DNA of 64,000 bases from NCBI GenBank assembly GCA_041661385.1, contig JBAZUP010000001.1, forward strand, positions 495,920-559,919, written 5' to 3'. The notes under the pieces were generated by a model, which saw only the letters and a list, made by a program, of their open reading frames with translations, was not told the origin of the DNA and did not search any database. The translations under genes were made by a program, and so were the position numbers. Below, in pieces: positions 1 through 64,000 of this stretch; within the stretch, counting starts at the first letter, position 1; the number at the start of each line of letters is the position of its first letter. Origin of the DNA: Patescibacteria group bacterium (GTDB lineage Bacteria > Patescibacteriota > Patescibacteriia > Magasanikbacterales > GWA2-37-8).

Positions 1-1711
1 CATCATGCATGAGCGTTGATTTGCCGGAGCCGGAAACACCGGTGAGACAAACGAACCGGCGCAACGGAATTTCTACATCAATATCTTTTAAATTATGTTC
101 AGAGGCTTTTTTAATTTTAATTTTTGGCGTCGCTCGGTCAACCTTGCGATATTCTTTTGGAATCGGAATGGACAATTCATTTCGCAAATATTTTCCGGTT
201 AGTGATTTTTTTGCGTCGCCTAATATTTTACAGCCGGTACTATCTTTTTTGGCGCTTCCCCCGAGTAACAAATCAAGCGGTCCGGAATAAACAACTTCAC
301 CCCCGTGTTTTCCGGCACCCGGGCCAATATCCACCACCCAATCACTGGTGAGTATGGTATCTTCGTCGTGTTCAACTATAATAATGGTGTTGCCGACATC
401 GCAAAGATTTCGTAAAGTTTTTACCAAGCGGTCATTATCACGCTGGTGCAAACCGATGGTTGGCTCGTCTAGCACATAAAGAGCGCCAACAAGGCGGGTG
501 CCGACCTGCGAAGCGAGACGAATGCGCTGAGCTTCACCGCCGGAAAGCGTGCCAGCCCGGCGGCCAAGACTAAGATAATGAAGACCGACATCGAACATGA
601 ATTGCAGACGGTTACTTATTTCTTTAAGCACTGTACCAGCGATTTCCCGTTCCGTATCCGGCAAATTCATATAGGTATTAGCAAAAAACTCGCGAGCTTC
701 TGCAATTGAAAGCGTCGTGACTTCCCAAATATTTTTTCCACCTACTTTTACACTTAACGCGGTTTCAGAAAGACGCTTGCCGTGACACTTCGGACATTCT
801 TCTTCGCTAAATAATTCTTTTGTACCAAGACCGGTACAAGCCTCGCAATATCCATACGGGCTATTAAAGCTAAACAAACGCGGTTCAATTTCTGGAAAAC
901 TAAAACCATCATTCGGACAAGAATATTCTGTACTATAAATATGTTCTTCACCGCTTGGATATTTTACGGTAGCAAGACCATTTGATAAATCAACCGCATT
1001 TTTTACCGCTTCATTCAAACGTTGATCGCCTTCTTTACTGTCCAAATACTTTCCATTCAGCGGTATTTTATCAACGATAATTTCCAAAGTGTGCTTATTA
1101 TTTTTAGATAAAATAATTCTTTCTTTTAGACTTTTTATTTCTCCGTCTACCCGAACTTCCAAATAACCGGAATTATAAATATCATAAAGCATCTGATAAT
1201 ATTCACCCTTTCGTCCGCGCACAATCGGCGAAAAAATTACCAATTCATTTTCAGTCTTTTTAATTTTTTTATCAATTTTTAAATTTTTTCTAACCTGCGC
1301 CACCATTTCATCCACCGTCAGCTTGGAAATTTTTGTTCCGTCTATCGGACAATGCGGTTCACCGACCCGCGCGTACAAGACCCGCATATAATCATATATC
1401 TCCGTAATTGTTGCGACAGTCGAGCGCGGATTGGCGCTGTGCGCTTTTTGATCAATAGAAATAGCCGGAGATAGCCCTTCGATTTCATCCACATCCGGTT
1501 TTTGCATACCGCCAAGAAACTGGCGCGCGTAAGCGGATAAACTTTCAATATATCGTCTTTGTCCTTCGGCAAAAATAGTATCAAAAGCAAGGCTCGATTT
1601 ACCGGAGCCGGACAGACCAGTGAACACAATCATTTTATTTCGCGGCAATTCGAGCGAAATATTTTTCAAATTATGCTCCCGCGCGCCTTTAATTACAATC
1701 TTTTCTTGCAT
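1..1711 (-). CDS. uvrA: UvrA-like excinuclease ABC subunit A, N-terminal half; second paralog, runs off the left edge
   Basis: Minus-strand frame starting at ATG 1709-1711 reads [65 protein letters not shown]..., including a Walker A (GSGKS). Downstream ABC signature is [13 protein letters not shown] second Walker A (GVSGSGKST) sits near position 1. The frame stays open to coordinate 1. The plus-strand ORFs 9-351 in the track overlap this gene and are spurious. Confidence 0.85.
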   Translation of the reverse strand, partial: MQEKIVIKGAREHNLKNISLELPRNKMIVFTGLSGSGKSSLAFDTIFAEGQRRYIESLSAYARQFLGGMQKPDVDEIEGLSPAISIDQKAHSANPRSTVATITEIYDYMRVLYARVGEPHCPIDGTKISKLTVDEMVAQVRKNLKIDKKIKKTENELVIFSPIVRGRKGEYYQMLYDIYNSGYLEVRVDGEIKSLKERIILSKNNKHTLEIIVDKIPLNGKYLDSKEGDQRLNEAVKNAVDLSNGLATVKYPSGEEHIYSTEYSCPNDGFSFPEIEPRLFSFNSPYGYCEACTGLGTKELFSEEECPKCHGKRLSETALSVKVGGKNIWEVTTLSIAEAREFFANTYMNLPDTEREIAGTVLKEISNRLQFMFDVGLHYLSLGRRAGTLSGGEAQRIRLASQVGTRLVGALYVLDEPTIGLHQRDNDRLVKTLRNLCDVGNTIIIVEHDEDTILTSDWVVDIGPGAGKHGGEVVYSGPLDLLLGGSAKKDSTGCKILGDAKKSLTGKYLRNELSIPIPKEYRKVDRATPKIKIKKASEHNLKDIDVEIPLRRFVCLTGVSGSGKSTLMHD

Positions 1712-1812
1712 GGAATTTGGTTAAAAAGGAAAAGGCCCCAACTTTATTTATATAGGGGGTATAGTTAATCTAGGATACTGTAAAAATCACACATTGTCAA
1801 TCGTTAATCACT

Positions 1813-2175
1813 CTCGCTGTCGCTCAATCAATTCATTCTTTTATCTTAATTTCTATTTCCCTAGCCCCGCGCGGGCGGCGGATACTTTCATAACTGAAAG
1901 TATCCAAAGGTTTTGGGGGTCGGCAGAACTCGTCGTGCGAACTCCTCAAACAGCTGGCGGCCCCCAAACCCCCGTTGGCTGGTCAACCAATCGCCCCTGA
2001 GCATTTGTGAAACGAGTTGCAAACTGTCCGGCGAAATTAGATTTTTTCAATACGACTATGATGATTTGAAAAAATCGTTTTGGTTTCGCCGTGACATTTG
2101 CCGAGTGGAACAACCGCTCGGCAGCTTTTGATTACTTTTCGCTGACGAAAAGTGATGCCAGCGCGGCGAGCGCTG
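1813..2175 (+). repeat. Structured repeat family, copy 1, about 360 nt; candidate ncRNA or structured MITE
   Basis: Components: start block ctcgctgtcgctcaatca; perfect 11-bp hairpin ggatactttca/taac/tgaaagtatcc at 1880-1905; stem-enclosed module 1912-1972; hairpin acttttcg/ctga/cgaaaagt at 2133-2152; closing hairpin cagcgc/ggcga/gcgctg at 2159-2175. The 5' hairpin and the 3' hairpin are imperfect inverted copies of one another. Confidence 0.75.
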
Positions 2176-2294
2176 TCATTTGGGTTAAAATGGGTGGAAC
2201 ACAGGATGCGGATAAAAAAATATGATTAAAAAGGAGGTATTGCCAAAAAAACAACTATAGATTATATTATGGATGTTATTTAATTATATAATAT

Positions 2295-2744
2295 ATGAAG
2301 AAAGCTACTGCTTTTTTAGTAACGGTTCTCGGAGTACTCGCCTTAACCGGCGCAGGCTGCAATAAAACCGAGGAAACAATTAATACAACCGAAGAAAAAG
2401 AAACTGCCACTAGTACCACAACCACCACCTCCGAAGAAAGTGGAGCTACTGAAGAAGCTTCTCAAATCGAAGCAACTGTTGAAGCCTTGGGAAACGGCGC
2501 AGTATCTGTTAAATGGACAGTTCCAGAAAACTTTGACCGCACCAAAAGCTTCCAGGTTCTACACAGCGCGAAACCAAATCCAGTTCACCCAACCGCTTTC
2601 TGGTTTCAATATATGAACGACACTCGCACTACCGAACTAAACAATGTAACTCCTGGTAAACGATACTTCCGCGTCTGTGCCTTTGATCTCACAAAAAATG
2701 AATGTGCCAGTTTTTCAAACGAAGTTGAGTTGGAAGTGAAATAA
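2295..2744 (+). CDS. Lipoprotein with a Thr/Glu-rich linker and an Ig/FN3-like C-terminal domain
   Basis: Signal peptide plus lipobox: MKKATAFLVTVLGVLALTGAGC. Low-complexity TTTTTSEESGATEE linker. Followed by a rho-independent terminator. Confidence 0.55.
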   Translation: MKKATAFLVTVLGVLALTGAGCNKTEETINTTEEKETATSTTTTTSEESGATEEASQIEATVEALGNGAVSVKWTVPENFDRTKSFQVLHSAKPNPVHPTAFWFQYMNDTRTTELNNVTPGKRYFRVCAFDLTKNECASFSNEVELEVK

Positions 2745-2781
2745 ACCTTTCGATTGCAAGCTCACTAGAAAATATAAATAA

Positions 2782-2816
2782 AAAAACCTCCGCTTTTAAC
2801 GGAGGTTTTTATTTTT
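2782..2816. terminator. Bidirectional rho-independent terminator
   Basis: aaaaaaacctccgcttttaacggaggtttttattttt. Stem cctccg/cggagg flanked by A-run and T-run. Sits between convergent genes. Confidence 0.75.
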
Positions 2817-2820
2817 AATT

Positions 2821-3450
2821 TTACTCCAGCACCATCGGTAATGGATGAGTAATTTTTATTTGCCACCAGGCCTTTAGTCTCGCTCCAACTTCTCTAAATT
2901 TCATCCAGGCCAAATCGCCGCCGTAACTATGTAAATCGGCCGCAACACCAATAGTTTTGATTCCGAAATTTTCGCAAAGATAAATAATTCTCGGCAGATG
3001 AAAAGCTTGGGAAACTGCAATAACCTCGGTAAATCCAAAAATATTTGCTTCGCGATAACAACTTTCATAAGTTCGGTAGCCATGCCGGTCTAAAATTATT
3101 TTATTTTCCGGCACCCCAAAACTCATCGCCGCCTTTTTCATCGCATCGACTTCATTTTGGTATCTTTTCCCGTCATCTCCGGTCATCATTAAAATACTTA
3201 CTTTACCGGTTTTATAAAGCGCCACTCCCTCCACAATCCGGTCAGTCAGCATTTCGTTCGGCGTACCATCTGCATTTAATCCCCCGCCAAATATCAATCC
3301 AACTGTTGAAGTTGGAACATCTGCCGGAAAAACAATTTTATCTGATTTTTTTATTATGACGAGATTAGCGTAGATTATAAAAATAAAAAAGACCCCCATT
3401 AAAGTTATTACCACGCTCAAGCTAATAAATTTCCAGTGATGTTTAAGCAT
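2821..3450 (-). CDS. DUF218 (YdcF/SanA/ElyC-like) family protein
   Basis: N-terminal TM, then GLIFGGGLNADGTPNEMLTDRIVEGVALYKTGKV...MMTGDDG, typical of DUF218. ATG at 3448-3450 overlaps the uvrB stop. Confidence 0.6.
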   Translation of the reverse strand: MLKHHWKFISLSVVITLMGVFFIFIIYANLVIIKKSDKIVFPADVPTSTVGLIFGGGLNADGTPNEMLTDRIVEGVALYKTGKVSILMMTGDDGKRYQNEVDAMKKAAMSFGVPENKIILDRHGYRTYESCYREANIFGFTEVIAVSQAFHLPRIIYLCENFGIKTIGVAADLHSYGGDLAWMKFREVGARLKAWWQIKITHPLPMVLE

Positions 3451-5554
3451 TTGGTTTAATTGGCTTAGTTTTTTTTATTTTTAATTTATCTTCGGCATCC
3501 CCGACTTTTTCTCGGGCTTTAAGTTCGCGCATTTCATCCCGAAGTATCGCCGCGAGTTCAAAGTCTAGATCATGCGCGGCCTGCTTCATCTGTACTTCCT
3601 TCTCCTTTATTATAACATTAAGCGAGCGTCCATCGCCAATGAGGTCGAGTTCGGTGGTGGTGGCAAGGCGGTCACGTCGCTTCTTGGCCTCGCGGTTCTT
3701 AGCCCGGTCCGGCGAAATACCAAACTCTTCCAAAATATTCCGAATGGATTTTTCAATAGTTTTAGGCGTGATACCATGTTTCTCATTATACGCGATCTGA
3801 ATTTTCCGGCGGCGGCTAGTTTCATCCATGGCTTTTTGCATTGAACCGGTAATATTGTCGGCATACAAAACAACCTGCCCGTTTACATTGCGGGCGGCGC
3901 GGCCAATGGTCTGAATCAAACTTACCTCACTACGCAAGAACCCTTCTTTGTCAGCATCAAGAATTGCGACAAGTGAGACTTCGGGCATATCAAGACCCTC
4001 ACGCAATAAGTTGACCCCAACTATCACATCATTTTTTCCTAGCCGGAGATTGGTAATTATTTCAATTCGATCGAGAGTATCAACATCACTATGCAAATAA
4101 GCCACTTTAATTTTTTTCTCTTTTAAATAATCAGTCAGATCCTCGGCCATTTTTTTGGTAAGAGTGGTGACCAAAACCCGCTCCTTCATTTTAATTCTTT
4201 CTTCAATGCGGATAATTAAATCTTCTACCTGAGAAAGTTGCTTGCCGTCTTTTTTTCCGACGATTGGACGAATAATAATTTCCGGATCAATAAGACCAGT
4301 CGGCCGGGCAATCTGCTCAGCAACGCGTTCACTTATCTTTAATTCGTACTCCGTAGGCGTGGCAGAAACATAAACCGCTTGACCAACTTTTTTATCAAAC
4401 TCTGTATAAGTGAGCGGCCGGTTGTCGCGCGCGCTTGGCAATCGAAAGCCGTGTTCAACTAACGTATTTTTGCGCGCTTGATCACCATTATACATGGCCC
4501 GAATTTGCGGCAAGGTAACATGGCACTCGTCGATGATGGTCAAAAAATTTGCTTGTCCACCGCCACTGCCGTGAATAAAATAATCTAGGAGGGTAAAGGG
4601 CGGTTCGCCGGCACCGCGCCCTTCAAAGTGCGCGGAATAATTTTCTATGCCGCTGCAATAACCGACATTTTTTATCATTTGTAAATCATACGCGACCCGA
4701 CGCTTTAATCGTTCGTACTCCAACACTTTGCCGTTCTTTTCAAAAAATGCGAGCTGATCCTGCAATTCTTTATTGATGGTATTAAAAGCCATTTTCCGAC
4801 TTTCTTCTCCTACTACATAATGGCGGGCCGGAAAAAACCAAGCGTCTTCGATAACTTTTTTTACGGTTCTGCTCACGCTATCCACGAGCTCAATATTATC
4901 GATATGATTAGAAATTTCAAACCGATAAATTGCGTCTTCATTCACGGGCATAATTTCAAACACCTGACCGCGTAATCGGAATGAGCCCCGCTTCATTTCG
5001 CTATTAGTGCGAGTGAATTGCATGGAGATAAGCTGCTCGAGCATCGCTCGTCGGTCGAGTTTGTCGCCCTTGCGTAAATGTAAAACAATTTTTTCATATT
5101 CAAATGGCGAGCCAAGGCCGTAGATAGCCGAGACAGATGCGACTATGATGACATCTTTACGCGTAAGAAGCGCCTGAGTGCAGGCGTGGCGGAGGCGGTC
5201 GATTTCTTCATTTATCATCGCTTCCTTCTCTATATATGTATCCGAATTTGGCATGTACGCCTCGGGCTGATAGTAATCATAATAAGAAACAAAATATTCC
5301 ACGGCGTTGTGTGGAAAGAATTCGCGGAACTCGTTGCAGAGCTGAGCAGCTAAGGTTTTGTTATGGGCGATAACGAGCGTTGCCTTTTGCGTTCGCTCTA
5401 TTACATTCGCCATGGTAAAGGTTTTGCCCGAGCCGGTAACGCCAAGCAGAGTCTGCCGACGCATACCTTTTTCTATTCCATCGACCAAATCATCAATCGC
5501 TTTCGGCTGGTCTCCGGCTGGAGTCATTTTTGAGACTATTTTAAATTTTGGCAT
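3443..5554 (-). CDS. uvrB: Excinuclease ABC subunit B
   Basis: 703 aa. N-terminus PAGDQPKAIDDLVDGIEKG...GVTGSGKTFTMANVI (helicase motif I), DECH-type motif IIDECHVT, C-terminal UVR coiled-coil AAILRDEMRELKAREK. Confidence 0.95.
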   Translation of the reverse strand: MPKFKIVSKMTPAGDQPKAIDDLVDGIEKGMRRQTLLGVTGSGKTFTMANVIERTQKATLVIAHNKTLAAQLCNEFREFFPHNAVEYFVSYYDYYQPEAYMPNSDTYIEKEAMINEEIDRLRHACTQALLTRKDVIIVASVSAIYGLGSPFEYEKIVLHLRKGDKLDRRAMLEQLISMQFTRTNSEMKRGSFRLRGQVFEIMPVNEDAIYRFEISNHIDNIELVDSVSRTVKKVIEDAWFFPARHYVVGEESRKMAFNTINKELQDQLAFFEKNGKVLEYERLKRRVAYDLQMIKNVGYCSGIENYSAHFEGRGAGEPPFTLLDYFIHGSGGGQANFLTIIDECHVTLPQIRAMYNGDQARKNTLVEHGFRLPSARDNRPLTYTEFDKKVGQAVYVSATPTEYELKISERVAEQIARPTGLIDPEIIIRPIVGKKDGKQLSQVEDLIIRIEERIKMKERVLVTTLTKKMAEDLTDYLKEKKIKVAYLHSDVDTLDRIEIITNLRLGKNDVIVGVNLLREGLDMPEVSLVAILDADKEGFLRSEVSLIQTIGRAARNVNGQVVLYADNITGSMQKAMDETSRRRKIQIAYNEKHGITPKTIEKSIRNILEEFGISPDRAKNREAKKRRDRLATTTELDLIGDGRSLNVIIKEKEVQMKQAAHDLDFELAAILRDEMRELKAREKVGDAEDKLKIKKTKPIKPNA

Positions 5555-5556
5555 AT

Positions 5557-5733
5557 TTTCAATCGTTACAATGGGGGTCTGGGGGCCGCCAGCTGTTTGA
5601 GGAGCTCGCGCGACGAGTTCTGCCGGCCCCTCAGAACCTTTTGATTACTTTTCAGTTATGAAAAGTGATGCCGCCGGCAGGGCTAACGAAAATTATATTA
5701 AAGAAATACTTGATTTGATTGAGCGACAGCGAG
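5557..5733 (-). repeat. Structured repeat family, copy 3; inverted orientation, 5' portion only, abuts the uvrB start
   Basis: Reverse complement reads ctcgctgtcgctcaatca...ggcatcacttttcataactgaaaagtaatc...ggggccggcagaactcgtcgcgcgagctcctcaaacagctggcggcccccagaccccc. This is collinear with copy 1 at 1813-1975. Confidence 0.7.
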
Positions 5734-5835
5734 AAAGTGGAATCTAAAGACACGTTGTCTTTTCCCTCTATTCTTGTTATTCTACAGGAAATTGAATGAT
5801 TTTAACACGAGGAAGAGAAAAAATCAATATAAGCT

Positions 5836-6348
5836 ATGAATATAGATGATTACGCGAAAATAAATATTAACCCAATCTTCGAGCCAATCAAAAGAATATT
5901 TGAATTCTATGTTCTTGGATCAATATTCGTTCCCCAGCATGAATTTCAAAAATTTGTTATACAGTCACACCCTGAACTTGCCGCCCTAATAAACGACTAC
6001 AACCATGAAGTTGACGTAAAAATTGAAAATCAAACCACGAAAACAAAAACAGCGTTATATTTCACAAGCATAGGCCGTCTGATGATAATTGCAGTTTTTG
6101 ATATTTTGCAATTTTCCAAATACCATAATAAAATAAAGAAGGATGAAATTTATAAATTTACCAAACATTTACGTAATGGAGCGGCTCATGATAATAAATT
6201 TGAAATTTCACCACCATTAAAAAAACCTATTTGTTGGCAAAACAAAACCATAACTAATTCTTTGAACGGCTCTACCGTTATTCCTGATTTTATTGACCCT
6301 ATTACTATAATTTACTTATTATCCGATATTACAGAGTTGATAAAATAA
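5836..6348 (+). CDS. Hypothetical protein with a possible HEPN-like R-x4-H motif
   Basis: 170 aa. Contains KHLRNGAAHDNKF (R-x4-H). No other recognisable motif. Family assignment is weak. Confidence 0.4.
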   Translation: MNIDDYAKININPIFEPIKRIFEFYVLGSIFVPQHEFQKFVIQSHPELAALINDYNHEVDVKIENQTTKTKTALYFTSIGRLMIIAVFDILQFSKYHNKIKKDEIYKFTKHLRNGAAHDNKFEISPPLKKPICWQNKTITNSLNGSTVIPDFIDPITIIYLLSDITELIK

Positions 6349-6425
6349 GAATAACATTTTGTGAAGTTCGACTAATTCACTCAAATAAAACCATACGAAA
6401 GAACTCCATACTGAAATACATATAA

Positions 6426-6956
6426 ATGCATCCCCAGAAAAAAGTAAAAGCCTACAATAATTTTATGATTACCATCAGATTACAAAAAATCAGCGACGCA
6501 AAACGCTTCTTTGAAATCCTCAAAAATCCTAATTTTATTTATTGGGATATTAGGCCAAAAACTATCAAGGATGAAGAAAAGTGGCTAAGAAAAAACCCCG
6601 AGCGACGCCGAAAAAATTCTGAGTTTAATTACTCTATTATTCACATTGGAGAAATAGTCGGAGCGGTAGGTGTAAAAATAAATTCCGGCCGTCCGCACAT
6701 TGGTGAAATTGGCTATTTTTTAGATGAAAAATACTGGGGACAAGGCATCACCACCACAGCAGTAAAATTACTGGAAACAATTTGCTTAAAAAAACTAAAA
6801 CTAAAGCGTCTGGAAATTGTCATGCAACCAGGAAATAAAGCAAGTGAAAAAGTCGCTATCAAATGCGGTTACAAAAAAGAAGGATTGTTAAAAAAATTAC
6901 TTAAACACCAAGATGGTAAATATCACGATAGTTACATGTACGCAAAAACTATTTAA
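6426..6956 (+). CDS. GNAT family N-acetyltransferase (RimJ/RimL-like)
   Basis: HIGEIGYFLDEKYWGQGITTTAVKLLETICLKKLKLKRLEIVMQPGNKASEKVAIKCGYKKEG fits the GNAT fold (acetyl-CoA Q/RxxGxG/A-like segment). Confidence 0.7.
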   Translation: MHPQKKVKAYNNFMITIRLQKISDAKRFFEILKNPNFIYWDIRPKTIKDEEKWLRKNPERRRKNSEFNYSIIHIGEIVGAVGVKINSGRPHIGEIGYFLDEKYWGQGITTTAVKLLETICLKKLKLKRLEIVMQPGNKASEKVAIKCGYKKEGLLKKLLKHQDGKYHDSYMYAKTI

Positions 6957-6966
6957 TAACATCTCT

Positions 6967-7416
6967 ATGAGCAAAGAAAAAGATTTATACCAAGTATCCT
7001 TAAAAGCTGTAATAAAAAATAATAACGGTGAAATTTTGTTGCTAAAAGCGTTGCTCAACGGCTCCCACGCTGGCTACTATGATTTACCCGGCGGGCGCAT
7101 TGATAAGGATGAATTTACCATTCCACTTACGGATATTTTAAAAAGAGAAATTTCGGAAGAAGTTGGGAATATTGATGTCGTAATAAAACCAACGCCTGTC
7201 GCAGTGGCTCGCCACTGTATACCCGGATCTATGACTAAAACCGGCAAAGACATTCATGTTCTATATATTTTATTTGAAGTCGAATATAAAGGAGGAAAAA
7301 TTGTAATCAGCAACGAACATACCGATTTCAAATGGGCGGATTTTTCAAAAGAAAATCCTGAAAATCTTCTTTCGTCCGGAAATTTGGAAGGTATTAAAAT
7401 GTATCTTGCGAAATAA
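6967..7416 (+). CDS. NUDIX hydrolase
   Basis: Nudix box GGRIDKDEFTIPLTDILKREISEEVGN (Gx5Ex7REUxEExGU). Start moved to ATG 6967 (MSKEKDLY) to avoid overlap with the upstream GNAT gene. Confidence 0.7.
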   Translation: MSKEKDLYQVSLKAVIKNNNGEILLLKALLNGSHAGYYDLPGGRIDKDEFTIPLTDILKREISEEVGNIDVVIKPTPVAVARHCIPGSMTKTGKDIHVLYILFEVEYKGGKIVISNEHTDFKWADFSKENPENLLSSGNLEGIKMYLAK

Positions 7417-7462
7417 TATGCTTTTCAACGAACACCTACAAAATAAAATTTAATTATTAAAT

Positions 7463-7723
7463 ATGGACAAAACCGAAATCAGACGTAAGTGGGACCTTTT
7501 ACCAAAAGAAAAAAGACTATCTTGTATTGAGGCAATCGTCACATTTTTTCAAGAAACCCGGGAAGAAAAAATCGGTATAATTGCCGCTGAAGATATCTTA
7601 GACTTCTTTTTGCGGGATATTAGAAAATATATTTATAATAAAGGTGTTGAGGATTCAAAAGAAATTTTAAAAAAAGGTTTTAATAGCTTGGATGTGGATC
7701 TTGCTATTTTACAAGATAAATAA
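7463..7723 (+). CDS. DUF2164-like small acidic protein
   Basis: 86 aa. EEKIGIIAAEDILDFFLRDIRKYIYNKGVEDSK resembles DUF2164, from memory of the family consensus. Confidence 0.45.
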   Translation: MDKTEIRRKWDLLPKEKRLSCIEAIVTFFQETREEKIGIIAAEDILDFFLRDIRKYIYNKGVEDSKEILKKGFNSLDVDLAILQDK

Positions 7724-7724
7724 T

Positions 7725-8030
7725 ATGTTCTACAACAAACTCGTCCGCGATAAAATCCCCGACATAATCAAAAGCAAAGGCGAAACGCCAGTGACGCATA
7801 TTGCGGATGAAAAAGAGTATGCCGAGGCGCTAGCCAAAAAGCTTCACGAAGAAACCGACGAATTTAATACTAAACCCTCGGTAGAAGAAGCGGCAGATAT
7901 TATGGAAGTACTAATGGCGGTCGCGAAGCTAAATAATATTGATTTGAGCGGTTTGGAAGAAGTTCGAAAGAAAAAAGCCACTGACCGCGGCGGGTTTGAA
8001 AAACGAATAATTTTGGACGAAACAAAATAA
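7725..8030 (+). CDS. MazG-like nucleoside triphosphate pyrophosphohydrolase domain protein
   Basis: MFYNKLVRDKIPDII...EEAADIMEVLMAVAKLNNIDL; all-alpha MazG/HisE-type EExxD motif. Start at ATG 7725. Confidence 0.55.
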   Translation: MFYNKLVRDKIPDIIKSKGETPVTHIADEKEYAEALAKKLHEETDEFNTKPSVEEAADIMEVLMAVAKLNNIDLSGLEEVRKKKATDRGGFEKRIILDETK

Positions 8031-8032
8031 TT

Positions 8033-8272
8033 ATGACTAAAAATATTTCGGAAATAATCGGCTGGTATGGAACTGCAGCGATACTACTCGCCTACGCTTT
8101 GTTAAGCTTCGGTGTCTTGTCTTCTAACAATATATTTTATCAACTCTTAAACATCACCGGCGCACTTGGCCTAGTGATAATATCCTTCCGGAAAAAAACC
8201 TACCAACCCGGTATTTTAAATATTATTTGGTCAATTATCGCGGCCATCGCGATAATTAAAATGTTTATATAA
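8033..8272 (+). CDS. Small membrane protein with 2-3 TM helices
   Basis: 79 aa, hydrophobic segments AAILLAYALLSFGVL, LGLVIISF, IIWSIIAAIAIIKMFI. Confidence 0.5.
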   Translation: MTKNISEIIGWYGTAAILLAYALLSFGVLSSNNIFYQLLNITGALGLVIISFRKKTYQPGILNIIWSIIAAIAIIKMFI

Positions 8273-8312
8273 ATAATTATTCTTTTGCACCCCTTTTGGC
8301 AAAAATAACCAT

Positions 8313-19793: not shown

Positions 19794-19830
19794 GGGCGTG
19801 TAACTCAGCGGTTAGAGTGCCACCTTTATA
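19794..19830 (+). other. 5' half of an interrupted tRNA (acceptor 5' strand, D-arm, anticodon stem 5' strand, loop start)
   Basis: gggcgtg ta actc agcggtta gagt g ccacc tttata. Acceptor strand is complementary, with one G-U pair, to catgccc in the 3' half at 20068-20074. Confidence 0.6.
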
Positions 19831-19875
19831 TTTACTAGGGACGAACGAAATACAAATGATTGGTGCGCCAAAAAC

Positions 19876-19948
19876 GCGCCTGTAACTCAGCGGTAAGAGT
19901 GCCACCCTTATAAGGTGGAAGTCGATGGTTCGATTCCATCCAGGCGCA
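19876..19948 (+). tRNA. tRNA, anticodon read as UAU (Ile, AUA-decoding), 73 nt, no encoded CCA
   Basis: gcgcctg/caggcgc acceptor; D-arm actc-agcggtaa-gagt; anticodon arm ccacc-cttataa-ggtgg; T-arm gatgg-ttcgatt-ccatc; discriminator A. Anticodon identity is from a manual fold. Confidence 0.7.
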
Positions 19949-19982
19949 CCGCTCATTTGCATTTCTGAGGCCCGACGTAAAT

Positions 19983-20038
19983 ATATCTGCTAGTGAGGAA
20001 AAAATGAATTAATTCGCTTTTTCCTCACTAGCAGATAT
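19983..20038. repeat. Perfect 21-bp inverted repeat with a 14-nt loop, immediately 5' of the tRNA 3' half
   Basis: atatctgctagtgaggaaaaa ...atgaattaattcgc... tttttcctcactagcagatat. All 21 pairs are Watson-Crick. Confidence 0.8.
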
Positions 20039-20039
20039 A

Positions 20040-20075
20040 AGGTGGAGGTCGATGGTTCGATTCCATCCATGCCCA
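20040..20075 (+). other. 3' half of the interrupted tRNA (anticodon stem 3' strand, variable loop, T-arm, acceptor 3' strand)
   Basis: a ggtgg aggtc gatgg ttcgatt ccatc catgccc a. 37 of 38 nt identical to the 3' part of the intact tRNA up to the acceptor. The rluD-like ATG follows 1 nt later. Confidence 0.6.
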
Positions 20076-20076
20076 C

Positions 20077-21054
20077 ATGAAAAATACTACCAAATTTATA
20101 ATTTCTGAACAAAACTCCGAACAACGGTTGGATATTTTTTTATTGGAAAAATTGAAAATTTCACGTTCTAAAGTTCAAAAACTAGTAGAAGATGGACTAA
20201 TCACACTAAATGGGAAAATTCCAAAAAAATCCGGAAATACTTTGAAATCTGGCAATATAATTATTGTTGAAAACACAGAGCAGCCCAAAAAAACTACAGT
20301 TAAAAAAAATACCAAAAAAACAACGGACGCAAAAATACCAGCTCAGCTAATTCCAAAAATAATATCCGAAAATCCTGATTATATTATCATTGAAAAACCT
20401 TCCGGACTCCTCACCCACCCCACCATGGCCAATGAAAAAATTAGCCTTTCTTCCTGGTTATCTGAAAAATACCCGGAAATAAAAAAAGTTGGAGACGACC
20501 CGCAAGTCAGACCCGGCATTGTTCATCGCCTTGATAAGGAAGCCTCCGGCCTTATGGTAATCGCGCGTACCCAAAAAATGTTCAATCATTTAAAAGATCA
20601 ATTTAAAAACCGCACAATCGAAAAAGAATACTTCGCGCTTGTCCACGGCCGGGTAGCAAGAGATTGGGAAATATTAACTTTTCCGATTGCCCGTTCGGAA
20701 AGCGGCGATCGGATGGCAGCGCGGCCGGTTATTAAGGGCAAAGTTGAAGGCGAAAAAGAAGCTAAGACCGAATTTTTTGTTGAAAGAAAATTTGTAAACT
20801 TTACCTTACTAAAAATCATTCTTCACACCGGACGCATGCATCAAATTCGTGTTCATTTCCTGGCTTACAACCACCCCCTGGTTGGCGACCCGCTTTATTT
20901 TCAAAAAAAGCGCAAACGTGTCTGGGATGATAAACTTGGACGGCTTTTCTTACACTCCGCCAAATTATCCTTTGTTGATTTACACGGAGAAAGACAAACT
21001 TTTGAATCAGTCTTGCCGAAAACCTTAAAGAACTTTCTGGAAGAATTAGCCTAA
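20077..21054 (+). CDS. RluA-family 23S rRNA pseudouridine synthase (S4 domain plus catalytic domain)
   Basis: HRLDKEASGLMVIARTQK (catalytic Asp motif), N-terminal S4-like domain. Confidence 0.8.
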   Translation: MKNTTKFIISEQNSEQRLDIFLLEKLKISRSKVQKLVEDGLITLNGKIPKKSGNTLKSGNIIIVENTEQPKKTTVKKNTKKTTDAKIPAQLIPKIISENPDYIIIEKPSGLLTHPTMANEKISLSSWLSEKYPEIKKVGDDPQVRPGIVHRLDKEASGLMVIARTQKMFNHLKDQFKNRTIEKEYFALVHGRVARDWEILTFPIARSESGDRMAARPVIKGKVEGEKEAKTEFFVERKFVNFTLLKIILHTGRMHQIRVHFLAYNHPLVGDPLYFQKKRKRVWDDKLGRLFLHSAKLSFVDLHGERQTFESVLPKTLKNFLEELA

Positions 21055-21061
21055 ATATTTT

Positions 21062-21628
21062 ATGAATAAAAATTTACTAGTCATAATTTCATCTCCTTCC
21101 GGCGGAGGTAAGGATACAGTAATAACCGAATTGCAAAAATTAATTCCTAATTCTGCAAAATTGGTTACCACTACCACCCGCCCTCCCCGCCCTGGCGATC
21201 AAGAGGGCGTCAGCTACTTCTTTGTATCTGAAGATGCTTTTAAAAGACGAATCGACGCTGGCGAACTGCTTGAATATAACTATTACGCCGGACATTACTA
21301 CGGTTCGGAAAAATCCGTATTAGAAACCGCCCGAACAAAATATGATGTGGTCTTTTCGAATATTGAAGTAAACGGCAAGCATAATTTAGACATTCTTGGA
21401 ATTCAAAATCTTTCTTTTTTCCTTTTTCCAGAATCAATTGATATTTTAAAAAAACGAATTGAAAAAAGGGGTGGTATTTCTCCTGAAATGATGGAAGAAA
21501 GATTAAAGATTGCTGAGGAGGAAATTGAAAAATCACAGGATTATGATTTTCGATTTGTTAATGCCGAAGGCAAAGTGGATGAAGTGGTAAAAAAGATCGA
21601 AAAAATCATTAAAGACCGCCAAAAATAG
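21062..21628 (+). CDS. gmk: Guanylate kinase
   Basis: LVIISSPSGGGKDT P-loop, TTRPPRPGDQEGVSYFFV. Confidence 0.8.
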   Translation: MNKNLLVIISSPSGGGKDTVITELQKLIPNSAKLVTTTTRPPRPGDQEGVSYFFVSEDAFKRRIDAGELLEYNYYAGHYYGSEKSVLETARTKYDVVFSNIEVNGKHNLDILGIQNLSFFLFPESIDILKKRIEKRGGISPEMMEERLKIAEEEIEKSQDYDFRFVNAEGKVDEVVKKIEKIIKDRQK

Positions 21629-21645
21629 AAAATACGGCTGTCTCT

Positions 21646-21674
21646 TGACAAAAACGGCAAAAAAGTCTAATATA
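21646..21674 (+). promoter_or_regulatory. Sigma70-type promoter for rplS
   Basis: TTGACA, 17 nt, TAATAT. The conserved leader module lies about 45 nt downstream inside the transcript. Confidence 0.55.
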
Positions 21675-21784
21675 TACCTCACTTAAATGAAATATAACTT
21701 TATAGGGGTAAAAACCTCATATATTCTCATTCGCTCGAGAATAATTAAAATCAATTTAAATTATTCCACTCACTCATTTCGAAT

Positions 21785-22138
21785 ATGGCTGAAGAAATTA
21801 AAGTAGCGGCTGCCCCCCAGTACAAACCTGGCATGGTAGTAAAAATTCACCAGAAAATTAAAGAATTCAACACCAAGGGTGAAGAAAAAGAACGTATCCA
21901 GGTCTTTGAAGGAACTATTATCGCAGTTAGGCACGGCAATGAAGTCGGCGCCACAATGACTGTTCGAAAAGTTTCTGACGGCGTAGGAGTTGAAAAAATC
22001 TATCCTTTGCTTTCTCCAATCATCGACAAGATCGAAATCGTCAAAACTCTCGAAGTAAGACGTGCCAAACTGCACTTCTTGCGCGGCAGTGATTTCAAGC
22101 GTAAAATGTCTGAAAAGAAAAAGATTGTAAAGAAGTAG
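21785..22138 (+). CDS. rplS: 50S ribosomal protein L19
   Basis: [13 protein letters not shown]...[21 protein letters not shown]...TMTVRK; L19 signature. Confidence 0.9.
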
Positions 22139-22149
22139 TTATATAAATA

Positions 22150-22179
22150 AAAAAAACCCGCCAACGAGGCGGGTTTTTT
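22150..22179. terminator. Bidirectional rho-independent terminator
   Basis: aaaaaaacccgccaacgaggcgggtttttt. Confidence 0.8.
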
Positions 22180-22190
22180 AATATTGAATT

Positions 22191-25031
22191 TTACAAATAC
22201 TTTCCGGTCCAGCTTTTTTTATTTTTCCGGATATCGGCCGGCGTGCCGACTGCAACTACTTCACCGCCACCTTTGCCACCCTCTGGACCCATATCAATAA
22301 TCCAATCTGCCGAGCGGATGACATCTAGATTGTGTTCAATGATCAAAACCGAGTTACCTTTCAGAACCAATTGACTAAGTACTTGGAGCAAGCGTTTGGT
22401 ATCTTCAAAATGCAAACCAGTCGTAGGTTCGTCTAAGATATACAAAGTATTGCCGGTTGAGGCGCGCGACAATTCCTGAGCGAGTTTAATACGCTGAGCC
22501 TCACCACCGGAAATGGTCGTAGCCGGCTGGCCTAATTCCACATAACCAAGACCAACTTCACGCAAGACATTTAACTTGTCGGAGATGGCTGGATATTCGT
22601 GGAAAAAAGTGTAAGCCTCTTCCACAGTCATTTTTAGAACATCCGCAATATGTTTGTTGTGATATTTAATTTCGAGCGCTTCCTGATTATAACGCAAACC
22701 ATTACACTCGCCGCATTCCACAAACACATCAGCTAAAAATTGCATTGGGATTCGCACATAACCTTCACCAGCACAGGCTTCACAGCGGCCGCCTTTTACA
22801 TTAAAACTAAATTTACCGGCATCATAACCGCGTAGGCGCGCTTCAGACAACGATGAGAAAAGGTCGCGAATCAAAGTAAAGACTCCCGTATAAGTAGCGG
22901 GGTTCGAGCGCGGCGTACGACCAATCGGCGATTGGTCAATTGCGATGACTTTATCAACATTTGAAACACCCTTAATACTTTTGTGAGCACCCGGTTCATC
23001 TTTTGCGCGATAAAAATATTTTGATAATGCCTTACTTAAAATATCAATTATCAAAGTTGATTTACCGGATCCAGAAACACCAGTCACTGCCACTAATTTT
23101 TGCAACGGAATTTCAACATCAATGTTTTTTAAATTAAATGCTTTGGCACCAGTAATAATAATCGATTTTTTAGCTTTAGGTTGTACTTTTGACCGTGGTC
23201 CTTTACGGCGGAATTCTTCACTAATATCAATTCTTCCGGACAAATACTCAGCCGTTAAAGATTTTTTATTTTTCTTAAAATCCGGTAAAGTTCCGGCAGC
23301 AATCACCTCGCCGCCATACACACCGGCGCCGGGACCAATATCAATAAGATAATCAGCTTCGAGCATCATCGCTGGATCGTGTTCAACTACAATCACTGTA
23401 TTACCAAGATCGCGCAAATATTTAAGTGTGTGAATAAGTTTTTGGTTATCACGGGGGTGCAGACCAACCGAGGGCTCGTCGAGAATATAAATAACACCAG
23501 TGAGACCCGCCGAAAGCTGGCTGGCAAGACGCACACGTGTTACTTCACCGCCCGAAAGCGTATTCATGGCCCGGCTAAGATTAAGATAGCCAAGGCCGAC
23601 CTGCTCAAGATTCTGTAGACGCGGCAAAATTTCACGAATAATCGGCTCGACAATTTTAGAGGATTTTTTATAATTTTCAGCTTTATCGTTTTTTGTTTTT
23701 ATATCAATCCCAAACATTTTTACCAAAAAAGTCCGGCTCTCTTCAATACTCATACCGGCCATATCCGAAATTGTATACTCGCCTACTCGAACCGAGAGTG
23801 ATTCTTGACGCAGACGTTTGCCCTGACAAATCGGACAAATTTTTTCGCGCATGTATTGTTCAATTTCTTTACGGACATATTCAGAATTTGTTTCGAGGTG
23901 CTTTTGCATCAGATCCGGTATTACACCAGGATAAGAAACTTTTTTTCCATCGACATCAAACCTTTCACTGCCGCTTCCGTACAAAATAATATTAAGAGTC
24001 TTGGCTTGTAATTCTGCGACCGGAGTATGTACAGAAAAACCATAAAGCTCTGCCACTTTGGTCAGAATCTTTTGATACCAGCTCTGGTTTCCGGTGATTC
24101 GGGTCCAAGGCTGAATCGCGCCTTCGGCAAGCGTTAATTTACTATTTGGTATTACTAATGTTGGATCTACTTCCATGGTCACACCAAGACCGGTACAGCG
24201 CTGGCAAGCACCATAGGGGCTATTAAAACTAAAGCTGCGCATGTCGAGCGTCGGCATTATGCGACCACAGCGCGGACAAAGTCCAACCGTAGAAAAAAGT
24301 TGAGATTTGTCACCGGTCACAATTTTAACGAGACCATTGCTAAGGTCCTCAGCGGTTTCAACCGGTTTTGTGAGGTCATCTTTTTTTACATTCATTATTT
24401 TTCCGACCAGCAAATCTACATCATAAGGCTGCTCATCAAAAAATTTGTATTCTGCAAGTTCATTTATTTTTAAAAGTTCACCGTTTACTCTCACCCATTC
24501 ATAACCGGACTTCTCTATTTTTTCAATCAAATCCTTTGATTCCACCATGGAATCACGCACCAGCGGCGCATATATTTCCACCAATACCGCTTTGCGCGCC
24601 AGTTCACGTACTTTCTCTACTATCTTTCCAACTGAAAAAACTTCTACCGGAATATGGCAGTCTGGACAGTGCTGAGTACCGGAACGTGCAAAAAGCAAAC
24701 GCAAGTAATCATAAATTTCAGTAACCGTTCCGACAGTTGAACGTGGATTCTGAGTAGAAACTTTTTGGTCAATCGCGATAGTCGGTGAAAGACCGTCAAT
24801 GGAATCGACGTCGGGCTTATCTTGCACATCCATAAACTGCCTGGCGTAAGATGAAAGCGATTCGGCATAACGGCGCTGGCCTTCGGCGTAAATAGTATCA
24901 AAGGCAAGACTGGATTTACCGGAACCCGAAAGACCGGTGATTACCACCAGTTTATTCTTCGGAATTTCCAGGCTAATATTTTTTAAGTTGTGCGCCCGAG
25001 CTCCTTTAATTATCAATTTCTGATTTGGCAT
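22191..25031 (-). CDS. uvrA: Excinuclease ABC subunit A, full length
   Basis: 946 aa. Two ABC modules ([25 protein letters not shown]), signature [12 protein letters not shown], zinc-finger Cys clusters. Confidence 0.95.
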
Positions 25032-25045
25032 AATTAAATTATTTT

Positions 25046-26401
25046 TTATTGCAAGTTAAATCCTCCAATATCAATATTTACCATCGCGCCATTCTGAAAA
25101 TCTAATGCTGAAAATAAAGATGATGAAGATAATGAGGCTGCGTTATAGATCCAAAAACGATCACTGCCATTATGCCCCATTTTACCAAGACTATAACCAA
25201 ATTTATCAACTGCTACATTATCCGCTCCGTTGCAATTTCTATATAATGCGAAACCAAGCGCGTAGCCAAGAAATTGTTCTCCCTCCCCGGCGCATGTCTC
25301 GGAAGTATCAAGCAACCTCATAAAAAAGAATCCTGTAGTATTATCCTTCGCATTAGGAACAGTATTTATTGCTGCACTTGCGGGATATAAATTAGGTGAT
25401 ATTGGATTGTTTGGGTTTCGACATACCTTATATATTTTATTATGATCCCAGTCGTAGAGGCTTACAGTCGGGGATTGTGCCTGGTCATAAATAAACGGAA
25501 AAGAGTACCCGGCGATTACTCCGCAAATCGGTTGAATAAGATAAGTCGCTCTCATCCGTCCGAACAAAATGCCAGATTCACAACTATAATTCATATCTGT
25601 CGGAGCGCTGAAATGCATGTTTACGCATGATTTGCCGTCTGGACATTTTACACCATAACAGGTTGACCCTCCGCCGCCTTTATAATAATATCTTGCTCCG
25701 CAATTTGTTTCATCTGGAACAACTACATTATTATAAGTCATATTCCAATCAATCTGTTCCGGTATTGTTAGGCTTGATTTTTGATCACCAGTCGCTGGAG
25801 CCGCAAAAGAAAACAACTTTTCGATTTTTTTATTATCCTCTGTTACCTGTACCAATGAACAATAATTAGGAATTTCGCTAAACGGTCTGACCATGTATAC
25901 TTTTGGCATTTTCAAATTTACCAGATCCGGATTTATCGTGTTCAGAATAAAAAATGAACTATAAGCGATAAATAATCCGATTACCGCATTGCCAATTCGA
26001 TGTTTCGCAGTAGAAATTACTTCGCTATTCCCACCAGACATTGTCCACTGAAAACCCGACATTATTATGACAATGACCGCGAGAATTGCCGCTACGGTAA
26101 TTGCAAAATTATAATTTTTTGAAATAAATTCACCAATACTACCAAACTCCCTTACCCCACCGAATGATATAGCAGTTACCGCCTTTCCGGCTGGCAAACA
26201 CACTCCCCATTGATCAGGGCCTTCTCCACCCACACAGCCAGCTTCACCGGGCGCAAAACCGTTATGAGTCTTGTTTATTTTTTCACAGGCGGCTTTTTTC
26301 CAACAAATATCATTAAAATCCGGTGGAATAGCTGCGAGTGCCGATCCAGCTGCGAATAGATTCAAAGCAATTATCGCCGTTAAAAAGAGTTTACGTAACA
26401 T
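25046..26401 (-). CDS. Cys-rich secreted/membrane protein, hypothetical
   Basis: Signal peptide, about 20 Cys, internal TM AITVAAILAVIVIIM. Convergent neighbour of a DsbA-like gene. Confidence 0.5.
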   Translation of the reverse strand: MLRKLFLTAIIALNLFAAGSALAAIPPDFNDICWKKAACEKINKTHNGFAPGEAGCVGGEGPDQWGVCLPAGKAVTAISFGGVREFGSIGEFISKNYNFAITVAAILAVIVIIMSGFQWTMSGGNSEVISTAKHRIGNAVIGLFIAYSSFFILNTINPDLVNLKMPKVYMVRPFSEIPNYCSLVQVTEDNKKIEKLFSFAAPATGDQKSSLTIPEQIDWNMTYNNVVVPDETNCGARYYYKGGGGSTCYGVKCPDGKSCVNMHFSAPTDMNYSCESGILFGRMRATYLIQPICGVIAGYSFPFIYDQAQSPTVSLYDWDHNKIYKVCRNPNNPISPNLYPASAAINTVPNAKDNTTGFFFMRLLDTSETCAGEGEQFLGYALGFALYRNCNGADNVAVDKFGYSLGKMGHNGSDRFWIYNAASLSSSSLFSALDFQNGAMVNIDIGGFNLQ

Positions 26402-26420
26402 AACACAAATTTAAGAAAAG

Positions 26421-27173
26421 TCAAGGGTTAACACTATCAAAATACATTTTCCAAATATCAAATGTTACCGCCCCTTCCACTTTTTGACCGTTTATAAAAA
26501 ATGTCGGCGTGCCCCGCACTCCTGCTTCTACACCATCAAAATAATCTTTATTAACCTCAATTTTAGTTTGCGGATCGGCAAGGCAATTTTTTAACACCGA
26601 AAGCGATAAACCGGTATCAGAAACAATACTATCTAAACTATCTTCGGTGAATGGATGAGGCAGGGTGTCGTATTTTTCAAAAATATAATCGTGCACCGGC
26701 CAAAACCGGCTCTGCTTCCAACTGCACCAGGCAATTTCAGAAAGAAAATCCGAATCCTCATGCCCTGGAATTGATACGGCGGGAAATTGACGGATGATAA
26801 CTTTTGCCCGGTTGCCATACAATGCGGCAACCTTATCAATATCTTTATATACCATCCGGCAATTCGGACAATTATAATCAACAAACTCAACAATCGTAAT
26901 TTCTGCGCCGTTACTTTTTCCGCGATATGGGTGGCTTCCTCCCTCTAAAAAATTACGGTCAAAACTTGTTAATGAGTTTGCCTCACCGTCAGACGTAAAA
27001 TTCTTTGGATTATCTAAAACAATCTTTTTACCCTGTTTAATTTGTACAAAGTACCAAGCGGTGGTGGCAAAGTATCCGCCAAGCAATAAAATTAAGACAA
27101 AAATAATTCCAATTATTAATATCTTTTTCCCATTATGACTTTGGGGCTTTTGTAGAAAACCACGATCCCGCAT
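26421..27173 (-). CDS. DsbA-like thiol:disulfide oxidoreductase
   Basis: N-terminal TM anchor, thioredoxin CxxC motif DYNCPNCRMV. Confidence 0.75.
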   Translation of the reverse strand: MRDRGFLQKPQSHNGKKILIIGIIFVLILLLGGYFATTAWYFVQIKQGKKIVLDNPKNFTSDGEANSLTSFDRNFLEGGSHPYRGKSNGAEITIVEFVDYNCPNCRMVYKDIDKVAALYGNRAKVIIRQFPAVSIPGHEDSDFLSEIAWCSWKQSRFWPVHDYIFEKYDTLPHPFTEDSLDSIVSDTGLSLSVLKNCLADPQTKIEVNKDYFDGVEAGVRGTPTFFINGQKVEGAVTFDIWKMYFDSVNP

Positions 27174-27401
27174 AGAACAAAATAATTCCCTTTCACTATA
27201 TCACAAAAAATGGGCTTTTTCTAGCCCTAACCCCTTATTTCTTAAATTAACAGTATTGACGAAAACCGGCTCTTATGCTATATTATGCATGCTTTACAAC
27301 TTCCAACCCTCCTCCACTTTGACCGTTATATCGACGATATAATCTAATTCGCTTGGAAATATCTAAATACCTTTATAAATTTCACTCACTCATTGACGAT
27401 T

Positions 27402-27617
27402 ATGAAAGAGACAGTCTATAATATAATTCAATTGACGCTATCAGTTATATTGATTGTAATTATACTATTGCAACAAAAGGGAGCCGGCTTATCCGGCATT
27501 TTTGGTGGATCCAGCAATGTTTACAGCACCAAAAGAGGTGTTGATAAATTTCTCCACTGGGGAACCATCATTCTTTCCATTATCTTCTTCGGCGTCGCAC
27601 TTCTGAGACTTATCTAA
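27402..27617 (+). CDS. secG: Preprotein translocase subunit SecG
   Basis: ILIVIILLQQKGAGLSGIFGGSS; SecG signature. ATG 27402 preferred over the track's TTG 27393. Confidence 0.8.
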   Translation: MKETVYNIIQLTLSVILIVIILLQQKGAGLSGIFGGSSNVYSTKRGVDKFLHWGTIILSIIFFGVALLRLI

Positions 27618-27655
27618 ATTTTAGGCGTCATTTAAAATCGACTAATTATTTCGTC

Positions 27656-29575
27656 ATGCTTCGGTTTTTTCTTCGTCCAACCAAGGACCGGCGCTCCATT
27701 AGCGCACTTGATTACAAACTCGTAAAGCAAGCGCAAAATGGCGGCCTTCCTAGCCCGGCCCAAATAAAATACTTATTTCGTTTTCTTTCAACAAAAGAAA
27801 AAAACTTTTTTTTCTTATTTTTTTTCACCGCCATATTCGGAGCGCTTTCACTTTTTGGAGTCTTTGTAAGCAAACATATTAGTTTAGTGCCGGCTGAAGG
27901 CGGAGAATACAGCGAAGCTCTTATCGGCCAGCCTAAATACATCAATCCTATCTATGCGAGTATAAATGATGTTGACCAAGACCTTGCCTCTCTCACCTAT
28001 TCCGGCCTTTTCCGATTTAATGATAATCAGATTTTAGAACCCGATATTGCCGAAAGCTTTTCGATTAGCACTGACACAAAGAGTTATTTAATAAAAATAA
28101 AAACCGGCGTCAAATTCGCGGACAATCAACCTTTAACAGCGAATGATGTAGTTTACACTTTTGATTTAATTCAGAACCCGGAAGTTGCCAGCCCGCTTTC
28201 AGCCGCTTTTCATGGTGTTAAGGTGGAAAAAATAAGTGAGTTTGAAGTTAAATTTACTCTTAAAGAACCCTTTGCCCCATTTTTAGACAGTTTGACCGTT
28301 GGTATTTTACCGGAACATATTTGGTCAGAAATCAGTCCAAATGGCATTCGTCTTGCAAAAAATAATCTTCAACCGGCTGGGGCAGGTCCTTGGCAATTTG
28401 GAAAAATTATCAAAGACGCCACCGGTCGAATTGACAGCATTACCCTCAATCGCAATGAATATTATTTTAAAAACAAACCGTTTATTAGAAATTTACGTTT
28501 TAAATTCTTTGATGAATACGGAAGTGCAATTGAAGCTTTAAAAAGCCAAAATGTCGATACTCTCAGTTTTATACCAAACTACGCGAGCCTTAAATTGAAT
28601 AATAAAAATTTGAATTTCTTTGATTTACGTTTTCCAGAATATACCGCTTTATTTTTTAATCAAACCTTTCAGCCGTTTTTAAAAGATTCCGATCTGCGGC
28701 TCGCTCTTTTGAAAGCCTTAGACAAAAATTACTTGTCTGAAACAGTTTTGAGCGGACACGCCACGCCAATTGATTCACCGTTTTTGCCGGGCAGCCTAGG
28801 TTATTCACCGGATCTTAAAAAAATCACCTTTAACCCGTCTGATGCAAACACCCTGCTTGATAAAAAATGGACCCGGTTGCAACCGGAAGAATATTTTACA
28901 CTGCGCCGGAATGCTCTCATTAAAGAATTAGGAATAAATAAACCCACCAGCACGATAGCTACTTCGACAATGAACGCTGATGATGAAAAAAGAATTTCTG
29001 ATATTATCAGATCGGAAATGGAAGCTGACCAGCCATTTTATCGCCGTGATAAAGATAATAATATTCTTCAGCTAAATATAACTACTGCCGATACCGAAGA
29101 GTACGGGAAAGTAGCAAATGAAATTGCTAAATATTGGAAAAAAGTCGGCATTCGCACTACGATTGAACGCACCAATGCCGGAAGACTTTTGCGCGACTCT
29201 GTAAAAAACCGCACTTATGATGTTTTACTTTATAGCGAAATTACCGGCAGTGACCCTGACCCATATCCATTTTGGCACTCTTCTCAGATCGATTATCCCG
29301 GATTAAATCTTTCTGGATTCAGCGACCGTAACGCCGATAAATTGCTTGAAGATTCTCGCGTAACAGTCGACCCTAAAATTCGAGCCGAAAATTATCTAAA
29401 ATTTCAAAATATTCTGATTGATGAAGTCCCAGCTATTTTTCTTTATACTCCTTGGCATTCAATGGCCGTAAACAAAGAAGTAAAAGGAGTAAATGTTTCA
29501 GTCCTGAATGTTCCGACTGACAGATTTTCTGGACTTTCCAATTGGTATCTAAAAACAAAATTTAAGTGGAAATAA
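27656..29575 (+). CDS. ABC transporter substrate-binding protein, family 5 (peptide/oligopeptide type)
   Basis: 639 aa. N-terminal TM/signal. SBP_bac_5-like blocks: YSGLFRFND, FKIKTGVKFADNQPLTANDVVYTF. Confidence 0.7.
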   Translation: MLRFFLRPTKDRRSISALDYKLVKQAQNGGLPSPAQIKYLFRFLSTKEKNFFFLFFFTAIFGALSLFGVFVSKHISLVPAEGGEYSEALIGQPKYINPIYASINDVDQDLASLTYSGLFRFNDNQILEPDIAESFSISTDTKSYLIKIKTGVKFADNQPLTANDVVYTFDLIQNPEVASPLSAAFHGVKVEKISEFEVKFTLKEPFAPFLDSLTVGILPEHIWSEISPNGIRLAKNNLQPAGAGPWQFGKIIKDATGRIDSITLNRNEYYFKNKPFIRNLRFKFFDEYGSAIEALKSQNVDTLSFIPNYASLKLNNKNLNFFDLRFPEYTALFFNQTFQPFLKDSDLRLALLKALDKNYLSETVLSGHATPIDSPFLPGSLGYSPDLKKITFNPSDANTLLDKKWTRLQPEEYFTLRRNALIKELGINKPTSTIATSTMNADDEKRISDIIRSEMEADQPFYRRDKDNNILQLNITTADTEEYGKVANEIAKYWKKVGIRTTIERTNAGRLLRDSVKNRTYDVLLYSEITGSDPDPYPFWHSSQIDYPGLNLSGFSDRNADKLLEDSRVTVDPKIRAENYLKFQNILIDEVPAIFLYTPWHSMAVNKEVKGVNVSVLNVPTDRFSGLSNWYLKTKFKWK

Positions 29576-29581
29576 TTTAGA

Positions 29582-29666
29582 GCGGACGTGGCGGAACTGG
29601 TATACGCGTACGTCTCAGAAGCGTATGGAGCAATCCTTGAGGGTTCGAGTCCCTCCGTCCGCACCA
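29582..29666 (+). tRNA. tRNA-Leu(CAG), type II with long variable arm, CCA encoded
   Basis: gcggacg...tacgt-ctcagaa-gcgta, variable arm ggagcaatcc, T-arm gaggg-ttcgagt-ccctc, cgtccgc-a-cca. Confidence 0.8.
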
Positions 29667-29758
29667 GAGTGTAGCGACACATTTGTATGCGTCCCACAAT
29701 CCCTCCTTTTCTTTTTTAGGACTGGAATTAATTTATTATTTATTCTTCGTAACCAATT

Positions 29759-31618
29759 ATGTTACTGAACTCAAAAACTGGCGGTACTGTGCTTTCACCT
29801 CCCCCGCCAAAGATCACCGCCGAAACCCAGAAACAATTTCAGGGTCGTCGCCGCTCTTACTCAACCGGAGGTAGGCAACAACAGCAAAAAAGTATCCGTC
29901 GAACGGATCCGCATGATCCGGCACCAGGATACGGCCCCGTAACTTTGCCAAATGGCAATCCAAAATTGCGCGTCATCGTGCTTGGCGGTCTTGAAGAAAT
30001 CGGACGCAACTGTACCGTCATTGAATATGGCAATGATATTATTCTCATTGACCTTGGTTTGCAATTTCCAGAAGAAGACATGCCCGGTATTGATTACATC
30101 ATTCCGAACATGGGTTATCTCAAGGGCAAAGAAAAGAATATCCGGGGTGTTATTATTACCCACGGCCACTACGACCATATCGGTGGCATCCCTCACTTGA
30201 TTCCCGATCTTGGCTACCCGCCAATTTATGGTTTACCAATCACTAACGCCATTATTAAAAAACGCCAAGAAGATTACAAAGGCGTGAAACCACTTAAAAT
30301 TCATAACGTTGGTATTGAAGACAAATTACAAATGGGAAAATTGCAAGTCGAATTCTTTCACTTGAACCACAATATCCCCGATGCAATGGGTCTCATTATT
30401 CATTCTCCAGAAGGAACAATAATTCATACTGGAGATTGGAAATTTGACTATGCACCAGTAGGTGAAGCCCCGGCCGACCTACAAAAAGTTGCCCGTATCG
30501 GCAGCGAAGGTGTCATGGCCTTACTCTCTGATTCGACAAACGCGAGCCAACCCGGTCACCAAGTTTCAGAAAGTGAAATCGGCGTAAACCTTGAAGACCT
30601 CATTGCCAAATCTCCAGGACGCATGATCATTGGAACTTTTTCCTCTTTACTATCTCGTGTTAAACAAATTATTGAAGTCTCGGAAAAAATGGGTAAGGTG
30701 GTAGCCCTGGGCGGATTTAGCATGAAAAGCAATGTAGAAATCGCCAAAGAACTTGGTTACATCAAGTGCAACCCAAAAACAATTGTCGATTTACGCCAAA
30801 TTGATAATTACCCTAACAATAAAGTTGTTATTATTTGTACCGGCGCTCAAGGCGAAAAAAACGCCACTCTAATGCGCATTGCAAATGGTGAACATCGTGA
30901 AGTTAAAATTATTGAAGGTGACACTGTCGTCTTTTCCTCGTCAGTAATTCCCGGTAACGAACGTACAGTTCAGCGTCTTAAAGATACCCTATTCCGCCGC
31001 GGCGCCGAAGTAATTCACTATGAAATGATGGACGTACACGCCGGTGGCCACGCCAAACAAGAAGATGTAAAACTCATGTTACGCCTCCTAAATCCAAAAT
31101 ACTTTGTACCAATCCATGGCAACCATTTCTTGCTCCGCTATAACGGCCGCATTGCAACCGGCATGGGCTTTCCAAAAGAAAATGTTTTTATTGCGGACAA
31201 TGGCCAAGTCATGGAATTCCAAAAAGGAGTTGGAACACTTACCAAACTAAAAGTTCCTTCTGATTATGTATTCGTTGACGGCCTTGGTGTGAGCGACGAA
31301 ACCAATGTCGTGCTCCGCGACCGACAAGTTCTCGCCGAAGACGGAATGGTAGTAGTTATCGCGACCGTCGACAGCAAAACTGGTAAATTAATTCAGAATC
31401 CGGACATTATCTCCCGCGGCTTTGTCTTTCTAAAAACTCATAAGGAACTAATCGAAGATCTGCGTCACCGAGTAAAAAAACTTATTATTGAATCAGATCC
31501 GCTGAACTGGGCCGACACCAACTATATCCGTAATAAAATTCGCGATTATGTTGGCCAATTCCTATTCACTAAAACCGAGAAACGTCCGATGATTCTGCCG
31601 GTCGTAATCGAAGTCTAA
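29759..31618 (+). CDS. rnj: Ribonuclease J (MBL / beta-CASP)
   Basis: LGGLEEIGRNCTV, ITHGHYDHIGG, beta-CASP region. N-terminal roughly 70 aa is a low-complexity extension, so the start is uncertain. Confidence 0.85.
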   Translation: MLLNSKTGGTVLSPPPPKITAETQKQFQGRRRSYSTGGRQQQQKSIRRTDPHDPAPGYGPVTLPNGNPKLRVIVLGGLEEIGRNCTVIEYGNDIILIDLGLQFPEEDMPGIDYIIPNMGYLKGKEKNIRGVIITHGHYDHIGGIPHLIPDLGYPPIYGLPITNAIIKKRQEDYKGVKPLKIHNVGIEDKLQMGKLQVEFFHLNHNIPDAMGLIIHSPEGTIIHTGDWKFDYAPVGEAPADLQKVARIGSEGVMALLSDSTNASQPGHQVSESEIGVNLEDLIAKSPGRMIIGTFSSLLSRVKQIIEVSEKMGKVVALGGFSMKSNVEIAKELGYIKCNPKTIVDLRQIDNYPNNKVVIICTGAQGEKNATLMRIANGEHREVKIIEGDTVVFSSSVIPGNERTVQRLKDTLFRRGAEVIHYEMMDVHAGGHAKQEDVKLMLRLLNPKYFVPIHGNHFLLRYNGRIATGMGFPKENVFIADNGQVMEFQKGVGTLTKLKVPSDYVFVDGLGVSDETNVVLRDRQVLAEDGMVVVIATVDSKTGKLIQNPDIISRGFVFLKTHKELIEDLRHRVKKLIIESDPLNWADTNYIRNKIRDYVGQFLFTKTEKRPMILPVVIEV

Positions 31619-31624
31619 AAAATT

Positions 31625-31660
31625 TAAAACCACTCCGGTAGTACTTGGGTGGTTTTTTAA
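31625..31660 (+). terminator. Rho-independent terminator after rnj
   Basis: aaaaccactccggtagtacttgggtggtttttt. Confidence 0.6.
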
Positions 31661-31708
31661 TTGTTTTTGATATATAATGATATAATTATATATCTATTAC
31701 GATTATTT

Positions 31709-32716
31709 ATGTCTAAAAAGAGCGCAATTACTTTTTACGGAATTTGGCCGGAAATGAAAGAATACGTTGAAAAGAAAATGAAGAAATTTTCCTGTGAAAT
31801 TTTAAGTGAAAAATTATTACCGGAAAACGTCCAGCCTGATACAGAAATTTTGGCTTCATTTGTTGAGTCACCAATTAATAAAGCCGTTCTTGATAAAATG
31901 ATAAATTTAAAATTAATCGCAACCCTTAGCACTGGTTATGATCATATTGATCTTAAAGAATGTAAAAAACGAGGCATCATTGTAGAAAATGTACCGACCT
32001 ATGGTGAAAATACCGTTGCCGAACAAAGCATGGCACTACTGCTTGGCCTGACTAGAAAACTTTTTCGCTCTGTAAAAAGAGTAAAAGAAGGACGTTACGA
32101 TTTTCATGGTCTCAGAGGAGTTGATCTTGCTGGTAAAACCGTGGGTATAATCGGCACCGGGCACATTGGCGCTCATTTTATTAAAATGATCAGCGGTTTT
32201 GATGTTAAAATAATTGCTTACGATAAATTCAAAAATAAAGATTTGATAAAAAAATATGGCATAAAATATTTACCGCTAAATTCTCTACTGAAAAAAAGCG
32301 ACATTATAAGTCTCCATACTCCGCTACTTCCTAGTACATTTCACCTGATCAACAAAACCAATATTAAACTCACAAAACCGGGCGCATTTTTAATTAACAC
32401 CGCCCGTGGCGCTCTCATTGAAACAGAGGCCATTGTTTGGGCACTCCAAAACGAACACCTGGCCGGTGTTGGGCTTGATGTTCTTGAAGACGAAAACTTA
32501 ATTCAGAATTTTGAACGAGTGATCGGCAATGACCAGAAACAAATCAAGACTACTCTTCTCAACGAAATGATTATTAACCACCCCAATGCCATAGTTACAC
32601 CGCACAACGCCTTCAATAGCACTGAGGCGTTACAGCGGATTATTGATGTAACAATTGATAATATTCAAAAATTTGGCGCCGGCAAAATTCAAAACGAAGT
32701 AAAGATTTTAAAATAG
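31709..32716 (+). CDS. D-isomer-specific 2-hydroxyacid dehydrogenase (LdhA/PdxB-like)
   Basis: GKTVGIIGTGHIGAHF Rossmann motif; catalytic R/E/H region (NTARGALIE...TPHNA). ATG 31709 preferred over TTG 31661. Confidence 0.8.
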   Translation: MSKKSAITFYGIWPEMKEYVEKKMKKFSCEILSEKLLPENVQPDTEILASFVESPINKAVLDKMINLKLIATLSTGYDHIDLKECKKRGIIVENVPTYGENTVAEQSMALLLGLTRKLFRSVKRVKEGRYDFHGLRGVDLAGKTVGIIGTGHIGAHFIKMISGFDVKIIAYDKFKNKDLIKKYGIKYLPLNSLLKKSDIISLHTPLLPSTFHLINKTNIKLTKPGAFLINTARGALIETEAIVWALQNEHLAGVGLDVLEDENLIQNFERVIGNDQKQIKTTLLNEMIINHPNAIVTPHNAFNSTEALQRIIDVTIDNIQKFGAGKIQNEVKILK

Positions 32717-32796
32717 GCCCTTCGGGCATATAATCGTCGCTCGCTCGTAAATGAATAAATTCATTTCACTCACTTTGCTAGATTATAAACATAAAT

Positions 32797-32824
32797 CAAA
32801 AACCCGCCTTGCGGCGGGTTTTTT
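32797..32824. terminator. Bidirectional terminator; 3' end of rnpB on the minus strand
   Basis: aaaaacccgccttgcggcgggtttttt. Confidence 0.75.
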
Positions 32825-32825
32825 A

Positions 32826-33217
32826 GTCTAAAGTTATAAGCCGAATTCTGTCAAGCCTCCCTTTCGGAAGACAGGGATAATCATTTATCTGGGATGGTTG
32901 TTACCAACCACCTCTAGCGAGCGAACTTTTCGAATCCGTTTTACCGGAAACGCTGCTCTTGCATCAGGTAGGGTTTAGCACACTCGTAAATCGCTTTACA
33001 AGGAGTATAGTGGCTTTGATCTAGAACCAAAACCTCCATACACTTTTCACCTTTCATCCCGACTAAATCGGAACTAGTATTGTCTCTGTGCCACTTTCCC
33101 GACTGCCGTATCACTACGGGAGTGGTGGGCGTTACCCACTACCACTTTCCGCCTTGCGACGGAGATGTTCGGACTTTCCTCCCCATGCGAAGCATGGAGC
33201 GATTATCTACTTTAGAC
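32826..33217 (-). ncRNA. rnpB: RNase P RNA
   Basis: Minus-strand motifs: GGAAAGUCCGAAC (P4 5' strand), GAAAGUGGCACAGAGACAA, ACAGAAUUCGGCUUAU (P4 3' strand). P1 pairs gucuaaagu (5') with acuuuagac (3'). Confidence 0.85.
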
Positions 33218-33224
33218 GGTAAAT

Positions 33225-33253
33225 ATTATAACATAAAAACTTGTTTTTGTCAA
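33225..33253 (-). promoter_or_regulatory. Consensus sigma70 promoter for rnpB
   Basis: Minus strand reads TTGACA, 17 nt, TATAAT. Transcript 5' end lies about 7 nt downstream at the P1 helix. Confidence 0.7.
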
Positions 33254-33287
33254 TCCGGCGCTGATGCAAATATTTTTAAAAAAGAAA

Positions 33288-33309
33288 GCCAGCCGACGGT
33301 GCGGCTGGC
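33288..33309 (-). terminator. Terminator for the 33336-34502 gene
   Basis: gccagccg/acggtg/cggctggc followed on the minus strand by a T-run. Confidence 0.65.
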
Positions 33310-33335
33310 GATCCTTTGATAATTATTACCTATAC

Positions 33336-34502
33336 CTATTGCTCACGGGCGTTTTTCCAGACTCCTGAGTCTGTGACACTTGCACTTTTGACTTGTTTTA
33401 CATAGTCGGAAGTACTCATGTTCACATCCCTTGAATTCTGGGCTTTGGCCTGGGAGAGCGGCCTCCCCGAATGCCAGACGGAAATCACATCGTCGGGGTT
33501 GTGCTTATAGGTTTGAAGCAGTTTCCGAATCTGGAACAACGCAACTTTTCGGTAGACGTCCGGCTCACGAATGAGCAATTCCGGCGTATACCGAATTCCG
33601 GTCGCTTCTTCAGACCACTGAGGGATATTTTCTCCCATGATTTGAGCCATTCCATAGGCTCTATCATAGGGGACTCCCTTCACCACCTTGATCCAAGGAT
33701 TGTAGGGTCCTGGCTTGTTAACCAAGATCATTGTGGGTTTGCCCCACACGTTTTTCTTTTGAACCCAGACCTTCATCTGAACCCATGGACCATAGGCCTT
33801 TATGCGACCCGAACTTTCACGAACCGTGAGTTGCTCCAAAAGAAGCAAAGCTTCAACATCGTCACGATTCAAGTGCGCAACAGCATCCTTTACGATCCCT
33901 TCCCGATCCTTTCCGCCGGATTTCTCCAGCTTCTGTTGAACCAGGTCAAGCTCGTCAACGAGAGCGGTCTTTTCACTGCGCTCCTTTTGCGCCTCGTTTT
34001 CGGCCTTCGTCTTGGCCTTACTCAGATCCAAGATCACTCTTTGCTGAGCGATGTTGTCAGCTTTCATCTTCTTGAAGATCGGGGCATCCTGTGCAATCAC
34101 GAGGCCTGCTTCCTTGATGGTTGCAGTAACCTCTTGACGAATCGATGCGGCGAGCTCCGGAGAGATCTTCGCGTCAATCGGCACAATCACGTTCTGTGAG
34201 GAGTTCTCGCGAACGACCTTGCCGATATCGGCCAGAAAATCATTCTTGAGTTCCTTGAAGTCCGTGATGGAAGGAATTTTCCTTCCGATTATGAAGGCGG
34301 CAACGAGACCAGCGACCAGAGCGATTCCGAAAAAGTGCGCATAGGCCTTGAAAAAGCTCTTGCGAGCCGGCGTAAAGTACCTCTTTGGGACTCGGTTGAT
34401 CGGCCGAGCAAGCTTTCTGGCTTCACTAACCACGATGGGTTGTTCCGGTTGGGAACTTGCGTTCACCACACGAAGAAAATTTCGAGCCGGGAGTTGGTCC
34501 AC
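33336..34502 (-). CDS. Membrane-anchored protein with a C-terminal muramidase/lytic-transglycosylase-like domain; GC-rich, GTG start
   Basis: GTG start at 34500-34502 preceded by AAGGAGG. One TM (FFGIALVAGLVAAFIIG), a coiled-coil, C-terminal RAYGMAQIMGEN motif. Codon usage favours AAG/CTG, unlike neighbouring genes. Confidence 0.45.
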   Translation of the reverse strand: MDQLPARNFLRVVNASSQPEQPIVVSEARKLARPINRVPKRYFTPARKSFFKAYAHFFGIALVAGLVAAFIIGRKIPSITDFKELKNDFLADIGKVVRENSSQNVIVPIDAKISPELAASIRQEVTATIKEAGLVIAQDAPIFKKMKADNIAQQRVILDLSKAKTKAENEAQKERSEKTALVDELDLVQQKLEKSGGKDREGIVKDAVAHLNRDDVEALLLLEQLTVRESSGRIKAYGPWVQMKVWVQKKNVWGKPTMILVNKPGPYNPWIKVVKGVPYDRAYGMAQIMGENIPQWSEEATGIRYTPELLIREPDVYRKVALFQIRKLLQTYKHNPDDVISVWHSGRPLSQAKAQNSRDVNMSTSDYVKQVKSASVTDSGVWKNAREQ

Positions 34503-34748
34503 TTTGTCCTCCTTGGGACAGGTTGGGCAGCCCCCCGGCTTTTAGGCGAAAGGCTGGCGCTAGGTAATATTTCAAAGGACATTGTTTAAAACAACTACAA
34601 CTAATATAGCATGTCGTAAACGTAATATAATACCTTAAATTGGCCATTTTGTCAAGGCTTTATTTTACCCAATTTGTTGACTTTGGCCTATTTTTAGCAT
34701 AAAATATGGCTATTAAGCCATTTTATCCAAAACCCATACCGTCATAAT

Positions 34749-36167
34749 ATGAAACGTTTTGAGCTAGTTTTCGCTTTTATTCAACTACCTTTGGATTTAG
34801 TTCTTATTTTGCTTGCCGGAGCCTCAGCCTACTCTTTACGCTATGCAAGTTTCATTACTGAAATTCGGCCAATTCTTTTTAATCTTTCTTGGGATAAATT
34901 TTTTCCCGCCCTACTTCTTACTGCTTTCGGCTGGATTATTATTTACGCGCTTTCCGGCCTCTATACTACTAACCCAAATCGTAAACTAGCCTCCGACCTC
35001 ATGAGAGTAATTTCTGCTAGTTCGTCTGGCTTCGCTGCTATTACCATTTACGTTTTTTTTACCTTACAAAAATTTGATTCGCGTTTTTTGGTTCTGGCTG
35101 GTTGGATTATTGCCATGATTTATGTAATTATCGGACGCATTGCCATGCGCGGCATCAAAGGCCTTCTTTATCGCAAAGGTATCGGCCTGCGCTCCACAAT
35201 AATTATCGGATCAGACACCGTAGCAAACCTGATTAAATCCACCCTCAACAATGAACCACAATTTGGTTTTAAAATAATCGCTAGTTTCAATAAATTTGGC
35301 AAAGAAGAAGAGGATCAAATATTAAAATTAAACCCCGACGAAATAATTTTCAGCCACGCTCGCGGCAGTGAAAGCGAAGCGATCCAAGCGATTGGCTTTG
35401 CCAATCGCCACCATATCGCGTTTAAATATTCCGCTGACCTGTTTGAAACAATTTCCAGTAACATGACTATTTCAACCATTGGCGGCATACCGCTCGTCGA
35501 GCTCGGCCGAACTAGCCTCGCGGGCTGGGGTCGAATGGTTAAAAGATTTACCGACATTTTTTTAGGAATATTTTTCTTAATTTTATTCTCGCCTTTTTTT
35601 CTAATCATTTCAATCATTATTTACTTTGAAACCGGTTCGCCAATAATTTATAAAAATGAAAGAGTCGGACAAAAAAACAAGAAATTCTACACTTTAAAAT
35701 TTCGAACCATGTACCAGAATGTTTCGACCGGCGAGCAATTTGGAAAATCTGGTGAAAAAGCGCTCGAGCTTGAAAAAGAATTAATCAACAACAATGGCAT
35801 AAAAAATGGACCGGTTTATAAAATAAAAAACGACCCGCGCGTAACCAAGTTTGGACATTTTTTGCGCCGGTTTAGTCTTGATGAATTACCGCAATTTTGG
35901 AATATTGTCCGTGGCGATATGAGCCTGGTCGGTCCGAGACCTCATCAACCTCGCGAAGTTGAAAAATACGCGAACGAACATTCAGTTTTATTTGCAATCA
36001 AACCCGGCCTCACCGGACTTGCTCAAATTTCCGGACGCAGTCATCTTACCTTTGAAGAAGAAGCAAAACTCGATACTTTTTACGTAGAGAATTGGCAACC
36101 TTATCTTGATTTTATTATTTTAATAAAAACCCCATTTATTGTGCTTTGGGGTAAGGGCGCATTATAA
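34749..36167 (+). CDS. Polyprenyl-phosphate sugar phosphotransferase (WbaP / bacterial sugar transferase family)
   Basis: Multi-TM N-terminus. C-terminal [23 protein letters not shown] signature. Confidence 0.85.
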
Positions 36168-36170
36168 CAC

Positions 36171-37295
36171 ATGAAAATAGCATTGGTTCACGATTACTTG
36201 GCGCAAGATGGTGGCGCCGAACGAGTTCTAAAAGCCTTCCATGAAATTTGGCCTGAGGCGCCGATTTTTGTTTTATTTCATGATCAGGAAAAAATCACCG
36301 GCTTTAATGAAGAAAATATCCGTGAATCATTTTTATCTAAATTTCCATTTGTCCGCTCAAATTTTCAGTGGTACCTGCCGCTTATGCCCGGAGCAACCGA
36401 AAGACATAACTTAGAAAATTTTGACGTCGTGCTTTCTTCCAGCAGCGCTTTTGCGAAAGGTGTAATTACTTCCCCAGCTACTTTACACATTTCATATTGC
36501 CACACTCCGGCGCGATATCTTTGGAGCGACACTCACAACTATATTGCCGATCTACCTTACAACAAATTAGTAAAAATGTTTTTACCACGGCTTATTTCGC
36601 GCTTACGCCTCTGGGACAAAATGAGCGCCGATCGAGTGGATCACTTTATCGCCAATTCACAAACCGTTCAGTATCGTATTCAAAAATATTATCGTCGTGA
36701 AAGCGACATCATTCATCCGCCAGTAGATTTTAAAAGATTTAGCACCGCAAAAACTTTAGGTAATTATTTTATCGCCGGTGGCCGCCTCGTGCCCTATAAA
36801 AATTTCGATCTGCTCATCCGTACTTTTAACCGCATAGGGAGACCGCTAAAAATTTTTGGTTTAGGACCGGAATTTGATCGTCTTAAAAAGATTGCCAAAC
36901 CCAACATAGAATTTTTGGGCCGAATAACAGATGAACAAAAAGCGGACTTGCTTGCTGGTGCACTTGCCTTTGTTCATCCACAAATCGAGGATTTTGGCAT
37001 TACTCCGCTCGAGGCCATGGCAAGTGGCCGGCCGGTCATTGCCTATGCTTCCGGTGGCGCAACTGAAACTGTCATACCAAATGAAACCGGAATATTTTTT
37101 AGTGAACAAAGCTGGGAATCGCTTTTTGAGGCAATAACACATTTCGATCAAAATCTCTGGGATAGCGAAAAGATACGCGACCATGCCGCCAAATTTCGTA
37201 CTGAAAATTTTAAATCTACCGTTGAAAATTACGTAAACAGCCGTTTTGAGGAATTTCAAAAGGGACTTCGCCAGCCAGCCCTGCTACAACTATAA
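36171..37295 (+). CDS. GT4-family glycosyltransferase
   Basis: EDFGITPLEAMASGRPVIA (EX7E motif). Confidence 0.8.
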   Translation: MKIALVHDYLAQDGGAERVLKAFHEIWPEAPIFVLFHDQEKITGFNEENIRESFLSKFPFVRSNFQWYLPLMPGATERHNLENFDVVLSSSSAFAKGVITSPATLHISYCHTPARYLWSDTHNYIADLPYNKLVKMFLPRLISRLRLWDKMSADRVDHFIANSQTVQYRIQKYYRRESDIIHPPVDFKRFSTAKTLGNYFIAGGRLVPYKNFDLLIRTFNRIGRPLKIFGLGPEFDRLKKIAKPNIEFLGRITDEQKADLLAGALAFVHPQIEDFGITPLEAMASGRPVIAYASGGATETVIPNETGIFFSEQSWESLFEAITHFDQNLWDSEKIRDHAAKFRTENFKSTVENYVNSRFEEFQKGLRQPALLQL

Positions 37296-37343
37296 ACTAT
37301 ATATGGGCTTCGCCACATATATTCTCATTCATTCATTTCGAAT

Positions 37344-38477
37344 ATGAACATCGGCGTGGACTTACGTTGTTTGCAGTCGCCCTACCGCACGGGTGTTGGC
37401 GAATACGCCTTTGAACTTATTACCGCCATCCTAAAAACTGACCGACAAAATCAATATTTTTTGTTTTATAATTCGCTTTTTACTCCAACCTTGCCGGAAT
37501 TTAATTTTCCAAATGTAACGATAGCTAAATTTTCTTTCCCAAACAAACTTCTTAATTTATCATCACTTTTTTTTAAATATCCTAAAATTGACCTGCTAAT
37601 TAGAAATAAATTTAAACTTTCAAAACTTGATTACTTTTTTTCTCCCAATCTAAATTTCACTTCACTCTCATCAGAAACCAAACACCTGCTTACTATTCAC
37701 GACCTGACCTTCGAACTGTTTCCAAATTATCTTACTGCAAAACAACTAATTTGGCATCGTCTCGCCAATACTCGCCGACAATGCGAAGAAGCTAAAATTA
37801 TATTTACTCCCTCGAGTAATACTAAACGTGATTTAATAGAATATTTTAATTTACCCGCTGAAAAAGTAAAGACTATTTACCCGGGTTTATCTTCTGTTTT
37901 CCAAAAAACCAATACTTCTGAAATTGTAAAGAAAAATAATTTACCCGAAAAATTTATTTTATTTTTAGGAACTTTAGAACCGCGAAAAAATATTACCTCA
38001 ATTATTCGCGCCTTTGAAATGTCGCAAAATAGCTTATCGGATAAATATGATTTGGTCATTGCCGGCGCGCCCGGCTGGAAAAATAGTAAAATTAAAATGC
38101 TTTCGCAAAAAAGTATTTTAAAAAACCGCATTCATTTTGTTGGCTATATAAATGATTCAGATAAACCTGAACTATATAAAAAATCTGCATTATTTATTTA
38201 TCCCAGTTTTTATGAGGGTTTTGGTTTTCCGGTTCTTGAAGCGATGGCGTCGGGGGTTCCCGTAATTACTTCCAACCGTTCTTCATTGCCAGAAATTACC
38301 GACGGGGCGGCACACCTCGTGAACCCGCACCGCATAGATGAAATAACTAACGGGATTATAAAAATTCTGAGTAACCAAGAATACCGGAATGAAATGATAA
38401 AAAATGGCCTTGAAAGATCAAAAGTTTTCCATAATGAAAAAGCGGCTCGGGAATGGCTTTCAGTAATTTTAGCTTAG
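37344..38477 (+). CDS. GT4-family glycosyltransferase
   Basis: EGFGFPVLEAMASGVPVITS. Confidence 0.8.
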   Translation: MNIGVDLRCLQSPYRTGVGEYAFELITAILKTDRQNQYFLFYNSLFTPTLPEFNFPNVTIAKFSFPNKLLNLSSLFFKYPKIDLLIRNKFKLSKLDYFFSPNLNFTSLSSETKHLLTIHDLTFELFPNYLTAKQLIWHRLANTRRQCEEAKIIFTPSSNTKRDLIEYFNLPAEKVKTIYPGLSSVFQKTNTSEIVKKNNLPEKFILFLGTLEPRKNITSIIRAFEMSQNSLSDKYDLVIAGAPGWKNSKIKMLSQKSILKNRIHFVGYINDSDKPELYKKSALFIYPSFYEGFGFPVLEAMASGVPVITSNRSSLPEITDGAAHLVNPHRIDEITNGIIKILSNQEYRNEMIKNGLERSKVFHNEKAAREWLSVILA

Positions 38478-38519
38478 CCATTTTTATCGCTTATCTAAGC
38501 AGTTTTTTAGTTGACTATC

Positions 38520-38548
38520 TTGACAAAACGCTTAAAAAGATGTATAAT
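38520..38548 (+). promoter_or_regulatory. Perfect consensus sigma70 promoter
   Basis: TTGACA, 17 nt (aaacgcttaaaaagatg), TATAAT. Confidence 0.7.
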
Positions 38549-38570
38549 TCTTTGTTGTGCGAATGATTTT

Positions 38571-38611
38571 CGCGACGCTTTAATTCGGAAATATTCTGGA
38601 TTAAAGCGTCG
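38571..38611 (+). promoter_or_regulatory. 13-bp perfect stem-loop in the 5' leader of the 38643 gene
   Basis: gcgacgctttaat/tcggaaatattctgg/attaaagcgtcgc. Confidence 0.6.
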
Positions 38612-38642
38612 CAGAAAATCTCAACAACTAACAGGAGAAGTC

Positions 38643-38966
38643 ATGACCAAAAAGAAGGACGAAGGCAAGATTGCGGCACTCAAGGAAAAGATTCAGGCCA
38701 ACAAGGAAAAGCTGGCGCACAAGCGCCGGCTACAAGAACGCAATCTGATCTACGTGTCACAGTTCGGAAACCTCGAGGTCATGGCGACCCTTGCAGGCCA
38801 CTTGGTTCTTCGGAACAAGGTCGGCGGGTCGGAAATTACGATTCGTCTTCGAGGCAGCGTCTTCATAGTGAAGACACCGCGCGGCACGCTTCAGGTCGAC
38901 AAGATGTGGTTCAGAATCACAAACGATCTAGAAGACAGCGACGAGTCCGAAAGTCCCACCACGTAA
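38643..38966 (+). CDS. Small GC-rich hypothetical protein, 107 aa
   Basis: AGGAGA Shine-Dalgarno 5 nt before ATG 38643. AAG- and GC3-rich codons unlike the host genes. The track's 38511 start is a TTG lying inside the -35 box. Terminator follows. Confidence 0.55.
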   Translation: MTKKKDEGKIAALKEKIQANKEKLAHKRRLQERNLIYVSQFGNLEVMATLAGHLVLRNKVGGSEITIRLRGSVFIVKTPRGTLQVDKMWFRITNDLEDSDESESPTT

Positions 38967-38967
38967 A

Positions 38968-39003
38968 AAAAGCCGTCTCGCTACACGCGGGACGGCTTTC
39001 ACA
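38968..39003 (+). terminator. Rho-independent terminator
   Basis: aaaaaaagccgtctcgctacacgcgggacggctttc. Confidence 0.6.
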
Positions 39004-39017
39004 TTTATATAGGAATT

Positions 39018-40268
39018 TTACAAGAAAATTTTACCCAGCAAAGTAGCTCCTACCACCAAAGTAATAACAACTGCCGCGAGCCGAATAAACCAGCCGCCGA
39101 TTCCTTTGGTTGCGTACTCGCCCATTATCTCTTTGCTTTCGGAAAAAGTAATTAAAAAATAAAATATTACTGGCAGCATTGCGCCGTTTAAATAATCCGC
39201 GTAAAGAGTAAGCTTAAATAAATTAATTTGAGGAAACAGAGTTACAAAAACTCCAAAAACTAACTGGATAATAAAAATTATATAAAAAGCCCGGCCCGTT
39301 TTAAAATTTGCATTTAAAGTCCGCTCATAACCAAACAATTCCGAAAATGCGTATGAAGTGGCGAGTGGAACTATAGTAAGCCCGAGTAGTGACGCCCCAA
39401 ATAAACCGCCGGCAAAAAGCGCACTAGCGAACTGACCGGCGAACGGCCGAATAGCGAGCGCCGCCGCATAGCCATCTTCAACTCGTATACTATGAACAAA
39501 TAATGTATACGTGACGCTAAGCGCAATAATCCAAGAAAAAAAATTAGTTAAAAATGCCCCGGCATAAATTTCAACTTTTTCGTCTTTCAAATTTTCTACC
39601 GTGAGCCCTTTGTCGACAATAAAACTACTAATAAAAAATTGCCCCCAAGCTGTAACAGTCGTACCAAGCACGGCAATGAGCGAAAACCAATAACCCACAT
39701 CCCAAATATTTATTTTTCTCGGGAAAATCAGACTTTCCTGCAACGCTTCTCCCCAGTTCGGATGAGCTAAAATTGCGGAAAATACATAAGCAAAATAAAA
39801 CAAAATCATTATTAAAAATATTCTTTGCAGTTTTTTAAAATTAAGCGTGATGACAACAATACTAAGAAATGCCGAAGTAAAAATTAAGGCTGCTTGCCAC
39901 GGCAAATTAAATAATTGAAATGAAGATTTTAACCCGCTAACATTTTGTAAAACAACACCTTGGTTTACTACAAAATAAAATAAAAAAATAACGACCGATA
40001 ATCGGACACCGAATTTTTTTCTAATTAATTCACCCAGCCCCTGACCGGTAACGATAGAAATTTTGGCGCCAAGCCCTTGAGTTAAGGCGAGTAAAATTGT
40101 CGTCGGAATAATAAAATACTGTGAAGCCATACCATAGGTTGCGGCAGCGACAGTATAGGTCGCAACCCCGCCCGCGTCATTATCGGCGACCGCGGTAATA
40201 ATGCCGGGACCAATCACAGCTAAGAGTAGGATCAATCTTTTTTTATATTTTTTCCACCAATTCTGCAT
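39018..40268 (-). CDS. mntH: NRAMP-family divalent metal transporter
   Basis: IGPGIITAVADNDAGGVATYTVAAATYG, with about 11 TM helices. Confidence 0.85.
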   Translation of the reverse strand: MQNWWKKYKKRLILLLAVIGPGIITAVADNDAGGVATYTVAAATYGMASQYFIIPTTILLALTQGLGAKISIVTGQGLGELIRKKFGVRLSVVIFLFYFVVNQGVVLQNVSGLKSSFQLFNLPWQAALIFTSAFLSIVVITLNFKKLQRIFLIMILFYFAYVFSAILAHPNWGEALQESLIFPRKINIWDVGYWFSLIAVLGTTVTAWGQFFISSFIVDKGLTVENLKDEKVEIYAGAFLTNFFSWIIALSVTYTLFVHSIRVEDGYAAALAIRPFAGQFASALFAGGLFGASLLGLTIVPLATSYAFSELFGYERTLNANFKTGRAFYIIFIIQLVFGVFVTLFPQINLFKLTLYADYLNGAMLPVIFYFLITFSESKEIMGEYATKGIGGWFIRLAAVVITLVVGATLLGKIFL

Positions 40269-40271
40269 ATT

Positions 40272-41591
40272 TTAAGCATTCGGATCAACAAATCTCATAA
40301 TATCATCAAGAGTAACAACCCCGGCCATTTTTTCATTCTCATCAAGCACTGCCGCGCCATAAAGATTGTATTTAGTCATAATTCGGATGATTTCATTCAC
40401 TTTCTGATCAATTTTTAATATTGACCCTTCTGGCATTTTTTTCATCACATCCTTCACAAGTTCACTATGATCCGAAATAATTAGCGAGCGAAGCGAAATT
40501 ACACCTTTTAAATTATCCTCTTTGTCTACAACGTAGACATATAAAATACTGTGCAATGTGGTCGAAAGTTTTTTAATTTCTTCAATTACCATTTTTACCG
40601 ACCATTCCGGTTCCGCCTCAACATAATCGGTAGTCATAATACCACCGGCAGAATCTTCAGTATATTTAAATAAATGTTCAATTTTTTTGGATTTTGAAGT
40701 TTGTAATCGTTCCAAAAATCTTCTGGCCTCGTCTTCGGGTAAACTTTTTAATAAATCAACCGTCTCATCAACCGACATTTTTTCCACGATATCAGCGGCT
40801 TTTTCCGGACCAAGATAATGCATAATCATGGTTTGAATTTCCGGATCCATTTCTTCAACTACCGCGGCGGCGGCGCCAGGAGCGAGCGAATCTACTAAAG
40901 TACTACCCTGCTTGATAGAAAGATCTTCAATAATATTGGCTAAATCTGCCGGATGAAGATGCTTTAACTCTTCCGCTACGGTCGTAAGCTGCAGCTTGCC
41001 GTTCATTTGCTTGGCGTTCCGCCAATCAATAAGGGTAATTGGTAATAAATTAAAAACATCCAGCCACTCAAGGCCGAGTCGGCGCAAGATCCCTCTAAAG
41101 CTAACATCAATTCCAAGCACACACATTTTGTCCTCAAAAGGACCAACCTTAAGATCATTGACGCGCACCACTCTCGCCCCCTTCGTGTCCACAATCTGTT
41201 CGTCAAGTATTTCCTTCGCGAGCCAAAGATAATTATTTTCCGGTGTTACAGCCGGAATATTTATTTCTAAATGTTTCAGTGCAATCCAACGTTTGCCGAA
41301 ATTCGCTACAAACTCAACCGGAACAAAAAACTCTTTCTTGTTTTTTTTATTTTTTATGAATAAAAAATAAAGCGGAGCATAAGTGCCACTCTGCGGTTTT
41401 ATCAGAATGTCTTTGAGCTGACCGATAACTCTTTCTGACCGGTCCTTAACTGAGACATTCAGAATTTCACTGAGATAAATCATAATGATAATTATTTTGA
41501 ATTTTATCATATTTTTAGTGAGCCAACAAGCGAAAATTTTATCTCCCATTTTAAAAAACACAGAATTGCTGCCTTTTTTTAAGATTGTCAA
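40272..41591 (-). CDS. Soluble MgtE-N plus tandem CBS protein (MgtE cytoplasmic sensor module with no channel domain)
   Basis: MgtE N-domain block (PEDEARRFLERL...), two CBS motifs; ends ...DDIMRFVDPNA with no TM segment. The track start is a TTG lying in the opposing promoter's -35; the true start is likely an internal ATG. Confidence 0.6.
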   Translation of the reverse strand: MTILKKGSNSVFFKMGDKIFACWLTKNMIKFKIIIIMIYLSEILNVSVKDRSERVIGQLKDILIKPQSGTYAPLYFLFIKNKKNKKEFFVPVEFVANFGKRWIALKHLEINIPAVTPENNYLWLAKEILDEQIVDTKGARVVRVNDLKVGPFEDKMCVLGIDVSFRGILRRLGLEWLDVFNLLPITLIDWRNAKQMNGKLQLTTVAEELKHLHPADLANIIEDLSIKQGSTLVDSLAPGAAAAVVEEMDPEIQTMIMHYLGPEKAADIVEKMSVDETVDLLKSLPEDEARRFLERLQTSKSKKIEHLFKYTEDSAGGIMTTDYVEAEPEWSVKMVIEEIKKLSTTLHSILYVYVVDKEDNLKGVISLRSLIISDHSELVKDVMKKMPEGSILKIDQKVNEIIRIMTKYNLYGAAVLDENEKMAGVVTLDDIMRFVDPNA

Positions 41592-41611
41592 AACCCCCTA
41601 ATTTCAGTATA

Positions 41612-41640
41612 ATAACGATGTTTTAAGCTAACCTGGCGCT
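41612..41640 (+). promoter_or_regulatory. Sigma70-type promoter for the 41690 GT4 gene
   Basis: TTGTCA, 16-17 nt, TATAAT. Confidence 0.55.
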
Positions 41641-41689
41641 TTGGCATTATTCCAAATAAAAGCTGCCTAGCAGGATTACAACAAATTAT

Positions 41690-42805
41690 ATGAGAATTGG
41701 AATAGATGCTCGCCTTTATGGCCCGAAACAAGGCGGTCTTGGCCGGTATTTAGAACAATTAATTAGCCACTTGGAAAAAATGAACTTGCCCGCAGAATTT
41801 GTTATATTTATGCGGCGAGAAAATTGGGGCGATTATGAACCCAAACGGCCAAATTTTAAAAAAGAACTTGCCAATATCCATTGGTACGGTCTTCAAGAAC
41901 AACTTTTTTTACCAAGAATAATTAAACGCCAAAAACTTGATTTGATGCATTTCCCCCACTGGAACGTGCCACTTCTTTATAATCAAAATTTTATTGTTAC
42001 TATTCACGATTTGATTCCTTATCATTATCCGCGTAATAAAAATACCACGCTTGGACCTCTGATCTTTAGCATCAAACAGATTGGATTTAAAATGACTCTA
42101 AAACATGCCGCTCAGGCTGCTAAAAAAATTATTACTATCAGCCAATTTTCTAAAAATGACATTGGAAAAACTCTTGGCGTACCGCTCAATAAAATCGAAG
42201 TGACTTATCTAGCTCCCCAACGTTTCCCCAAAAATTCACACACCGTTGTTAAACGCTTTGATATAAAAAAACCTTACGCGCTGTATGTCGGAGTCGCGTA
42301 CTCACACAAAAACCTGCCATTTTTACTTTCTGCCTGGTCAAAATTTTGCGAAAAAAATAAAAATTCTTATCAATTGGTTCTTTCCGGAAAAAGAAACTTT
42401 TTTTATGAACGTTTGTTTAAACAATTTAAACCCTTATTCGAAAATGAAAGTGTTATTTTTACCGACTACCTAGATGACGAATTACTCGGTACACTTTATG
42501 CCCATTCTCAATTACTTGTTTATCCAAGTTTGCACGAAGGATTTGGCTTACCACCGCTCGAAGCAATGTCAGCCGGTATTCCGGTTGTCACCTCAAAAAG
42601 CAGTTGCTTGCCGGAAGTATTGGGCGACGCCGCTATCTACTTTGATCCAACGAATGAAAATGAGCTGGTAACAGCGCTTGAAAGCGGCTTTTCTGATAAC
42701 AAACTTCGTAATGAACTAATTGCTAAAGGCAAAATTATTTCCCAAAAATACGACTGGCACAATACCGCAAAAGAGACTTGGGAAGTCTACAAAAATAGTG
42801 TATAA
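41690..42805 (+). CDS. GT4-family glycosyltransferase
   Basis: [20 protein letters not shown]. Confidence 0.8.
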
Positions 42806-42809
42806 TAGT

Positions 42810-42829
42810 ACTATCTATTGATAGTACAA
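42810..42829. promoter_or_regulatory. Perfect 8-bp palindrome (gtactatc-tatt-gatagtac) immediately before ATG 42832
   Basis: Seen directly in sequence. No following U-run, so more operator-like than a terminator. Confidence 0.4.
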
Positions 42830-42831
42830 CA

Positions 42832-45282
42832 ATGTCTTCTAAACGCCCTCAACTCCGACGTTGTGGACTCTGCCACAATACCGGACACAACAAGGCAACT
42901 TGCCCAGAAGGAAAAGTTCTTTCGGCTAAACCCATGCCAGCTGCACCGCTGAAATTTTTTGTTCATCATGTTAATACCCCACCACCAACTTCGGCACACG
43001 TTGTAAATTTAAAATCAGAAAAATCTGAAGTATGGAAAACAGTTGATACGTCTGCTCCGGACATTTCTGCTCCCTCACTATTTCAAACTTATCACAATAT
43101 AAAAAACAGCGACGAAACAGAGCCGCCAATTAACTCAAAACTTTTTTCAGATTTGCACGGCGCAAAAAAATCTATTGATCCAATCGTTCCTAAACTCAAT
43201 TTAAAACCAATCCAAGAAAAAAAAGTTAAACTAAAAAAACCTTCCCGCGAAAACTTTAAATTTGTCACTGCAAAATTAGTTCCCTCGCGACTCGCCATGG
43301 CAACAGTTTTGATTTTTACTTTAGCATTAGTTATTCCCGGACCGCTGCAAGGTTATTTTGAAAGCCTGGCCCAAACAAAAGATACCATTACTGAAAACAG
43401 TACCGCTGGTTTTATGGCCCTTCAGGAATCTGCAACCGCCTTAAAATCTGCCAACCTGACATCTGCAGAATTAGCCACTACAGCGGCACTTAGTAAATTT
43501 AATAACGCGCTCGAAACCCTTACTACAAAACACACCGTCTTACAGTCAGTTGTAAAAGTCGTGCCGTTCTTAGGCGGTCAAATTATCGGCCGGGAAAGAA
43601 TTTTGCTGGCCGGAGAACAAATCGCGCTTGGCAATTCTTACCTTCTTTCCGGTCTAAAGGCAATTGAAAATAATAGTGGCCAGCCTGTCACAGACAAACT
43701 AAATACATTAGTTGAGGCGCTGCGTCTTGCCAATCCAAATTATAAGCAAGCTGCTGAAAATTTAAGTGCAGTAGATGAAAATATCTTACCATTTGAATAT
43801 CGCCAGCAGTTTGTTGATTTTCGAAAACTATTTGTTGGATTAGTGCCAGATTTTGAACGAATTACCGGTTTAAACGACACTTTGCAAGAAATTTTTGGTG
43901 GCAAAGGTTTGCGCCGCTATATCCTGGTATTTCAGAATCCCGCCGAACTTCGACCGACGGGCGGATTTATGGGCAGTTTTGCTGTTCTTGATATTAAAGA
44001 CGGAAAAATCATTAATTTAGATGTACCAGCGGGCGGAACCTATGATCTCCAGGGTCAGCTTTCAGAATATATCATTCCGCCATTACCTCTCACAATAAAC
44101 AACAAACGCTGGGAATTTCAAGATGCCAATTGGTTCCCGGATTTCCCGGCCAGTGCTAAAAAAATTCTGTGGTTTTATAACCACAGCCGAAATGTGACTG
44201 CCGATGGGGTAATTACAATTAATGCAACGGTTCTTGAAAAAATCCTTTCCATTATTGGACCAGTTACGGATTCCTCACGAAACCTAACTCTGACTTCTTC
44301 TACCGCTCTAACCGCAATTCAAACAGTTGTTGAAACCGGATCGGAAAAACAAATTAATAAACCAAAACAAATTTTAGCCGATCTTGCTCCGCAGATTATT
44401 TCTTTAATTCAAAATTCAACGGGAAAAAACTTACTACCGCTTCTTGGATCACTCGAAGAAGCCCTGGAAGAAAAAGAAATTCAAGCCTATTTTACCGACA
44501 CGGCCGTACAAAAACAAATTTTGACTTCTGGTTGGGCTGGAGCAATTATTGATTCTGGAAAAAATACCGACTATTTGTTGGTTGTGAATACAAATTTACA
44601 AGGACAAAAAAGTGACGCTCGTATCAAACAAACTATTAGTCACCAAGCTGTAGTAGACGACGAAGGAAATGTAATTGATACCGTCTCAATTAGCCGTGAA
44701 CACATCGGTGAACCAACTGAACAATTTTACGGTAGCGTTAATGTGGACTTTATGAGAATTTATGTGCCTGAAGGAAGCACACTTATTTCTGCCAACGGCT
44801 TTTCCTGGCCCGATGAAAAAAACTTTCGCGCTCCAGAAAATTGGTACAAGGTAGATTCAAATCTTTCTCAAATAGAACAAGAAGTCGGTATTGAACAAAA
44901 CTCCGGCACCAGAATTACCAATGAATTTGGAAAAACTGCTTTTGGTAATTGGGTAGTGACTGAACCGGGGAAAATTAGCAGAATAGATATTTCTTATCGA
45001 CTTCCTTTTAAAGTTTCTCCAAACTCTTCAACGAGCGATACGGTTTGGAAAAAAATCATGTCTTCTTTTGATGAGCAGACTGTTCATTATCAACTAGTGG
45101 TCCAGAAACAATCCGGCATAACCAGTAATTTTGAAAGCCAAATTATTTTCCCTGCCTCCTGGCAACCAGACTGGGTAAGCGGTGACAATGTTTCTTTGGC
45201 TAGAAATGGCTTAAATATTATTTCTTCCCCTCTTTTACGAGATTCGGTTTGGGGAATTTTAATGAAAAAACCTAACCAATAA
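42832..45282 (+). CDS. DUF4012-like membrane-anchored protein with an N-terminal CCHC zinc knuckle
   Basis: N-terminal CGLCHNTGHNKATC (C-x2-C-x4-H-x4-C). TM around residues 150-175. FQNPAELRPTGGFMGSFAVLD matches DUF4012, from memory of the family consensus. Confidence 0.6.
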   Translation: MSSKRPQLRRCGLCHNTGHNKATCPEGKVLSAKPMPAAPLKFFVHHVNTPPPTSAHVVNLKSEKSEVWKTVDTSAPDISAPSLFQTYHNIKNSDETEPPINSKLFSDLHGAKKSIDPIVPKLNLKPIQEKKVKLKKPSRENFKFVTAKLVPSRLAMATVLIFTLALVIPGPLQGYFESLAQTKDTITENSTAGFMALQESATALKSANLTSAELATTAALSKFNNALETLTTKHTVLQSVVKVVPFLGGQIIGRERILLAGEQIALGNSYLLSGLKAIENNSGQPVTDKLNTLVEALRLANPNYKQAAENLSAVDENILPFEYRQQFVDFRKLFVGLVPDFERITGLNDTLQEIFGGKGLRRYILVFQNPAELRPTGGFMGSFAVLDIKDGKIINLDVPAGGTYDLQGQLSEYIIPPLPLTINNKRWEFQDANWFPDFPASAKKILWFYNHSRNVTADGVITINATVLEKILSIIGPVTDSSRNLTLTSSTALTAIQTVVETGSEKQINKPKQILADLAPQIISLIQNSTGKNLLPLLGSLEEALEEKEIQAYFTDTAVQKQILTSGWAGAIIDSGKNTDYLLVVNTNLQGQKSDARIKQTISHQAVVDDEGNVIDTVSISREHIGEPTEQFYGSVNVDFMRIYVPEGSTLISANGFSWPDEKNFRAPENWYKVDSNLSQIEQEVGIEQNSGTRITNEFGKTAFGNWVVTEPGKISRIDISYRLPFKVSPNSSTSDTVWKKIMSSFDEQTVHYQLVVQKQSGITSNFESQIIFPASWQPDWVSGDNVSLARNGLNIISSPLLRDSVWGILMKKPNQ

Positions 45283-45286
45283 TTTT

Positions 45287-47227
45287 ATGCCTGAAGATAC
45301 CCTGCCGACTGATTTTGAGCAGCCGGAAAATGAGCCAACTAAACCAGAAGAAACTCCTGAAGAAATTCCAGAAATAATTCCGCCTAAAAAAAGAATTACG
45401 CGGCACCGTTTGAGTGAAAAAGTGAAAACCTCTATTCCCACTCCGGCCGAAAAAAAACAAGAAAAAATGGAAATTAATGAGGTGCTAACAAACCTTTACG
45501 GCGATCAGGAAAATTCTTCAAATGTTCAGGAAATAACCATGAAACAACCGGGTTTGTTTTTTCGCCTTCTTCCGATTATTGGCGTTGCCTTAGTCTTTGT
45601 CGGTGTTGTTTGGGCGGGCTTTATATTTTTACCTCAAAAGAGTCAAAGCCAAGTTGACCTTTCTATTTCTGGACCAAAAGAACTAAGTCTCGGAGCCACC
45701 ACGACTTATTCTATTGCTTTTGAAAATAATTCAAATGTAAATTTAAGCAATGTTGTATTAAATGCCTATTATCCAGAAGGTTTTGTTTTTCTCGAAAGCA
45801 ACCCTAAACCAAACAACGCCGGCCACAATGAATGGAATCTTTCTACTCTCGACGCTTACGAAAAAGGCTCAGTTACAATTACCGGCTTAACCTACGGATC
45901 AATTAACGACCAAAAATCCTGGCGAGTTTTCTTAAATTATTCTCCGGAAAATTTTAATTCTGAACTTCAAAAAGCCGCGACCTTAACCACCGTTATTGTG
46001 AACTCCCCGGTTAAATTAACAATCAGCGGACCAGATAAAGCCTCCGTCGGCAGTGACGCTACATATACTTTTACTCTACAAAAAAATCTTGCTTGGAAAG
46101 GCTTAATGTCAGTTGTACCCCAAGTTCCGGCAAATTTTACCATCACCTCATCATCTCCCGCTCTCGACAGAAAAACCAACCAGTGGTTAATTCCTGCCTT
46201 AGTGACTTCAACAAAAGAATCAGCCAACAAAACATTTACACTCACGGGCAAGTTTACTTCTGCGCCAAGTGAATCAAATCCAATTAAGGGGGTTGTGCTT
46301 ATACCCGCTTCACCCGGACAAAACTACCAAATTGCCTCAGCACAAATTTCAACAGAACTCTTAAACAATGACGTTAGTGTGAGTCTCGCCATAAATGGCA
46401 CAGTGGCAGATTTTGATAGCCGACCCGGTGATGTTCTAAATATAACAATTCGAGTTAAAAATCAAAGCGCAAACGATATCACGGGAGTTATTCCAAAAAT
46501 TACCTTAACTGCCCCATCGGACAAAAAAATCAGTTTACTAAAATGGGCAGAAATAGTTGATAAAAATGAAAATACTATTGTCGGCGAACAAGTCGACGAT
46601 ACGACGCGGCGCGGTATTATTTCCTGGAATTCCGATCAAATTGCCGCTTTATCTAAAATTAAGGCTGGCTCCGATGTAACAATCGACATTCAGCTGCCAA
46701 TAAAAAATGCCAAAGAATTTAAGCTAGAAAATATCAAGTCGCCGCTTATTACCGCCGTGGCTGAAGTTAAATATAAAGATATTACCAAAGTTAGCCAAAT
46801 TGTCGGAACCAAACCCATTGCTATTACTTTAAATTCTGATTTATCTTTTTCAAGCGACGACACTATTTCTGACCCTGGCACCGATTCAGAAAAACACACC
46901 ATAAATTGGACTCTGAACAATAATTTTCACGCCTTAAAAGATATTCAAATTGTCGCGACGACCTTCGGTGACATCAACTTTACTTTACTAAATAAAGCGG
47001 CTGGAGATTTTGTTTATAGTGAAAACGATAATAAAATTACCTGGAAATTAACAGACATGCCGGAAAGTGCTGATGTTTTGAACACGTCATTTTCACTTAC
47101 GCTTCAAAAACGTAATCCGACCCAAACCTTGTTATTATCTAAAGCCCATCTAACAGCGACTGATGCCGTTACCGGAAAAACTATTGATTTAGCCGGCGAA
47201 GAAATACCAGTTACAAATCAACAATAA
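45287..47227 (+). CDS. Large cell-surface repeat-domain protein, hypothetical
   Basis: 646 aa. N-terminal Pro/Glu-rich region, one TM, then repeated beta-rich segments (DUF11/CARDB-like by composition). No catalytic motif. Confidence 0.5.
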   Translation: MPEDTLPTDFEQPENEPTKPEETPEEIPEIIPPKKRITRHRLSEKVKTSIPTPAEKKQEKMEINEVLTNLYGDQENSSNVQEITMKQPGLFFRLLPIIGVALVFVGVVWAGFIFLPQKSQSQVDLSISGPKELSLGATTTYSIAFENNSNVNLSNVVLNAYYPEGFVFLESNPKPNNAGHNEWNLSTLDAYEKGSVTITGLTYGSINDQKSWRVFLNYSPENFNSELQKAATLTTVIVNSPVKLTISGPDKASVGSDATYTFTLQKNLAWKGLMSVVPQVPANFTITSSSPALDRKTNQWLIPALVTSTKESANKTFTLTGKFTSAPSESNPIKGVVLIPASPGQNYQIASAQISTELLNNDVSVSLAINGTVADFDSRPGDVLNITIRVKNQSANDITGVIPKITLTAPSDKKISLLKWAEIVDKNENTIVGEQVDDTTRRGIISWNSDQIAALSKIKAGSDVTIDIQLPIKNAKEFKLENIKSPLITAVAEVKYKDITKVSQIVGTKPIAITLNSDLSFSSDDTISDPGTDSEKHTINWTLNNNFHALKDIQIVATTFGDINFTLLNKAAGDFVYSENDNKITWKLTDMPESADVLNTSFSLTLQKRNPTQTLLLSKAHLTATDAVTGKTIDLAGEEIPVTNQQ

Positions 47228-47230
47228 AAA

Positions 47231-47262
47231 AAATAGCTCTTCTTATGAAAGTGAAGAGCTAT
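47231..47262. terminator. Bidirectional rho-independent terminator
   Basis: aaaaaaatagctcttcttatgaaagtgaagagctatttttttt. Confidence 0.75.
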
Positions 47263-48200
47263 TTTTTTTGAAGAAATTCTTTTATTAACTTCTTTGATTT
47301 TTCGTAATCGGTTTTATTTATCCAATTTATTCTCTTATCCCGACGGAACCACGTCAATTGGCGTTTTGCATATCGCCTAGTGTCCCTTTTGATTATTTCT
47401 AAAACCTCTTTTTCATTACTTTCACCGCGCAAATAATAACCTACCTGCCGATAACCTATACCGCTAAGACTCGGGAGATCAAAACTATAACGCTGTTTTA
47501 ACAAGCTTTTTACTTCTTCACACAAACCATTTTTCCACTGCGCTTCGGAACGCCGGTTTATTCTTTCGTACAATTCGGAAAGCGGCCAAGAAAGTCCGAT
47601 TTGAAGCGCTTCCACGACCGGCTCAGATTTTGAACGTTGCTTGGTAAATGATTCGCCGGTTGAAATCGCTACTTCGAGAGCGCGAATTAATCTTCGCTTA
47701 TTCTTTTTATCTACCATAACAAATGCTTCAGGGTCAACCGATTCAAGCAAAGCCAAAAGCTCTTCTATGCTTTTACTTTCAAAACTTAATCGTAATTTTT
47801 TTATTGGCGGTCTTTTTGGTATGACTAAATTATCCACCACTGCCCAAACATATAGCCCGGTTCCACCAACTAGAAAGGGAACTTTTTTGCGGCTGGTTAT
47901 ATCTTTTATTTTTTGAAATGCCAACTGCTGAAAATCTGCTAAGGTAAAAGTTTTGCCAGGATCAACAATATCCATTGCGTAATGCGGTATTCCATCCACG
48001 ATAAATTTTTTTTCCTTATCAATGGTTTTCCATTTGCCTTCCGGCTTCGCTGTACCAATATTCATTTTTGTATATACCTGCCGAGAATCAACGGATATTA
48101 TTTCACCGTTAAACTCTTTAGCCAATCTCAAAGCCAGGTCGGTTTTACCCGAAGCAGTTGGCCCAAGAATTACGACGACTTTATTTAACCCATTTTTCAC
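47259..48200 (-). CDS. miaA: tRNA dimethylallyltransferase
   Basis: VVILGPTASGKTDLAL P-loop, ISVDSRQVY. GTG start, 4-nt overlap with thrS. Confidence 0.85.
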   Translation of the reverse strand: MKNGLNKVVVILGPTASGKTDLALRLAKEFNGEIISVDSRQVYTKMNIGTAKPEGKWKTIDKEKKFIVDGIPHYAMDIVDPGKTFTLADFQQLAFQKIKDITSRKKVPFLVGGTGLYVWAVVDNLVIPKRPPIKKLRLSFESKSIEELLALLESVDPEAFVMVDKKNKRRLIRALEVAISTGESFTKQRSKSEPVVEALQIGLSWPLSELYERINRRSEAQWKNGLCEEVKSLLKQRYSFDLPSLSGIGYRQVGYYLRGESNEKEVLEIIKRDTRRYAKRQLTWFRRDKRINWINKTDYEKSKKLIKEFLQKK

Positions 48201-49942
48201 AGTCGCTCTTTAATTTCTTTTAAGACTTTATTTGTAAACTCTTGTTTACTCATTACTAATTGATCCTTTTCTCCCCTCACTCTGATCATCCAATTTTCAC
48301 CAGCCGCTTCTTTATCGCCGACTACCACCACATATGGTATTTTCTGACCGACAGAATTGCGAATTTTTTTGCCGACCGACTCATCGGCATCATCTATACC
48401 GACCCGAATTCCCAAATTTTCGAATTTCTTCATTATTTCTTTGGTTACCTCTACATGTTTTTCCGAAACCGGCATAAATAGAACTTGGACCGGTGAAAGC
48501 CAAACCGGGAACACTCCGCCAAAATGTTCGATTACAATACCAAGAAAACGCTCAGTCGAGCCTAGAATAGCGCGGTGAATTACCACCGGTCTTTGGCGCG
48601 AACCATCGACTGATACATATTCGAGATCAAAACGTTGTGGTAAATTCATATCGAGCTGAATGGTTGAAAGCTGCCATTCTCGACCAATCACATCCTTAAC
48701 CATGAAGTCGAGCTTTGGACCATAAAAAGCCGCCTCTCCCACACCAACTTCATTTTTCCATCCTCGAGCTTCAATTAATTTTGACAGCGATTTTTCACTT
48801 TGTTCCCATACTGCAGGGTCACCAATATACTTTTCTTTATTTTTTGGATCATGCGTCGAGATACGGACCCAAAAATTATTGAACTGAAATACCTTGTATA
48901 CTTCTCCAATCATATCAAGCATAATATTAATCTCATTCTCAATCTGATCCGGACGGGCAAAAACATGACAATCATCTTGTGTTAACGAACGCACCCTGGT
49001 AAGACCAGACAATTCACCGCTTTTTTCATAGCGATAATTAGTGGTTGTGCAGGTCCAGCGCATCGGCAATTCGCGGTAAGAATGAAGATTGGTTTTATAA
49101 AGCATCATGAAATGCGGACAGTTCATCGGTTTTAAATAATACGAAGCTTCATCTTTAAGCTCCATCGGCGGATACATCGCATCATACTTATCCAGATGTC
49201 CCGAAATCTCATAAAGTTTACCTTTGGTAATATGTGGGATCCATATTGGTTCGTAGCCGCGCTTTTCCTGCAATTCCGCAATAAAATTCTCAAGCGTTCT
49301 ACGTAAAACCGCACCTTTTGGATAAAACAGTGGTAACCCGGAACCAATTTCATCGATGATGGTAAATAACCCGAGCTCCTTTCCAAGCTTGCGATGATCG
49401 CGTTTTTTGGCTTCTTCCAGCTGAGTTAAATATGTCTGTAGTTCATCTTTGGTTGGAAAACAAGTACCGTAAATGCGAGTTAACATCTTATTCTTTTCAT
49501 CTCCGCGCCAATAAGCGCCAGCAACGCTCATAAGCTTGAAGTGCTTTAATTCTTTACTTGGGTTTTCACAATGTCCACCCCTACATAAATCAGTAAAAGT
49601 ACCCGCGGTATATAATGTCAAAGTTTGGCCGTCTTTACCAAATTCATTAATTAATTCTCGTTTATAATCATTACCTTTAAATTTCTTCAGGGCATCAGCG
49701 ACACTGACCTCGCTTCGCTCGAAACTTTTCCATTCGCCCACAATTAAACGCATTCTCTCTTCAATCTCCTTTAAGTCACTCTCGTTAATTACAAGGCCTT
49801 CGAAGTCAATATCGTAATAGAATCCGTTTTCGATTGGTGGACCAATTGTCAACCTTGCATTACGATATTTTTCGATACTCAAAACAGCTGCGGCAAGCAG
49901 ATGGGCGCAGGAATGACGTAAGTTATCAAGTTGTTCGCTCAT
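48197..49942 (-). CDS. thrS: Threonyl-tRNA synthetase (lacks the N-terminal TGS domain)
   Basis: HSCAHLLAAAV (editing-domain HxxxH), class II motifs (FRLEMSGA-like region, GxGxGxxR), C-terminal anticodon-binding domain. Confidence 0.9.
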   Translation of the reverse strand: MSEQLDNLRHSCAHLLAAAVLSIEKYRNARLTIGPPIENGFYYDIDFEGLVINESDLKEIEERMRLIVGEWKSFERSEVSVADALKKFKGNDYKRELINEFGKDGQTLTLYTAGTFTDLCRGGHCENPSKELKHFKLMSVAGAYWRGDEKNKMLTRIYGTCFPTKDELQTYLTQLEEAKKRDHRKLGKELGLFTIIDEIGSGLPLFYPKGAVLRRTLENFIAELQEKRGYEPIWIPHITKGKLYEISGHLDKYDAMYPPMELKDEASYYLKPMNCPHFMMLYKTNLHSYRELPMRWTCTTTNYRYEKSGELSGLTRVRSLTQDDCHVFARPDQIENEINIMLDMIGEVYKVFQFNNFWVRISTHDPKNKEKYIGDPAVWEQSEKSLSKLIEARGWKNEVGVGEAAFYGPKLDFMVKDVIGREWQLSTIQLDMNLPQRFDLEYVSVDGSRQRPVVIHRAILGSTERFLGIVIEHFGGVFPVWLSPVQVLFMPVSEKHVEVTKEIMKKFENLGIRVGIDDADESVGKKIRNSVGQKIPYVVVVGDKEAAGENWMIRVRGEKDQLVMSKQEFTNKVLKEIKERL

Positions 49943-50128
49943 ATTTTATAAATTAATAATTTTAAAAAAAATACCCCGACACGCTAAGATTACAGCGCAT
50001 CGGGGTCTTAAAGTTATATTTAAGACGGTTCCACCCGAATATTTCTCTTTATTAAATTTGTTGCATACTCCGAGAATGGTACCATGCCTTACGGCTGGGC
50101 TGGCTCTCGTACGAACGTATGCAAAAGC
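49943..50128 (-). promoter_or_regulatory. Candidate T-box leader (tRNA-Thr-sensing antiterminator) upstream of thrS
   Basis: Minus strand: AAUAUUCGGGUGGAACCGUC matches the T-box consensus AAUUAGGGUGGNACCGCG. Fold: A1 uucggg/cccga, 7-nt bulge UGGAACC, A2 gucuuaaa/uuuaagac. The A1 3' strand overlaps the 5' strand of the terminator accccgaugcgc...gcgugucggggu plus U8 (49965-50007). ACC followed by A lies in the upstream stem region. Confidence 0.5.
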
Positions 50129-50131
50129 TAC

Positions 50132-50159
50132 TTTATACCTTCTTTTCTCTCATGTCAAG
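50132..50159 (-). promoter_or_regulatory. Sigma70-type promoter for the thrS leader
   Basis: Minus strand: TTGACA, 16 nt, TATAAA. Confidence 0.45.
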
Positions 50160-50167
50160 ACTCTACA

Positions 50168-51307
50168 CTACTTTATATTCCGAAGAATTATCGTAATTCG
50201 ATCCGAAGCAGCTGGCGCAGTAGAAACCCAAACTGGGGAAAATTTTACATCAACCCCGGCCACATGCTTTAACCCCATAATATATCTTTCAATCTCTTCT
50301 TTTTTCTTTCCAAAAAATTTGTCCGGTGAAAGCAGTTCGCTGTTAGAATCTAGACTGACCGCTACTTCTTGCCTAACATTTAGAGTAGCTGTTCCTTCGT
50401 TCGCATTATAGGTAGAAACTATAACCTTTGGATCGCTAGTAAGCGATGAATACCATTCTGATTTAGAATCAATTTGTCCGGCTGTTTCATTATTTACAAG
50501 CGCGGTTAAATTATCTTTTTTAAATTCAACAATAACTACCGTGCTAGTACCATAAACTTTAAATGATGATACAGTTTCGCCCGTTGAACGATCTGATAAA
50601 ATATTTTCATCAACAAGAGAAAGCAATCTCACAACACCGGTTTCAGCTTCCGGCAAGGTTTTTATAAATTCCGCCTGCATTTTTTGTCGATATTCATTTT
50701 TTGCATTATCAATATCATCAGCACTTAGACTGCCAATCGATTTCATACCGCCAGACATTGGCAAAAAGCTTTCCGCATAAATTACTTTTTGTTTATCCGG
50801 AGTGAGCCCAGGAATTGTAAATTTAGATGGTCCAATATTACTGATTGACCCTTTTTTATCAGCGTAAACGTCGGCTTGAACTTCACCGTTCGCAGGAATT
50901 ACTATCTGATTTGTTAGTCGAAATAAAACCCCTTCAGCATTTACAAGACGCGTTGTTTTAACCAAGGTTTGAGCGACCGCCATCTTATTATAAACTGTCA
51001 CTTTTCCAGTTGCCACATCTTCAATTTGTGAATTACCGGTCGGAGTAAAATTTGCCGAATATGAAAAAGCGGAAGTATAAACTTTACCGCCAATGGCGCG
51101 TTCGCCCTGCTCTGTTCCGGCGGTTACTGTAAATGTAATAGGTTCTGGATCTTGTTTAGTTAAAACCGTAATCGTAACTTTTTTTGATGTAATAAAAATG
51201 ACCACTCCAAGAAGAATAATGGTCAGGAATAGAAATGATAAAGCAATACCTTTATAAAAACGCACTGGCGGCTCCGGTGCCTGCGTACTCATACGATGTA
51301 TAATCAT
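50168..51307 (-). CDS. Hypothetical membrane-anchored protein carrying the conserved leader module
   Basis: 379 aa. N-terminal TM IALSFLFLTIILLGVVIFI. Adjacent to the PilB-like ATPase gene. Confidence 0.45.
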   Translation of the reverse strand: MIIHRMSTQAPEPPVRFYKGIALSFLFLTIILLGVVIFITSKKVTITVLTKQDPEPITFTVTAGTEQGERAIGGKVYTSAFSYSANFTPTGNSQIEDVATGKVTVYNKMAVAQTLVKTTRLVNAEGVLFRLTNQIVIPANGEVQADVYADKKGSISNIGPSKFTIPGLTPDKQKVIYAESFLPMSGGMKSIGSLSADDIDNAKNEYRQKMQAEFIKTLPEAETGVVRLLSLVDENILSDRSTGETVSSFKVYGTSTVVIVEFKKDNLTALVNNETAGQIDSKSEWYSSLTSDPKVIVSTYNANEGTATLNVRQEVAVSLDSNSELLSPDKFFGKKKEEIERYIMGLKHVAGVDVKFSPVWVSTAPAASDRITIILRNIK

Positions 51308-51432
51308 ATTTGAAATGAATGAGAAAAATGAAAAATATTTTTTATTTCTAAGCGAATGAGAATATATGCGGTAAAGCCCATCTATTTTATTTTTTCGTCA
51401 TTATTATAACACAAAATTTCACCTGCTGCCAT

Positions 51433-53145
51433 TTATTCTGACACCCGGAATACTTCATCAAGAGAAGTAATCTTTTCCAAAGCTTTTAAAACACCATCCT
51501 GCGCAGTAGTAACCATGCCATCTTTTTTAGCAATTTCTTCAATTGCGTGAGCAGAAACCTGACCACCCAAAACTACCGCTTCAATTTCTTTAGTCATGAC
51601 GAAAATTTCATAAATACCGATTCGCCCCTTATAACCAAGTCCGCTGCATTTTTCACAGCCTTTACCTTTATAAAAATGAATGTTATTAAAATCAACATTG
51701 GGCTTTTCGGCCGGCGGTAAAGTTTCGAGAAGTTTCATCGCTTTATCCAATTTTTCACCTTTTTGCAGATCTTCCTCAATACAATTTTCACAAATGCGGC
51801 GAACTAAACGCTGGCCAACAATCGTATTTAAGGCCGGAGCAAGAAGAAAAGGCTTAACACCCATTGAAACGAGACGAGGCAAAGCCCCGGCAGCACTATT
51901 GGTATGAATTGTTGATAAAATTAAATGCCCGGTTAAAGCGGACTGAATTGAAATCTCCGCAGTTTCGAGATCGCGAATTTCACCGACCATACAAATATCC
52001 GGGTCCTGACGAAGAAGACTGCGCAACCCTTTGGCAAAAGTATAATCCCGGCTTGGGTCAACCTGACTTTGATTCAAACCTTCCATTTTAATTTCAATCG
52101 GATCTTCCAAGGTAATTATTTTTACCCCTGGTTTATTTAAAGTTCTAATAATCGCGTAAAGCGTGGTAGTTTTACCACAGCCAGTTGGACCCGTAGTTAC
52201 AATCATGCCATTCGGTCTTTCTACTTCGCGTTTTAAGCGATTGAAAGCATCTCCGCGCAAACCAAGCTCATCAAATGTCACGCCCTTATTTCCGCTGCGC
52301 AAAATACGCATTACCACACTCTCTCCCCACATCGTCGGCATGGTAGACACACGCAAATCGAGACTGTCTTTTGATAGGTGCAGAGTAACCCGGCCATCCT
52401 GCGGCCGATCAGTAACATTAATTTTTAATGCGGCGAGAATTTTAATACGCGAAACAAATTGTTTCCATTGTTGGCGCGGCAACATCGCAAGATCGTGCAA
52501 AACTCCATCGATACGATACCGCACCGCAACGCCGTTTTCTTCCGCTTCTACGTGCACGTCAGACGCACCCATTTTTAAAGCCGTCGCAATCATAAGAGTT
52601 ACCACATCGCTTATTGATACGCCCTTAAAAGCGTCTTGAACCTCCTTAAGATTGTTTATGCCGGCTTCAAAACGATTTAATTCTTCGTCGGTAATATTAA
52701 TATCCTTATTAACTAATTTTACAATTGGCAAAGTCGCATACAGTTTTAAAACATGCTCAAAACTATGGCTTGAAATCAAATAAGTTGCCGCGTGAGCCTG
52801 AAATCTTTTACTTAATTCTTCGACAAATTTTAAAACCTCTACCGACGGATCCATGATGCCGATTCTTATTTCATCTGAACTAAAATAAAAACAAGCGACG
52901 CCATAATCTTTGGCTTCTTGTTCCGAAAGAGATTTAAGAGCTTCCGCCGATACCGGAAAACTTGCGAGATCAATATATGGCATATTCAGCTCTTCCGCTC
53001 TTTTTGCCACATTTTTTTCTAACTCTTTAAACCCAATTTCCTCCATTTTTTGAGTAAAAGCCGCCTGAGTCGGTGGCTCATCACTTTTTTTCACTGTCTT
53101 GCCCGAAGACAAGATATCATTAATTGAAGGAAAATCAGAAGACAT
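51433..53145 (-). CDS. Type II secretion / type IV pilus assembly ATPase (GspE/PilB family)
   Basis: VTTGPTGCGKTTTLYA Walker A, Asp box, His box, C-terminal CxxC...CxxC zinc motif (CENCIEED...CEKCSGLGYKGR). Confidence 0.85.
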   Translation of the reverse strand: MSSDFPSINDILSSGKTVKKSDEPPTQAAFTQKMEEIGFKELEKNVAKRAEELNMPYIDLASFPVSAEALKSLSEQEAKDYGVACFYFSSDEIRIGIMDPSVEVLKFVEELSKRFQAHAATYLISSHSFEHVLKLYATLPIVKLVNKDINITDEELNRFEAGINNLKEVQDAFKGVSISDVVTLMIATALKMGASDVHVEAEENGVAVRYRIDGVLHDLAMLPRQQWKQFVSRIKILAALKINVTDRPQDGRVTLHLSKDSLDLRVSTMPTMWGESVVMRILRSGNKGVTFDELGLRGDAFNRLKREVERPNGMIVTTGPTGCGKTTTLYAIIRTLNKPGVKIITLEDPIEIKMEGLNQSQVDPSRDYTFAKGLRSLLRQDPDICMVGEIRDLETAEISIQSALTGHLILSTIHTNSAAGALPRLVSMGVKPFLLAPALNTIVGQRLVRRICENCIEEDLQKGEKLDKAMKLLETLPPAEKPNVDFNNIHFYKGKGCEKCSGLGYKGRIGIYEIFVMTKEIEAVVLGGQVSAHAIEEIAKKDGMVTTAQDGVLKALEKITSLDEVFRVSE

Positions 53146-53151
53146 AATAAT

Positions 53152-54108
53152 TTAATCGCGTTTAAACCTAAGCAGATGTAGAATACTGCTTCCCACTCCT
53201 TCGTGATCCATTTTCATAAACATATACATCCAAGCCGCGGTTGCAAATGCGTTGAGTATTCCACCAACCAGCGCCGCCACAACAAAAAATAAAATCACGG
53301 AAGACATTAAACCGGTCATAATAAAGGTGGTTGAACCGGTAAAACCGCCGATAATAGTAAATGAAACAAACGGCAACAAGAACCAAGTCGAAGCCGCCAT
53401 AAACAACAGCACGACACCCATTTGAATGGCTAAAAGTAAAAGACTTAATTCCAAAGATACCAAGATGTGTTCTTTAAATAAAATTGACGCTTTTTTAACC
53501 GAATCCAAAATCGATATTTCTCGCTCCACCACGTAACCGGCGGCAAAAATTCCAATCGTCGCTATCGCGAGCGCGAGAAGTATACCGGTCATCACTACCA
53601 AAACAAGCATCGTTGTTTCAAAAACACCTTTTGTTGGAGTTAAATTATTAATGGTCGAATTAACTATCACCAATAACGAAACTAATAAAAACTTTTTTGA
53701 AACATGCACGACCAATAACCTTTTAAAATGTTTTACACCTTTTTGCCATGACTCATCAATTTTTATTTCCTTGACTCCCTTATACCAACTCGTTGCCGCG
53801 GCAATAAGCGCACCTTCAGAAACAACCGCAAGTAAGATTACTAAAACCGAAATTGTCACGAGTACCAATGTTAACCAAAGTGACCAAAAAATATTCGAAC
53901 CGGTCCAAATGTTTGACCACGGAATTGCTAAAAAGTATGAAGAGAAACTAGCTTCTTCGTTTGAGAATATTGTGAGGCTGCCAATAAAATTATTCCAACC
54001 AAGCTGTCCGAGAAGCAGTGACAACACACCAAAAATCCAAAGAATTTTATGGTGTAAAACTAGCTGCAAGGCTTTTTTCAAAGATCGCTGATAAATTGGT
54101 TCCCGCAT
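53152..54108 (-). CDS. Polytopic membrane protein, hypothetical
   Basis: 318 aa, 6 or more hydrophobic helices. No GspF/PilC motif recognised. Confidence 0.4.
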   Translation of the reverse strand: MREPIYQRSLKKALQLVLHHKILWIFGVLSLLLGQLGWNNFIGSLTIFSNEEASFSSYFLAIPWSNIWTGSNIFWSLWLTLVLVTISVLVILLAVVSEGALIAAATSWYKGVKEIKIDESWQKGVKHFKRLLVVHVSKKFLLVSLLVIVNSTINNLTPTKGVFETTMLVLVVMTGILLALAIATIGIFAAGYVVEREISILDSVKKASILFKEHILVSLELSLLLLAIQMGVVLLFMAASTWFLLPFVSFTIIGGFTGSTTFIMTGLMSSVILFFVVAALVGGILNAFATAAWMYMFMKMDHEGVGSSILHLLRFKRD

Positions 54109-54161
54109 ATTAAAAAATGGGTTTAATAACCCCTATATTATAGCATAAAATCGCCTCAATT

Positions 54162-54190
54162 AAAAAACCCCTCAGATTTTGAGGGGTTTT
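54162..54190 (-). terminator. Rho-independent terminator after ftsH
   Basis: Minus strand: aaaacccctcaaaatctgaggggtttttt. Confidence 0.75.
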
Positions 54191-54194
54191 GACT

Positions 54195-56072
54195 TTATTC
54201 AGCGATTTCAATACCAGTATTTTCAGGATGAATTTTGGCTTGTTTTACACCCATTACTGCGACAATCTCTTCTTGTTCAATGGTTTCTTTTTCGAGTAAA
54301 ACTGCAACCATTTTTTCTAATTTTTCACGATTTTTTACTACAATCTCTTTAGCAAGTTTTTCCGCTTCCACTATTAAGCTTTTTACTTCCTCATCAATTT
54401 GCTCAGAAGTTTTTTCACTATAATCCTTTTCTTCTCCGGTACGGCCGCCAAGGAATACATTATCTCCAAAATCACCAAAAGTTCGTGGTCCTAAATTTTG
54501 ACTCATACCATAACGCACAATCATTTCGTGTGCAATATGAGTAGCGCTTTTTAAATCACTAGAAGGTCCGGTAGAAATTTGATCCTCACCAAATACTAAT
54601 TTTTCTACCACATAACCGCCAAGTGACATTGCGAGTTCGGCTTTAAATTGAGCAAGTGTGTGATAGTGTTGGTCTTCAGTTGGCATTTTCAAAGTATAAC
54701 CACCGGCGCGTCCGCGGGAAATAATAGAAACTTTGCGAACCGGATCGCATTCCGGCAAAAGATAACCAACAACCGCATGACCGGCTTCGTGATAAGCGGT
54801 CATTTTTTTATCTTTATCACTTATAATTCGTCCCCTGCGTTCTGGTCCAAGCAATACTTTTTCTACACTTTCAAGTATTTCATTCTGACCAATTTCTTTA
54901 AGTTCTCGGCGCACAGCGAGAATTGCCGCTTCATTTAAAAGATTGGCAAGATCCGCTCCTGAAAAACCCGGAGTTCGTTCAGCAAGTTTTCTAATATTAA
55001 CTTCAGTACTAAACGGTTTACCTTTAGCATGAATTGTTAAAATTTCTTCACGATCCTGAATATCAGGCATATCAATAGTCACTCGCCTGTCAAAGCGTCC
55101 CGGACGAAGCAAGGCCGGATCAAGTACATCGGGCCGGTTGGTAGCTGCCATTACAATTACCCCAAGATTCGGCTCAAAACCATCCATTTCAACCAAAATT
55201 TGATTCAGGGTTTGTTCGCGTTCATCATGTCCGCCGCCCATACCTGTACCGCGCCTGCGGCCTACCGCATCAATTTCATCAATAAATACAATCGCGGGAG
55301 CGGCACGTTTTGCTTTACCAAATAAATCACGAACCCTTGAAGCTCCAACGCCAACAAACATTTCGACAAACTCAGAACCGCTCATGTGGAAAAAAGGAAC
55401 GTTGGCCTCACCGGCGACCGCCTTGGCAAGCAAAGTTTTACCAGTACCAGGCAAACCCATCAGCAGGACTCCCTTTGGAATTTTCGCACCCATGTGTGAA
55501 AACTTTTTCTGATCTTTCAAAAAATCGACTACTTCGCGTAATTCTTCTTTCGCTTCACGCGCACCAGCAACATCCGCAAAGGTTTTTTGATCTTTATCGT
55601 CCGGTTTCACCTGGCGCGGATTACTTTGACCAAAACCCATGGCTTTATTATTTGCACCCTGTACGCCACGAGTCATAAAATAAAAGAAAATAATTATTAT
55701 AATAAGCGGAAGCACTGTCGGAACAATTACTGCCATCCAAACTTTCCAACTGCTCTCGCCCACAACTTCTACCTGTAAATTTTTCTGAGCCGCATCAGTC
55801 ACTCCGTAATTTTTCATGATATTACCAAAAGAATCTTGTGTCTCTTTGGTAACTTGCTGAGCCGGAGCTTTCGCATCTTTCAATTCTACTTCCAAGGTAT
55901 CGCCCTTCACGACAACTTTTTTTACTTGTCCGGCATTAATTTCTTCAACTAATTTTCCTACTCCAATTACTTGTGGGGCACTGCTGCTACCGCTTTTAAT
56001 CATGCCAAGAGTTGCCGCTACGAGCAAAAGAACTAAAAAAATCACGATAAAATTCTTCAAAAAACTTTTCAT
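54195..56072 (-). CDS. ftsH: ATP-dependent zinc metalloprotease FtsH
   Basis: [21 protein letters not shown] Walker A, second region of homology, HEAGHAVV zinc motif. Confidence 0.95.
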
Positions 56073-56144
56073 AGGGTAAAATAATCAATAAATATAGTTA
56101 AGTTATACTACCCGAAAATCGAAATAAAATCAAGGCTTTATAAC

Positions 56145-56178
56145 AAAAAACCCTCCGTTAGGAACGGAGGGTTTTAAA
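56145..56178 (-). terminator. Rho-independent terminator after rpsA
   Basis: Minus strand: aaaaccctccgttcctaacggagggtttttt. Confidence 0.75.
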
Positions 56179-56182
56179 AGAC

Positions 56183-57412
56183 CTATTCTTTGGATTCAGC
56201 CTTCTTTTTATGAACTTTTTTTGGTTTTTCTTCTTTCGCTTCAGTTTCTTTTTTTTCTTCTGACTTTTCTTCTTTTTTCTCCGTCTTTTTTTCATCGCTT
56301 GCTACGGTACGTCCTTTTTTACCTTTTACACCAGCGAGCTTAAGACCGAGGCGGTGTTCAGCTGGTTCGAGTGAAACAACTTCAAAATCATATTCATGAC
56401 CAAGCTTGAATTTTTCATTCAAATTGGCAATTGGTTGATCGGAAAGTTCAGAAATGTGAGCAAGACCGTGGATGTCTTTATCAAGTCCAACCATCAGGCC
56501 GAAAGATTCAACTTTCAAAACCTTGCCTTTTACGGTATCTCCTACTTTATATTTATCCTTTACGCTCTTCCACGGATCATCCACAATGCGTTTCATTGAG
56601 AGATAAATCTTGGAATGATCGAGCTGGATAATTTGAGCTTTTACCGAATCACCAACTTTCAAAACATCCTTTGGGTGATCAATACGCTGCCAAGCGATTT
56701 CCGAAATGTGAATTAGACCCTCAAGGCCCTGACCAAATTTCATGAAGGCGCCAAATGAGGTAAGAGCGCTAATTTCACCATCAACTATATCGCCTACCTT
56801 GTATGATTCAAGAACTGCTTTTTGAGAATCTTCCCAAACTGCGCGCTCGGAAGCGATAATTTTTTCTTCGTTTTCATCAACATCAATAAGTTTTACTTCG
56901 AGATCGCGACCAACCATTTCTTTTAGCTTGTCGAGAATGCGATTTTTATCGCCACCCGCTACGCGCGGATAATTATCCGGGCTAAGTTGAGAAACAGGCA
57001 TAAAAGCATTCAATGCTTCAAGCTGTAGAAGCAAACCGCCTTTGTTAGCTGATAAAATTTTGGCTTTTAAGGTCAAACCGTCTTTCATCCATTTCTTCAT
57101 GTTGTCCCAAGCCTTGCGATAACCAGCAATGCGGAATGACAATTCCATTTCACCGTTTTCATTTTCTAATTCCAAAACGGTTGCTTCAACTTCATCACCA
57201 ACTTTTAAACCTGAATATTCGCTGCTTTCAACAAAAAGTTCCTGACCGCGAACAACACCAATAGTCATGCCGGCGACATCGATATGAATTTCACCGCGTT
57301 CGACCGAAATAACTTTGCCTTTGATGACATCACTTAATTTCGGCACGTCCATGGCGTACGCCTGAATCAATGATTTAAAATCATCATCTTTAACCTTTTT
57401 TTCTTCTGACAT
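56183..57412 (-). CDS. rpsA: 30S ribosomal protein S1 (four S1 domains, Lys/Glu-rich tail)
   Basis: Repeated S1 OB-fold blocks (GKVISVERGEIHIDV, GKVLKVESFGLMVGL...). Start placed at ATG 57410-57412; the track's 57418 is TTG. Leader has hairpins and no Shine-Dalgarno. Confidence 0.8.
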   Translation of the reverse strand: MSEEKKVKDDDFKSLIQAYAMDVPKLSDVIKGKVISVERGEIHIDVAGMTIGVVRGQELFVESSEYSGLKVGDEVEATVLELENENGEMELSFRIAGYRKAWDNMKKWMKDGLTLKAKILSANKGGLLLQLEALNAFMPVSQLSPDNYPRVAGGDKNRILDKLKEMVGRDLEVKLIDVDENEEKIIASERAVWEDSQKAVLESYKVGDIVDGEISALTSFGAFMKFGQGLEGLIHISEIAWQRIDHPKDVLKVGDSVKAQIIQLDHSKIYLSMKRIVDDPWKSVKDKYKVGDTVKGKVLKVESFGLMVGLDKDIHGLAHISELSDQPIANLNEKFKLGHEYDFEVVSLEPAEHRLGLKLAGVKGKKGRTVASDEKKTEKKEEKSEEKKETEAKEEKPKKVHKKKAESKE

Positions 57413-57508
57413 AAACAAAAAAAATTTGCTTATCCCCTCCGCTTAAAGCGGACAGAGTGCCTTTCTCTAAAAACGGAAAGGCTTAATTAATCTAAATGTC
57501 TGGTGCCA

Positions 57509-57537
57509 ATTGTATATTATAATGAGTAATTTGTCAA
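57509..57537 (-). promoter_or_regulatory. Sigma70-type promoter for rpsA
   Basis: Minus strand: TTGACA, 17 nt, TACAAT. Followed by leader hairpins gcctttc/gaaaggc and tccgc/gcgga. Confidence 0.45.
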
Positions 57538-57615
57538 GACGGCTATAAAATTCATGACTTTTTTAATTTCTTCTAAATATAATATATAATGACTTATACT
57601 TAAATATGTGATAAA

Positions 57616-58575
57616 ATGACAATAAATATGGATAATTATTTACTGCGAATTGAAAAAATGAAAAAAAGCCTCACAATCCTTCAAAAGGAGAATTTTAAAA
57701 TTGCTTCTAACGGAACGCATCATAAAGTATATATTTCAAATAAATATGTTATCAGATTTCGAGACGATAACCAAAAAATTTTAGCTAGAGAAGTTAAATT
57801 ATTAAAACAACTCAATCATCCTCTGATACCAAGGGTTTTGTGGTCTGGCTATATTAATAAATCATTTGTAATGCTTGAAAACAGACTCCCTGGTAAAACG
57901 TTAGATTTACTCTGGAAGATACTTCCGAAAAAAAATCAATTAAATATTATTAATCAAATTATTCAGTTTTTGCAATATATAAAAACTCAAAATTATAATT
58001 ATGTTTATTCGGTCAATACTGGTAAAAAATATAATAATTTTAAAGGCTATCTCACCAACAATATCAAGCAAAAAGTTGCAAGCATAAAAAAAATTAAACA
58101 AACGAACGATATTTTGAAGGAATTAATTTTAGTTATTAAAAAACCCGAGGTTCAAAAATTCTTTTCTAACCAAGAAAAAATAACACTTGTTCACGGCGAT
58201 CTTATTATTCATAATCTACTCTCAGATGGCAAAAATTTAACCGGCGTTATAGATTGGGAGTTGGCTTTATACGGCGTACCTGACTACGACCTTTTTCGCC
58301 TTTTTTATTATGAAGAGTGTGCTAAAGCTTACCAAGAACAAGACACCGATGAATCCTTTGAAGCAGAGTTCCTAAATATGCTTAACGTAAAAATTTTAAA
58401 ATCAAATCTTATTAAAAGCAAAAAAAAGTTTCAAAAAAAATATCAACTTGTGAATGCCATATTTTTTCTTAACGCCCTTTATTGGGCGGTAAATTCCGAT
58501 AACCGAAATGAAAATATAAACGAGCTAAAAATGCTATGGAAAAAAAGAAGTGGGGTTAAGTACATATGTACTTAA
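57616..58575 (+). CDS. APH/choline-kinase-family phosphotransferase (protein-kinase-like fold)
   Basis: VHGDLIIHNLL (Brenner HGDxxxxN) and IDWELA (DxE). Very AT-rich gene. Confidence 0.65.
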   Translation: MTINMDNYLLRIEKMKKSLTILQKENFKIASNGTHHKVYISNKYVIRFRDDNQKILAREVKLLKQLNHPLIPRVLWSGYINKSFVMLENRLPGKTLDLLWKILPKKNQLNIINQIIQFLQYIKTQNYNYVYSVNTGKKYNNFKGYLTNNIKQKVASIKKIKQTNDILKELILVIKKPEVQKFFSNQEKITLVHGDLIIHNLLSDGKNLTGVIDWELALYGVPDYDLFRLFYYEECAKAYQEQDTDESFEAEFLNMLNVKILKSNLIKSKKKFQKKYQLVNAIFFLNALYWAVNSDNRNENINELKMLWKKRSGVKYICT

Positions 58576-58590
58576 CCCCACGAACTGCAA

Positions 58591-58686
58591 CTACTTGCAG
58601 CGGGTCCGCTTTCCAGACATGGCAACGCCCGATTTCATCGGGGTAACCTTGCGGATTGCGACCTTTTTGATAGCAATCTTCTTCAT
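58591..58686 (-). CDS. 31-aa basic peptide co-transcribed 15 nt downstream of the radical SAM gene
   Basis: AGGGGG Shine-Dalgarno 8 nt before ATG. MKKIAIKKVAIRKVTPMKSGVAMSGKRTRCK, single Cys at residue 30. Below the ORF-track size cutoff; found by manual translation. Confidence 0.4.
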   Translation of the reverse strand: MKKIAIKKVAIRKVTPMKSGVAMSGKRTRCK

Positions 58687-58701
58687 TTAAATCACCCCCT
58701 T

Positions 58702-60150
58702 TCACACACCGCACGTGTGACGCTTCACAACCGTTGAAGCACCGTTTGACCGAAGATATTCCAATGCAAGAGCATCCGTGACCGAGCGGTAAAAATCACA
58801 CATATCGGCAAAAAGACTTTGCCGCTGATCCCCTACCAATTGTGCATCAACTTCTCTTGTCACATGACATTGACCGCCGCACGGACCTTCAATAACACAA
58901 CCTTTACAGTAGGCATCTGCTCCAGGAAAACGCTCCTGGACAATTTTGAACAATCCGCCGGACCTGTTGAACATCTCATCAAAACGATCCACGTGCCCAA
59001 TAGATGTACATGTATGGCCACAAACCTTTATACTTCCATCAACATTAAATTCAACCGATTTTCCCTGGACGGCGGCGCAAAAGGCATGACTACCTGTGAG
59101 GAGGCTCACTGATGTTAGGTTGCGAAATGCACTATCCCAAGTACCGAAGAAATCAATCCCCAAATCATTTGCGTATCTCTTCAGCACCATCAGCTTTTCA
59201 ACTCTCGTTGGTATCGGCACATCAATCAGGCTAATAAGGTCGTAGTCAAAAGCAAGAGATACCATGCCTCTTGCGGCGGCAAGATCGATGATATCTACAT
59301 CCACAAAATCGAAATTTCTCTTGGTCACAGTAATACTGAAACCATCCAGCGGATAACCAATTTCAGCCAAGAGATCAAACTTCTTGAGCAAAAGCGCGAA
59401 TGTGCCTTTTCCACCCTTGGTAACGCGAATCACATCATTAGCCTGGGCAGTTCCATCTAGCGAGGTCGCAATTACCACCCTATACTCCTTAAGGGTTTCA
59501 GCAATTTCGCGCGTCATCAAAGAAAGATTTGTATTGATTGCGAATTCAAACTTTAAACCACTCATCTGACTACAATAGACCAGCACATTTTTTATGACCG
59601 GCCAGTTTATGAGGGGTTCAGCATTTCCGAAATGAATTTTACCATCCGAACACTCATTCTTTCGCATTAACAATATGTATTGGTCAATGCATTGCTTTGC
59701 CGTTTCCCAACTCATATTGCGAGATAATTCATTGTTCGAATTGGATTGAAGTACAATACCTCCACTATTGAACGACTGCCGATGAAGACAATGGGAACAC
59801 CCAAAATTACAAAGGTCGCTAATTGCAAGGCCCATACGGTCAACTGTCTGCCCCTGCTTGATTTGCGACAAGTGTTGAGCCTTCTGAGATCTAAGAAACA
59901 TCTTCTCATCGAAACCTGGTTCAACAAGAAATAAAATCTCCTCGAACTCCTTAATAATTTCTTCCGGATTTTCGTCACACGCTTTCGCAATTTCTTCCTG
60001 AGTCACTGGATACTTAAACAAATCCAAAAATTGTCTGGCTTCATCATTGACAATCCGAGGATTGCCGTACAAAGTATGATAAGCCATAGACGTTTCGAAT
60101 TCGGGATTTGCAATAAAGCGAACATTCGGCGACAACATGTATTTTTTCAT
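58702..60150 (-). CDS. Radical SAM / SPASM-domain enzyme with an N-terminal extension of about 105 aa (peptide- or protein-modifying maturase type)
   Basis: CNFGCSHC (Cx3Cx2C) roughly 105 aa from the start. C-terminal Cys-rich SPASM-like region (CGHTC...CKGCVIEGPCGGQC...C). Start set to ATG 60148-60150 (MKKYML), which has an AAGGAGA Shine-Dalgarno. Confidence 0.75.
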   Translation of the reverse strand: MKKYMLSPNVRFIANPEFETSMAYHTLYGNPRIVNDEARQFLDLFKYPVTQEEIAKACDENPEEIIKEFEEILFLVEPGFDEKMFLRSQKAQHLSQIKQGQTVDRMGLAISDLCNFGCSHCLHRQSFNSGGIVLQSNSNNELSRNMSWETAKQCIDQYILLMRKNECSDGKIHFGNAEPLINWPVIKNVLVYCSQMSGLKFEFAINTNLSLMTREIAETLKEYRVVIATSLDGTAQANDVIRVTKGGKGTFALLLKKFDLLAEIGYPLDGFSITVTKRNFDFVDVDIIDLAAARGMVSLAFDYDLISLIDVPIPTRVEKLMVLKRYANDLGIDFFGTWDSAFRNLTSVSLLTGSHAFCAAVQGKSVEFNVDGSIKVCGHTCTSIGHVDRFDEMFNRSGGLFKIVQERFPGADAYCKGCVIEGPCGGQCHVTREVDAQLVGDQRQSLFADMCDFYRSVTDALALEYLRSNGASTVVKRHTCGV

Positions 60151-60360
60151 TGTCAATTTCTCCTTATTTGGGTTATATGTCAATCTTTTTCGACATGTGA
60201 ATCGTCATCATCAAAAAAATAACTTCTACTTTGTAAAAGAGCGAGCAGTATTCTCTGCTTCATTTTTAACTTAAAAAGTTATACATTTAAGCAAAAAATG
60301 AAATAAATAATAACAACCAAAAATACCATATTTAATGATTAATGTCAATAGTATAAAGAA

Positions 60361-60394
60361 GACCCGCGGGGCGCCGAAAGGCACCACGCGGGTC
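60361..60394 (-). terminator. Hairpin terminator after the Ig-like lipoprotein gene
   Basis: gacccgcg...cgcgggtc 8-bp stem. Confidence 0.5.
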
Positions 60395-60413
60395 TGTTGA
60401 AAAGAACTACTGA

Positions 60414-61385
60414 CTACTGGTTGATGGGGACCAGCCTGCCATCTGCGCTCATTGACATGAGCTGACTAGTCGCGGGCTGAGCGCCGCAAGAAGTAATCAC
60501 AGTTGCCGTGAGCAGTTGGACCTCGCCGGGCCTAAGCGACACGGTATTCGGAGACACCGAAACGCTCACAACCTTGTCCGTCACAGTGACGGCAGCGACA
60601 GATGACTTGGTGACATCGGCCTTGCTGACCGCCACTATGTGGTAAATGCCGGCGATTGCCGGAGCGGTGTAGAGACCAGTGGCGGAGATTGTTCCGCCCG
60701 CTGCTCCCTCCTGAATGGACCAGGTGACACCGGTGTTACTGGTGCCGCTAATAATTGTGCCAAACTGATACGTGAGGCACGAATTGATTGCGGCTGTTGC
60801 CGGCGAAACTGCGATGCTGACCACCGGATTAACGACAATCGGCGAATTGACGGCAACCGCGGCGGTTGCTGACTTTCTGTTTTTTACGACCGTGGTCGCA
60901 ATCACATGAAAGTTACCAGCATTGGCCGGCGCAGAGTACAAACCAGTTGCGGAAATGGTCCCGCCACCGGTTTCCGTGACAGACCAACTGACAGAAGTAT
61001 CTGTTGGACCAGTCACAGTAGCCACGAACTGAATGTTGCCACCGACGAGAACCTGCGCCGAAGAAGGGCTGACAGAAATGACTGTCCTTCGCACCTTTAC
61101 GGCCGCACTGCCGACCAGCGAATTGCTGGTTGTTCGCAGCACATGGTATGTGCCATCACTTGCCGGCGCTGTGTAAAGACCGGTCGAAGAAATGGTTCCA
61201 CCATTGGTCTCCATGACTGACCAGGTACCTGCCTCGGCTGAGACAAATTGCTGGCTGTCGCCAACTTCGAGTTCAGCCGAAGCTGGACTCACGGTAACTG
61301 GTGTGACTGTCACCACCTGAGAGGTGGTAATCTCGGCCGGAACGCAACCGACCAGAAGAAACAGCATGACCATGAAACTCTTCAT
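60414..61385 (-). CDS. Lipoprotein with three Ig-like (Big_2-type) repeats; GC-rich
   Basis: Start at ATG 61383-61385: MKSFMVMLFLLVGC lipobox. Three repeats of about 90 aa (...GGTISATGLY.AP...G.YHV.A.S...). GC clearly higher than flanking genes. Confidence 0.65.
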   Translation of the reverse strand: MKSFMVMLFLLVGCVPAEITTSQVVTVTPVTVSPASAELEVGDSQQFVSAEAGTWSVMETNGGTISSTGLYTAPASDGTYHVLRTTSNSLVGSAAVKVRRTVISVSPSSAQVLVGGNIQFVATVTGPTDTSVSWSVTETGGGTISATGLYSAPANAGNFHVIATTVVKNRKSATAAVAVNSPIVVNPVVSIAVSPATAAINSCLTYQFGTIISGTSNTGVTWSIQEGAAGGTISATGLYTAPAIAGIYHIVAVSKADVTKSSVAAVTVTDKVVSVSVSPNTVSLRPGEVQLLTATVITSCGAQPATSQLMSMSADGRLVPINQ

Positions 61386-61390
61386 GGAGA

Positions 61391-61819
61391 TTACGCCGCC
61401 CTTCCTGGACGACGGAACATCCGCCAGTTCGGATGGGTTAGCGCGTAATCGCGGCAAGCCATCTTGGAGCAATACAAATTGCCATCAGCCTCGAGCCAAT
61501 CCTTCGGATTGTTGGTCGTGTCGTCACATCGAAGACACTGATAGGCCAAATGACCCAAAGGCTTCTCGCCCGCAACTGCAAGCTGATTCGAGATCTTCTC
61601 GACATTGCTGACCTTCTTGTCAGTCCGATTGGCGAGACCGCGCCGGTGTCGACACGGGCTCGAATTGCAATAGTGCTTATCGCCAACGATATCCCAATTT
61701 CTCGGGAAGTACTTTGAACCGACCGGAATGGCCGACTTGTTCTTGCAATTCTCTTCATCGCAACTGAATTGCTGAAACTTTGCTCCACTGCCAGTGGTTT
61801 GGATGGTAGCGTCGAACAT
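61391..61819 (-). CDS. 8-Cys protein (four CxnC pairs; two predicted zinc-ribbon-like sites); GC-rich
   Basis: GGAGGA Shine-Dalgarno 6 nt before ATG. CDEENC, CNSSPC, CLRC, CSKMAC. No signal peptide. Confidence 0.55.
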   Translation of the reverse strand: MFDATIQTTGSGAKFQQFSCDEENCKNKSAIPVGSKYFPRNWDIVGDKHYCNSSPCRHRRGLANRTDKKVSNVEKISNQLAVAGEKPLGHLAYQCLRCDDTTNNPKDWLEADGNLYCSKMACRDYALTHPNWRMFRRPGRAA

Positions 61820-62032
61820 TGTCTGTCCTCCGCACGCTCAGTTTTTATTTCGCGTGCCCTTAAGAGGCACGGTAAACTGAGCTTATTCTCAATTCCCTGC
61901 CTCGTTTATAGCTTTTTATCAATAAAATAAGCCAAAAATAAGACAGGGAAAATTGTTAAAGAACTCCTAAATATATCAGCTTTTGACCAATTTGTCAAGG
62001 CATTTGAATCATTTTTGATCTGGGTTTTCCAC

Positions 62033-62061
62033 TTGCTACAAACCAAAAAAAATGCTAAAAT
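62033..62061 (+). promoter_or_regulatory. Sigma70-type promoter for the 62077 gene
   Basis: TTGCTA, 17 nt, TGcTAAAAT (extended -10). Confidence 0.5.
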
Positions 62062-62076
62062 ATATCAAGTTTTATC

Positions 62077-62712
62077 ATGATTTTTGTCAAAAATATGCAC
62101 ATTTCTTGGCTTGGCCAAACCTGTATCCGGCTTCAGACTCGCTTCAACGACGAAGATGTTATTACCATCATTGACCCCTATCGCCCTGAAACCGGTGAAT
62201 TCCCCCGCTCCCTTGCACCTTCAATTGCCCTACTTTCTTCCGGCGAAAAAGATAGTATTACTCTTTCGCAAAATCCATTTGTTTTAAGCACGCTTGGTGA
62301 ATGCGAAAAAAAGGAAGTCATGATTACCGCTTTTCCGTCTTTAAACGGTAACCTAATTTTCAAAATTAACGCCGAACAAATTTCGGTAGTTCACCTCGGT
62401 CGCCTAAACAAAAAACCGGACATTTCCGAATTAGAAAAAATTGGCACGATCGACATTCTGATAATTCCAGTTGGCGACAACAAACAATACTTAAATGCCG
62501 AAGATGCCGCCAGTATTGTCACCGCACTTGAACCAAGAATTGTTATTCCCATGGCCTACCAATGTGATACTGATAAAGATGTAAAACCCCTTGGAGATTT
62601 TATTAAAGAATCCGGAATGAAGCCAGCTTCGACTGAAAAAAAACTTATTATCAAGAAAAAAGATCTACCTCAAGATGAAACCCGTTTGATTGTACTTGAG
62701 AAAAACGTTTAA
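62077..62712 (+). CDS. MBL-fold protein (Lactamase_B_3-like) with a degenerate HxHxDH motif
   Basis: MHISWLGQTCIRLQ...IIDPY and ...DILIIPVGDNKQYLNAEDAASIVTALEPRIVIPMAY match the fold. The canonical His cluster is replaced by Q/T/C. Confidence 0.45.
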   Translation: MIFVKNMHISWLGQTCIRLQTRFNDEDVITIIDPYRPETGEFPRSLAPSIALLSSGEKDSITLSQNPFVLSTLGECEKKEVMITAFPSLNGNLIFKINAEQISVVHLGRLNKKPDISELEKIGTIDILIIPVGDNKQYLNAEDAASIVTALEPRIVIPMAYQCDTDKDVKPLGDFIKESGMKPASTEKKLIIKKKDLPQDETRLIVLEKNV

Positions 62713-62742
62713 ATATTTCTCGACACGATTTTGTTTAACGCT

Positions 62743-63225
62743 ATGGCGAAAAAAAATAAAAAAAATAAACCCGCCGAAACAAATCCGATGCCGAGTTTGG
62801 TTTTTCACGAAGGCTCTCTGAAAAATGAAAATTCCGAAACCACTCCAAATGCCGACCAAATTGAAAAAGAATTACAGCTTTCGCCTCGGCCACCCTCCCT
62901 CTCCCATCTTGCCAGCTATAACGAATCTGCTTATCGTTTAATGTGGTTAGGAGTGATTTCTGTCGCCGTTATTATTTGCGCGATGTGGTCTTGGTCAATA
63001 TATTCACAGCTTTCACTGGTAAAAATTTCTGCCACTTCAGAAAAAAGTTTTGTTGATGACACCAAAGCAAATTGGCAAAAAGCTTTTAACGATTCAAATG
63101 AAAAAAATCTCGAAACCAACACGCAAGTTAATAAAATAAAAGAAGGTTTATCAAAATTATTCGCTGGAGCCGCCGCCAGTTCTAGTACCACTACTTCAAC
63201 CCCAGGCGTCTCTTCTACTCCCTAA
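62743..63225 (+). CDS. Hypothetical membrane protein
   Basis: One TM (LGVISVAVIICAMWSW), Ser/Thr-rich C-terminus. ATG 62743 preferred over TTG 62731. Confidence 0.4.
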   Translation: MAKKNKKNKPAETNPMPSLVFHEGSLKNENSETTPNADQIEKELQLSPRPPSLSHLASYNESAYRLMWLGVISVAVIICAMWSWSIYSQLSLVKISATSEKSFVDDTKANWQKAFNDSNEKNLETNTQVNKIKEGLSKLFAGAAASSSTTTSTPGVSSTP

Positions 63226-63231
63226 ATAATT

Positions 63232-64000
63232 ATGCCAGAAAAACTACCGTTGCCGTATGTAAAAGGAGATATTGGAAAACTAACCCCAACACCAATCGTG
63301 GAAGAGGTTCGCCAATCTTATCTTGAATACGCCATGAGCGTAATCGTTTCGCGCGCTTTGCCAGATGTCCGAGACGGACTTAAGCCTGTTCACCGCCGCA
63401 TTCTTTATGCGATGGGCAATATGGGCTTACGCCACAATACCCGCTTCCGTAAATCGGCTCACGTAGTCGGTGAAGTGATGGCCAAATACCATCCACATGG
63501 CGACTCCTCCATTTACGAAGCTATGGTCCGCATGGCTCAAGAGTTTTCCATGCGTCACCAATTGGTAGACGGCCAAGGTAACTTCGGTTCAATGGACGGT
63601 GACAGCGCCGCTGCGATGCGCTATACCGAAGCGCGCCTAAGATCTATTGCCGAAGAAATTCTGGCGGATATTGAAAAAAATACCGTCAGTTTTATTCCTA
63701 CTTATGACGGCTCACACAAAGAACCAACCGTTTTACCAACTCGTTTGCCCAATCTTTTACTCAACGGTACGATGGGCATTGCGGTCGGTATGGCGACAAG
63801 TATCCCTCCACACAACCTTGCTGAATTGGTAGACGCAATTATCGCTCTTATTGAAAAACCAAAAACTTCAATCGAAGAACTATGTGAAATTGTTAAAGGT
63901 CCGGACTTTCCGACCGGTGGTATTATTTATAACAAGAAAGATATTGCCGCGGCTTACGGCACCGGCAAAGGCGGCATTGTGATGCGCGCCAAAACTGAAA
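63232..64000 (+). CDS. gyrA: DNA gyrase subunit A, 5' part, runs off the right edge
   Basis: [32 protein letters not shown]...HPHGD, the canonical GyrA N-terminus. Confidence 0.9.

What the first reader, a model, noticed from the sequence alone, without database searches (positions are those of the whole stretch)
58591..60150. Radical SAM/SPASM maturase-type enzyme with a co-transcribed 31-aa Lys-rich peptide on a GC-enriched segment
The enzyme has Cx3Cx2C about 105 residues from the N-terminus. A leader-binding (RRE-like) N-terminal domain is my inference. It has a Cys-rich SPASM-type C-terminus, a fold typical of peptide- or protein-modifying rSAMs. Fifteen nt after its stop, a 31-codon ORF with a good Shine-Dalgarno (AGGGGG, 8 nt) encodes MKKIAIKKVAIRKVTPMKSGVAMSGKRTRCK, which has a single Cys near the C-terminus. 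Candidate roles are a modified-peptide substrate or a small basic partner protein. GC content here is visibly higher than in the flanking AT-rich kinase-like gene, which suggests acquisition.
Basis: partly seen in the sequence, partly recalled or inferred. Interest (0 to 1): 0.7.

Follow-up and report, generated by a model that had tools for sequence, protein, structure and literature searches.

The report
Undescribed radical-SAM peptide system with kinase
A radical-SAM enzyme and a real, conserved 31-residue peptide gene form a small peptide-modifying operon that travels with its own kinase in candidate-phyla-radiation bacteria, and no database or paper I could search describes this family.

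Summary
On the minus strand, two strong hairpins bracket a bicistronic operon. It holds a 482-aa radical SAM/SPASM enzyme (60150..58702) and, 15 nt later behind a Shine-Dalgarno site, a 31-codon gene (58686..58591).

The small ORF is a real gene. It follows the enzyme in about 35 homologous loci, shows codon-position variation of 0.24/0.16/0.49 and pN/pS of 0.28, and always ends in GKRTxCK. Cyanobacterial and ANME-1 relatives carry a related precursor (…R[AV]TCQRRS) upstream instead. Lysine richness fades in GC-rich hosts, but the C-terminal motif does not.

The enzyme reaches no curated family cut-off. Its nearest solved relative is TigE, a cyclopropyl synthase, but the family-defining GYW tyrosine is Thr or Ser here.

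An APH-family kinase accompanies the pair in 25 of 25 loci of the window's clade that have enough flanking DNA. It occurs in two gene orders, one of them beside a serine recombinase.

The GC contrast does not show acquisition. The enzyme gene is compositionally ordinary, and the kinase is the low-GC outlier in every locus.

Best reading: a new RiPP-type system. The proposed chemistry, a small Cys–Thr thioether ring, is inferred and not shown.

The parts
60360..60395 (-). Hairpin plus U-run that ends the unrelated upstream gene. It marks the 5' boundary of the operon.
   Evidence: Fold gives -30.7 kcal/mol, z = -6.3, followed by UUCUUUAU.
60320..60348 (-). Promoter-like site: TTGACA, 17 nt, TG-TATTTT.
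   Evidence: Consensus scan, 10 of 12 matches with an extended -10 TG. This is a consensus match only. TTGACA-like boxes recur upstream of the enzyme gene in homologous loci.
58702..60150 (-). Radical SAM/SPASM peptide maturase of 482 aa. It has an N-terminal RRE-like winged-helix domain (about residues 3-76), CX3CX2C at 114-121, G-T-W at 336-338, seven SPASM cysteines, and a C-terminal tail KRHTCGV.
   Evidence: Pfam PF04055. NCBIfam RiPP-maturase matches, all below cut-off. Profile match to TigE 8VPO, E = 1.8e-59. AlphaFold model pLDDT 87.6, TM 0.80 to TigE. Motif columns.
58692..58700 (-). Shine-Dalgarno site AGGGGGTGA for the peptide gene.
   Evidence: Read from the sequence. Homologous loci have AAGGAGGTGA at the same distance.
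58591..58686 (-). Precursor peptide gene of 31 aa: MKKIAIKKVAIRKVTPMKSGVAMSGKRTRCK. It has an amphipathic Ile/Val-Lys N-terminal strand (putative leader) and an invariant C-terminal GKRTxCK (putative core).
   Evidence: Conserved downstream of the enzyme gene. Codon-position variation 0.24/0.16/0.49 and pN/pS 0.28. No Pfam or NCBIfam family.
58540..58581 (-). Intrinsic terminator: a 14-bp stem and a T-run. It is shared head-to-head with the convergent kinase gene, whose last 26 nt lie inside the stem-loop.
   Evidence: Terminator scan. Fold gives -31.3 kcal/mol, z = -7.6.
57616..58575 (+). APH-family kinase-like gene of 319 aa, convergent. It is a dedicated partner of the module.
   Evidence: Pfam PF01636, E = 1.4e-16. 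HGDxxxxN and DWE are invariant. Present in 25 of 25 loci of the window's clade with enough flanking DNA. In L164 it lies upstream and co-directional. Its 195 homologues parallel the enzyme's 210, and 32 share a contig length with an enzyme cluster.

Best explanation
This is a compact RiPP-type (ribosomally made, post-translationally modified peptide) module: a precursor peptide, its radical SAM/SPASM maturase, and a dedicated APH-family kinase.

Shown:
- The two genes form one transcription unit.
- The peptide gene is under purifying selection, with an invariant C-terminal G-K-R-T-x-C-K.
- The enzyme has the radical SAM cluster motif, seven SPASM cysteines and an RRE-type N-terminal domain.
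- The kinase co-occurs in two different gene orders.

Inferred mechanism:
1. The RRE binds the amphipathic (K)-I/V-K-I/V N-terminal strand of the peptide and feeds the C-terminal heptapeptide into the active site.
2. The 5'-deoxyadenosyl radical abstracts a hydrogen from a residue next to the single invariant Cys. The most likely site is the gamma-methyl of the invariant Thr, the same kind of position that the nearest relative TigE attacks on Ile/Val.
3. The radical couples to the Cys sulfur. This gives one small thioether ring (Thr-x-Cys), as in thermocellin (S-C-gamma of Thr) and the single-Cys enteropeptins.

The product would be a short, strongly cationic cyclised peptide.

The kinase is inferred to phosphorylate a hydroxyl of the peptide or product. 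Self-protection seems more likely than tailoring. The reasons are that it is usually transcribed separately, and that other clades have an efflux-type MFS transporter or GNAT acetyltransferases in its place.

My probabilities: precursor-plus-maturase reading about 0.8; thioether chemistry about 0.35; kinase acting on the peptide or product about 0.5.
For: Operon anatomy:
- SD sites, a 15-nt gap, and flanking hairpins with z = -6.3 and -7.6.

Peptide gene:
- Present beside the enzyme gene in L001-L011, L013, L014, L016-L020, L026-L030, L033, L081-L087 and L161-L165.
- In fifteen 31-codon orthologues, G25, K26, R27, T28, C30 and K31 are invariant while their wobble positions vary by 0.25-0.64. 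pN/pS is 0.28.
- L029 carries two tandem copies.
- Cyanobacterial, ANME-1 and L086 homologues (38-43% identity) carry a related precursor upstream, ending in R[AV]TCQRR[SN].
- Every variant keeps one Cys with a Thr within two residues.

Enzyme:
- The top NCBIfam matches are thioether-forming maturases: QhpD, PapB, CcpM, RumMC and SCIFF.
- The nearest solved structures are TigE (E = 1.8e-59; TM 0.80) and then CteB.
- The Tyr of TigE that caps auxiliary cluster I is Thr or Ser in all clades, and the seven Cys ligands are kept.

Precedents:
- Thermocellin carries an S-C-gamma linkage (PMC10114670).
- Enteropeptins have a single sactionine ring between neighbouring residues (PMC12973295).

Kinase:
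- Present in 25 of 25 loci, in two gene orders, with catalytic motifs invariant.
Against: - No chemistry was observed. The modified residue and bond type are inference only.
- The closest characterised relative makes C-C bonds (cyclopropanes), not thioethers. A conserved hydroxyl residue (Thr/Ser) at the Tyr position could still ligate auxiliary cluster I, which would argue for TigE-like rather than CteB-like chemistry.
- The Thr-Cys spacing differs between clades: T-x-C, T-C, and S-C-T. One conserved ring size is therefore not implied.
- The short-form clade keeps GKRTxCK without any kinase. The kinase is convergent in 24 of 25 loci, so its link is by association only.
- No protease is seen. 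No exporter is seen in the window's clade.
Confidence: 0.68

Rival explanations
1. The enzyme is a cyclopropyl synthase like TigE/TvgB. It converts the conserved Ile/Val residues of the N-terminal half (I4, I6, I9, I11, V14) into (methyl)cyclopropylglycines. The C-terminal GKRTxCK would then be a recognition or follower sequence.
For: - TigE is by far the closest characterised and solved relative (E = 1.8e-59 against 3.8e-23 for CteB; TM 0.80).
- The peptide has a regular Ile/Val pattern conserved in 13-15 of 15 orthologues.
- G-x-W and all SPASM cysteines are shared with TigE.
Against: - The GYW tyrosine is reported as strictly conserved, specific to and essential for cyclopropyl synthases (PMC10878394). 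It is Thr in 60 of 61 homologues and Ser in the short-form clade.
- The Ile/Val-rich stretch degenerates in L163 (MIKIAAAVLRPIAKPP...) and is cut to about 10 residues in the short form, while GKRTxCK is invariant.
- Known cyclopropyl-synthase substrates carry repeated core motifs. None is present here.
Confidence: 0.12
2. The peptide is the precursor of a small redox cofactor or metabolite, as with PQQ or mycofactocin. Alternatively the enzyme oxidises the Cys or Thr side chain, as an anaerobic sulfatase maturase does, rather than cross-linking it.
For: - The core is invariant over wide phylogenetic distance.
- In the window's clade the genes are single-copy, with no protease or exporter.
- SPASM enzymes include PqqE, MftC and anSME. 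anSME structures are among the fold matches.
Against: - The distribution is patchy and accessory. About 34 loci were found among 185,579 species genomes scanned by pattern.
- One copy sits beside a serine recombinase and ParB.
- There are no conserved partner oxidoreductases.
- Transporters and a STAND NTPase accompany other clades.
- The anSME, MftC and PqqE-type models score far below cut-off.
Confidence: 0.1
3. The 31-aa product is not a substrate. It is a small basic accessory or regulatory protein of the enzyme or kinase, for example a nucleic-acid-binding or chaperone-like peptide.
For: - It is Lys-rich and short.
- It lies downstream rather than upstream of the enzyme gene in the candidate-phyla-radiation loci.
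Against: - Basic character is not conserved in high-GC hosts.
- The gene's position flips to upstream in other clades.
- L029 has tandem duplicates.
- The enzyme carries a peptide-recognition domain.
- The strongest constraint falls on a 7-residue C-terminal motif with one Cys, which is typical of a core peptide.
Confidence: 0.06
4. The small ORF is a chance ORF in a 3' untranslated region.
For: 31 codons is short, and such ORFs are common in a 41% GC genome.
Against: - Conserved in about 35 loci with a strong SD site.
- Third-position variation is 2-3 times that of positions 1 and 2, and pN/pS is 0.28.
- Invariant residues are encoded by varying codons.
Confidence: 0.01

Closest known systems
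TigE / TvgB radical SAM cyclopropyl synthases (PDB 8VPO; PMC10878394)
   Same: - Same three-domain build: RRE, radical SAM barrel, seven-Cys SPASM domain.
- Full-length profile match (E = 1.8e-59), 23% identity, predicted-fold TM 0.80.
- G-x-W motif in the same place.
- Acts on a small precursor encoded next door.
   Different: - The defining GYW tyrosine (ligand of auxiliary cluster I, essential for activity) is Thr or Ser here.
- The substrate has no repeated TVGG/TIGSVS-type motif, and the invariant part contains no Val or Ile.
- A dedicated kinase accompanies the system.
CteB / thermocellin (SCIFF ranthipeptide maturase, PDB 5WGG) and other thioether-forming maturases (PapB, QhpD, RumMC, CcpM)
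   Same: - RRE plus radical SAM plus SPASM.
- Second-best solved relative and the best NCBIfam matches.
- The substrate contains Cys and Thr close together, and thermocellin carries an S-C-gamma linkage (PMC10114670).
   Different: - Scores are 80-130 bits against curated cut-offs of 340-720.
- SCIFF peptides have six Cys, while this one has a single Cys.
- There is no sequence similarity between the precursors.
Enteropeptins (Kgr system), single-ring 'type 4' sactipeptides
   Same: A short basic peptide with one Cys and one small thioether ring between neighbouring residues (PMC12973295; PMC10288494). This is the best precedent for the product type proposed here.
   Different: - The Kgr cluster adds an arginase and a methyltransferase (my recollection; not checked here). 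No kinase is known there.
- Homology between KgrC and this enzyme was not tested.
FxsA/FxsB (FxSxx-COOH) peptide systems linked to STAND/AP-ATPases (PMC7159879)
   Same: - A small peptide with a conserved C-terminal motif plus a radical SAM/SPASM enzyme.
- The cyanobacterial clade of the present family sits next to a STAND NTPase in 5 of 6 loci.
   Different: - The FxsB model scores 29 bits against a cut-off of 370.
- The peptide motif is different.
- There is no metallopeptidase partner.
APH-family kinases that act on peptides: viomycin/capreomycin phosphotransferases (self-resistance), and LxmK/TvaC-type kinases of class V lanthipeptides and thioamitides (my own knowledge, not tested here)
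   Same: APH fold with an intact catalytic HGDxxxxN...DWE. Genetic linkage to a basic peptide product.
   Different: - No HopA1-type lyase is present in any locus, so kinase-lyase dehydration is unlikely.
- No named APH family reaches its cut-off. The best is APH(3') at 31 bits against 205.

Membership tests
Radical SAM superfamily | A CX3CX2C motif that binds the SAM-cleaving [4Fe-4S] cluster, with a Pfam PF04055 score above the gathering threshold. | tested here: met
   C114-X3-C118-X2-C121 is invariant in 61 homologues. PF04055 scores 47.1 bits against 29.5.
SPASM subgroup of radical SAM enzymes | The seven-Cys motif CX9-15GX4C ... CX2CX5CX3C ... C, which binds two auxiliary clusters. | tested here: met
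   C358-X13-G372-X4-C377, C415-X2-C418-X5-C424-X3-C428 and C451 are all invariant and align to the SPASM cysteines of TigE. Caveat: Pfam PF13186 was not reported at E <= 0.01 for this protein.
RRE-containing RiPP maturases | An N-terminal winged-helix RiPP recognition element that binds the leader peptide. | tested here: met
   Residues 4-100 align with high posterior probability to TigE 6-106, which contains the crystallographic RRE (residues 3-85). The AlphaFold model shows strands at 10-14, 20-25 and 29-35 and helices at 36-43, 51-55 and 63-71, with pLDDT around 90. Peptide binding itself cannot be tested here.
RiPP precursor-maturase pair | A small conserved precursor gene adjacent to the maturase and co-inherited with it. 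| tested here: met
   About 35 loci, a coding signature, an invariant core, tandem copies in L029, and an upstream position in other clades.
RiPP precursor-maturase pair | The enzyme actually modifies the peptide. | not testable with these tools
   This needs expression and mass spectrometry.
Cyclopropyl synthases (TvgB/TigE, RadicalSAM.org cluster 1-1-201:AS65) | A strictly conserved GYW motif whose Tyr ligates auxiliary cluster I and is required for activity. | tested here: not met
   The aligned motif is G-T-W in 60 of 61 homologues (Val in one) and G-S-W in the short-form clade. TigE has GYW in the same column. The feature is defined in PMC10878394.
Cyclopropyl synthases (TvgB/TigE) | A precursor with a repeated core motif that contains a conserved Val or Ile. 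| tested here: not met
   There is no repeated motif. The invariant GKRTxCK has no Val or Ile.
Named thioether-forming maturase families (QhpD, PapB, CcpM, RumMC, SCIFF/ScfB) | A score at or above the NCBIfam curated cut-off. | tested here: not met
   Scores are 73-82 bits against cut-offs of 340-720 for the window enzyme, and at most 128 bits for other clades.
Sactipeptides / ranthipeptides (as a product class) | A Cys sulfur linked to a carbon of another residue. | not testable with these tools
   One invariant Cys with a Thr within two residues is present in every variant. The bond itself is not observable.
Anaerobic sulfatase-maturating enzymes | The family score cut-off, plus a sulfatase target carrying C/S-x-P/A-x-R. 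| tested here: not met
   TIGR03942 scores 50.3 bits against 349. No sulfatase gene lies in any locus. The peptide lacks the motif.
APH (aminoglycoside phosphotransferase-like) kinase family, for the neighbouring gene | The Pfam PF01636 threshold, plus the catalytic HxDxxxxN and D-[FW]-[GE] motifs. | tested here: met
   PF01636 scores 61.4 bits against 23.2. H193-G-D195...N200 and D213-W-E215 are invariant in 20 homologues. No named resistance family reaches its cut-off.
Kinase-lyase dehydration systems (class V lanthipeptides, thioamitides) | An APH-like kinase paired with a HopA1-type lyase. | tested here: not met
   No such lyase appears among the conserved neighbours. Only the enzyme, the peptide and the kinase recur.

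The most novel reading that the evidence does not exclude
This is a previously undescribed RiPP class shared by candidate-phyla-radiation bacteria, Cyanobacteria and ANME-1 archaea. A sister lineage of the cyclopropyl synthases, with Thr or Ser in place of the cluster-capping Tyr, performs a new reaction on a Thr-(x)-Cys motif. The reaction would be gamma-methyl activation of Thr, giving a Cys-Thr thioether or an epoxide-derived link. A co-evolving APH-family kinase phosphorylates the product as immunity or as a switch. The enzyme's own C-terminal R-x-x-C-T tail would act as a built-in pseudo-substrate.
Probability: 0.3. Interest if true: 0.75.

Novelty: new variant of a known kind. Interest (0 to 1): 0.6.

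Why it matters
Candidate-phyla-radiation (Patescibacteria) bacteria have tiny genomes and few known natural products. A conserved, mobile three-gene peptide module in them points to a molecule used in their interactions with hosts or neighbours.

For enzymology, the family is the nearest known sister of the cyclopropyl synthases, yet it lacks their signature tyrosine. It therefore offers a natural experiment on what directs SPASM enzymes toward C-C or C-S bond formation.

The system is small: a 20-42-residue peptide, one enzyme and one kinase. It is easy to test by co-expression and mass spectrometry.

The precursor family and the enzyme clade have no model in Pfam or NCBIfam, so current annotation pipelines label them only as 'radical SAM protein' or miss the peptide altogether.

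Tried and rejected
- **Recent acquisition inferred from GC.** Rejected. The enzyme gene is within 0.5 SD of the window's genes. The enzyme > locus > kinase ordering recurs in all 15 loci tested first, and the GC-rich hosts differ.
- **Alternative precursor upstream.** The 27-aa ORF at 60263..60180 has no SD site. The 5' region is not conserved in 12 homologous loci.
- **Known RNA elements.** Rfam found nothing meaningful between 57300 and 62100. The best hit had E = 0.49.
- **Named families for the peptide.** None in Pfam or NCBIfam at E <= 10.
- **Literature.** No paper contains GKRTGCK, TCQRRS or related strings. Searches on CPR/Patescibacteria plus radical SAM/RiPP found no description. The cyclopropyl-synthase mapping papers do not mention these taxa.
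- **Peptide homology searches.**
  - The exhaustive phmmer run of the single peptide found only itself.
  - Exact look-ups show that some of these peptides are called as genes but carry no name.
- **Metagenome scan.** It added only 8 true family members.
- **Shared transporter partner.** The cyanobacterial BT1-type and the CPR TetA(P)-like MFS proteins are not specifically related.
- **Anti-phage defence.** PADLOC gave only weak generic viperin/radical-SAM matches.
- **FxsA/FxsB identity for the cyanobacterial clade.** Rejected on score and motif.
Full report
**1. What is in the sequence**

The feature lies on the minus strand. A strong hairpin (60395..60360; -30.7 kcal/mol, z = -6.3) with a U-run ends the preceding gene. 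A promoter-like TTGACA-17-TG-TATTTT follows at 60348..60320.

The enzyme gene runs 60150..58702. It starts at ATG, has AAGGAG 8 nt upstream, and encodes 482 aa. Fifteen nucleotides after its TGA, behind AGGGGGTGA, a 31-codon gene (58686..58591) encodes MKKIAIKKVAIRKVTPMKSGVAMSGKRTRCK.

A 14-bp hairpin with a T-run (58581..58550, z = -7.6) follows. It overlaps the last 26 nt of a convergent APH-family kinase-like gene (57616..58575, plus strand).

The only correction is that CX3CX2C begins at residue 114.

**2. The small ORF is a gene**

A pattern scan of one genome per species returned 34 true family members (L001-L034). A metagenome scan added 8 (L081-L088). Exact-protein look-ups added 5 more loci (L161-L165).

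In nearly every candidate-phyla-radiation (CPR, Patescibacteria) locus with downstream DNA, a small ORF follows the enzyme gene behind AAGGAGGTGA. It always ends in GKRTxCK.

- Long form (29-42 aa): MKKIxIKKIKIxKVxPxxSGxSFxGKRTGCK.
- Short form (20 aa): MRKVKxEIRISMxGKRTxCK, in Peribacteria-, Saccharibacteria- and Absconditabacteria-labelled loci.
- Variant: ends KKGKDA[ST]C[T/AY], in L019, L020 and L165.

Fifteen 31-codon orthologues differ pairwise at codon positions 1, 2 and 3 by 0.24, 0.16 and 0.49. The pN/pS ratio is 0.28. G25, K26, R27, T28, C30 and K31 are invariant while their third positions vary by 0.25-0.64. L029 has two tandem copies.

In hosts of 56-63% GC, the lysines of the N-terminal half are largely replaced. 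Examples are MIKIAAAVLRPIAKPPTSSASEGKRTSCK and MDTKTVTKVDGAAKVVVKNAKIAAVTPMTPGTKTAGKRTECK. The heptapeptide stays unchanged.

Cyanobacterial, ANME-1 and L086 homologues (38-43% identity) have no downstream ORF. They carry a related precursor upstream, for example MTEKKQVKIRVKPEQIKTTKPDSLFKSRATCQRRS.

Features shared by all variants:
- an amphipathic I/V-K strand;
- usually a Pro;
- one invariant Cys with a Thr within two residues;
- in most variants, an Arg three residues before the Cys.

**3. The enzyme**

Pfam sees only the radical SAM core. NCBIfam gives about 40 matches, all to RiPP-modifying radical SAM/SPASM maturases. The top matches are QhpD, PapB, CcpM, RumMC and SCIFF. All lie far below their curated cut-offs, and the same holds for the other clades.

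The seven-Cys SPASM pattern is present and invariant.

A profile of 61 homologues matches one solved structure far better than any other. That structure is TigE (8VPO), with E = 1.8e-59 over the full length. CteB follows at 3.8e-23.

An AlphaFold model (pLDDT 87.6, pTM 0.86) has an N-terminal strand-and-helix domain, the barrel and the SPASM domain. It matches TigE with TM 0.80.

TigE is a methyl-cyclopropylglycine synthase. Its residues 3-85 are an RRE, and the Tyr of its GYW motif ligates auxiliary cluster I. The authors report GYW as strictly conserved, specific to cyclopropyl synthases and essential for activity (PMC10878394).

In the present family the aligned motif is G-T-W (60 of 61) or G-S-W (short-form clade). 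All seven Cys ligands are retained.

The family is therefore a sister of the cyclopropyl synthases that fails their defining test.

**4. The kinase belongs to the module**

Clustering all ORFs of the loci shows that only three things recur: the enzyme, the peptide and an APH-family protein. Other neighbours differ from locus to locus.

A tblastn search with the window's kinase finds it in 24 other loci. With the window, that is every locus of the >=44% identity clade that has enough flanking DNA, or 25 of 25.

In 24 of the 25 it is convergent and shares the terminator. In L164 it lies upstream and co-directional (kinase, then enzyme, then peptide). That locus is 63% GC and sits beside a large serine recombinase and a ParB gene. 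Its kinase is an orthologue, with 31% identity over the full length and E = 2e-52.

The kinase has 195 database homologues at 56-68% identity, mirroring the enzyme's 210. Thirty-two of the 120 listed kinase clusters share their longest-contig length with a listed enzyme cluster. This is only a proxy for lying on the same contig.

HGDxxxxN and DWE are invariant.

Other clades carry different neighbours:
- a TetA(P)-like MFS transporter (L028, L030);
- GNAT acetyltransferases (L019, L020);
- a BT1-type MFS transporter plus a STAND NTPase (Cyanobacteria).

**5. Composition**

The window's genes average 0.407 GC with SD 0.051. The enzyme gene is 0.434, which is ordinary. The kinase is 0.289, a low outlier. 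The two genes upstream (60414-61819) are 0.52-0.56, high outliers.

In all 15 homologous loci tested at that point the order is enzyme > locus > kinase. Of three further loci checked later, the AT-rich L161 has its kinase below the locus value, while the GC-rich L163 and L164 do not follow the order. The GC contrast is therefore largely a property of these gene families in AT-rich hosts. It is not evidence that this copy was recently acquired.

Mobility of the module as such is suggested independently by the variable flanks and by L164.

**6. How it most likely works**

Shown:
- an operon of a maturase-type enzyme and a selected small peptide;
- an RRE-type domain in the enzyme;
- an invariant C-terminal motif with one Cys;
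- a co-inherited active-looking kinase.

Inferred:
- The N-terminal amphipathic strand is the leader bound by the RRE.
- The C-terminal heptapeptide is the core.
- The enzyme makes one oxidative cross-link at the Cys.

I favour a thioether from the Cys to the neighbouring Thr, probably at its gamma-methyl. Four observations point that way:
- Thr is, like the Ile/Val attacked by TigE, a beta-branched residue with a gamma-methyl.
- Thermocellin, made by CteB, carries an S-C-gamma linkage (PMC10114670).
- The best family matches are thioether-forming enzymes.
- Loss of the capping Tyr could free an iron of auxiliary cluster I for the substrate thiolate. Open-site thiolate binding in CteB is my recollection and was not checked here.

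Enteropeptins show that single-Cys peptides with one small ring exist (PMC12973295).

The chemistry remains unproven, and I put it at about 0.35. Cyclopropanation of the Ile/Val strand is the main rival.

The kinase may phosphorylate the invariant Thr or another hydroxyl. Three points make self-protection a reasonable guess over tailoring:
- it is usually transcribed separately;
- other clades have efflux or acetyltransferase genes in its place;
- there is the precedent of viomycin and capreomycin phosphotransferases, which is my own knowledge.

**7. Comparison with what is known, and novelty**

The system works like a radical SAM/SPASM RiPP pathway. It is not a member of any named family:
- it fails the GYW test for cyclopropyl synthases;
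- it fails every curated NCBIfam cut-off;
- its precursor has no Pfam or NCBIfam model;
- the motif strings occur in no searchable paper.

Database entries call the enzyme 'radical SAM protein' and the kinase 'aminoglycoside phosphotransferase family protein'. They give the peptide no name.

I rate it a new variant of a known kind. The precursor family is new. The enzyme is a sister lineage with an altered signature residue. The kinase partner is unusual and obligate in one clade. The family spans CPR bacteria, Cyanobacteria and an archaeon.

**8. Limits**

No experiment or co-folding was possible. Prevalence estimates rest on pattern-seeded scans. The taxon labels of several MAGs ('uncultured Gammaproteobacteria') are doubtful. 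The kinase's substrate is unknown.

Noticed in passing
window 58702-58725 (enzyme C-terminus KRHTCGV); homologues P0002-P0120: The enzyme's own C-terminal tail resembles the substrate core. Of 108 full-length homologues, 60 end ...N-R-Q-x-C-T-L. Among those 60, Arg is at -6 in 55, Cys at -3 in all 60, and Thr at -2 in 47. This is the same R-x-x-C plus adjacent Thr pattern as the precursor cores. The tail is disordered in the model. In TigE the tail lies in the RRE cleft. It could be a pseudo-substrate, a cluster cap, or an in-cis substrate.
   Followed up: partly
window 60414-61819: A high-GC patch (0.52-0.56 against a window mean of 0.41) lies directly upstream of the operon. It encodes a Big_2-domain protein with a lipoprotein-like signal and a Cys-rich 142-aa ORF with no family match. 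It is not conserved in homologous loci.
   Followed up: partly
window 57616-58575: The kinase gene is the low-GC outlier of the window (0.289, -2.3 SD). In the AT-rich loci it is GC-poorer than its neighbourhood, while the enzyme gene is GC-richer. Its last 26 nt form part of the shared bidirectional terminator.
   Followed up: yes
L164:274-7424: In a 63% GC contig the module is arranged kinase, then enzyme, then a 42-aa peptide on one strand. It sits between a large serine recombinase (Resolvase/Recombinase/Zn_ribbon_recom) and a ParB-like gene, which suggests carriage on a mobile element.
   Followed up: partly
L007:7152-8633; L004:5599-6822; L010:1379-3794: Some CPR loci carry a second, unrelated radical SAM gene (22-27% identity) close by, with its own SD-preceded small ORF.
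- L007: a SCIFF-like ...SSCNGHEGCSGDDCNADTGGCPSDGSCGQDC.
- L004: ...KCAGQCTCRCK.
- L010: MKKVRILNKGNRKVVALTKESQGTMYYRAE plus a methyltransferase.
These look like small RiPP islands.
   Followed up: partly
L029:5356-5546: Two tandem precursor genes, MRKVKTEIRISMAGKRMECK and MRKVKTEIRVSMAGKRTECK, each with its own SD site.
   Followed up: no
L022-L025, L031, L034 (Cyanobacteria); L021 (ANME-1): In the cyanobacterial clade the precursor lies upstream. A STAND/NB-ARC NTPase lies divergent upstream in 5 of 6 loci. A BT1 (folate-biopterin type) MFS transporter follows the enzyme gene in L023 and L025. This recalls the peptide-plus-AP-ATPase conflict systems of PMC7159879, but with a different peptide and enzyme family.
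   Followed up: partly
window 58585-58600: A small 6-bp hairpin (CUGCAA GUAG UUGCAG) spans the Cys-Lys-stop codons of the peptide gene, just before the terminator. By eye, several homologous loci have similar TGCAA-stop-TTGCA arrangements in the output.
   Followed up: no
window 60180-60263: A 27-aa ORF (MKQRILLALLQSRSYFFDDDDSHVEKD) lies in the 5' leader of the operon. It has no SD site and is not conserved in 12 homologous loci, so it is probably not a gene.
   Followed up: yes

What the first reader, a model, noticed from the sequence alone, without database searches (positions are those of the whole stretch)
60414..61871. Strongly GC-shifted pair: lipoprotein with three Ig-like repeats plus an 8-Cys protein, adjacent to the rSAM gene
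This segment is much more GC-rich than the rest of the window by eye, with abundant GCC/CTG/GTG codons. It encodes a lipobox lipoprotein with three roughly 90-aa Ig-like repeats and, upstream, a 142-aa protein with four CxnC pairs behind a GGAGGA Shine-Dalgarno. A 6-bp hairpin (61853-61871) sits just upstream of its start. These read as foreign genes, possibly acquired from a higher-GC partner or host organism. With the neighbouring rSAM and peptide they may form one acquired surface-modification or adhesion module.
Basis: partly seen in the sequence, partly recalled or inferred. Interest (0 to 1): 0.6.

Follow-up and report, generated by a model that had tools for sequence, protein, structure and literature searches.

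The report
Old foreign surface-protein operon, half-ameliorated
The GC-rich patch is real: it is a two-gene operon, a novel zinc-finger-like protein plus an Ig-repeat surface lipoprotein of a type otherwise seen in GC-rich Myxococcota, that a small clade of Magasanikbacteria (CPR bacteria) inherited from its ancestor, and it is not a fresh island tied to the neighbouring radical-SAM gene.

Summary
Observation confirmed. Segment 60414-61871 is the GC maximum of the window (0.547 vs 0.405±0.032). GC3 is 0.59-0.62 against about 0.40 expected with native codon usage. The lipobox, three Ig-like domains, four Cys pairs, GGAGGA SD and 6-bp hairpin are all present.

Interpretation partly supported. 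The lipoprotein is a full-length member of a family whose named members are all Myxococcota, so a high-GC foreign origin is likely. But this is not a recent, genome-specific island. Three distinct sister Magasanikbacteria assemblies (S1 87-94% identical) carry the same module at the same spot, between the S1 and MBL-hydrolase genes. They share its promoter, its 145-nt structured leader and its terminator, and the GC3 excess is the same or larger. None of them has the rSAM or the kinase. Those genes (about 57.55-60.34 kb) are a later insertion, so there is no single rSAM-adhesin module.

New points:
- The 8-Cys protein is two homologous 4-Cys modules with no Pfam, PDB or fold match. Only four other sequences in billions are related to it.
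- In two sisters it is fused in frame to the lipoprotein.
- The leader RNA has no Rfam family. In one sister a second copy sits in front of another very GC-rich gene.
- The S1/MBL gap is a recurrent cargo hot spot.

Function (surface adhesin plus a cytoplasmic zinc protein) is inferred.

The parts
61970..61998 (-). Sigma-70-type promoter of the module: TTGACA (61998-61993), 17-nt spacer, TG-extended TATATT (61975-61970)
   Evidence: Scan gives 11 of 12 matches with a TG extension. The -35 and -10 boxes are conserved in L029, L030 and L027.
61820..61964 (-). Structured 5' leader of about 145 nt. P1 is a long hairpin at 61950-61893. P2 is a long-range stem (61882-61874 with 61844-61836) that encloses P3. 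The SD GGAGGA is at 61831-61826.
   Evidence: About 80% nucleotide identity to the sisters, although the coding sequence is no longer alignable as DNA. MFE -50.5 kcal/mol, z = -5.95, 0 of 200 shuffles fold as well. Sister leaders give z = -5.3 and -5.1. Two base pairs show changes on both sides. The covariance model scores 118 bits here and 100-121 bits in the sisters. No Rfam family matches.
61853..61871 (-).
   Evidence: Sequence. Conserved in all leader copies.
61391..61819 (-). Cys142: a 142-aa cytoplasmic protein made of two homologous 4-Cys modules (predicted zinc-binding). A new, extremely rare family.
60414..61385 (-). Lipoprotein of 323 aa: signal peptide with lipobox (Cys14), three Big_2-type Ig-like domains, and a C-terminal beta unit carrying the family motif TATV(I/T)T(S/T)CG. 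The start codon lies 5 nt after the Cys142 stop.
   Evidence: (C203 and C300 are invariant across 54 family members).
60360..60395 (-). Intrinsic terminator of the module: a GC-rich stem of 15 pairs with one unpaired base on each side, then UUCUUUAU
   Evidence: Inverted repeat I16. Fold -36.7 kcal/mol, z = -7.3. 93% identical to L027 and conserved in L028 and L029.
57552..60340 (.). Later insertion, not part of the module. It holds a promoter (60348-60320), an rSAM/SPASM maturase (60150..58702), a 31-aa basic peptide with a strong SD (58686..58591), a perfect 32-bp palindromic terminator (58581-58550), and a convergent APH-like kinase (57616..58575, 29% GC). The boundaries are approximate.
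   Evidence: Absent from L027, L028 and L029, where the module terminator is followed directly by the S1 promoter. Features.
56183..57412 (-). Ribosomal protein S1 gene, the conserved flank on one side of the hot spot
   Evidence: Pfam S1 annotation. 87-94% identity to the sisters. The divergent S1/MBL pair is conserved across 103 Patescibacteria loci.
62077..62712 (+). MBL-fold hydrolase gene (Lactamase_B_3), the conserved flank on the other side of the hot spot

Best explanation
This is a small operon that a narrow clade of Candidatus Magasanikbacteria inherited from its common ancestor. That ancestor acquired it by horizontal transfer from a very GC-rich bacterium, and the lipoprotein belongs to a family otherwise seen in Myxococcota. 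The DNA is now roughly half-ameliorated toward the AT-rich host composition. The operon sits in the gap between the divergently transcribed S1 and MBL-hydrolase genes, which takes up foreign cargo repeatedly in Patescibacteria. How it is read (shown from sequence and comparison): a near-consensus sigma-70 promoter, then a conserved structured leader of about 145 nt, then Cys142, then 5 nt, then the lipoprotein, then a strong intrinsic terminator. How it is thought to work (inferred): the lipoprotein is exported, lipidated on Cys14 and anchored on the cell surface. There it displays a rod of three Ig-like domains and a Cys-stapled C-terminal cap, acting as an adhesin or coat protein, plausibly for contact with a partner cell. 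Cys142 stays in the cytoplasm as a double zinc-binding protein that is translationally coupled to the lipoprotein. In two sister species the stop codon between the two genes is lost, so the zinc domain becomes an N-terminal cytoplasmic extension of the signal peptide or signal anchor. This argues that the two parts act together. The neighbouring rSAM, peptide and kinase genes entered this genome later and are unrelated to the module.
For: Composition. Independent assemblies. The same locus in the sisters, with conserved promoter, leader and terminator but a diverged coding sequence (lipoprotein 49-52% and Cys domain 31-34% amino-acid identity, against S1 87-94% and FtsH 87-90%). GC3 of the module in the sisters is 0.69-0.76, against 0.40-0.45 for their neighbours; the Cys part alone is 0.73-0.81. 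Divergence at four-fold sites between the window and the sisters is K4 = 0.8-1.6. By my own rough two-state calculation, this leaves 20-50% of an initial GC3 excess of about 0.55. The observed excess is 0.23-0.31. Absence from 103 other syntenic loci by tblastn and by profile HMM. Family architecture and Myxococcota names. The four Magasanikbacteria sequences group together in an NJ tree, with 56% bootstrap; P0010 and P0122 pair at 97%. Fused ORFs in L027 and L029; the split form with the same ...RAA-stop ending in L028. L027 and L029 are each other's closest relatives, so a single fusion event is enough. Three Ig-like domains with tandem-Ig adhesin, fibre and S-layer structural analogues. Hot spot: the gap is usually 130-600 bp but holds unrelated cargo in L031, L006, L047, L081 and L085, and an unrelated lipoprotein at 60% GC in L004.
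Against: No donor is identified. The best hits outside the clade are only 42-47% identical, almost as close as the sister orthologues. Bootstrap support for a single origin is weak (56%), and the window and L028 sequences never pair in the tree. No homologue of the Cys domain is found in Myxococcota or next to three family members examined outside the clade, so the two genes may have different sources. There are no mobility genes, no tRNA and no convincing flanking repeats. Adhesin function, lipidation, zinc binding and any role of the leader are untested. The Cys142 model has only moderate confidence. The amelioration estimate is a back-of-envelope calculation.
Confidence: 0.6

Rival explanations
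1. Recurrent allele replacement. Each lineage separately acquired its copy of the lipoprotein (and the Cys gene) from GC-rich donors, by recombination through the conserved leader and terminator flanks. On this view the high GC3 reflects recent imports, not slow amelioration.
For: The flanks are conserved (80-93% nucleotide identity) while the interior is not alignable as DNA. The window and L028 proteins are about as distant from each other as from Myxococcota proteins, and monophyly has only 56% bootstrap. L029 holds a second leader copy in front of a gene with GC3 0.95, and L004 holds another GC-rich lipoprotein, which points to ongoing input from GC-rich sources at this spot.
Against: All lineages share the Cys domain, which is absent from the putative donor pool. 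The window and L028 share the same ...RAA-stop junction. The GC3 excess is similar in all lineages and fits the measured K4.
Confidence: 0.15
2. The window copy is a frameshifted, decaying version of a single bitopic membrane protein (cytoplasmic zinc domain, transmembrane helix, external Ig repeats). The fused form seen in L027 and L029 would then be the functional one.
For: Two sister assemblies encode one uninterrupted ORF. The lipoprotein frame in the window stays open for 29 codons upstream of its ATG and overlaps the end of Cys142.
Against: L028 has the same split with a different spacer (2 nt against 5 nt) and an intact SD and ATG. Both ORFs are intact and identical in the three independent assemblies. 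The outgroup family members are stand-alone lipoproteins with N-terminal signal peptides. The fused forms cluster together (97% bootstrap; S1 95% identical), so the fusion is the derived state by parsimony. All four lineages keep an SD-like sequence and a start codon in front of the signal peptide.
Confidence: 0.12
3. A native, vertically inherited gene pair whose GC richness is held in place by selection (Ala/Gly/Thr/Val-rich protein, mRNA or translation constraints), with no horizontal transfer.
For: About half of the GC excess of the lipoprotein gene is explained by amino-acid composition. The shift persists in all sister lineages even though synonymous sites are close to saturation.
Against: GC3 is 6-7 sd above the value expected with native codon usage. 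The highly expressed native genes S1 and FtsH have low GC3, 0.30-0.34. The module is absent from 103 other syntenic Patescibacteria loci. The family is large and compositionally native in Myxococcota.
Confidence: 0.08
4. One reading: a recent island specific to this genome that forms one acquired surface-modification module with the rSAM and its peptide, for example with the 8-Cys protein as a substrate of the rSAM.
For: The genes are adjacent and on the same strand. The rSAM is a SPASM-type peptide maturase whose nearest models act on Cys-rich peptides, although all scores are far below the cutoffs.
Against: The sisters have Cys-Big2 without any rSAM or kinase. A strong terminator and a separate promoter lie between the lipoprotein and the rSAM. 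The rSAM has near-native GC (0.43; GC3 z = 2.8) and its own downstream 31-aa peptide.
Confidence: 0.04
5. Assembly or binning chimera: a fragment of a GC-rich organism was stitched into a CPR contig.
For: An abrupt composition change over about 100 nt at both ends.
Against: Three independent assemblies from different samples have identical junctions. The same arrangement is found in three distinct sister assemblies. Native-type AT-rich promoter, leader and terminator are joined to the coding sequence.
Confidence: 0.01

Closest known systems
Myxococcota lipoproteins with tandem Ig-like (Big_2/I-set-like) repeats and a C-terminal ...QFTATVTTTCG motif, e.g. the Anaeromyxobacter dehalogenans protein P0079, which UniRef labels 'calcium-binding outer membrane-like'
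   Same: Same overall architecture and length: lipobox, two to four Ig-like repeats, and a C-terminal half-repeat with an invariant Cys. The Cys pair C203/C300 is invariant. Identity is 42-47% over 80-90% of the protein, with E down to 1e-75.
   Different: The host is an AT-rich CPR bacterium. GC3 is 0.60 here against 0.93-0.98 in those genes. The family's second Cys pair, in repeat 2, is missing here. The gene is preceded by, and in the sisters fused to, a zinc-domain gene that was not found beside the three family members examined. The family itself has no tested function.
Big_2-domain surface adhesins such as Leptospira LigA/LigB and intimin/invasin
   Same: Pfam Big_2 scores above the cutoff. 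Foldseek matches LigA variable-region Ig domains at E = 1e-9. All are beads-on-a-string rods on the cell surface.
   Different: Much shorter (three domains). Anchored by a lipid, not by a beta-barrel or an LPXTG motif. No ligand is known and sequence identity is below 25%.
Bitopic bacterial membrane proteins with an N-terminal cytoplasmic zinc-ribbon (Pfam zinc_ribbon_2 or DZR types) or zinc-binding anti-sigma domain (zf-HC2), followed by a transmembrane helix and an extracellular domain (recalled from general knowledge)
   Same: The fused sister forms P0010 and P0122 have this topology: Cys4 modules, a hydrophobic segment, then an external domain.
   Different: No Pfam model of these families matches, even at E = 10. 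In the window the two parts are separate genes. The hydrophobic segment ends in a lipobox-like Cys, which suggests cleavage and not a permanent anchor.
Treble-clef zinc fingers of the TRASH / FCS (MYM) / ribosomal L24e type (a lead from memory)
   Same: The motif C-x2-4-C ... W ... [HL]-Y-C-x4-C occurs twice. In the predicted secondary structure the first Cys pair lies in a beta-hairpin knuckle and the last Cys lies at the start of a helix.
Genomic islets at conserved intergenic hot spots, with Lawrence-Ochman-type amelioration of acquired genes
   Same: Atypical GC and GC3, patchy phyletic distribution, and a shared insertion site that carries different cargo in different lineages.
   Different: No integrase, tRNA or direct repeats. 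The islet is old enough to be shared by several species and has acquired, or kept, a native-looking promoter and structured leader.

Membership tests
Pfam Big_2 (PF02368) bacterial Ig-like domain | HMM score above the gathering cutoff | tested here: met
   42.1 bits against a cutoff of 22.8, in three stretches.
Pfam Big_2 (PF02368) bacterial Ig-like domain | Ig-like beta-sandwich fold | tested here: met
   AF2 pLDDT 90.8 with three beta-sandwich domains. Foldseek matches LigA Big_2 domains, cadherins and NUP210 Ig domains at E of 1e-9 to 1e-12.
Bacterial lipoprotein (Lgt/LspA substrate) | Signal peptide with a positive n-region, a hydrophobic core and a lipobox [LVI][ASTVI][GAS]C | tested here: met
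   MKSFMVMLFLLVGC has L-V-G-C with Cys14. Most family members carry a lipobox.
Bacterial lipoprotein (Lgt/LspA substrate) | Lgt and LspA encoded in the genome; lipidation shown | not tested
   Only 64 kb of the genome is available and its ORFs were not scanned for Lgt or LspA. Lipidation needs an experiment.
Myxococcota-type lipoprotein / Ig-repeat / TTTCG family | Full-length collinearity, including the C-terminal TATVTTTCG motif and the conserved Cys pair | tested here: met
   The window has ...LLTATVITSCG.... C203 and C300 are invariant in the 54-sequence alignment.
Horizontally acquired genomic island | Composition and codon usage deviate from the host | tested here: met
   The segment is the GC maximum of the window. 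GC3 z = 6-7 after controlling for amino-acid composition.
Horizontally acquired genomic island | Absent from related genomes at the same locus | tested here: inconclusive
   Absent from 103 loci with S1 identity of 84% or less. Present in all three distinct closest sister assemblies. The result fits an old acquisition shared by the clade, not a recent island.
Horizontally acquired genomic island | Mobility signatures: integrase, tRNA target, flanking direct repeats | tested here: not met
   No tRNA within 30 kb. The only flanking repeat is a 23-nt AT-rich pair at 78% identity, probably chance. No integrase ORF lies in the gap.
Zinc-ribbon / treble-clef families (Pfam DZR, zinc_ribbon_2, TRASH/YHS, zf-FCS, zf-HC2) | Profile match to a family model | tested here: not met
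Zinc-ribbon / treble-clef families (Pfam DZR, zinc_ribbon_2, TRASH/YHS, zf-FCS, zf-HC2) | Four conserved metal ligands per module; metal binding | tested here: inconclusive
   All eight Cys are conserved in the three two-module homologues (the window protein, P0010 and P0122), and the two modules are homologous. Zinc binding cannot be tested here.
rSAM/SPASM RiPP cluster that includes Cys142 or the lipoprotein | Conserved co-occurrence of the maturase with the putative substrate or partner | tested here: not met
   The sisters have the Cys-Big2 module without an rSAM. A terminator and a separate promoter lie between the two.
Known cis-regulatory RNA or riboswitch (Rfam 15) | Covariance-model hit at the gathering score | tested here: not met
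   Best hits in the leader score 22 bits against cutoffs of 44-95 and are chance hairpin matches.
Structured cis-regulatory leader (generic) | Conserved structure with covariation | tested here: inconclusive
   z = -5.1 to -6.0 in three leader copies. Two pairs carry compensatory changes, but only four distinct sequences are available.

The most novel reading that the evidence does not exclude
The conserved promoter and structured leader of about 145 nt is a new cis-regulatory RNA that serves as an expression platform for genes imported from a GC-rich partner organism into the S1/MBL hot spot. In one sister it drives both the Cys-Big2 module and a separate, freshly acquired gene with GC3 0.95. 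Cys142, a new double zinc-finger protein encoded first in the operon, could be the leader's trans-acting partner. It could also be a cytoplasmic domain released from the lipoprotein precursor by signal-peptide cleavage. If the donors really are Myxococcota, the locus would also point to the unknown host of this Magasanikbacteria clade.
Probability: 0.15. Interest if true: 0.75.

Novelty: new variant of a known kind. Interest (0 to 1): 0.42.

Why it matters
CPR/Patescibacteria are thought to live attached to other cells, yet for most lineages, Magasanikbacteria included, neither the hosts nor the attachment molecules are known (general knowledge). Here a surface Ig-repeat lipoprotein of a Myxococcota type has been retained for a long time at a hot spot that repeatedly receives GC-rich cargo. 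That gives a concrete candidate for an attachment protein and a testable hint about which organisms this clade exchanges DNA with. The locus also yields two items with no database family: a double 4-Cys domain known from only five sequences, and a structured leader RNA. It is also a clean natural example of a split/fused gene pair across a signal peptide. On its own, the GC anomaly is an ordinary sign of past gene transfer.

Tried and rejected
1. Chimeric assembly. Rejected because three independent assemblies are identical.

2. Strain-variable junction at 58551, where both Logan contigs end. This is explained by a perfect 32-bp palindrome at 58550-58581, which breaks k-mer assemblies.

3. Flanking direct or inverted repeats, tRNA or integrase as island borders. 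Nothing convincing was found.

4. High GC3 as codon bias of highly expressed genes. Rejected because S1 and FtsH have GC3 of 0.30-0.34. The other GC-high ORFs (33336-34502, 38511-38966) are hypothetical proteins, not translation genes.

5. Phage, plasmid or defence-system origin. There is no blastn or tblastn hit in the phage or plasmid collections and no PADLOC or PHROG family for Cys142. Five 16-mer matches in viral contigs did not match the leader model.

6. TRASH / FCS / L24e membership of the Cys modules. The motif resemblance came from memory and no test supports it.

7. Programmed frameshift joining the two ORFs. I saw no slippery heptamer in the overlap (sequence), and L028 uses a different spacer.

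8. More leader copies. An exact 20-mer scan of the metagenome contigs found nothing. The covariance model found no extra copy in the window or in the 117 loci searched.

9. More Cys-domain relatives. A profile search through the word index added nothing.

10. The 27-aa ORF upstream of the rSAM (60263..60180) as a precursor peptide. It has no SD and no support. The 31-aa ORF downstream of the rSAM, which has a strong SD, is the better candidate.

11. A first bootstrap run with Biopython timed out. It was redone with numpy.
Full report
**What the window is.** The window has 40.6% GC. Its genes and their nearest syntenic relatives place it in Candidatus Magasanikbacteria (Patescibacteria/CPR). 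NCBI names the source of the identical protein only 'Patescibacteria group bacterium', locus tag WC725_02770, on a 778-kb contig.

**The observation.** The GC shift is real and sharp.
- 200-nt windows rise from about 0.30-0.33 at 60100-60400 to 0.51-0.60 between 60400 and 61800. They fall back to 0.28-0.39 at 61800-62100.
- The reported segment 60414-61871 has GC 0.547, essentially the maximum for any window of that length (mean 0.405, sd 0.032). Only windows that overlap it come close.
- GC3 is 0.596 for the lipoprotein gene and 0.615 for the Cys gene, against 0.371±0.071 for ORFs of at least 150 aa.
- Re-encoding the two proteins with the window's own synonymous codon frequencies predicts GC3 of 0.405 and 0.390, so the observed values lie 6.9 and 5.9 sd above expectation. 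About half of the total GC excess of the lipoprotein gene comes from its Ala/Gly/Thr/Val-rich composition and half from codon choice.
- The model adds a fourth, smaller C-terminal beta unit (residues 271-323).

**Not an artefact.** The same sequence, including both composition junctions, is present at 99.96-100% identity in three independent assemblies from different samples. Both Logan contigs stop at window position 58551. That is the left edge of a perfect 32-bp palindrome (58550-58581), which is expected to break a k-mer assembly. It is therefore not evidence of strain variation.

**The surroundings and the key comparison.** S1 (minus strand) and an MBL-fold hydrolase (plus strand) form a divergent gene pair that is conserved across Patescibacteria.
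- In 23 GTDB-representative loci and 80 metagenome loci the gap between the two genes is usually 130-600 bp. In the window it is 4.66 kb.
- None of those 103 loci, with S1 identity of 84% or less, contains a relative of the lipoprotein, Cys142, the rSAM or the kinase. This holds by tblastn, and for the lipoprotein and Cys142 also by profile HMMs run on six-frame translations.
- An exhaustive phmmer search with Cys142 over 1.84 billion cluster representatives found three real relatives. P0010 was also a top hit of the lipoprotein search.
- P0010, P0122 and the lipoprotein hit P0007 are all encoded at exactly this locus in closer sister genomes. These are L027 (P0010), L029/L030 (P0122) and L028 (P0007). 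Their amino-acid identity to the window is 87-94% for S1, 87-90% for FtsH and 78% for MBL.
- In these sisters the module lies directly next to S1. There is no rSAM and no kinase.
- The module's own identity is low: 49-52% for the lipoprotein and 31-34% for the Cys domain.
- Its non-coding ends are well conserved. The promoter and leader are about 80% identical over about 150 nt, and the terminator is 93% identical.
- GC3 of the module in the sisters is 0.69-0.76, against 0.40-0.45 for their neighbouring genes. The Cys part alone is 0.73-0.81.

The compositional anomaly is therefore a shared, inherited feature of a small clade. It is not a recent event in this genome.

**The later insertion.** Alignment of the sister intergenic regions with the window shows two things. 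The terminator of the module (60395-60360) and the S1 promoter and leader (about 57550-57413) are both retained. Between them lie about 2.8 kb that the sisters lack. This stretch contains:
- a second near-consensus promoter (60348-60320);
- an rSAM/SPASM peptide maturase (60150..58702; every NCBIfam model scores far below its cutoff);
- a 31-aa basic peptide ORF with a strong SD (58686..58591);
- the palindromic terminator (58581-58550);
- a convergent APH-like kinase at 29% GC (57616..58575).

This removes the proposed functional link between the GC-rich pair and the rSAM.

**Origin of the lipoprotein.** The search returned 792 hits.
- Many share the whole architecture: a lipobox, two to four Ig-like repeats, and a C-terminal ...QFTATVTTTCG... 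motif. Two Cys (C203 and C300 in the window protein) are invariant in a 54-sequence alignment.
- All seven hits that carry an organism name are Myxococcota: Anaeromyxobacteraceae, Myxococcaceae and Hyalangium.
- Three examined loci have 62-78% GC and gene GC3 of 0.81-0.98.
- In an NJ tree of the C-terminal 150 residues the four Magasanikbacteria proteins form one clade. Bootstrap support is only 56%; the pair P0010 and P0122 has 97%.
- Four-fold-site divergence of the flanking genes between the window and the sisters is K4 = 0.8-1.6.
- My own rough two-state amelioration estimate (inference) says 0.4-0.8 substitutions per site per lineage would leave about 20-50% of an initial GC3 excess of about 0.55. 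That is 0.13-0.27, against an observed 0.23-0.31.

One transfer from a very GC-rich donor near the base of this clade therefore accounts for the data. The donor remains unnamed because identities are only 42-47%.

**The 8-Cys protein.**
- A profile search added no members. The family consists of the window protein, the N-terminal parts of P0010 and P0122, the truncated end of an ORF in L028, and a single-module 91-aa protein on a 918-bp contig.
- All eight Cys are conserved. The two halves are homologous to each other (hhalign probability 93.6%, E = 2e-7).
- In the predicted secondary structure the first Cys pair of each module lies in a beta-hairpin and the last Cys at the start of a helix. 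That is a treble-clef-like arrangement. The resemblance to TRASH/FCS/L24e fingers remains an untested lead from memory.

**Split and fused forms.**
- In L027 and L029/L030 the Cys domain, the hydrophobic signal segment and the Ig repeats form one ORF.
- In the window and in L028 the Cys ORF ends ...RAA-stop, and the lipoprotein ATG follows after 5 or 2 nt in the -1 frame.
- All four lineages keep an SD-like sequence and a start codon before the signal peptide.
- The outgroup proteins are stand-alone lipoproteins, and the two fused lineages are each other's closest relatives (S1 95% identical). The split form is therefore probably ancestral and the fusion a single later event.
- Because the fusion is tolerated, the two products either act together, or the precursor is cleaved at the lipobox so that the same two products result. 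Both readings are inference.

**The leader.**
- Downstream of the promoter TTGACA-17-TGaTATATT (61998-61970; 11 of 12 matches) lies a leader of about 145 nt.
- The fold is far more stable than shuffled controls: z = -5.95 in the window, and -5.3 and -5.1 for two sister leader copies.
- L029 carries a second, diverged copy upstream of a different small gene (93 aa, GC3 0.95). It has compensatory changes in P1 (C-G to G-C, and U-A to G-C).
- There is no Rfam match. A covariance model finds no further copy in the window or in the 117 loci searched.
- With only four distinct sequences the structure is plausible but unproven, and its function is unknown.

**The hot spot.** Other lineages hold unrelated cargo in the same gap. 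L031 has a PRTase-like, a GNAT-like and a DUF559-like ORF, judged by eye from the translations. L006 has several secreted proteins. L047, L081 and L085 also carry cargo. L004 has an unrelated, Cys-rich lipoprotein at 60% GC in the same orientation. Together with the GC3-0.95 gene in L029, this suggests repeated uptake of GC-rich genes, often for surface proteins, at this site.

**Function (inferred).** The structural neighbours of the lipoprotein model are tandem-Ig rods from adhesins, phage fibres, cadherins and S-layers, including Leptospira LigA. The most likely role is a lipid-anchored surface adhesin or coat component. Cys142 would be a cytoplasmic zinc protein co-expressed at a fixed ratio by translational coupling.

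**Verdict.** The foreign, higher-GC origin is supported. The 'recent island' and 'one module with the rSAM' readings are refuted. The case is an ordinary kind of event, ancient HGT of a surface protein into a hot spot. It has three features worth follow-up: a new double 4-Cys domain, a split/fused pair across a signal peptide, and an unclassified structured leader that is reused for another GC-rich gene.

Noticed in passing
window 58591-58686 (minus strand) and 58702-60150: A 31-aa basic peptide ORF (MKKIAIKKVAIRKVTPMKSGVAMSGKRTRCK) lies immediately downstream of the rSAM/SPASM maturase and has a strong SD (AAGGGGGTGA). It is a candidate RiPP precursor/maturase pair, absent from the sister genomes. 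Every NCBIfam maturase model scores far below its cutoff.
   Followed up: partly
window 58550-58581: A perfect 32-bp palindrome (GTGGGGTTAAGTACAT/ATGTACTTAACCCCAC) followed by a T-run. It is a likely bidirectional terminator between the convergent kinase and rSAM operons, and it overlaps the last codons of the kinase gene. Two independent Logan contigs end exactly here.
   Followed up: yes
window 57616-58575 (plus strand): An APH-family phosphotransferase gene at only 29% GC, the lowest in the window. It lies inside the same strain-specific insertion, so three compositionally distinct units (29%, 43% and 55% GC) sit side by side in one intergenic gap.
   Followed up: partly
window 60180-60263 (minus strand): A 27-aa ORF (MKQRILLALLQSRSYFFDDDDSHVEKD) between the second promoter and the rSAM start. 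It has no SD and no homologue, and is probably not a gene.
   Followed up: no
L029 7235-7669: A sister genome has a second, diverged copy of the promoter and structured leader. It drives a 93-aa basic coiled-coil-like ORF with GC3 0.95 (GC 63.5%), which looks like a much more recent import from a very GC-rich source. No family, phage or plasmid match was found.
   Followed up: partly
L004 9113-9763 (minus strand of the locus): The closest GTDB representative has an unrelated Cys-rich lipoprotein (MRMVVALWLAVVMVKFVGC...) at 60% GC and GC3 0.68, at the same S1/MBL position and in the same orientation.
   Followed up: partly
L031 410-2911; L006 2355-10000; L047, L081, L085, L077: In other Patescibacteria the S1/MBL gap, usually 130-600 bp, holds 2.5-7.6 kb of unrelated cargo. 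Examples are PRTase-like, GNAT-like and DUF559-like ORFs (judged by eye from the translations) and several signal-peptide proteins. It is a recurrent insertion hot spot.
   Followed up: partly
window 33336-34502 (minus strand) and 38511-38966 (plus strand): Two further hypothetical ORFs with raised GC3 (0.58 and 0.56) and no Pfam family. They may be additional foreign islets.
   Followed up: no
window 19876-19950: ARAGORN calls a tRNA-Ile with anticodon UAU. This is uncommon in bacteria, which usually read AUA with a lysidine-modified CAU tRNA (general knowledge).
   Followed up: no
window 60303-60325 and 61918-61940: A pair of AT-rich 23-nt direct repeats at 78% identity brackets the GC-rich segment just outside the terminator and the leader hairpin. 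It is probably a chance match in AT-rich spacer.
   Followed up: no
L029/L030 (P0122) against the window, L027 and L028: The number of Ig-like repeats varies between sister alleles: one full repeat plus the C-terminal unit in P0122, against three in the others.
   Followed up: partly
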